The notes under the pieces: model-generated
Told to the model about the DNA's origin: nothing
The model's input: the letters and a program-made list of their open reading frames with translations, nothing else
Databases searched by the model: none
Program-made: the position numbers and the translations under genes
Shown: positions 1 to 32,000 of the stretch, piece by piece
Numbering within the stretch: the first letter of the stretch is position 1
Layout of the letters: each line of letters starts with the position of its first letter
DNA from: Wallemia ichthyophaga EXF-994
Taxonomy: Eukaryota; Fungi; Basidiomycota
Direction: 5' to 3'
Assembly: GCF_000400465.1 (NCBI RefSeq)
Contig: NW_008806281.1
Span: 30,001-62,000, forward strand
Length of the DNA: 32,000 bases

Positions 1-51
1 TAAAATTTTAAGCTCCTAAACATCGCCTGAATGCTAGACATTAACAAGCAG

Positions 52-265
52 GCTGACAGATTGGCTGGTAAACTACGTCTATGGCATTCTATGCGATTTT
101 GGCGTCATACTTGACAGGGTATGTGTGGCGTGAGAAAACCCTGGAAAAAGCACTCAATGACCTTCAAACTTTAAAGCTTACCGTGGCGTAAGTCAAATGT
201 TTCCATTAAGTGTGATGAAGGGATATAGTGATATGGGAGATAAGCATGAAATATATTAATGGATG
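52..265 (+). CDS. Possible 3' end of a small-exon gene that starts left of the window
   Basis: Acceptor-like TTAAC..CAG at 51. Open exon 52-118 (LTDWLVNYVYGILCDFGVILDR), donor GTATGT at 119, 58-nt intron to AAG 176, micro-exon 177-187, donor GTAAGT at 188, possible AAG acceptor at 244, then AMKYING*. Intron sizes fit the genome, but I recognise no homology. Confidence 0.25.
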
Positions 266-515
266 AGATTCCTACCAGCGCAGCTTATTGACTGCTCTCT
301 TCATTATAAGTGAAATGCAATCAGACTTAAAGGTTTATAAAGGCTAAAGAAGGGCGCTAGCGACAGTGTACATGTGAATATTATAGACTATTAATGTTTG
401 TAGATTAAAAAAATTACAAGCTTTCAGTCGACCGTTCTGGCTTTGTGTGACATTTGAAGAAGGGTACAAGCCTGAGTCGATATGATATCAGTATCCTTGA
501 GAGTGCCTGAGCTGT

Positions 516-539
516 ATTCGAGATTCGAGATTCGAGATT
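516..539. repeat. Heptamer tandem repeat (ATTCGAG)x3.4
   Basis: ATTCGAG ATTCGAG ATTCGAG ATT read directly, upstream of the gene at 711. Confidence 0.8.
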
Positions 540-710
540 TGGCACTGCCTTCTTCAAAGAACTGCATCTTCATTCCTCAAGCACCTACAGTGCAGCTTAA
601 GAGAACTTCAGAGCATTCCAAAGATCTGTCAGCCGATCCTCAGAAACAGCTCTGGAATAAGCACCGTCATGTTAACTAGGAATAGAAGTAACCACAACCC
701 CTCAACTACA

Positions 711-2563
711 ATGGCTTCCAACGCGTGCTTATGTGGTGCTATCCCCAACAAGACACGCGACCCTGAATCAATCTACTGCTCGACAACATGCGCGCGAGCC
801 GACTCACTCGCTGCGTTGACCGCGCCAGAAGAGCTCACGTACACACGAGCCAGCCACTACCGCCGTGTATCATCCAAACAGGAGTTGCACGTGCAAGCCA
901 GCAGCAAAAGCAGTAAGGACGGCAAAGGCAGCAAAGAAATCGATGTCAACAAAGATGTCGACAGTCAGTCGTCCTCTTCGAAGAAATCTGCTACACGCAA
1001 GTCACACTGGAAGAAAGCGAGACAGATGCTCTTCGGCAGTCCTGGTACACCTGAAGAGAGCGGCGTGGAAGAGAAGAAGCTGAAAGGCAGGATACTGAGA
1101 CGCAAGTCCAAGTCGTACTCCATCCTCAATCCGTCAAGACAAGCGAGATCACCGCCTAGTGAGTGCTTGGAGTATCGCGAACGACACCTTCTGACACCCA
1201 CATAGAACAACCGCAACTCGGCCAGCCTAAACTCAAGCTAAAACCCGTAACGAGGCAGCGGACGTGCTCCAGCGAAGAAGAACTGAAACCTCCCCCTCTT
1301 CCGCCAAAGCAGGCCAAACTACCCCTAGGCGCACGCCACAAGCGCGTACCGGCAATCATAAAGATACCAGGTCGTGACGTAGACTATACACACTCTAGGA
1401 ACGCGTCTACAGCTTCGGAAGCACAGACAACAGCATCGTCTGCTAACACAACGACTACTTTCCAGACTGACACCACTGCCACAACAGCTCCGTCGAGCAT
1501 CGTGTTGGACACGCCATTAATTTCGCCCAAGAAGTTCGGTGCCCACAGTACGCATGGTTCACATGGCTCAAGTGCTTCGCACGTCTCATGCGGATCGCAT
1601 AAGAGACAGTCGATCGCTTCACGTATCAGCCACCCCCGGCACTCTCCGGAATCAACACCGATCGCAAACAAAGTGGAAACGACGCCGGTGATTTCGCCAA
1701 AGATATTCGGTCCACAACAGAGAGAATCGTTTGGTTCGCGTATAACCAACTCACCGGAATCTACAGCGACACCTACAGGATTAGCACTAGGGACAGTCGA
1801 TAACACAGGCACACCAACGCCCGCGCCTGTGATCAGTTTCAATGACATGGATGATAGCTTAGTGCGGTCGCCATCGTCGAACACAGTGGCTTTGAATAGA
1901 GCTCGCTCAAAAGCATTGAGGGACAGAGCTAAGCGGTTGTCACTTGCTAAGTCTTCCAACAACCTCCAGGTTGCCTCAAACCAGAGTCTCACGAAGACAC
2001 TGCAACAGTCTCAAAGCTGCTCGACGTTCAGATCTGCAACGACAAGCACATCTAAGCAGACTTTCGAGAGTGCGTTCGATGGCACCAACCCAGCTGATTA
2101 CAGTCCAAGTCCAACATGGGAATACGACGATATATACAACAGCAACAGCCATATTTCGCTCGATAATGGGAATGGGAATGAAGACAGGGTCAATGGTAAT
2201 GCTGCTGGTATCATGCCACTACAATCAATCAGGGAATACTCACCAATCAAGGAGTCGCATGAGCCATTAGCAAATAAGGAGTCACCACCAAAGGAGGCAT
2301 CTCCACCACTCGTCGATTACGATCTGGATTGGTACATTCAACACTCTCAGTCGTACAAATCCATCAAGATAGCACCACCACCTGCACCACCAGTCGCACA
2401 ATCAATCGCACCAAAATCAGCGCCTCCCAGCCCGTCTGACCCGAATGCAACATTCTCAAAGATGAGCAACACCAACCACGCTGAACAGAACGAACTTGAG
2501 GATCTAGATGATAGCATGAAGCAGGCATTGCTGATGGCGGATGATATACTCGCATTTTCCTAA
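711..2563 (+). CDS. Hypothetical protein (~600 aa): N-terminal Cys motif plus long Ser/Thr/Pro-rich disordered region
   Basis: join(711..1158,1206..2563). The 47-nt intron GTGAGT...CTGAC...TAG (1159-1205) joins ORFs 669-1205 and 1163-2563 in frame. ATG 711 is in ACAATGG context; ATG 669 is an alternative. N-terminus CLC-x11-YCSTTCARADSLAAL. Confidence 0.8.
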
Positions 2564-2849
2564 ACATTCTTATGACTCTGATGATATTTATTAACTGTCT
2601 CTTGCACGAAAAACACTACGCTCACTACGTTTTCTTATTTGTACGTTCGCATACTCGCACAATCGTTATTGTCATGTTTTTGTTATATTTGAAGATGAAT
2701 GAAATAATGCAATACAAAACAAATCGTTAGGGTGCGCAATCCAAGCGCTGTCTTTGGTGCTATGTGCTACGTGCTATGAGCGACGAGCTATTGGCTATCG
2801 TGCTTTTCTATGCTGATATAATTATGAGAGTGTGTAAAAAAAGAGAATC

Positions 2850-3714
2850 CTAGTAAATGACACCGCGGTCACCACCTGCAATCCTTTGCAGACGGGAAGT
2901 GATTGAGAAGTCACCGTAAAAGGACATGCTGTCTTCGAGCTTATTCCTGACGTCTTTCTCGTCGACTCTGCTACCCCAGATGGACTCGCTGTAGATATCC
3001 TCGGCGTCAAAACGCTTCAATCTGGGACAAGCTGTGGCTATACCAGCGAGCATTGTTGCAGGCGCCTTAATAGCCTGGCCGAGCGAGATAGTCTCCAGGG
3101 TTGGCGACAAGACAGCAGGGAGGTATCTATCTGGATGTGTGCACTGAGGGAACTGGACGTGTGACATGCTCAAGTGCAGCAGTCTGCTCCATCTTGGCAG
3201 TTGGTTTAGGACGATTGTGAGACATGGCGTCACCACACTGAGACTGATATGATGCGGTGGGTCAGGTGATGTCCATTCGAAGCTTATCGGGCTGCGTGCG
3301 AGTGTGAGAAGAGGTGAAGTGTAATGGCATTCCCACTCACTCGATAGCAGCGAGACCTTCAATCAAACCACGCCTGTCTTCGTTCCAGAGACCCATAGCG
3401 CGTAATTTGAGGTGCTGCACGTTGCGGCACTTAGTTAAGGCATTGCCAACAGAATCCCACACAGAACCAGCAGCTGAGGGGAGGTTGATGTGTAGTGCCC
3501 TGACTTTGCTGAGAAGCTCGAGTGGAACGTTGTTGGAAAACAGCTCAAGTTGGTTGAGTGAGTTGATGGCGCATGGATGCTGCTGGTATACGTGACGATA
3601 GAGAATTTGAGTTGTGCGCGGGTGTATCAGCAGCAGATCCAACGCGCTCGAGCGGGAGTCTTGCAGTGCGTCTGTGAGAATAGGTTCGAGGAGTTCTGTG
3701 GGCAATTTAATCAT
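2850..3714 (-). CDS. F-box-like / RNI-LRR-like hypothetical protein (271 aa)
   Basis: complement(join(2850..3291,3341..3714)). A 49-nt intron GTGAGT...CAG restores frame (AAID|PISFEW). N-terminal LPTELLEPIL resembles an F-box start, followed by L-x-x-L repeats (LSKVRALHI, CRNVQHLKL, LETISL, CPRLKRF). Domain call is by pattern only. Confidence 0.65.
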
Positions 3715-4285
3715 CGTCGTGATGGTAGTCGTTATTAAATGGAATTCCTAAAATAATTATTCGGAGTGGAATATTCGGACGAAGTGCGGGGTCAGGTCGC
3801 AGTCTCAGTTTCAGATTAGATTATTCATCATCAGGTACAGAGTTACAGGCTTTTTTGTGCGCGCATCTTAACTTTAATTGATTACCATTGTATATCGATC
3901 ACAGCCCATCTCCTGTAGGTTTTCATACACTCCCAAATCCAGCCTTTCAGACTCATTTCCTCTTTGAGTTTGTTTCACCTGAGACACAACCTCGGTACTC
4001 CTCGGGGAGGATTTAGCCAATATTTTTCAGCAACCGAAAATTTACCTGTGAATTATTCTTCGAAACACACACGTCTGTCATAGTGTATCGCAGTACACCG
4101 CATCACGTGCTACTCGAACAACTGCGGAAATGTCACCATGTCACCGCCCCACCGATGTCAACCATTTTTGGTAATTATTGTCTACATTGCGGTGAGGAGG
4201 CTGTGAGCAATATGGCAGTGCAGGGCATCTTTCTCTATCTTGTATCCCTCTGCTGCGAACTTCCTCCTGCTTCCGCACCATCATC

Positions 4286-5620
4286 ATGGCCAGCGACATT
4301 GAATTCGATGTTGAGTCGCTAAAGACCAGCCAAATTCCCACGAACCTGCTCGCGATGATGGCAGAGAATGCTCCGTCAGTCGTCGCAGCCAGAAATCCAA
4401 ACGTTTACGCAGGGAAAGGGAAACAAGCACGTAAATGGAAATGGGAATCATTCACGAATCCAGCGAGATCAGATGGACTACAGCTCCGTCACTGGAAGCG
4501 GCTAGATGAATTCGATGAGCCATACCCGTACGCTCGATTCAACACCACGTCCGAGCCATACAGCTACAGCGAGGATGAGTACGACAGAATGCTCCAAGAC
4601 GTAACTTGGTCGAGGGACGAGACGGACTACCTCGTCAAGCTCATACACGAATTCGACGTGAGATGGCCAGTTATCTGGGACCGCTATGAGTGGAGATCCG
4701 GTAGAACTCTCGAGGATCTCAAAGCGAGGTATTTCGACATCTGCCGCAAACTGATCCAGTCGAGAATTTCGAGCGACGAAAGCAGCACAAACCAGCTTCT
4801 CCAAGCTTATCAATTCGACAAAGGTGTGATTTGGTGTATATGTAGTCAGCTAAACCCCCACTAACACACCAAACCAGAGCGCGAAATGATGCGCAAACAA
4901 TACGTCAACTCGCTCTTCGCACGCACACCACAGCAGATCACCGAAGAGGAGGAGCTCTATATAGAAGCGAAGCGGATAGAGCAAGATGAGCGCAAGTGGC
5001 GATGCGAGCGCGACGAGCTAGTGCGCACGGTGTCTATGTCCCGCAACGAGAAGCGCAAGGCTAGTGGAGGAGCTGATATAGCCACATCCACACTCGCTCC
5101 TATGTCGACATCCAACGAAGAGCAACCACACAAACGCACAGCTAAGAGCGCTGCGTATGACGCTCAGCACTATATCACTCGCCCTTCGTCCCACCTCCCG
5201 CTCAAATCCAGCTCTAACATACCGCCCTTCAGTAGAGCTACCAAACTTGCACAGAAGATAACACCGCAGCGCATCAGAGAATGCCTTCAGAGTATGGGGT
5301 TGAGTGATAAGCTGCAGTACCCGACAGCTGCCAATGTCGCTAAATATGAAGGCGTCAAAGAGGCAACGGCGCAGTTGCAAGAAATACGCAGAGCGCATGA
5401 GAGAGTTGCAAATGAATTGCGCCTCGCTAAGGGCATCAGCGTGTCTGCAGACGAACGGGCAACTGCTTCAACACCCGTGGCCAGAGCGGCGTCAGAACAC
5501 CCTACTCCCACCTCCACGCCAAAACCCACAACACCCGCACCGGAGAACAGCATGGGTCTGAGCACAGACTCAAGTGATCCAAACGAGTCCAACGATCTCA
5601 ACAAAAGACGCAAATTGTAA
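4286..5620 (+). CDS. SWC4: SWR1/NuA4 complex subunit Swc4 (Eaf2/DMAP1), SANT domain, 426 aa
   Basis: join(4286..4823,4878..5620); 54-nt intron. Motifs WKWESFTNPARSDGLQLRHW, YARFN, WSRDETDYLVKL..FDVRWPVIWDRY, RTLEDLKARYF, FDKEREMMRKQY. Confidence 0.93.
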
Positions 5621-5649
5621 TTGTAATTTATTGTACTCCATATGCATGA

Positions 5650-5884
5650 CTATCTAGATCTGACGATTCTGATAAGGGCGGCTTCCCACTGATAGTGAAT
5701 TGAATAGGCAGTGACGCAACGCACACAAACGCAACAGATTCGGAGAAGATGGGATACTTTCTAGCAACAAAAGAAAGTTTAACAGCCATAGATATCACCT
5801 ATCAATGCTTAAAGATACTTTCGGTGAGAAATTGTCTCTCTTATCTCAGGCACACAACAGCGTTATCAAGATAGTGAGTGATAG
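5650..5884. promoter_or_regulatory. Cluster of HGATAR (GATA-factor) sites upstream of the NCS1 permease
   Basis: About 8 HGATAR matches on both strands near 5650, 5670 (GATAAG), 5690, 5799, 5840 (CTTATC), 5863, 5869 and 5879. Confidence 0.5.
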
Positions 5885-5937
5885 AAGAGCCAACTTGAAT
5901 TGGTTTGATTGCCTTAACTAAACACAACGACCACATA

Positions 5938-7700
5938 ATGCAAACGCTTTCATCGTGGCTCAGAGTTGAGCAGTCAATCACAAAGTCAAAAAGAGAGCGA
6001 TGGCTTAGCAACGCGGATCTAGAGCCTGTGAAGTTAGAAAACAGGACGTGGACAAGTATGTCTTTTGTCAACTTCTGGGTCTCAGACAGCATCAACATAA
6101 ATACTCTGATGTTGTGTCAAGCAAACGTTGCGCTTGGACAGACTTGGTGGCAGAGTCTAATTGCAGTTTTCATCGGATATGCCATTACGGCAGTTTTCGT
6201 CATTGCTAGCTCCCGGCCTGGTGCTACTTTTCACTTAACTTTTCCTGTCCTCATTAGACAGTCTTGGGGTATCTTTGGAAGCGTATGGCCCATAATTAAC
6301 AGGGTCGTAATCGCCATTTTGTGGTTCGCAGTCCAGACATACATCGGCGGTAATTGCATACGCGTGATGCTCAGATGCTGGGATCCAAATTGGACGACCT
6401 CTGCGGGGCTCCAAAAGCAGCTAGACACAAATCTCAAGGGTTTTGATATGGTCTGCTTTATCATCTTCTGGTCGCTAATGCTCATACCGACTTACTTCCC
6501 GATTCAAAAAATCAAGCACTTTTTCACGTTCAAGGCTATTGTCGCGCCGCTTGGACTGATTATTTTCTTCGGATGGTCTCTCGGTAGAGCCACTGCAACT
6601 CCATCCCAGGAAGCCACACTTAAAAGTGTCCTCACCAGCCCATCGACGCTCACCTCCTCTGAACAAGGCTGGGAAATGGTCAAAGCGATAGTCAGAGCCA
6701 TCTCCAATGCCGTCACTCTCATCCTCAATATTTCAGACTTGGCTAGTCGAGCTCACGACAAAAAGAATGTAGTCTTTCCGCAGCTCCTCACAGTCCCCCT
6801 CGGATTTTTCATTACGAGTTTCTTCGGAGTAATCATAGCTTCGTGCTATCAAGCCGAGACGGGGATCAAAGAGTGGGATCCTATGGTAATTCTTGACAAC
6901 TTCATCAATCCAGACAGCGCTGCTGTGCGATTCGCGGTGTGGTTTATAGCTTTCTGTCTATGTGTTGCGCAGATGGGCACCAACCAAGCGGCTAATGTTA
7001 TAGCATGCGGATGCGACCTTACCGCATGTCTGCCTTCATACATTAACAACAGAAAAGGCGGCTATATCTGCGTGTTCCTCGGTCTATGTCTCGTGCCTTG
7101 GAGGCTTACAGACGGCGCAACGAGCTTCACCAACTACTTGTCAGGATACTGCGTTTTCCTCTCTGCCATTGCTGGGACTATGCTTTCCGATTACTTTGTC
7201 GTCAGACGCGGACGTGCCAACGTTGCAGACCTGTACAGGGTGGGTTTGACATGTGCTGTCCGGATAATGCTGACTGGAAACAGGCTGAGGGATGGTACAG
7301 CTACACATACGGTGTTAACCTTCGCGCTGTAGCAGCTTACCTCTGCGGTGTCTCGATAAATTTACCAGGCTTTATTGCGTCCACTCCAGGTAACGAAGAA
7401 ATTGTAGGTCGAAGCGCAACACGCATCTATAACCTGTCCTTCTTCACTGGATTTCTAGTCAGCTCGGTGATATACATAGCCATCAGCTACATCTTCCCAC
7501 CTACAGGAGCAGTACCGTTCAATGCACCATTTGAAGAGATTGACTTCAGTGGGTATACGCACGACACTGATTCTATATACGACTTGGAAGTAAATGGTCT
7601 AGGTGGTATGGCGGATGGTGGTATTGCTATTACTACAACCAAGACAGATTCTTCGTCCATCCGTTCCACTCGATCAACCAGGTCAATCGAAAAAGCATAA
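5938..7700 (+). CDS. NCS1 family nucleobase/allantoin permease (Fur4/Dal4-type), 572 aa
   Basis: join(5938..7239,7284..7700); 44-nt phase-0 intron. Motifs WLSNADLEPV..RTW, NFWVSDSININT, WFAVQTY, GTNxAAN, PWRL, DYFVVRRG, DLY..GWYSYTYGVNLRA; many hydrophobic segments. Substrate not assignable. Confidence 0.93.
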
Positions 7701-7802
7701 TGGAGCATTATCTTGTCAAATCATCGGACTTTCTCTTCTCAAAGGGTATTATTGTAATCCTACTCTTATATACTTGTAAAACACATTCATCAGTGTAAAT
7801 TT

Positions 7803-9818
7803 CTAAACCAGAGGTCCAACTTGCACGGAATGCCTGCGTTTCTTTTCTGAAATCTTGACCTCTTTCAAAGCCTGCTTCTGTTGTTTTTCAGCACGCTTCT
7901 TGTACCCATTCATCAACTTCGTTATCATATCCGCTGCTTCACCCTTCAGCAAGTCTGTATTGAAACCGCCTTTCAAGCGCTTCGTGAGAGCATCCAGCTG
8001 CGACTTAGTTGCCGGTGCCCTTCTCCACGGTGCGTCTCGACGTATAAGCGCTGCTTTCCCGCGCATCAGCTTCTCAGTCGCTAGCTTATCGCTCGCTCTA
8101 ATAGCCAGCTTGAAGTCGACGTCGTGCACCAGTGTGATTGGTCTTCTGAACGGCGCCAAACCTACTCTTTTGGCATCTTGGAGTGGTACATTTGTTGGCT
8201 TGTGCGACGCCGTGTACTTTCCCTCGCCTGTGTGCTCGATGCGCAAATCTCCCGCCTGCTGACAACTGAGGACATAAAAACCACCCCGGCAATCCACCCA
8301 GGCGTTTTGGGACTGATTGTACACATTATCCGAGTGCTTGTTTTTGAGCGACTCAAAAAGCGCACGCGGATCGTCGAAGTCGGTGAAAGTGATATAGTCC
8401 GCATGTGGTACTATGTTCTGCTCGTTCTCCTCCTTGAAGAGAGGATGTTCGGAGAGATCGTCTGCATTTCATGAGCTATGTTTGTGCACTAAATATCTCT
8501 ACTCACTTTTCACATCACCTTCGACTGCCTTAGAATCGACACGGTCAAACTCAGTCATATCCAGACCTTCAAGTGAAGGCGCAGCGCTTATATCACCGAC
8601 TTTGTCCAAAGATGCGGCCACATCGAGTATTTTACACTCTGTTTTACCTTGCGCGACTCTCATACCCCTACCTATCATCTGACTAAACAAATTTCTTGAG
8701 CGTGTCGGTCTACACAACAAAATGCAGTCAATGTTGGGTATATCTGCACCCTCAGTGAGAACAGCGCAATTGAGGAGAACTGGATATCTGTATTCTTTGA
8801 AGTCCCTCAAGATTTTCACCCGTTCTTTGGGAGGTGTACCGGAGTGTATGAAGCGAGCGTCTATTCCAGCGTCGCGAAAATCAGCAGTAAGGTTGTGGAC
8901 GTGTTTGAGATCAGCACAAAAAATCAACGTCGATCGACGGTCAGAGCACTTGTCGAGGTATGCAGCGAGCACTACTCTCCTCACAGAGGGAGTATTGAGT
9001 ATCGGTGATAGTGAAGTGACAGTGTAATCGTTTGTTCGCTCCGATATTTTGACTTGAGAGAGATCAATGTCTGTTTTGACGGTAGTGAAGGTGACATTCG
9101 ACAGCCAGCGCTCTTTAATCATATCTAGGAAGTCCTTGTGTATTTTTCAGCGTTATATACTCCAAAAGAAAAAAAAGACACTGACCTTATGAAACACAAT
9201 CTCTTCAAATACCTTGCCAAGTGCAAGACTGTCATGTCTAGAGAATGTAGCGGAAAATCCAACAATTGGAACCTTAGATCCAGTAACCGAATCCTGCTCA
9301 CCGTGTATACTTGGATCGAAATGTGCGAGTATATCAACATACGAGCGTGCAGCTGCGTGGTGAGCCTCGTCAACGAGTAGCAACTTGAAATCCGCTGGGT
9401 CATACTTGGACATTCTCCCTGGTCTGATGAGCGTCTGGAATGTAGCAATGGTGACGTCAGCATCGCCCGTCGCAACGCTGGCACTTTGGTCCATTTCGAC
9501 GCTTGCAGAAGGCCAGCCTGAAACGAACGCGTCGTAGGCCTGACTGGCCAATTCGATGCCGTTGACGATGACGAGCACCTTGCCGGGCTTACTCTCACTC
9601 AGTCTTCTCGCCAGCTCGACAAACATTCTAGTCTTGCCTGATCCAGTGGGAGAGGATACGCCTAGCCTGCTTTTGGGATGCTTTGGCCTGTTTAGCGCGT
9701 CCATTACAGATGCAATGGCTGCTTCTTGATACGGGCGCAGTGTGAATTTCTCAGGAATTACGCTAGCGCTGAGTGAGCGTGTGTGTATTTTACAGGGCAA
9801 AGACAATTTCAATGCCAT
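7803..9818 (-). CDS. IRC3: Irc3-like mitochondrial SF2 DEAH-box DNA helicase (~640 aa)
   Basis: complement(join(7803..8461,8507..9134,9186..9818)); introns of 45 and 51 nt. Walker A SPTGSGKT, DEAH, SAT, LNCAVLTEGADIPNID, QMIGRGMR; basic N-terminal presequence-like segment. Start may be ATG 9842. Confidence 0.88.
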
Positions 9819-9948
9819 TCTAAGTGCTTGCGGGTATCGCATCTCAAATGGTATGTTGGGTGTGTTGAAATAAGCAGTCTCAAGCATTAGAAAGCACTTC
9901 AAAGCATATAAAGAAGATTCTATCTATTTGACATTCAAGTACACTGCT

Positions 9949-12900
9949 TTACTCGCTTGCACTGCCGTCGCTATCCTCAACATCCTCAACATCCAGCGTT
10001 CTCCTCTCAACATCAAAACCCTCCTTTCTCAAGCTCTCCTCCATTCCTTCCACCTTGGATGGCCCAGAAACGATCACAGCGCTGCTAGTGTCGGCGTTGA
10101 ACAGAGGAGCGATGTACCTTCTCAGCACATCCATCACGTCCTCCTTCTTTACTTCCCTGAATTTAGCCAGAAGCTGCTTATTATAATCCTGCGGTACCTG
10201 CTTGAAGATCTGGTTCACGAAGCTGGACAGAGCAGCAGAGCCGATAGTTGCTTCACGCGAAGTCATCGAGAAGCACAGTGAACTTATCGACGACTCAAGC
10301 GTTGTGTCCTCGAGTGTGATACTGCCGTCAACTAACCCCTTAACTACTTTTCCACCCTCTTCATACGCCCTGAACGCATTTGGTGCTTTGTACACAGTGA
10401 ACATCATCAATCCAGATTCTGGGTTTTGCGTTATGGATGCACCATACGCCAACCCTGTTCCTCTAATATAGCGCCAGAGGTATGACTCGAGTGCATTGAG
10501 CGTACCCAATGTGACCATTAATGCTGGAATGTCTGGATGATCATATCCTTCAACACCTTTGGCGGTGTGCACAGAGAATGACGATTCAATCGATGGTAGT
10601 GGGACAACGACTGCCTTCTTTGATGGGTTTTGACCAAGTGGCAACTTAAAGTCCTTCACCCAAGGCACGGATGCGAGTGGCTTGTTGTTCTCCTCTGGGA
10701 AGTACTTGGCCCATGGCTCCTGTGGACGCTCAAGACCCATTACATTTCCAGCAACACTGACGCGTATTCCGTTTGGCTGAACAACACACCTTCTAAATTC
10801 TTCAAGATCGCTAATGACACCCTTTGGATCATCTTCAAGTCTCTTTATGACAGTTGGGTTGAACTCTGACTGCTCGAGAACAGCATTGGCTTGTTGAAGA
10901 CTGTCAAACATGAGTGACGTCGACATTGCCCACACGACAGTATCACCTTCTCTCTTCTGCTCTGGCAGGCCTTGTTGGATCTTAGCAGCAGTTACCTTCA
11001 GTCTCTCGACATCGAATACGCTACCTGTAAGCAAGTCGCTCAACCACTCAATGGAAGCTTCGTAATATTGCTTTTCAACCTTGACAGACACTTGTAATAG
11101 CTCTGCAAATGTCCCTCTCGAACCAAAGTTAATGTCGTGTTCAAGAGTTGTCTCGTCAAGTGAGCGAACAACAGCCTCGTGCGAGAGCATTGTACCGTCG
11201 CGACGCTTGACTGGTAATGAGAAGAAGGTAGAGAGGAATAGCGACGCGTATGGTCTCAGATGCTTTGGAAGTTCGTTGGTTGAGAGGTAAATGCGAATTG
11301 ATGTAAATGATGATTTTCCATGGTCGTATTGGACAAAAATTGGTGGCTTGCTTGGATCAGACTCAATATGCTTACGGAGCTCATTGTTAGTAGGTGAGGT
11401 GATTGATGCCTTTTTGTACTCTTGACGAGCACTCTCTATTGGGATCCAGGAGATTGAGTCTGTCGATGGTACTTCGAATGACTTGATCATGTCTATAGCA
11501 TCTGTTAGCTAAATAATTGGAATTTAAAACCTCTTCACAAACCATCTGGAATTTCTTTATTGTTTTCCACTTGAGCATCATCAAATACCTTCTTGGCCTT
11601 CTTGATACCCTCTTCACCCAAAGACCTGCGCTGTTCATCCAAACGCTTCTGCTCATTCTCTTCAAGTGTCTTTGCGAGCGTGGCTGATGGCTTTCCTTTG
11701 ACATTGATGAATGGTGCATCGATAAAGCTCCTGCGAGTATGTTAAATTAAAAACTTCCTCGTTAGCACTTCAATACCCACTTCTTTAAAAGCTGTGCCCA
11801 ATCGTCAGACGTCCATTGACTTAAAATGTCACATCTCTTCATCTCAGCCAGCGAGTCTTGAAGATCCTTGCCTTCAGCGTCACCGTAGAGATGATCGGCG
11901 ATGAACATATAGGCGAATGCACTTGCAGCTTGTCTCTCAGCCATGTCAAGCAATTTGACGCGGTCTCTCTTGAGAACGAGAGCCATCCTGTCCATATCGA
12001 AACCTTCCTTTACAATGTTGTTAAGAATTTCCATAAGCTTGCCTTCAACGTTGTCAATTTCAGTAGTCGGTACAGAGGCCAAGTTGAAATGTATAGTGTC
12101 GTTGCAAACACGCTCGCGGTTGTATATGTTGATATCTGTGCAGTAAGGGGAAGCAATCTCAACAAGGTGCTTTTGCAATGGTGAAATAGCAGAGTCAGTT
12201 AAATAAGTGCCGAGAATATCGAGTGCCTTAGTGTGCAAGAAGTCGTTAGTCTTCCCACCGACCCACGACAACTCAACTTCACCAACACTTTCATCCTGCT
12301 CTGGGAATTCAGCGACTGCTCTTTCAGTCTTTTGCAACTTGAGGGGTTCTGCTGAAGGAGTTTCGACGAATGGTCTCTTCCAGCCACGTGGCTTGACACC
12401 AATCTCAATACCTCTCTCCTTAGCATCAGAGATGATACGTGGTTCAATTACATTTTGCATAACATCCAAAAGCTTATCGGTTGGAATATCCCCGGTAACC
12501 ACGAGTGAGAGATTATGAGGAGCGTAGTATTTTTTGTGGAAATCGCGCACTTTGTCTGCAGTAAGCACACGAAGAGCCTCCATTCTACCGCCAGTTTCAG
12601 AGCGATAAGCGCTGTTCTTTGGGTAGATGAGACCACGCTGCTTGTCCTCCATCAAATCGAATGGGGAGGTTGATCTACCCTGCATTTCAGAATAGACGAC
12701 GCCAGCATCGTCACCAGACTCGTTTATGTGGTGAATTTCGGTCGTGTAGCCGGCATCAGTGATAGTTGGTCTGAGCAAGTGGTCCATGTAGACGGGGAGC
12801 ATCCTCAAGAAGCCCTCGTATCCAGCGGTTTGGAGAGTGTAAACGGTTTGATCCGTATCAGTCCATGCATTTGTACCTGCTGCAAATGCTCTATTGGCGA

Positions 12901-13216
12901 GAGTGTCGAGAACGCCCTTATACGGGTAGAGTTTAGATCCAAGGAAGACGAGGTGCTCTAAGGTATGTGGACAGCCGCTGTCGTCGAATATTTCAGTGGG
13001 GACGACAAAGTTGGCCTCGCACATTGGGCTCTCGTGCTTGACTTGAGCTACGCTAAGCCCAGTGACTCTGCTCCTCCAGCGCTCAAGATGTACTGGTGCG
13101 TAATCGACACGCTGGCTAAATACTTTATCGTAATTTCCATAAGATTGTGACATTGTAGATGCTGTCCTTGTATTCGTAATTAAGCTTCTAAGTGGATTCC
13201 CTAATCGACGAAGCAT
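9949..13216 (-). CDS. M16 (insulinase/pitrilysin-fold) zinc metallopeptidase, 1055 aa
   Basis: complement(join(9949..11492,11543..11730,11781..13216)); two 50-nt introns. Inverted Zn motif HTLEH, NAWT, downstream GVVYSEMQG, C-terminal IRGTGLAYG. Confidence 0.92.
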
Positions 13217-13366
13217 AAACGTCGTCGTCGTTACGGAGCAAGAGGCGATTTGGCAGTGTATACAGGAAGTTTACGTTACATATACGCGAAATGGATTTAG
13301 CCAGCTAAATATCTTGTTGTATTCTGTGGCGTGGCGTAGCGTGACGATAAGATTCTAACCACTCAG

Positions 13367-13979
13367 CTACCTCAGATTAGCAGCTTCCGTGCGAGCTTTA
13401 GCTATAAGCCAGATAGCATCTAGATCGCGCTGCAGTTCCGTATTCCAGCGTTCGGTTCCAAATTCCTGCGTGCCGTTTGTGAGAGTCAGCAAGTGCTCGA
13501 TTTCTGGGACAATCTCAGCGCGAGTGCGGCCATTTACGAAAGTGATGAATCTAAGCTTGGGGAACTTGTTCTCGTATGCGTTGTTGAGTGTGTTCAGTCT
13601 GGAAATCGGGAGATAGCCACTTCAGTCGCGAAAATGGATAAACACACTAAACACACCTTTGTAGAACATTCTCAGGCGTCTTCTGAGCCGCTTGCTCTGC
13701 AGCGCTTAGCGAACTCAGCCCGGAGACTTGTCCGATGCGGGGATGTGAATTGACGAATAGCGCCTTTTCAGCGGAATTCCATGTGTTTACGATATTACTG
13801 GCCGCATCTAAGCATTCTAAGTAGCTGCTGCTGCCTGATTTTATATACTCGCTGAGCTGCGGTACCAGCATCGATCTAAGCGGTGGAGATGGCTCAAGCA
13901 CCACTGACAAGAATACAAGAATATGCTCCTGCCTGCTACGCTCAGTCATATTCACTAACTCACTAAAATCAATCATCAT
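13367..13979 (-). CDS. OHCU decarboxylase (urate-to-allantoin pathway, UraD/PRHOXNB family), 184 aa
   Basis: complement(join(13367..13598,13657..13979)); 58-nt intron. Catalytic HPRIG and S..EQ motifs. Exon 2 (absent from the ORF track) reads LNNAYENKFPKLRFITFVNGRTR. Confidence 0.9.
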
Positions 13980-14102
13980 CGTCGATAAGATGCTATGTCC
14001 GGGAATTGAGATAAGCAGGGCTATACGAGCTGTTATCGGCCATGAATCAAGTCCACCGCAGCGGCAATCATTTCAACGGCCAAATCAATCTCTCTTTCTC
14101 TA

Positions 14103-14129
14103 CCACCACCGCCACCACCGCCACCACCA
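14103..14129 (+). repeat. (CCACCACCR)x3 repeat directly before the DLD2 start codon
   Basis: CCACCACCG CCACCACCG CCACCACCA C ATG read directly. Confidence 0.8.
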
Positions 14130-14130
14130 C

Positions 14131-15794
14131 ATGCTTCGCAGCTTACAGCATATCAGACGCTCGAGCAGGCTGGGCTTGCAACTGCGCTCATACGCCAGCA
14201 CTCCAGATCGCAGCACGCACTTTGCTAAGCTCACTCAAGACGATATCCCTTCACTCGCGTCCATCTTCTCTTCACCACACACTTCACTCCTCACAACGCT
14301 CGGCGATAACCCAACAGCGACAAAGGATGATCTCGAGCCATTTAACGTTGATTGGATGGGCAAATACAGAGGCCACTCGTCCATTATCGCGAAGCCAAAG
14401 ACGACGGAGGAAGTGAGCAAGCTTTTGCAGTGGTGCAATCAGCACAACGTTGCTGTAGTTCCACAAGGCGGAAATACTGGCTTGGTTGGTGCGTAAATGA
14501 AATTTCAATCCACACTCGCTCACTTCCCACCAGGTGGTTCAGTCCCTCTGCATGACGAGGTCGTCTTATCACTCTCCTCAATGAACAGCGTCAGGCACTT
14601 TGACTCTCTCTCCGGCTATGTCTCGGTCGATTCTGGCATCGTCCTCGAGAACTTGGATAACTTCCTCGCACAAAAAGGTCACGTCGTTCCACTCGATTTG
14701 GGTGCAAAAGGCTCTTGCCAAATTGGTGGAAACGTTGCCACAAATGCTGGTGGTCTGCGCATGTTGAGATACGGCAGCTTGCACGGAAACGTCCTCGGTC
14801 TCGAGGTTGTTCTCCCAGACGGCAGAATCATTAACGGTATGAAGGGCCTCAAGAAGGATAACACAGGTATTGACCTCAAGCAGCTCTTTATCGGCTCTGA
14901 AGGTGTCCTCGGTGTCGTCACCGGTGTCACTCTTGCCACTCCTGTCAGACCTTCTGCCACAAACGTCGCTGTCTTTGCTTTGCCCGATTACGAATCCGTC
15001 CAGACCGCTTTCTCCTCCGCTAGACGCGATCTTGGTGAGATCCTCTCCGCCTTCGAATTCTTCGATGCTGCCTCGTACAAACTCGTTCGCACCCACGGCC
15101 ATGCTGCCGAACGTAAGACTTTCGAAGACGGTGAAGATGCTCCATTTTTCTGCTTGGTGGAGACCTCTGGCTCAAACAAAGATCACGACGACGAGGTTAG
15201 TCTTGCAAATGATTTTTTCTACTCTAACCAATACACTTTAAGAAACTCGGAGCTTTCTTAGAACAACTTATGGAGTCTGGTATAGTCAATGACGGTGTGC
15301 TCGCACAAGACGAAACTCAGATCGCTCAATTGTGGACCTTGCGTGAAGGTATCCCTGAAGCTGCTGGAAAGGCTGGTCGTGTATATAAATACGACTTGAG
15401 TTTACCAGTCGAGAAAATGTACTCTCTAGTTCCTGAACTTCGCCAGAAACTCGCTGAGCAGGGTCTCCTTGCAGCTGAATCAGAAGGCGGTAATGGAAAT
15501 GGTCCAGTCAAGACAGTCTTTGGTTTCGGTCACTTAGGTGATGGAAATCTCCACATCAACATCGTTGCAGATGCGTACAGATCGGAAGTTGAAAAAGTCG
15601 TCGAGCCTTACATCTACGAATTGGTCGCTAATTACAACGGGTCAATCTCGGCTGAGCACGGCCTTGGATTGATGAAAGCACCTTATGTCTCATACAGTCA
15701 AGACGCTCCCTCACTCGATCTGATGCGCACACTCAAGAAGACACTCGATCCAAAAGGTATCCTCAACCCATACAAGTGTGTCACAGTCGAGTGA
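14131..15794 (+). CDS. DLD2: Mitochondrial D-2-hydroxyglutarate/D-lactate dehydrogenase (FAD-linked), 523 aa
   Basis: join(14131..14488,14534..15195,15243..15794); introns of 45 and 47 nt. Motifs PQGGNTGLVGGSVP, DLGAKGSCQIGGNVATNAGG, GDGNLHIN, SAEHGLG, LDPKGILNPYK; Arg-rich presequence MLRSLQHIRRSSRL. Confidence 0.95.
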
Positions 15795-15894
15795 ACTATA
15801 TATATAGATTTTATTTTTGTATGTGATTTGATTTTGTTTGTTTAGAAAATAATACAATGCTCGAAATGAGCAAAAAAAAACTAATAAAATCTAA

Positions 15895-18800
15895 TTACCA
15901 TTCAATCTCTTGCTTCAAGAATACATTCTCATTTGTGTTGGAAGTGGCGCCTTTGTCCCTGCTAGCTACTGTCTCCATTTGCGTCTTGTAATCTTGGAGC
16001 CTAGTATTTGCCTCGTTGCTCCGTCTCACCATTTCTATTCTAAGATCATCGTACTTGCGAACAAATTGCTTCCTCAACGCGTCGAATTGGGTAGATTGCG
16101 ATGTTGACATTTGCTCTATCTCAGCCTTGAGTGCGTTGTACTTGTCGTTACTTGCACTGTCAATGCCTGACATCTCGTGTGATTTTTTCTGTGGTTCACC
16201 TATTCTACTCAAGTGGGTCTTGAGATTTTCTATATCTTTCACTATTCCTTTTTCGGTCCATGCGTGTTGGTCAACAATCTGCTTGAGACCGGCAAACTTT
16301 GTTTCCAATTCTCTATTCGAGTTTCTCAGACTAGATTTTACAGTTTCTTCGAAATTCCGTATAAAGTCATTATGGCGGTGTAGGCGAACATGAATACTGT
16401 CGACAGCTTCTTTTTGCTTCCAGCTATCTTTTTTGGAATTATCTTCGACTTCTTTCAGCCTCGCTTCAAATCTTTGTTTATCTTTTACTTTTTCTGCCGT
16501 CTCGCGTGTCTCTCTAGCTTTATGAACCTCAGATGCGTCTTCTTTCTCCTTCTCTAACTTATTCTCAAAGCGCTTAACTTCTTGAAGGATGCCCTCTATA
16601 CCTTGCGTTGGCTGTGTATTCGAAGAATTTCTTGCCTGAGCTATACCTTCGTTGACCTTATTTTCGAACTCTACAAAACGAAGCGTAGATGATGTCAGGT
16701 AGCTGTCCACCTTGATAGACAGCAGCTGAGTTTCTTTCTTCGATTCCATAGTATCATGTCGATATTCTTCTATGCTCTTCTGTAGGTCCTTTTCTAAAGC
16801 TTTCTCCTTGCTGATTTTCTCCTCGTTGCTCTTGAGAGCCTCAATACTTTTAGTAAGCTCGGCGTAATGATTCTTTGCTAACAGTTGCTCTTCATTTACT
16901 CGCTGTAAAGCAGCCTCTCCCGAAGTAGAAATTTTTGACTCCAATTCTATCATTTTCGCTTCACGTTGAGCATCTTTTCGCTTGAGATCCAAGATGGTCT
17001 GTTGAAGCTCTTCATTGCGGGTAGTAGATTTCGTGAGCATGTTCATCATGTCAACTTGCGCACTGAAAAGTTTCATCATTTCAACTTGATTGACGCCAGG
17101 TGATTCCATCCTTTCTTTGCTCTGAGGCTGAGATGCTCTGTCATGCCCCTGATCAGTACCATTTTGCCCCGGCTTAGGAGGCTATGGAGCTGTTAGTTAA
17201 AAGAATAGATATGCGCACGCTCACCAAATCAAATCTTTCACTGTTATTGACGCCTTTATTCTTGTCGTCTGCTTCCTCCTTTGACGCCTGTTTCTTTATA
17301 TTGTCTCCCTCATTAGCGGATCGATCGATAGTGACAGAGGAAGCTTCATGGCGAGGTTTGTTAGAAAGAACTTCTGCGCGCATTTGCTTTCCATTAGCAT
17401 CATTGCCATGCTGTCGCTTAAGGCGCTTGATGTGATCGTCTCTCTCTCTACCTACATTCTCTTCAGCGACCTTTGCTTTCAGATCGTCTGTCTGCTTCTT
17501 TGCTAACTCCGATTCCATAGCTTTAGCCTTCCTGGCGGCTTCGGCTTTCTTGGTCTCGATGACTTGCTGAGCTGCTTCCTGTCTCTCGATTTCCTCCTGC
17601 TTTTTCATTTCTTCATCTCTCCTAGCCTGTCGTACTTCGTCCTTCTGCTTGACTTGCTGTTCAAATCGGAAGTCTTCTTGTCTCTTGGCTTCTTCCTTTC
17701 TCTTAGCCTCCTCTTTCCGTTTAGCTTCTTCTTTTCTCTCAGCTGCTACAGTCTCTTCCTTTCTCTTAAGTGCTACCGCTTCCTCATTTACTTTAGCTGC
17801 TGCTTCTTGTCTGCTGGTGAATTCTTGTTGTCTACTTTCTACCTCTTGATTTAACTGATCCAGAGCTGTCTGATGTTTTGCTTTACCTGACTTCTTGTCG
17901 GCACTATGTTTTTCATTTCGTATCGCTATTTTACTATTAGTGTCTTCAACTTTCCTGGCAATGCTGCGTCTTGCTTCATCATCCTCTCCCTCCGTAACAG
18001 CACTTGGTCGCTTCTTGGAAAATGAAGGAAGGGGTTGAGATTTTCGACGATCGTGTTGAGGGGTGTGTTTTGTATTTTCAGGTGCAGCAACTGAGGAATG
18101 CTTCAGAGGCTCGCTTCTACGCGTATGTTGTTTCTTCTTATTGGCAGGTAGTGAGCTCTTATCGCCATTAGATTCCTCAGACTCAGAGTCCTCGATCCTC
18201 GATCGTTTGAAAGGTTTCTGTGAATGAGCTCGACTTGAAGAGTGGTGGTGACTTGGTCGCGTGGTATGCTCGACTATTTGTACATCGTCTGAATCTGAAC
18301 CAGAGCTTTGAAGGAGGTTGGCTGTGTTTTGCTTGTCAGAATATCCACTTTAAATATGCACGCATACACTTACATTCCTTGCCTCGTGTGAGATTGTTAG
18401 TTACCTCCTCCTCGGAATTGCTTTCAGCAGCACCCTGGATTTGCGCAGGCTGCGATATTCTCTTTGCATTCTCCACATACTGCTGAATCATTTTGCTCTT
18501 TGATGTTTTACCCTTGTTTGAGCTGGAGCTATTGGAGGGTGATTTGGACTTTTTGGTAGATTTAGGGGGCTTCTTATCGATTTGGGAAGGCTTATTGGAA
18601 TTGGGTGTGGATGTGGAACCGGTTCCAGGCTCAGCCAAGTCGTCCTCGTCTGAACTTGAGTCAAGGACTATCGATTGACGTCTTTTAAGTGTATGCATAG
18701 GCGTAGGTGATGCTTTTGTACCAAATCCCGCTATTACATTTGATTGCTTTTGCTTTCCTTGCTTCTCGCTTGATTTGGAAACATTCTGATTGCTATCACC

Positions 18801-19127
18801 AGTCGATTTCAAAGACGAGCTGCTCTTTCGTCTATCACAAGACGCTTCCTTGATTTCTAATTTATTACCGGATTGAAGTGATCCTGGATCTACAGTTTTC
18901 CGTCTGGGTTGCATTGGTAGATTGTGACCTCTAGGTGGTTGATGAAGATGAGTTTCAGGGATTTGGAGTCGGGAAGCAGAGTGTGAATGGATTTGCACAC
19001 AAAAAGAGCTAGCTGACAAACCCTGTACATCTCTCGCAGTCTTTGATTCATTCACAGGGTATCCCTCTGACGCAACCTTGACGTACAGGAAAATCTCAGA
19101 TAAGGCAGGAAGATGATAAGTGCTCAT
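15895..19127 (-). CDS. Large charged, low-complexity coiled-coil hypothetical protein (~970-1045 aa)
   Basis: complement(join(15895..17181,17225..18321,18374..19127)). I read exon 2 as a stop-free frame linking ORFs 18336-19139 and 17174-17608. Introns of 52 nt (GTAAGT..CAG) and 43 nt (GTGAGC..CTAAC..TAG). Start uncertain (ATG 19127 or 18914). No recognisable domain. Confidence 0.72.
17684..17737 (-). repeat. Coding tandem repeat (RKEEAK)x3
   Basis: Three 18-nt units encoding RKEEAK with synonymous divergence. Confidence 0.85.
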
Positions 19128-19218
19128 CTCTGCATACACAAAGAAAAAAAAAACCTAGAAAACCTATGCATAAATATGGATAAATAAAATGTTCAAAATA
19201 TTCTAGGTTGGAGAGTGC

Positions 19219-19223
19219 AAAAA
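19219..19223 (-). terminator. RNA Pol III oligo-T terminator for tRNA-Lys
   Basis: TTTTT on the minus strand, starting 5 nt after the discriminator base. Confidence 0.75.
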
Positions 19224-19227
19224 TATT

Positions 19228-19300
19228 AGCCCCACGCGGGGCTCGAACCCGCAGCCTTGTGATTAAGAGTCACACGCTCTACCGATTGAGCTAGCAAGGC
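19228..19300 (-). tRNA. tRNA-Lys(CTT), intronless, 73 nt
   Basis: GCCTTGC TA GCTC AATCGGTA GAGC G TGTGA CTCTTAA TCACA AGGCT GCGGG TTCGAGC CCCGC GTGGGGC T: complete cloverleaf, anticodon CTT, U73 discriminator as in yeast tRNA-Lys(CUU). Confidence 0.97.
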
Positions 19301-19723
19301 TTGTTGACAGCAAGCTTCTATTAAGTTATATTATTGTATTTATATAGGCTTCTCAAATTTTTTTGATAAATTCACATCGCAAATGCTTTTGTTGTTGTTA
19401 AACAGACTTTCAGTTGTTGAAATATTTGATTTCCGATTACATAATCCCGACTTACTAGTCATAAAATTGACTAAGATGCACAATTAGTTAAGCCAGAGAG
19501 CAAGATCTCTCTCTACGAGTTTGGTATAGATAGGCGAAGATCAACAATCGTTGTACCGCTTTTGACTATACTTTACGGTTTCTTAAAATATTAAGAAAAA
19601 GACAATAAGGTGTAACGAGCAATTCCGAAATGTATTTGAATTACAATTAATAAATATATACATAAATTCATTTTATGATGAGCAGAGAAGGTGAGTATTC
19701 TAGCCACGCATCTCGCCAGCTCT

Positions 19724-20882
19724 TTACAATTCAAAGAGAGCGTTAGTATTCATGTGTGCGGCATTAGCGACTATATGCAAAGGTAATTCCTTCGCACAAG
19801 CTATGAGATGAGCGATGAGGGGGAGATAACCAGGTTCGTTGCGACCCTTAACGGGTGCTTCCTCACTCCACTTTTCCTTCTTGAGCGGAGGGTTAAGCTT
19901 GAAGAAGTCGTCAAGAGTATCAATGTGCTCGTGCATAGCGTGAGTAGATGAGACACCGCACCACGGAGCATCAGTTTCGATCATGAGTCTGTCGAGTGGA
20001 ACAGCCTTGGCTACTTGGATACTTTCTTCTGTCTTAAGACTACATCCATTCAGACCAATATATAGACCCATTTTGACCTGAGGTGGGTTGAAGTGTGAGT
20101 AGCGAGTTGCGCGTGTATATCTCAGCTACTCACTAATTCGTGCATCTCTTGAACAGTCCCAGTAAAAGAATGCACACAGCCTCGCGGTAGCTTGATTCCA
20201 CAGGTAGATTTGATGACCTTGACCAAATCACTGTGGCAGTTACGGGAGTGAAGGAACATAGGCATGTCCAGTCTCTGAGCTAGTTGTAGCTGTGCGGTGA
20301 AAGCCTCTATCTGTTTAGGTTTATCGCTACAGCGAGTGCGAGCGCGTGTAAGTGAGACATGAAAGAGGGAGCAAAAAAAAACAACACACGCGAAATGCAA
20401 CCTGTCCCAATCAAGACCACACTCACCCACAGCCACTACCCTCTTCCCTCTGACGGCGCCTCTGTATCGGTTATCGGAGATGAACTGCTCGAGTTGGGTG
20501 ATGTATCCGTCGACGAATTCATTTGAGCGGGTAGGATGTAGACCAGCTGTGGAGAAGTACGCGAAGTCACTGAACTGAGTAGCGAGGTTATGTGCTTCGA
20601 CGCTTTCTTCTAGATTACCGCCGGTGAGCATGGCGCCATCGACACCAACCCTGTGAGCTCTCTCCACCACGGCTTTTAGATCGTCCGGATGAGATTGCTT
20701 GGATCTATAAACACCGCGGAACATGCTGTCCGCGAGATTGAGGCCGATGTCTTGTGTGTCACGGTCGTCAGCAGTGAGATATCACCGACGGGAGCATCAA
20801 ACACACCGATGAACCTCAGTTCCGATAGAGAATCTAATTGTAATTGCCTTATTTGGCGCTTGAGTGCTTCCATCTTGTCCAT
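19724..20882 (-). CDS. tatD: TatD-family (TATDN1-type) nuclease, 327 aa
   Basis: complement(join(19724..20077,20134..20326,20390..20750,20807..20882)); introns of 56, 63 and 56 nt. Motifs FIDIGLNL, GLHPT, GECGLD, FLHSR, CVHSFTG, IETDAPW, GRNEP. Confidence 0.93.
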
Positions 20883-20924
20883 TGTGCACTCGAGTTGAGA
20901 GTCAACGACCAAGAGCCCCGAGAA

Positions 20925-21917
20925 ATGTCATGGTTCAAACGATCTGCACAGAATTATATCCCTCAAGCAGGTGAAGACCGTATGCGGAACGAGCTGCTTG
21001 GTGGTGACGGCACGCAAGCGCAAGCGCAAGCACTAGCTGATGAGGAAGACGCTGCAAGTATGCGCCCGCCCTCGTACACAACAGTAGATAAGGGTGGCGA
21101 TGCAGCTGACGACGCAGCGCGTAGTGAGTTGTTCAGCGGCGCACCGCCACGCACAGCCCAGCGCAATCAGGGCGGTGGAATCACCAACTCTGCCCAAGGT
21201 CTCGATGAGGAGCAACACACAGCCAATGAAGATGAGGACGTCGAGGCTATTAAGCAGCAGACTCGATTCGTTAAGGAGGATAGTAGAGAGAGTACGAGGA
21301 ATGCACTACGTATCGCACGCGAGACTGAGGATAATGCTGCTAATACCATGATGAAATTGGGTGACCAATCAGAGCGTGTCGCTGACACTGAACGTCATCT
21401 CGATCTCGCTAAAGCACACGCTAATCGCGCAGAAGATAAGGGGAAAGAACTCAAGAAACTAAACCGGTCCATCTTCAGGCCTGTCATGTCGTGGCAGACG
21501 GATAGGAGGAGACGCGAAGTTCAGCAGCGCATTGAAGATAGACACGAAACTGAGCGTGAGGAGAGGGAAAAAGCACACGTGGATGTCTTTACATCGAGGA
21601 AGAGGGTTGATAACGTATTGGATCCTCAGAAAAGAGGATTCGGTGGTTTTGGAAGGAAAAAGCCTGAGCAGTCGTCGACGGTGGAGAGATCCAAGTACCA
21701 GTTCGAAGCGACAGCGAGTGATGACGAATTGGAAGACGAAATTGATGGAAATCTCAACGATATCAATCAGGCAGTCGGCAATCTCAAGCGATTCGCTATA
21801 GCCTCCGGCGAAGAAGTCGGTACACAGAACGATAGGCTGGACGACATCCACAACAAGGCTGGTAAACTGGATGACAAGATATTCAGAAACACTCAGAAAC
21901 TCAAGAAGATCAATTGA
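20925..21917 (+). CDS. SEC9: Plasma-membrane Qbc t-SNARE Sec9 (SNAP-25 family), 330 aa, intronless
   Basis: Two SNARE motifs with zero-layer Gln (LGDQSERV; VGTQNDRL), LNRSIF, EDEIDGNLNDI. Likely start MSWFKR at 20925. Confidence 0.92.
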   Translation: MSWFKRSAQNYIPQAGEDRMRNELLGGDGTQAQAQALADEEDAASMRPPSYTTVDKGGDAADDAARSELFSGAPPRTAQRNQGGGITNSAQGLDEEQHTANEDEDVEAIKQQTRFVKEDSRESTRNALRIARETEDNAANTMMKLGDQSERVADTERHLDLAKAHANRAEDKGKELKKLNRSIFRPVMSWQTDRRRREVQQRIEDRHETEREEREKAHVDVFTSRKRVDNVLDPQKRGFGGFGRKKPEQSSTVERSKYQFEATASDDELEDEIDGNLNDINQAVGNLKRFAIASGEEVGTQNDRLDDIHNKAGKLDDKIFRNTQKLKKIN

Positions 21918-22014
21918 AATGGCTGTAATTATACGAATTTTCACATGGACAATCATCACAACCAAGAATAAATACCAACAAGGGACATGAAATCAAGGGA
22001 GCAAACTAACAAAT

Positions 22015-22483
22015 TTACTTCTTTGAAACCTTACCAATTTCCTCGACGTTGAGGGCTGCAATGAGTGGTCAGTGAGGGTTATTCCAGACTCGTCAAGGAG
22101 CGATCTTCGTTCGCTATTCAGAGCCGGTGTGATTGTCGTAAAGAGCAACACATAGTCCCCTCTTAGAGTTGAATAGTGCGAAAAGCACATCGCCCTGACA
22201 AGCCGAATATTACTCACTTGGTGGAAGAGATTGCTTGAGCTTCTCCGCCTTCTCGCCGTCAGAGACGACAAGAGTGTAGAGGTAGCGTGAGCAACGGATC
22301 TTGAACTTGGTAAGTTGAGCTGCCTCGCCCTTGCTACCAACGGTGTTGGTCTTCTTGATGCGGGCTGAGCGAGCATCCTTACGACGAGCGATTTCGAGGA
22401 AGTTCTTGATGTCCTTGATCTGTGGCGTGCGCATTAGAATGCTATGTGTACAACGTGTCCTGTCTGCTCACTTCTTGTGGCAT
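22015..22483 (-). CDS. RPL38: 60S ribosomal protein eL38, 84 aa
   Basis: complement(join(22015..22055,22218..22419,22472..22483)): MPQE|[23 protein letters not shown]...[30 protein letters not shown]|[13 protein letters not shown]. Introns of 52 and 162 nt. Confidence 0.97.
22056..22217 (-). ncRNA. Candidate structured RNA (snoRNA-like or regulatory) in RPL38 intron 2
   Basis: Intron is about 3 times the length of the other 24. Hand-found helices: GTGC/GCAC, AAGAG/CTCTT, and a CCGGCTC..AGCGA-ACGAAGA-TCGCT..GAGTCTGG hairpin with an internal loop. No canonical H box or C box found. Confidence 0.35.
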
Positions 22484-22810
22484 TTTTAAAATTGCTCGTG
22501 GTCGTACACAGGGAAGTCACGGTCGTAAGATTTGAGGGGATGGATTAGATGAATTTTTTGTGCAGGCGGTGAGGCGGCGTGGTGGTGTATATATCTTTAT
22601 GTAATATAAATATATGTTAATATCCTTAAGTGCTTTATTGCTTGATACAGTGCACCGTTCACGATTACAGATGGAAATGGAGGTTGATGAGATGACAGCG
22701 AGATAAACACTGCCAGCTCACCGTCAGCATAAGAATACACCGCCAGTCACTCTGAAATCTCACTTGATTCCCTGCTTCGAATCTCCATTTCTATCTTTAT
22801 CGCCACCACC

Positions 22811-23224
22811 ATGCAGCGCACAATCGCAAGGCTAGCTACTACGAAAGCTACAGTACTACCTCCGCCTACTCTCCCACACTTTCATCAAAAGGTACAGCTA
22901 TCTGATGGCTCGACGATAACAATGTTCACAACGTCGCCGAGATCTGTGATAAAGTCATCCAAGGACACAGGCAACCACGCCGTCTGGAATCCACAGAGCG
23001 TGAAGCTTACCACGGAAGACGAGTCTGGCAGATTGACCAGATTCGCAAAGAGATTCGGTCTCGAGGCAGATGACGGGCCAGAGAAGGGCAGGCTCGAGAG
23101 ACAGATGGCTTTGGGTGGATTCGGCGACCAGGACCTCGAGAATATCGACAGAGAGGCCACAGAGTCTGAAAAGAAGATACAGGCTAAACCAGAACACAAG
23201 CCAGCACCAAAGAAAAAGAAGTAG
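22811..23224 (+). CDS. MRPL36: Mitochondrial ribosomal protein bL31m (yeast Mrpl36-like), 137 aa
   Basis: FHQKVQLSDGSTITMFTTSPRSVIKSSKDTGNHAVWNP and EDESGRLTRFAKRFG match the bL31m pattern; basic presequence-like N-terminus. Confidence 0.85.
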   Translation: MQRTIARLATTKATVLPPPTLPHFHQKVQLSDGSTITMFTTSPRSVIKSSKDTGNHAVWNPQSVKLTTEDESGRLTRFAKRFGLEADDGPEKGRLERQMALGGFGDQDLENIDREATESEKKIQAKPEHKPAPKKKK

Positions 23225-23283
23225 TTGCGCAATTAACTTATTAATACACTAGAGATACATGAGATTGCAAAAACAGTTTGAAT

Positions 23284-24162
23284 TTAAATGGACTTGGGTA
23301 ATTTCTCCTTCCACGCAGTCTCCACGACTTCCATTGTGCGGTAGATGAGATAGAGACCGCGAAAGCTGAGGACGTCCTTATCTCCGTCGACATATGCTTT
23401 GTTCTTGACGCAGTCGAGGTACGGGATCGTTGTGGGGAACTTGAACGATTTTGAGCCGTGTGAGCCATCCAAACGTCTCAACATGGCCTGCTGAATGGAG
23501 TTCCACCTGATTTTATAGTGAGTGGGTTAGCTGGATATTCTAAAAGCCACCTACCATTCGACATGTGCAGCTCTATCGTAATCGCCCTCGTGCTTATTTG
23601 ACATCATAAGATCTTGTGCGATGAGAATTCTTCTAGCCTCCATTTGCCTAGTCTGGTGTAACTTGGCAAGACGTCTGTAGTAGTGTGTCGGCATAGAGTC
23701 AGCGTCTGCATCGCTGAGATTCTCTATGTCAGATTCGAGCGTCAGGGTAGATATCTTTACAGCATCACCTTCCCAGCCCAATTTGGCAGCCACAGCGTAT
23801 GCTCTCAATGGCTCACTGAAAGCATGGTAGAGCAGATCAGCGCGCATCATGTTGAGCACCTTATCGCTGTCGAATTTGAGGGCCAAACAAATGACGGATT
23901 TGATATGATCGATGTTTTTAAATTCGATGGATTGATTTGTGATTATCTGCAATAACGGTTTGAGCTCTGTGGAAGACTCATGCATGTGGATAACTCTGTC
24001 ATCGCCGGCGTTAGATGGCTGCGGGAGATCAAACAAGCTGTTCCAAAAGGCTGAGGTGTTTGATAGGAGCTGGTAGTCAAGATTGAAGTGCACGGAATCG
24101 GAAGTAATTAAGCAGCAATTTCTATCGCCAAGATTATGGCTAAAATCGCTGTCGGTGGTCAT
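23284..24162 (-). CDS. BTB/POZ-domain protein (basidiomycete type), ~276 aa
   Basis: complement(join(23284..23506,23555..24162)); 48-nt intron. LITSDSVHF..LLSNTSAFWNSLFDLPQP..IHMHESSTELKPLL..ALKFD..PLRAYAVAAKLGW is the typical fungal BTB pattern. Confidence 0.8.
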
Positions 24163-24595
24163 GGTTAGAGTACAAGAGTATTCGTTTGTGTTTTCCAAAT
24201 TAAGTAGTCTGCATTTAGAAGTTTGGATGATCCGGGTGAGTTGTTGGAGTAAAACAGTGGGAAAAGACGGAGAGAGGATCAGTGATTGTGTCTAAGTAGA
24301 CCCACTCAATTCATTACAAGCACGCCTCAAAATACTCCCATCGATTTAGCCGATTTGATGCAAATTTTACGCAGGAAATGCAGGAACAATTAATCAAACG
24401 GAGACTTATAGGGTATTGCCTATGCGATATTAAATCTTATAATTCATACTACTGGTCTATGTCTTTGACTTGTTTTACTAACTCTACGTGTTGCAGCGAG
24501 TGATCTGCAGATATCGGATTAAGGTTCAAATGATCACAAGATAATTTCAATCTGCGTTGCACGAAACAATCATCATCTAAATTTTATTTATTAAA

Positions 24596-25878
24596 ATGCC
24601 AATCCCAGTCGAGAGCCTAACGCACTCCAGCGATGAATATATCCACATCCCGCTATCCTCTCTGAAAAAGGCTACAATTAGATCTTCCAGGTGTGTCTGG
24701 TATCTGGAGATAGCCTTGTATATCTGCTAACACCTCCCAGTGATTTCCGCAGCGATGTCGTTACCGTGCCCACCCCTGAAGTACTCGAAGCTATGGTAAA
24801 CGCTACTTTCCACGATGAAATCTACGAAGGCGATGCGACTATTGCTGCACTTGAATCTAAAATGGCTAAAATGGCTGGAAAGGAGGCTGCAATGTGGGTT
24901 GTATCTGGCACGCAGGTGAGTTGAGTGATTTCCCATATAGTTCCAGCCATCTAACGCAGTTTGATCCAGGCTAATCAAATATCCCTACGTACCCATCTCC
25001 ATCAGCCTCCTCACTCCATCCTCTGCGACCATAGGGCTCACATCTACTGCTGGGAATCTGGCGCAATCTCCGTTCTTTCACAAGCCCAATGTACTCCTGT
25101 TATACCACGCAACAGGCGTCATCTTACAGTACACGACATAGCTCATTCTATGATACCAGATGGGAATATCCACTTTGCACCTACAAAAGTTATATCTCTC
25201 GAAAATACGTTGTCTGGTACAATTCTCCCGCTTGCTGAGGCACAGAGAATTAGGCAATACGCACTCAATCACCCTAACAAACCAAAGATGCACTTAGACG
25301 GCGCCAGGCTGTTCGATGCCGTCGTCGCTGAAGGTGTTAGCCTGACTGATTACTGCGATAACTTTGACAGCGTGAGCTTATGTATACAGAAAGGTACTGG
25401 TGCGCCTGTAGGATCCATGATTGTTGGCGACAAGCCTTTCATCGATAGGGCCAAATGGTACAGGAAAATGTTCGGTGGTGGTGCGAGACAACCGGGTATG
25501 CTGGCTGCTGCAGGGATTGCAGCTCTCGACCAAGCTCTACCACTCATAGCACTCACGCAACACAAGGCAAAATTAGTATCAGAATATCTCACAATGGAAC
25601 TGGGGCTAAAATTATCAGTACCCACCGAAACCAATATGATTGTGTTGGATTTGGAAGAGGCAGGTATCCCGCCGCGCGTTTTTAGACACCGCCTCTTCCA
25701 GTTCGGAGTTAGAGTGTTCGATCAGGGTAGACTCGTGTTCCACAACCAAATATCAGACCAGGGCGTGTCGGCGCTGTGTCAGGGCGTGAAGTCACTCGTG
25801 ATTGATGCCAGAATACCCAATAAGTTGGATCAACTGGATCAGGAGATAGAGTATACTGAATCACTGTCTCAAAACTAA
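24596..25878 (+). CDS. GLY1: Low-specificity L-threonine aldolase family PLP enzyme, 392 aa
   Basis: join(24596..24690,24741..24915,24970..25878); introns of 50 and 54 nt. Motifs DFRSD, SGTQAN, HIYCWESG, SLENT, HLDGARL, KGxGAPVGS, RKMFGGG. Confidence 0.9.
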
Positions 25879-26046
25879 TAGGATAAGCGATTTCTTTGTT
25901 TTTCATAGATTATTAATGTTTAACGATTTTATGTTATGGAGACACATAGTGTATGTGTGCCTTGTTTGTACGTCGTGTATGCTGCTTGTGTCTCGTGCGT
26001 GCCGCGTGTATGCCGTGGCTTCACCTCTTACAATATCACCACCACC

Positions 26047-29000
26047 ATGCTCGATGATTTCGTACAGCACCCGAACGAAGCGAGCGGAGTAAAATCCCAG
26101 AAGATGGTAGATGATAATGGCTGGCAATCAGATCCAAACGTGCAGGCGAGTGCGTCATCTCAGCGTGTTCCCTGGCTAACAGCACAGCAGTTGCTGGAGA
26201 TAGAGCACCAAGCCCCGCAAGAAGCTGGAGATGGAATGTTTGAGCTTACGCAGGTTCAATTCACTCCGCCGTCGCACATTGTTCATCTCACCGTTATCAA
26301 CAACTTGATATACATTCTCCTCGAATCGGCGCAGATACTGCGAATAAATCTGCTGCAGGCGGATGTGATAGACAGCATACAGGTGCAAGTACAGGCTATC
26401 TCTCCCAGTGCACGCATCTACGCAGACGCTTCACTCAGGCACTTGCTCCTGGTAGACACCACCGTGCACTACATCCAACCAGACAACAAACGCTCGAAGC
26501 AGCTCCCCAAGATGTCCAAACTCACGCCCAGCTGTGTTCATTTCGTCAACTCGAGGCAGTCGCTCTCCTCGGCTCTTGTTCTCGCAGGCACAGCCGAAGG
26601 CTCAGTGTATCAGGCAGTGATCAACCCAAATCCCTCAGATATTTTCAGAAAGAATAGCGAAGAGCGCCACCTGAAGCAACTTTTCTCGTTCAATGAACCC
26701 ATCGTCGAAATCAATTCACATGTCTACCCAGACCGCAAGAGTGCTCTCGCGATAGTAGTCACCAGATCGCGACTGTACACGTTCATAGGACCATTCGGTA
26801 AGATAGACAATGATGGTGGTGTTGGCCTCGAGACGGTTTTCTCACAGTCGCCCTTCTCCATAAAGATCACAGACGGTGCAGATGCAGGTGCGCATACACA
26901 TACACTTGAGTCGCATGCATCTTTCTACTACAACACCACCAATCGCAGCCCACACACGCACAGCCCGCGCGCTCTGTCGTGGCTATGCGACAGATCGCTC
27001 TACAACGCGTGGCTGGACACGGAGACGCGTAATGCGGAGAAAGTTTGCGCAGGTGCGACGCTCACAGAGGTAGAGGGCGGAGTGCGAGGGGTGCTTCTCA
27101 CCGCATACCACTGTCTATGTCTGTACAATGGCGCGATCAAGGCATACCGCATTCTCGACGGGGCCGTTGTGTGGGATGAGCAAATACCCAAGGGTATTAG
27201 GGGGATGGCGCGCGACAATTTCCACCACACACTCTGGCTTTACTCTGACGACGCCATTTACGAACTTACCATCACTGATGAAGACCGCGATATCTGGAAA
27301 GTCCATCTGTGTAAACGTGACTTTGAAAAGGCGTTGCGAAGCAGCAAGAGCGCCGTCGATCGTGATGTCATTCTCGGAAAGGAGGCTGATCTTTACTTTG
27401 CTCAAGGCAAGTTTATCCAATCGGCTCAGATTTACGCCCAGTCTACGTCTAAACCATTCGAGAGCGTTGTGCTGCAGTTTGTGGAGGTCGACGAACGCGA
27501 CGCTCTCAGATACTACCTAAGCGCTAGATTGGAACGCAGTAAGAAAACTGAATTGACTCAGCGAATGATGCTCGCTACGTGGTTGCTGGAAATATACCTC
27601 GATAAACTCAATCAGCTCGACGATCTTATTAGCGAAAATACCAACGAGGATGCAGAAAATGCCAGAATGGAATTAGAGATGATGATGGATGATGTCAAGG
27701 TGTTTATCAAAACGTATAAGCAGAATTTGGATAAGAATGTGGTATATAAAAGTCTCAAACTTCACGCTAGACTTGATTTGCTGCTTGAGTTTGCGACGTG
27801 CATCGACGATTACAAAGTCATACTCGAACAACACTCGTATCATTGCAGATGGCGAGATATACTGCATGTGCTGGCAGGACAGGTGGGTATTTATCAGCAC
27901 ATGCATTACCACTAAACAAGTCCACATAAGTCTGATCTCGAGCTTCACTACAAGTACGCACCAAGACTGCTGCGCGAGGCTACGCAGCATACCGTCGAGA
28001 TATGGAAGCGGGAGCCCAGACTAGATTTGAAGCGGCTGATACCATCTCTAATACAATGTGAGAAACTTTCCAAGGAGAGCAGAATGCATGCAACGAAGTA
28101 CATGGAATGGAAACTTGATTATGACAGCGTGGACGAACCTATAGCGTACAACGTGTACATTACACTACTCTCCAAAGACGAAGAAAGGGAAGAAGAGCTA
28201 GTAGAGTATCTCAAACGAACGACGACAGCTAGATTTGATATGGATTTCGCTCTCCGTCTGTTTCATAAACGTGGACTTAAGAGGGCTACAATACAGATGT
28301 ATGCGCTAATGGAGCTGTTCGACAGCAGCGTAGATCTTGCTATCGAGAGCGGAGATCTAGATTTAGCTACGGTGTATGCGGATAAACCGGCAGACGATCC
28401 AATCTTGCGCAAGAAATTATGGCTCAGGATAGCAAAGGTGATAGTGCAGGATCGGAGGGATATAAAGAGGTGTGTGTTTGAGAGTTTATACTATTTAACG
28501 AAACTAAATCACTCAGTGCGATGCAGTTCCTCGAAGGATCAGATGTGCTGCAGTTGGAAGACATACTTCCATTCTTCCCTTCGTTCGAAGTAGTGGATGA
28601 CTTTAAGGAGGAGATATGCAACGCATTGGATAGGTATTCATCGCGAATTGAGCAATTGTCGACGGAGATGGACGAGACAGGACATACATCACAACGCATC
28701 AAGGGTGATATGGATAAACTCAAGGATAGAAAAGTGGTCGTTGCTGCAGATGAGAAGTGCGCCATATCAGGGAAAGCGATAAGAGGGAGTGAATTTTACG
28801 TGTTCCCAACGCAGCGCGTGTATAGGGTGGATGCGCTGATCGAGAAGGTAGCGACATACGCAAAGCCAGAGACGCTACGGAGGATCGTAGAGTTGCAGGC
28901 GGAGATAGAGGGAGTGAAAAACATGCATCAAGCGAAACCAACCAAGGCAGGATTTAGTGGAGAGAGGCTTAGGGAGTTGGTGGTGCCTTCGACAATCAAT

Positions 29001-29159
29001 CAGATATTTAACACGAACAACAAGACATCTAAGAGGAAGGATGTGGTTAAGCTGCGGAAAGAGCTCGATGAGATACTGTCCAAGTCAGATCCGTTGGTGG
29101 AAGAGAGCGTGGTGAACGTAGACAAGCCATTCAGAAGGAATGAAAAGTGGGAGATATGA
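26047..29159 (+). CDS. VPS18: HOPS/CORVET core subunit Vps18 (Pep3), ~1005 aa, with degenerate C-terminal RING
   Basis: join(26047..27882,27931..28469,28517..29159); introns of 48 and 47 nt. Motifs WLYSDDAIYEL..EDRDIWK, AQIYAQST..FESVVLQF, QRMMLATWLLEIYLDKLN, LQLEDILPFFP.F.VVDDFKEEIC, FYVFP, DKPF. Confidence 0.93.
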
Positions 29160-29276
29160 AATGACGAATGAATAGCAAGAAAAAATAAAAATAAAACATT
29201 TTTATAATTTTTGACGTTTACCTGTGAAATATAAGTGTTGTGTTGTTGATCTCGTACCCTAAACGTGAAAGTGAAA

Positions 29277-31142
29277 ATGGATGAAGAATTATTCCCTGTG
29301 GCATTGCTGCTTGATGAATTGAAGTGGGTAGATAATCACTTTAACCAATTAGAAAGCTTAGAGCAATTACAGATCTGACGACGTTACATTGCGCCTAAAT
29401 GCTATTCACAGAATATCAACAATCGCTTTGGCACTTGGCCCAGAAAGAACGCGTGATGAGCTCATTCCTTTCTTGCAAGATTCCCTCGACGACGAAGATG
29501 AGGTTCTCCTCGCTTTAGCCGAGGAATTGGGATCTTTCACTGAGTACGTAGGTGGAAAGGAATACGCGCATGTAACGCTCTCACCGCTGGAGTCATTGGC
29601 TGGTATGGAAGAGACGCTTGTCAGGGATAAGGTGGGTTACTCTGGCGGTTTATACGCCAGCAGCTCACCCACACTCAAAAACAGGCTTCAGAATCCATAA
29701 ACAAAATCGCTACAGATTTGTCTAGCGAGCAGGTGGAGACTGACTACCTCCCACTTCTCCAACGACTTACCAATGGTGACTGGTTCACTCCACGTACCTC
29801 TGCTTGCGCTCTCTTCGCTTCAGTCTACCAAACCGCAAATGAAAGTACGCGCAATGAGCTCCGTGGACTTTTTAAGAAACTCACAAACGACGATACTCCA
29901 ATGGTTAGAAGATCCGCTGCTAAGAATCTTGCTGGTTTCATAAACGTCCTTGAGCCGAATGAAATTTTCTCTGAATTCATCGACGTTTATAAGAAATTAG
30001 CCATTGATGATCAAGACAGCGTTAGATTGCTCACCGTAGAAGCATTGATCACAATCATGAAGAAGCTAGACAAATCTCAAGTTAACTCTGAGCTCTTGCC
30101 TTGTGTTCGAGCTGCATGCAACGACGCTTCTTGGAGAGTTAGATTCATGGTTGGCCAGAAGTTTGTTGAAATGGCTGAATGCGTCAATCAAGATATCATT
30201 CGTGATGAATTGGTACAGGCTTTCGTTAACTTGTTAAAGGATAATGAGGCAGAAGTTAGAACTGCGTCCGCTTCTCAAATACCTGGCGTCGCTAAATTTG
30301 TTGATCAAGAAATAGTTTTGGCAAAGATATTGCCCGTTGTGAGAGATATTGCAGGTGATCAATCACAACATGTTAGAGCAGCCGTTGCGAATGAATTATC
30401 AGGATTAGCACCATTATTGGGTAAAGATGAAACAGTTGAAAACGTTTTACCAATTTTCCTTCAACTTTTGAAAGATGAATTCCCAGATGTTAGATTAAAC
30501 ATCATTTCAAGACTTGATAAGGTGAATGATGTGATTGGTATTGATTACCTTTCAAAGGCATTACTACCCGCAATCTTTGAGTTAGCAGAAGATAAACAAT
30601 GGAGAGTTAGACAAGCAATAATTGAGTATATACCACTTTTAGCAAAACAATTAGGCGTAGAATTCTTCAATGAGCAATTGGGTAACCTTTGCATGTCATG
30701 GTTGGGTGATACAGTATTCTCAATAAGAGATGCAGCGACTATAAACTTAAAAAATTTGACAGAAGTGTTTGGATCAGATTGGGCATCACAAACGGTAGTA
30801 CCAAAGGTGGTAGCAATGGGAAATCACTCCAACTACTTATACAGAATGACGACAGTATTTGCGATAACGACAATGTCACCTGCATTACAACCAAAAGTGA
30901 TTCAAGAGCAAATATTAACGATAATATTATCATTAACGACAGATGCAATTCCAAATGTTCGATTCAACGTTGCAAAATGTTTAGAAGTATTGAGTGGAAA
31001 CCTACAACAAACACCAGAAGGACAAGAAGTAATCCAAAGAGAAATTTTACCTGCGGTGGACAAGCTGAAAGAGGATCCAGATGCAGATGTGAGGTACTTC
31101 TCAAATAAAGCAATTGAGTCAATTACAGGTGTTAAAAACTAA
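29277..31142 (+). CDS. TPD3: Protein phosphatase 2A scaffold (A) subunit, HEAT repeats, 587 aa
   Basis: join(29277..29323,29373..29631,29685..31142); introns of 49 and 53 nt. Motifs [84 protein letters not shown]. Confidence 0.97.
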
Positions 31143-31232
31143 TTATAATTGTAATTAACGATTTAACTTTTTTATTTGATTGAGTCATCGAGTCATCATC
31201 TAGTTATTGAGTCTGTCAATACCGTGATCACA

Positions 31233-32000
31233 ATGGATTCAAACGAAGTGATCACGCTTGATCACGCAGAGCCCAGCCATTCATCATCGCCGTTAAATAG
31301 ATTACAGCAGTCACCTTCACATTCCAGCCTCGGTGTTTCAAAGTTGCTGTCACTGCCCGCTATCAATCTCAGTCTACACTCGTCTATAGTGTTTCTACAT
31401 CCACGACTCAACGATAACAATGAGGACGATGATGGCAGTGTTAGTCTACCACCACCTTCTTCTGAAGATGAGGATGTTATCCGAGGTGTGGTTGAGCTTT
31501 ACCTGCCATCATCACGTAAAATACACGGGATAGAAGTTAGGTTAATTGGATCTCAATGTATTAACTTCCCGAGTGGTGCATACGAGACTTTTCCAGTTCT
31601 CGACAAGTTTGTCGAGATAGATAAGACTTATTTGGAGAAAGGCACGCATAAATTTGAGTTTTCAATTATTATTCCATCTTCAACGCCGGGGTATGAGAGG
31701 TGCGCCTATGGGCGGGTGTACTACTATGTACGAGCCAAAGCGATAAGTGCAGGACCGCTCGGATTTGATTTAACGGATTCGAGGGAGGTGCTACTCGTTA
31801 TTAACCCCAATCCTGAAGGAGAACCGAGTGGATTGAGCTGGCACCACGATCAGATAATCGACGGTCTTGGAGCTATGTCTATAGATGTAGAATCTACCCA
31901 TCTTACTATCGGCGGACCTGTTCATTTACGCCTCCACCTCCACGAACCACCAAAGGGCGCCACGTTGCATTGCATCAATGTGTCGTTGCTGCAATATATC
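31233..32000 (+). CDS. Arrestin-N-like (alpha-arrestin) protein, 5' part, runs off the window
   Basis: Stop-free frame from ATG 31233 to the window end (my translation; absent from the ORF track). Contains IRGVVELYLPSSRKIHGIEVRLIG and LEKGTHKFEFSIIIPSSTPGYERCAYGRVYYYVRAKA, an arrestin N-domain pattern. Confidence 0.75.
   Translation, partial: MDSNEVITLDHAEPSHSSSPLNRLQQSPSHSSLGVSKLLSLPAINLSLHSSIVFLHPRLNDNNEDDDGSVSLPPPSSEDEDVIRGVVELYLPSSRKIHGIEVRLIGSQCINFPSGAYETFPVLDKFVEIDKTYLEKGTHKFEFSIIIPSSTPGYERCAYGRVYYYVRAKAISAGPLGFDLTDSREVLLVINPNPEGEPSGLSWHHDQIIDGLGAMSIDVESTHLTIGGPVHLRLHLHEPPKGATLHCINVSLLQYI

Follow-up and report, generated by a model that had tools for sequence, protein, structure and literature searches.

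Vps18/Pep3 is the class C core subunit of HOPS/CORVET. Its C-terminal RING is seen as a key hub in the assembly of these complexes and has been credited with E3 ligase activity. Vacuolar sorting in yeast is disrupted when the RINGs of HOPS subunits are mutated or deleted, and such lesions cause disease in humans. The window analysed here (a stretch of 32,000 nucleotides from Wallemia ichthyophaga EXF-994) carries a gene that an earlier note read as a Vps18 having lost seven of the eight zinc ligands of its RING-H2 finger. The question raised by this locus is what becomes of such a hub once its metal sites are gone, i.e., whether the finger is an artefact, a relic, or a domain maintained without zinc.

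The Vps18 gene and its locus

The gene model comprises the following features:

26047-29159, plus strand: Vps18/Pep3 gene, 1005 amino acids, three exons, spliced reading frame open
26047-27882, 27931-28469 and 28517-29159 (stop included), plus strand: exons
27883-27930, plus strand: intron 1, 48 nt, GT...AG
28470-28516, plus strand: intron 2, 47 nt, GT...AG, interrupting a Ser codon

The 1005 codons include no internal stop and both introns are of the GT-AG type. Excision of intron 1 restores the frame together with a conserved block (LELHYKYAP), and the peptide at the junction of exons 2 and 3 (DIKSAMQFLEG) is identical in the annotated protein of W. mellicola. An alternative start at 25936, which would add a Cys-rich extension of 37 residues, was rejected, given that MLD(D/E)F opens both the protein of W. 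mellicola and the gene calls from Logan. The N-terminal beta-propeller matches the Pfam family Pep3_Vps18 (PF05131, E=1.1e-50, 173 bits, 352 of the 353 profile positions), and a phmmer search of the PDB returns the Vps18 chains 8dit_C (E=3e-131, query residues 68-926) and 7zu0_C, the yeast Pep3 (E=9e-48, query residues 346-903), with a collinear similarity that spans the alpha-solenoid and the C-terminal helix. No Pfam Clathrin/CHCR repeat was detected at E<=0.1. The closest named relative is the W. mellicola protein E3Q00_03899 (62% identity), and synteny with this species is conserved, with a threonine aldolase-like gene upstream of Vps18 and a HEAT-repeat gene downstream. An M16 peptidase that neighbours Vps18 in the window retains its HxxEH zinc motif. 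Judged by its sequence, the gene is a Vps18 orthologue, as first proposed, and a derived member without the eight-ligand RING; its orthology is not in doubt. Literature searches for Wallemia together with Vps18, and likewise for 8DIT, returned nothing.

Ligand columns and predicted fold of the C-terminal finger

The C-terminal parts of the protein and the eight ligand columns (L1 to L8) are located as follows:

28518-28742, plus strand: EDILPFFP motif and long C-terminal helix preceding the RING (AF2 helix, fragment residues 23-69, pLDDT 87-98)
28758-28850, plus strand: first half of the RING remnant, L1-L6, C-A-I-S ... F-Y-V-F-P-T-Q-R-V-Y-R-V-D-A-L and a helix (alignments and AF2)
28758-28760, plus strand: L1, Cys (TGC)
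28767-28769, plus strand: L2, Ser
28809-28811, plus strand: L3, Thr
28815-28817, plus strand: L4, Arg
28824-28826, plus strand: L5, Arg
28833-28835, plus strand: L6, Ala
28851-29087, plus strand: L6-L7 insertion, 84 residues, predicted helical hairpin and disordered linker (alignment and AF2)
29088-29132, plus strand: second half of the RING remnant, D-P-L-V-EESVVNVDKPF (alignments)
29088-29090, plus strand: L7, Asp
29097-29099, plus strand: L8, Val

Taken in order, the eight columns give C,S / T,R / R,A / D,V: seven zinc ligands are lost and only the Cys of L1 is left. The span given in the earlier note (28758-29099) opens with the L1 codon and closes with the L8 codon, both included in full, and the peptides quoted there are encoded exactly where it placed them. 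Its count, anchored on FYVFP and KPF, holds in three independent alignments, namely HMMER against solved Vps18 structures and two MAFFT sets. Indeed, phmmer pairs 'ekcaisgkairgsefyvfptqrvyrvdal' of the window protein with 'ekcyacglpllsrqffvfpcqhafhsdcl' of 8dit_C, and does likewise with yeast Pep3 7zu0_C; MAFFT places all eight columns identically with 7 and with 113 homologues, D/V standing opposite the last C-x2-C. The protein lacks the C3H2C3 cross-brace ligand set for two zinc ions. Moreover, the 127-residue remnant contains a single Cys and a single His, the latter being replaced by Asn in a 98%-identical strain and hence not conserved, so that no alternative Cys/His zinc site is possible. 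No Pfam RING family matches the window Vps18 at E<=10, its intact relatives matching zf-RING_5, zf-RING_Vps41 and others, and the Pfam U-box does not match its C-terminal 213 amino acids at E<=10.

The remainder of the finger is retained. Canonical Vps18/Pep3/Deep orange (yeast 7ZU0 chain C, 8DIT chain C and human VPS18) has the same beta-propeller, alpha-solenoid, long helix and RING with a long L6-L7 spacer, and shares the EDILPFFP, FYVFP and DKPF motifs with the window Vps18. The differences lie in the seven replaced ligands, in the loop following L2, where the Vps18 consensus L-[ST]-R has become R-G-S, and in the Phe preceding L5, which is now Tyr. The non-ligand scaffold (FYVFP, the Leu after L6, the Pro-Leu between L7 and L8 and the closing D-K-P-F) and the ligand spacing are kept, in agreement, together with the open reading frame, with what had been proposed from the sequence at first sight. 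The L6-L7 insertion carries the block LRELVVPSTINQIF, common to the three basidiomycete relatives aligned (Phenoliferia and two Puccinia); a long spacer at this place is a known feature of Vps18 (PMC5651818).

The fold was modelled on a C-terminal fragment. Using a 114-sequence alignment composed mostly of zinc-binding homologues, on which the confidence of the model depends, AF2 gave a mean pLDDT of 82.9, with 93-97 for the beta-hairpin and helix of the remnant; the least confident ordered parts are the final 13 residues together with the segment bearing L7 and L8. With a shallow alignment of 8 sequences, the mean pLDDT was only 56, and this model was left out of the fold comparison. The best PDB match found by Foldseek for the deep-alignment model is yeast Vps18 in HOPS (7zu0_C, E 7e-4, TM 0.49), and nearly all of the next matches are RING-H2 domains, as read from a model built on an alignment of mostly zinc binders; the U-boxes of CHIP and LubX appear only as non-significant matches, at ranks 21 and 38. 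A zinc-independent RING fold, as the earlier note had it, is the reading that these AF2 and Foldseek predictions best suggest.

The U-box is a RING-fold E3 module without zinc, held together by salt bridges and hydrogen bonds, and was reportedly recognised as such by Aravind and Koonin in 2000. The window module resembles it in its RING-type scaffold, in metal ligands that have mostly given way to polar or charged side chains (S, T, R, R, D), and in the retention of the hydrophobic residue after L1 and of the Pro after L7. It differs by the missing Pfam match and by having arisen independently inside an orthologous RING-H2, any E2 binding or ligase activity being putative.

We favour, with a probability of about two in three, the reading that this is the single-copy-type Vps18 core subunit of a Wallemia-type basidiomycete in which the RING-H2 has turned into a zinc-free, U-box-like module that still serves as an assembly hub of HOPS/CORVET. 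In principle, the Ser, Thr, Arg, Arg and Asp side chains at the former metal sites could act as their counterparts do in a U-box, with the Tyr beside L5 adding to them; an Arg-Asp/Tyr side-chain network around Arg892, Tyr894, Arg895 and Asp983 is conjecture. The module most likely still folds in the absence of metal and, together with the preceding long helix, would still dock Vps41 in HOPS, Vps8 in CORVET and the Vps16/Vps33 SNARE module. In yeast HOPS, the corresponding long helix of Vps18 pairs with Vps41 as a coiled coil, as seen by cryo-EM (PMC9592082), the Vps18 RING is a structural hub (PMC9592082; PMC5651818), and other HOPS subunits have lost zinc fingers with the complex retained (PMC5651818; PMC11513930). 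The hub function is presumably unchanged. Among the four Vps-C RING deletions in yeast, the one in Vps18 does the most damage (PMC3078060), so a ligand change of such size could well alter partner binding.

Age and constraint in the Wallemia clade

The same state is found in related sequences. The ligand columns of W. mellicola Vps18 (C,S,T,R,R,A,D,V) are those of the window, and a deep lineage at 48% identity (P0010) reads C,S,T,R,R,S,D,I, overall identity among the three proteins being 48-64%. In a neighbour-joining tree, they form one clade inside a basidiomycete group whose named members (Coniophora, Puccinia and Phenoliferia) all have intact ligands. The nesting of this monophyletic ligand-less trio among intact basidiomycetes points to one ancient loss.

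These comparisons leave little room for an artefact. A degenerate finger could come from a fault in sequencing or assembly, from a pseudogene, or from a copy made redundant by another Vps18 whose RING is intact, and, as the data are a 32-kb window of the genome, a paralogue could formally lie elsewhere. The same RING motif is nevertheless found in four independent Logan contigs of the 98%-identical strain, in a W. mellicola protein cluster of 13 members and in several assembled metagenomes, and the reading frame and introns described above are those of an intact gene. Moreover, an exhaustive HMMER search of 1.84 billion representatives yielded nothing else above 55% identity except two short fragments, one (P0009, 75% identity) with a RING remnant identical to that of W. 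mellicola (P0002), the other (P0102, 90% identity) a piece of exon 2. We consider error or decay of this kind highly improbable.

Constraint on the remnant was gauged by relative dN and by identity ratios in place of omega, since synonymous sites are saturated against W. mellicola (pS 0.89-1.0) and, in exon 3, no more than 3 substitutions separate the window from the 98%-identical strain. Relative to W. mellicola, the window shows a dN of 0.33 in exon 1 and a lower one, 0.18, in the C-terminal exon. The ratio of identity in the non-ligand RING core to that in the rest of the protein is 1.10-1.34 within the ligand-less clade, versus 0.82-1.35 in 11 zinc-type pairs. Furthermore, the replacement residues are kept across lineages only 48% identical, which is not expected had the ligand positions become free. 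From the pattern of substitution, the remnant is under continued purifying selection and its constraint is not relaxed, which agrees with the selection assumed by the earlier note.

This constraint also bears on the view that the RING fold itself has been lost, the segment being a mere helical or coiled-coil extension of the interface and the finger function dispensable, as for the zinc finger of yeast Vps41. The low AF2 confidence with the shallow alignment, the weakness of the last 13 residues and of the L7/L8 stretch even with the deep one, and the known dispensability of zinc fingers of HOPS subunits in some lineages would all fit such a loss. It remains difficult to reconcile with scaffold residues conserved as much as in zinc-binding relatives and with replacement residues shared by such distant lineages, and we regard it as unlikely.

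Ligand loss in other eukaryotes and its meaning

The loss is not peculiar to the Wallemia lineage, contrary to what was at first implied. Ligands are missing in 19 of the 114 aligned Vps18, including the three Wallemia-type sequences; in 3 further ones, the last ligand pair is unresolved, the C-termini looking truncated or mis-called. Named cases come from Andalucia (a jakobid), Aphanomyces (an oomycete), a Picozoa-containing cluster that lies outside the 114-sequence alignment, and Euglena, which is counted as intact in it. An environmental clade (P0040, P0042 and P0044), unrelated to Wallemia, has also lost seven of the eight ligands; it adjoins Aphanomyces in the neighbour-joining tree, which is weak evidence of affinity, and cluster look-ups and the homologue search gave only metagenome and EukProt entries as its relatives.

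This distribution weighs against a lineage-specific adaptation, i.e., zinc economy or remodelled vacuolar tethering in the xerophilic or halophilic Wallemia, with co-degeneration of the partner RINGs of Vps41, Vps8 and Vps11. Such an adaptation would agree with a loss that is old and fixed in the Wallemia clade, yet the other eukaryotes concerned have quite different ecologies. For zinc economy, put forward in the earlier note, we found no supporting evidence: the neighbouring M16 peptidase keeps its zinc motif and the searched literature holds no link between Wallemia and zinc limitation. No evidence was found for remodelled tethering, its other suggestion. A search for Vps41 with a human VPS41 sequence, whose VPS41-like nature was borne out by its match to yeast Vps41 (7zu0_F, E=1e-56), gave 376 matches, of which the best 120 are all vertebrate VPS41 and none is from Wallemia. 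We hold an adaptation of this kind to be improbable.

The losses follow a pattern. Across Vps18, zinc site 1 is most often gone and the first Cys is invariant. Several changes recur with the losses, namely Ser or Thr with a following Gly at L2, Arg at L4, Tyr in place of the Phe that precedes L5, and Asp or Glu in place of the Gly that follows L8, although the Fisher tests on these co-changing neighbour positions ignore shared ancestry. The recurrence of the same non-ligand changes suggests a repeatable alternative stabilisation and not decay. One sequence (P0020; C,S/C,H/R,A/C,C) was rejected as an intermediate toward the Wallemia state because the tree places it outside fungi and because it keeps the Gly after L8, absent in the aligned basidiomycetes; its likeness to the Wallemia state is convergent. 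It is conceivable, and we put it forward tentatively, that the Vps18 RING-H2 has become zinc-free and U-box-like on several independent occasions, along a repeatable path, site 1 (L2, L5, L6) going before site 2, with the first Cys always kept and the same compensating changes. In that case, the HOPS/CORVET hub would be able to do without metal binding, and probably without E3 ligase activity, the role of the invariant first Cys would not depend on zinc, and Wallemia would offer a culturable organism for studying the end state.

A similar course is documented in alpha-COP, whose RING-like domain has substituted zinc ligands in many lineages (Kaur and Subramanian 2015, PMC4678705), the first-metal site being lost preferentially and the first Cys highly conserved (PMC4678705). 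Alpha-COP is likewise a protocoatomer-type protein (beta-propeller, alpha-solenoid, C-terminal RING) with the loss pattern seen across Vps18; it belongs to the COPI complex, and the zinc-free state is common there, whereas it is a minority state in Vps18. In HOPS itself, loss of the zinc finger is published for yeast Vps41 (PMC5651818), and something similar for 'many yeast HOPS components' (PMC11513930). Yeast Vps41 and the HPS5/yeast HOPS subunits without a RING thus share with the window Vps18 a lineage-specific loss of the C-terminal zinc finger in a retained complex. In those cases, however, the motif is absent or unrecognisable, whereas the window Vps18 keeps a constrained non-ligand scaffold and, unlike them, is the core hub, for which RING deletion is most severe in yeast (PMC3078060). 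The earlier note had allowed that ligand loss might prove widespread and already described: it is widespread, and no description of it in Vps18 was found in the searched literature. Comparable losses were already known in Vps41, other HOPS components and alpha-COP.

In conclusion, the effect on our understanding of Wallemia biology is probably small. For the family, the ordered and recurrent loss mirrors that of alpha-COP and suggests a general route to metal loss in the RING fingers of protocoatomer-type proteins. A natural Vps18 that combines a constrained scaffold with impossible zinc binding separates the RING as a structural dock from the RING as a zinc-dependent ligase, and zinc-free Vps18 proteins are a ready-made test of which of these properties tethering complexes need.

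Vps18 locus and gene content of the window

Features of the window (coordinates, strand, content)
5905-7332, +, ORF of the purine/cytosine/uracil/thiamine/allantoin permease family (Transp_cyt_pur, 1.5e-92)
11762-13216, -, M16-family peptidase ORF (Peptidase_M16 and M16_C), inverted zinc motif HxxEH kept as 'PHTLEH'
14497-15794, +, FAD-linked oxidase gene, split
24596-25878, +, beta-eliminating lyase / threonine aldolase-like gene, intron-split, immediately 5' of Vps18
26047-27882, 27931-28469 and 28517-29159, +, Vps18/Pep3 gene, three exons, ligand change in the last exon
29268-31142, +, PP2A scaffold (A/PR65) subunit-like HEAT-repeat gene (PPP2R1A-like_HEAT, 4e-42), directly 3' of Vps18

The gene called Vps18 in an earlier note has two short introns, both GT-AG, and a spliced product of 1005 aa devoid of internal stops. 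Its identity was confirmed: the product matches Pfam Pep3_Vps18 (PF05131, E=1e-50) and, using phmmer against the PDB, aligns over nearly its full length with the solved Vps18 8dit_C (E=3e-131) and with yeast Pep3 7zu0_C of the HOPS cryo-EM structure (E=9e-48). Among named proteins, the nearest is a hypothetical one from Wallemia mellicola (Basidiomycota, Wallemiomycotina; 62% identity, full coverage), and the Logan assemblies include a strain with a 98%-identical Vps18. The neighbourhood is collinear with that of W. mellicola, with the threonine aldolase-like gene 5' and the PP2A A-subunit-like gene 3'. The former also lies 5' of Vps18 in the 98%-identical strain; the latter has at least one intron close to its 5' end, and its position agrees with the W. 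mellicola locus.

An in-frame ATG upstream of Vps18 would, if used, add a 37-residue Cys-rich extension (METHSVCVPCLYVVYAACVSCVPRVCRGF..., window 25936-26046). We rejected this start, since both in W. mellicola and in the Logan gene calls the protein begins with MLD(D/E)F (26047). The segment is probably a 5' leader, and the ATG at 25936 could lead automatic annotation astray. Elsewhere in the window, the permease ORF and the FAD-linked oxidase gene look like ordinary housekeeping content, and the long ORFs at 1163-2563, 9949-11490, 15895-17109 and 20844-21917 have no Pfam match at 1e-5.

Ligand columns and predicted fold of the RING remnant

The eight zinc-ligand columns of the C-terminal RING-H2 (site 1, L1, L2, L5 and L6; site 2, L3, L4, L7 and L8) read C,S / T,R / R,A / D,V in the window protein versus C,C / C,H / H,C / C,C in zinc-type relatives. 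They were set by three independent, agreeing alignments: phmmer against PDB chains, covering L1-L6; MAFFT with seven homologues, from Phenoliferia, Puccinia, Coemansia, W. mellicola and one alga-like sequence; and MAFFT with 113 homologues, covering all eight columns. Together with the lack of any match between the C-terminal 213 aa and the Pfam RING families, even at E<=10, they bear out the proposed loss of seven of the eight ligands, and the span first assigned to it is exact, from the L1 codon (TGC, 28758-28760) to the L8-position codon (GTG, 29097-29099). Intact Vps18 relatives give weak Pfam matches, below curated cut-offs, to zf-RING_5, zf-RING_Vps41 and others. A single Cys and a single His occur in the 127-residue remnant, and the His is replaced by Asn in the 98%-identical strain; the remnant has no alternative Cys/His zinc site. 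Between L6 and L7, an insertion block (window 28950-28995; columns 189-213 of the seven-homologue alignment) reads LRELVVPSTINQIF in Wallemia and LRKLVLPDALLGIM in Phenoliferia and is similar in Puccinia; it is common to the four basidiomycete-type sequences aligned and matches poorly in Coemansia.

We modelled the C-terminal 213 aa with AlphaFold2. Mean pLDDT was poor (56) using an eight-sequence alignment and rose to 82.9 using the 114-sequence one, with values of 93-97 over fragment residues 61-130.

Elements of the AlphaFold2 model from the 114-sequence alignment (fragment residues)
23-69, long helix
93-95 and 101-103, remnant beta-hairpin
104-114, remnant helix
117-138 and 170-187, helical hairpin from the long L6-L7 insertion
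192-197, short helix over D-P-L-V-EES

When the model was compared with the PDB by Foldseek, only yeast Vps18 in HOPS matched significantly (7zu0_C, E=7e-4, TM 0.49, 132 columns); most of the next matches, none of them significant, are RING-H2 domains (e.g., RNF165, RNF24, Arkadia, APC11, RBX1). The model agrees with retention of a RING-like fold and is not independent proof of it, because the alignment behind the prediction consists mostly of zinc binders.

Age, recurrence and pattern of the losses

W. mellicola has the same ligand pattern as the window (C,S,T,R,R,A,D,V), and P0010, a 961-aa homologue from a much deeper lineage found in metagenome assemblies only, reads C,S,T,R,R,S,D,I while being 48% identical to each of the two. 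The three group as a single clade when full-length proteins are placed in a neighbour-joining tree. This clade is nested in a group that keeps the eight ligands in every member and has basidiomycetes as its named representatives (a Coniophora cluster, Puccinia, Phenoliferia). The simplest account is that the ligands were lost once, in an ancestor common to all three; the replacement residues have been retained since. P0010 may be a non-Wallemia member of Wallemiomycetes, in which case the loss would date deeper. Its L6-L7 insertion carries long Asn/Ser-rich low-complexity runs (…NSNSSNNGNN…SNNSNSNNK…) and its C-terminal tail is Asp/Asn-rich.

Because synonymous sites are saturated between the window and W. 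mellicola, a dN/dS value would carry no meaning; dN itself rises from 0.18 in the C-terminal exon to 0.23 in exon 2 and 0.33 in exon 1. To check for relaxed constraint, we divided RING-core identity (ligand columns excluded) by identity over the remaining protein. This ratio is 1.10-1.34 in three ligand-less pairs versus 0.82-1.35 in eleven zinc-type pairs of similar divergence; no drift set in after ligand loss. Of the readings considered, the earlier suggestion of a RING fold that no longer depends on zinc and is still under selection has the best support.

With the C-terminal 292 aa as query, we searched 1.84 billion representative proteins exhaustively by HMMER and obtained 828 matches at E<=1e-10. 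Among the best 150 of these, L1-L6 are intact in 122 of 153 aligned rows; in the 114-sequence alignment, all eight ligands are intact in 92 sequences, site 1 is kept in 96, site 2 in 101 and the L1 Cys in all 114. The 22 deviants, a fraction that is no population estimate since the ligand-poor query enriches the sample in ligand-poor sequences, comprise 19 with ligands lost (including the three Wallemia-type ones) and three with L1-L6 intact and the last pair unresolved or non-Cys, which look like truncated or mis-called C-termini.

Ligand patterns in distant lineages
Andalucia godoyi (jakobid): C,S/C,H/L,V/C,C
Aphanomyces euteiches (oomycete): C,T/C,H/H,A/C,C
Cluster with a Picozoa protein: C,T/C,K/Y,A/C,C (phmmer alignment; outside the 114-sequence set)
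Euglena longa: C,C/S,R/H,C (L1-L6 only, phmmer alignment only; uncertain, being absent from the deviants in the 114-sequence alignment and hence counted intact there)

An environmental clade (P0040, P0042, P0044 and relatives) has lost seven of the eight ligands, as in Wallemia, and groups in the tree with the oomycete, away from fungi. Recurrent ligand loss in the Vps18 RING over distant eukaryotes is clear, and the Wallemia case is not unique.

In the 114-sequence alignment, the commonest deviant state is loss of site 1 alone. Ten sequences lack Cys/His at L3/L4. In seven of them, two or more of L2, L5 and L6 are gone too; among the others, P0026, a non-fungal environmental fragment, lacks only L5 of site 1, and the alga-like P0008 keeps all four site-1 ligands. 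In its predominance of site-1 loss and invariable L1, Vps18 resembles the alpha-COP RING-like domain, for which Kaur and Subramanian report a matching pattern of ligand loss (PMC4678705). The substitutions are non-random: when lost, L2 becomes Ser or Thr (15/15), L4 Arg (7/10), L5 Leu or Arg, and L6 mostly Ala. Neighbouring non-ligand residues change along with them.

Neighbour-residue associations (Fisher tests without correction for phylogeny)
Gly directly after L2: 15/19 ligand-poor vs 18/92 intact
Gly six residues after L2: 12/19 ligand-poor vs 2/92 intact
Phe before L5 to Tyr: 8/10 site-2-less vs 6/92 intact
Gly after L8 to Asp/Glu: 6/10 site-2-less vs 0/92 intact

The ten site-2-less sequences represent five or more groups with only 27-44% mutual identity in the region, identity within the environmental and Wallemia clades being 47-71% and 52-77%, respectively. 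We read these changes as convergence on an alternative, metal-free way to hold the RING fold. P0026 carries 'FYVFPDQRVYRVDCL', nearly identical to Wallemia 'FYVFPTQRVYRVDAL', with only 38% identity in the region; this likeness is a striking convergent motif.

Likely function and significance

In canonical RING E3s, the aliphatic residue after L1 and the Pro after L7 are among the E2-contacting residues. The Wallemia remnant keeps both; they may equally serve subunit contacts, and an E3 ligase role is putative. The structure of yeast HOPS shows Vps41 locked into the complex by the C-terminal helix and RING of Vps18, and the loop preceding the RING in contact with Vps33 (PMC9592082). The VPS18 and VPS41 RINGs heterodimerise in human cells (PMC5651818); in yeast, the Vps18 RING appears to pair with that of Vps8, and its deletion is the most damaging of four RING deletions (PMC3078060). 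From the retained and constrained scaffold, we conclude that the Wallemia module most likely still does this docking job, and would do it as a zinc-free RING derivative with U-box-like stabilisation; by sequence it lies outside the U-box family, and the likeness concerns the manner of stabilisation.

The further proposals of remodelled vacuolar tethering or zinc economy found no support, given the parallel losses in lineages of unrelated ecology. Against zinc economy, the neighbouring M16 peptidase keeps its HxxEH motif, a single data point against general zinc-site shedding in this genome, and we found no literature linking Wallemia to zinc limitation. Zinc-finger loss in HOPS-family subunits has been published for yeast Vps41 (PMC5651818) and for 'many yeast HOPS components' (PMC11513930); for Vps18 itself, no account of zinc-ligand loss turned up in the literature searched. 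In conclusion, the Wallemia feature is a derived, constrained, zinc-free Vps18 RING variant, old in its clade and paralleled elsewhere, and the wider point, an ordered and convergent ligand loss with an invariant first Cys, is the part worth pursuing.
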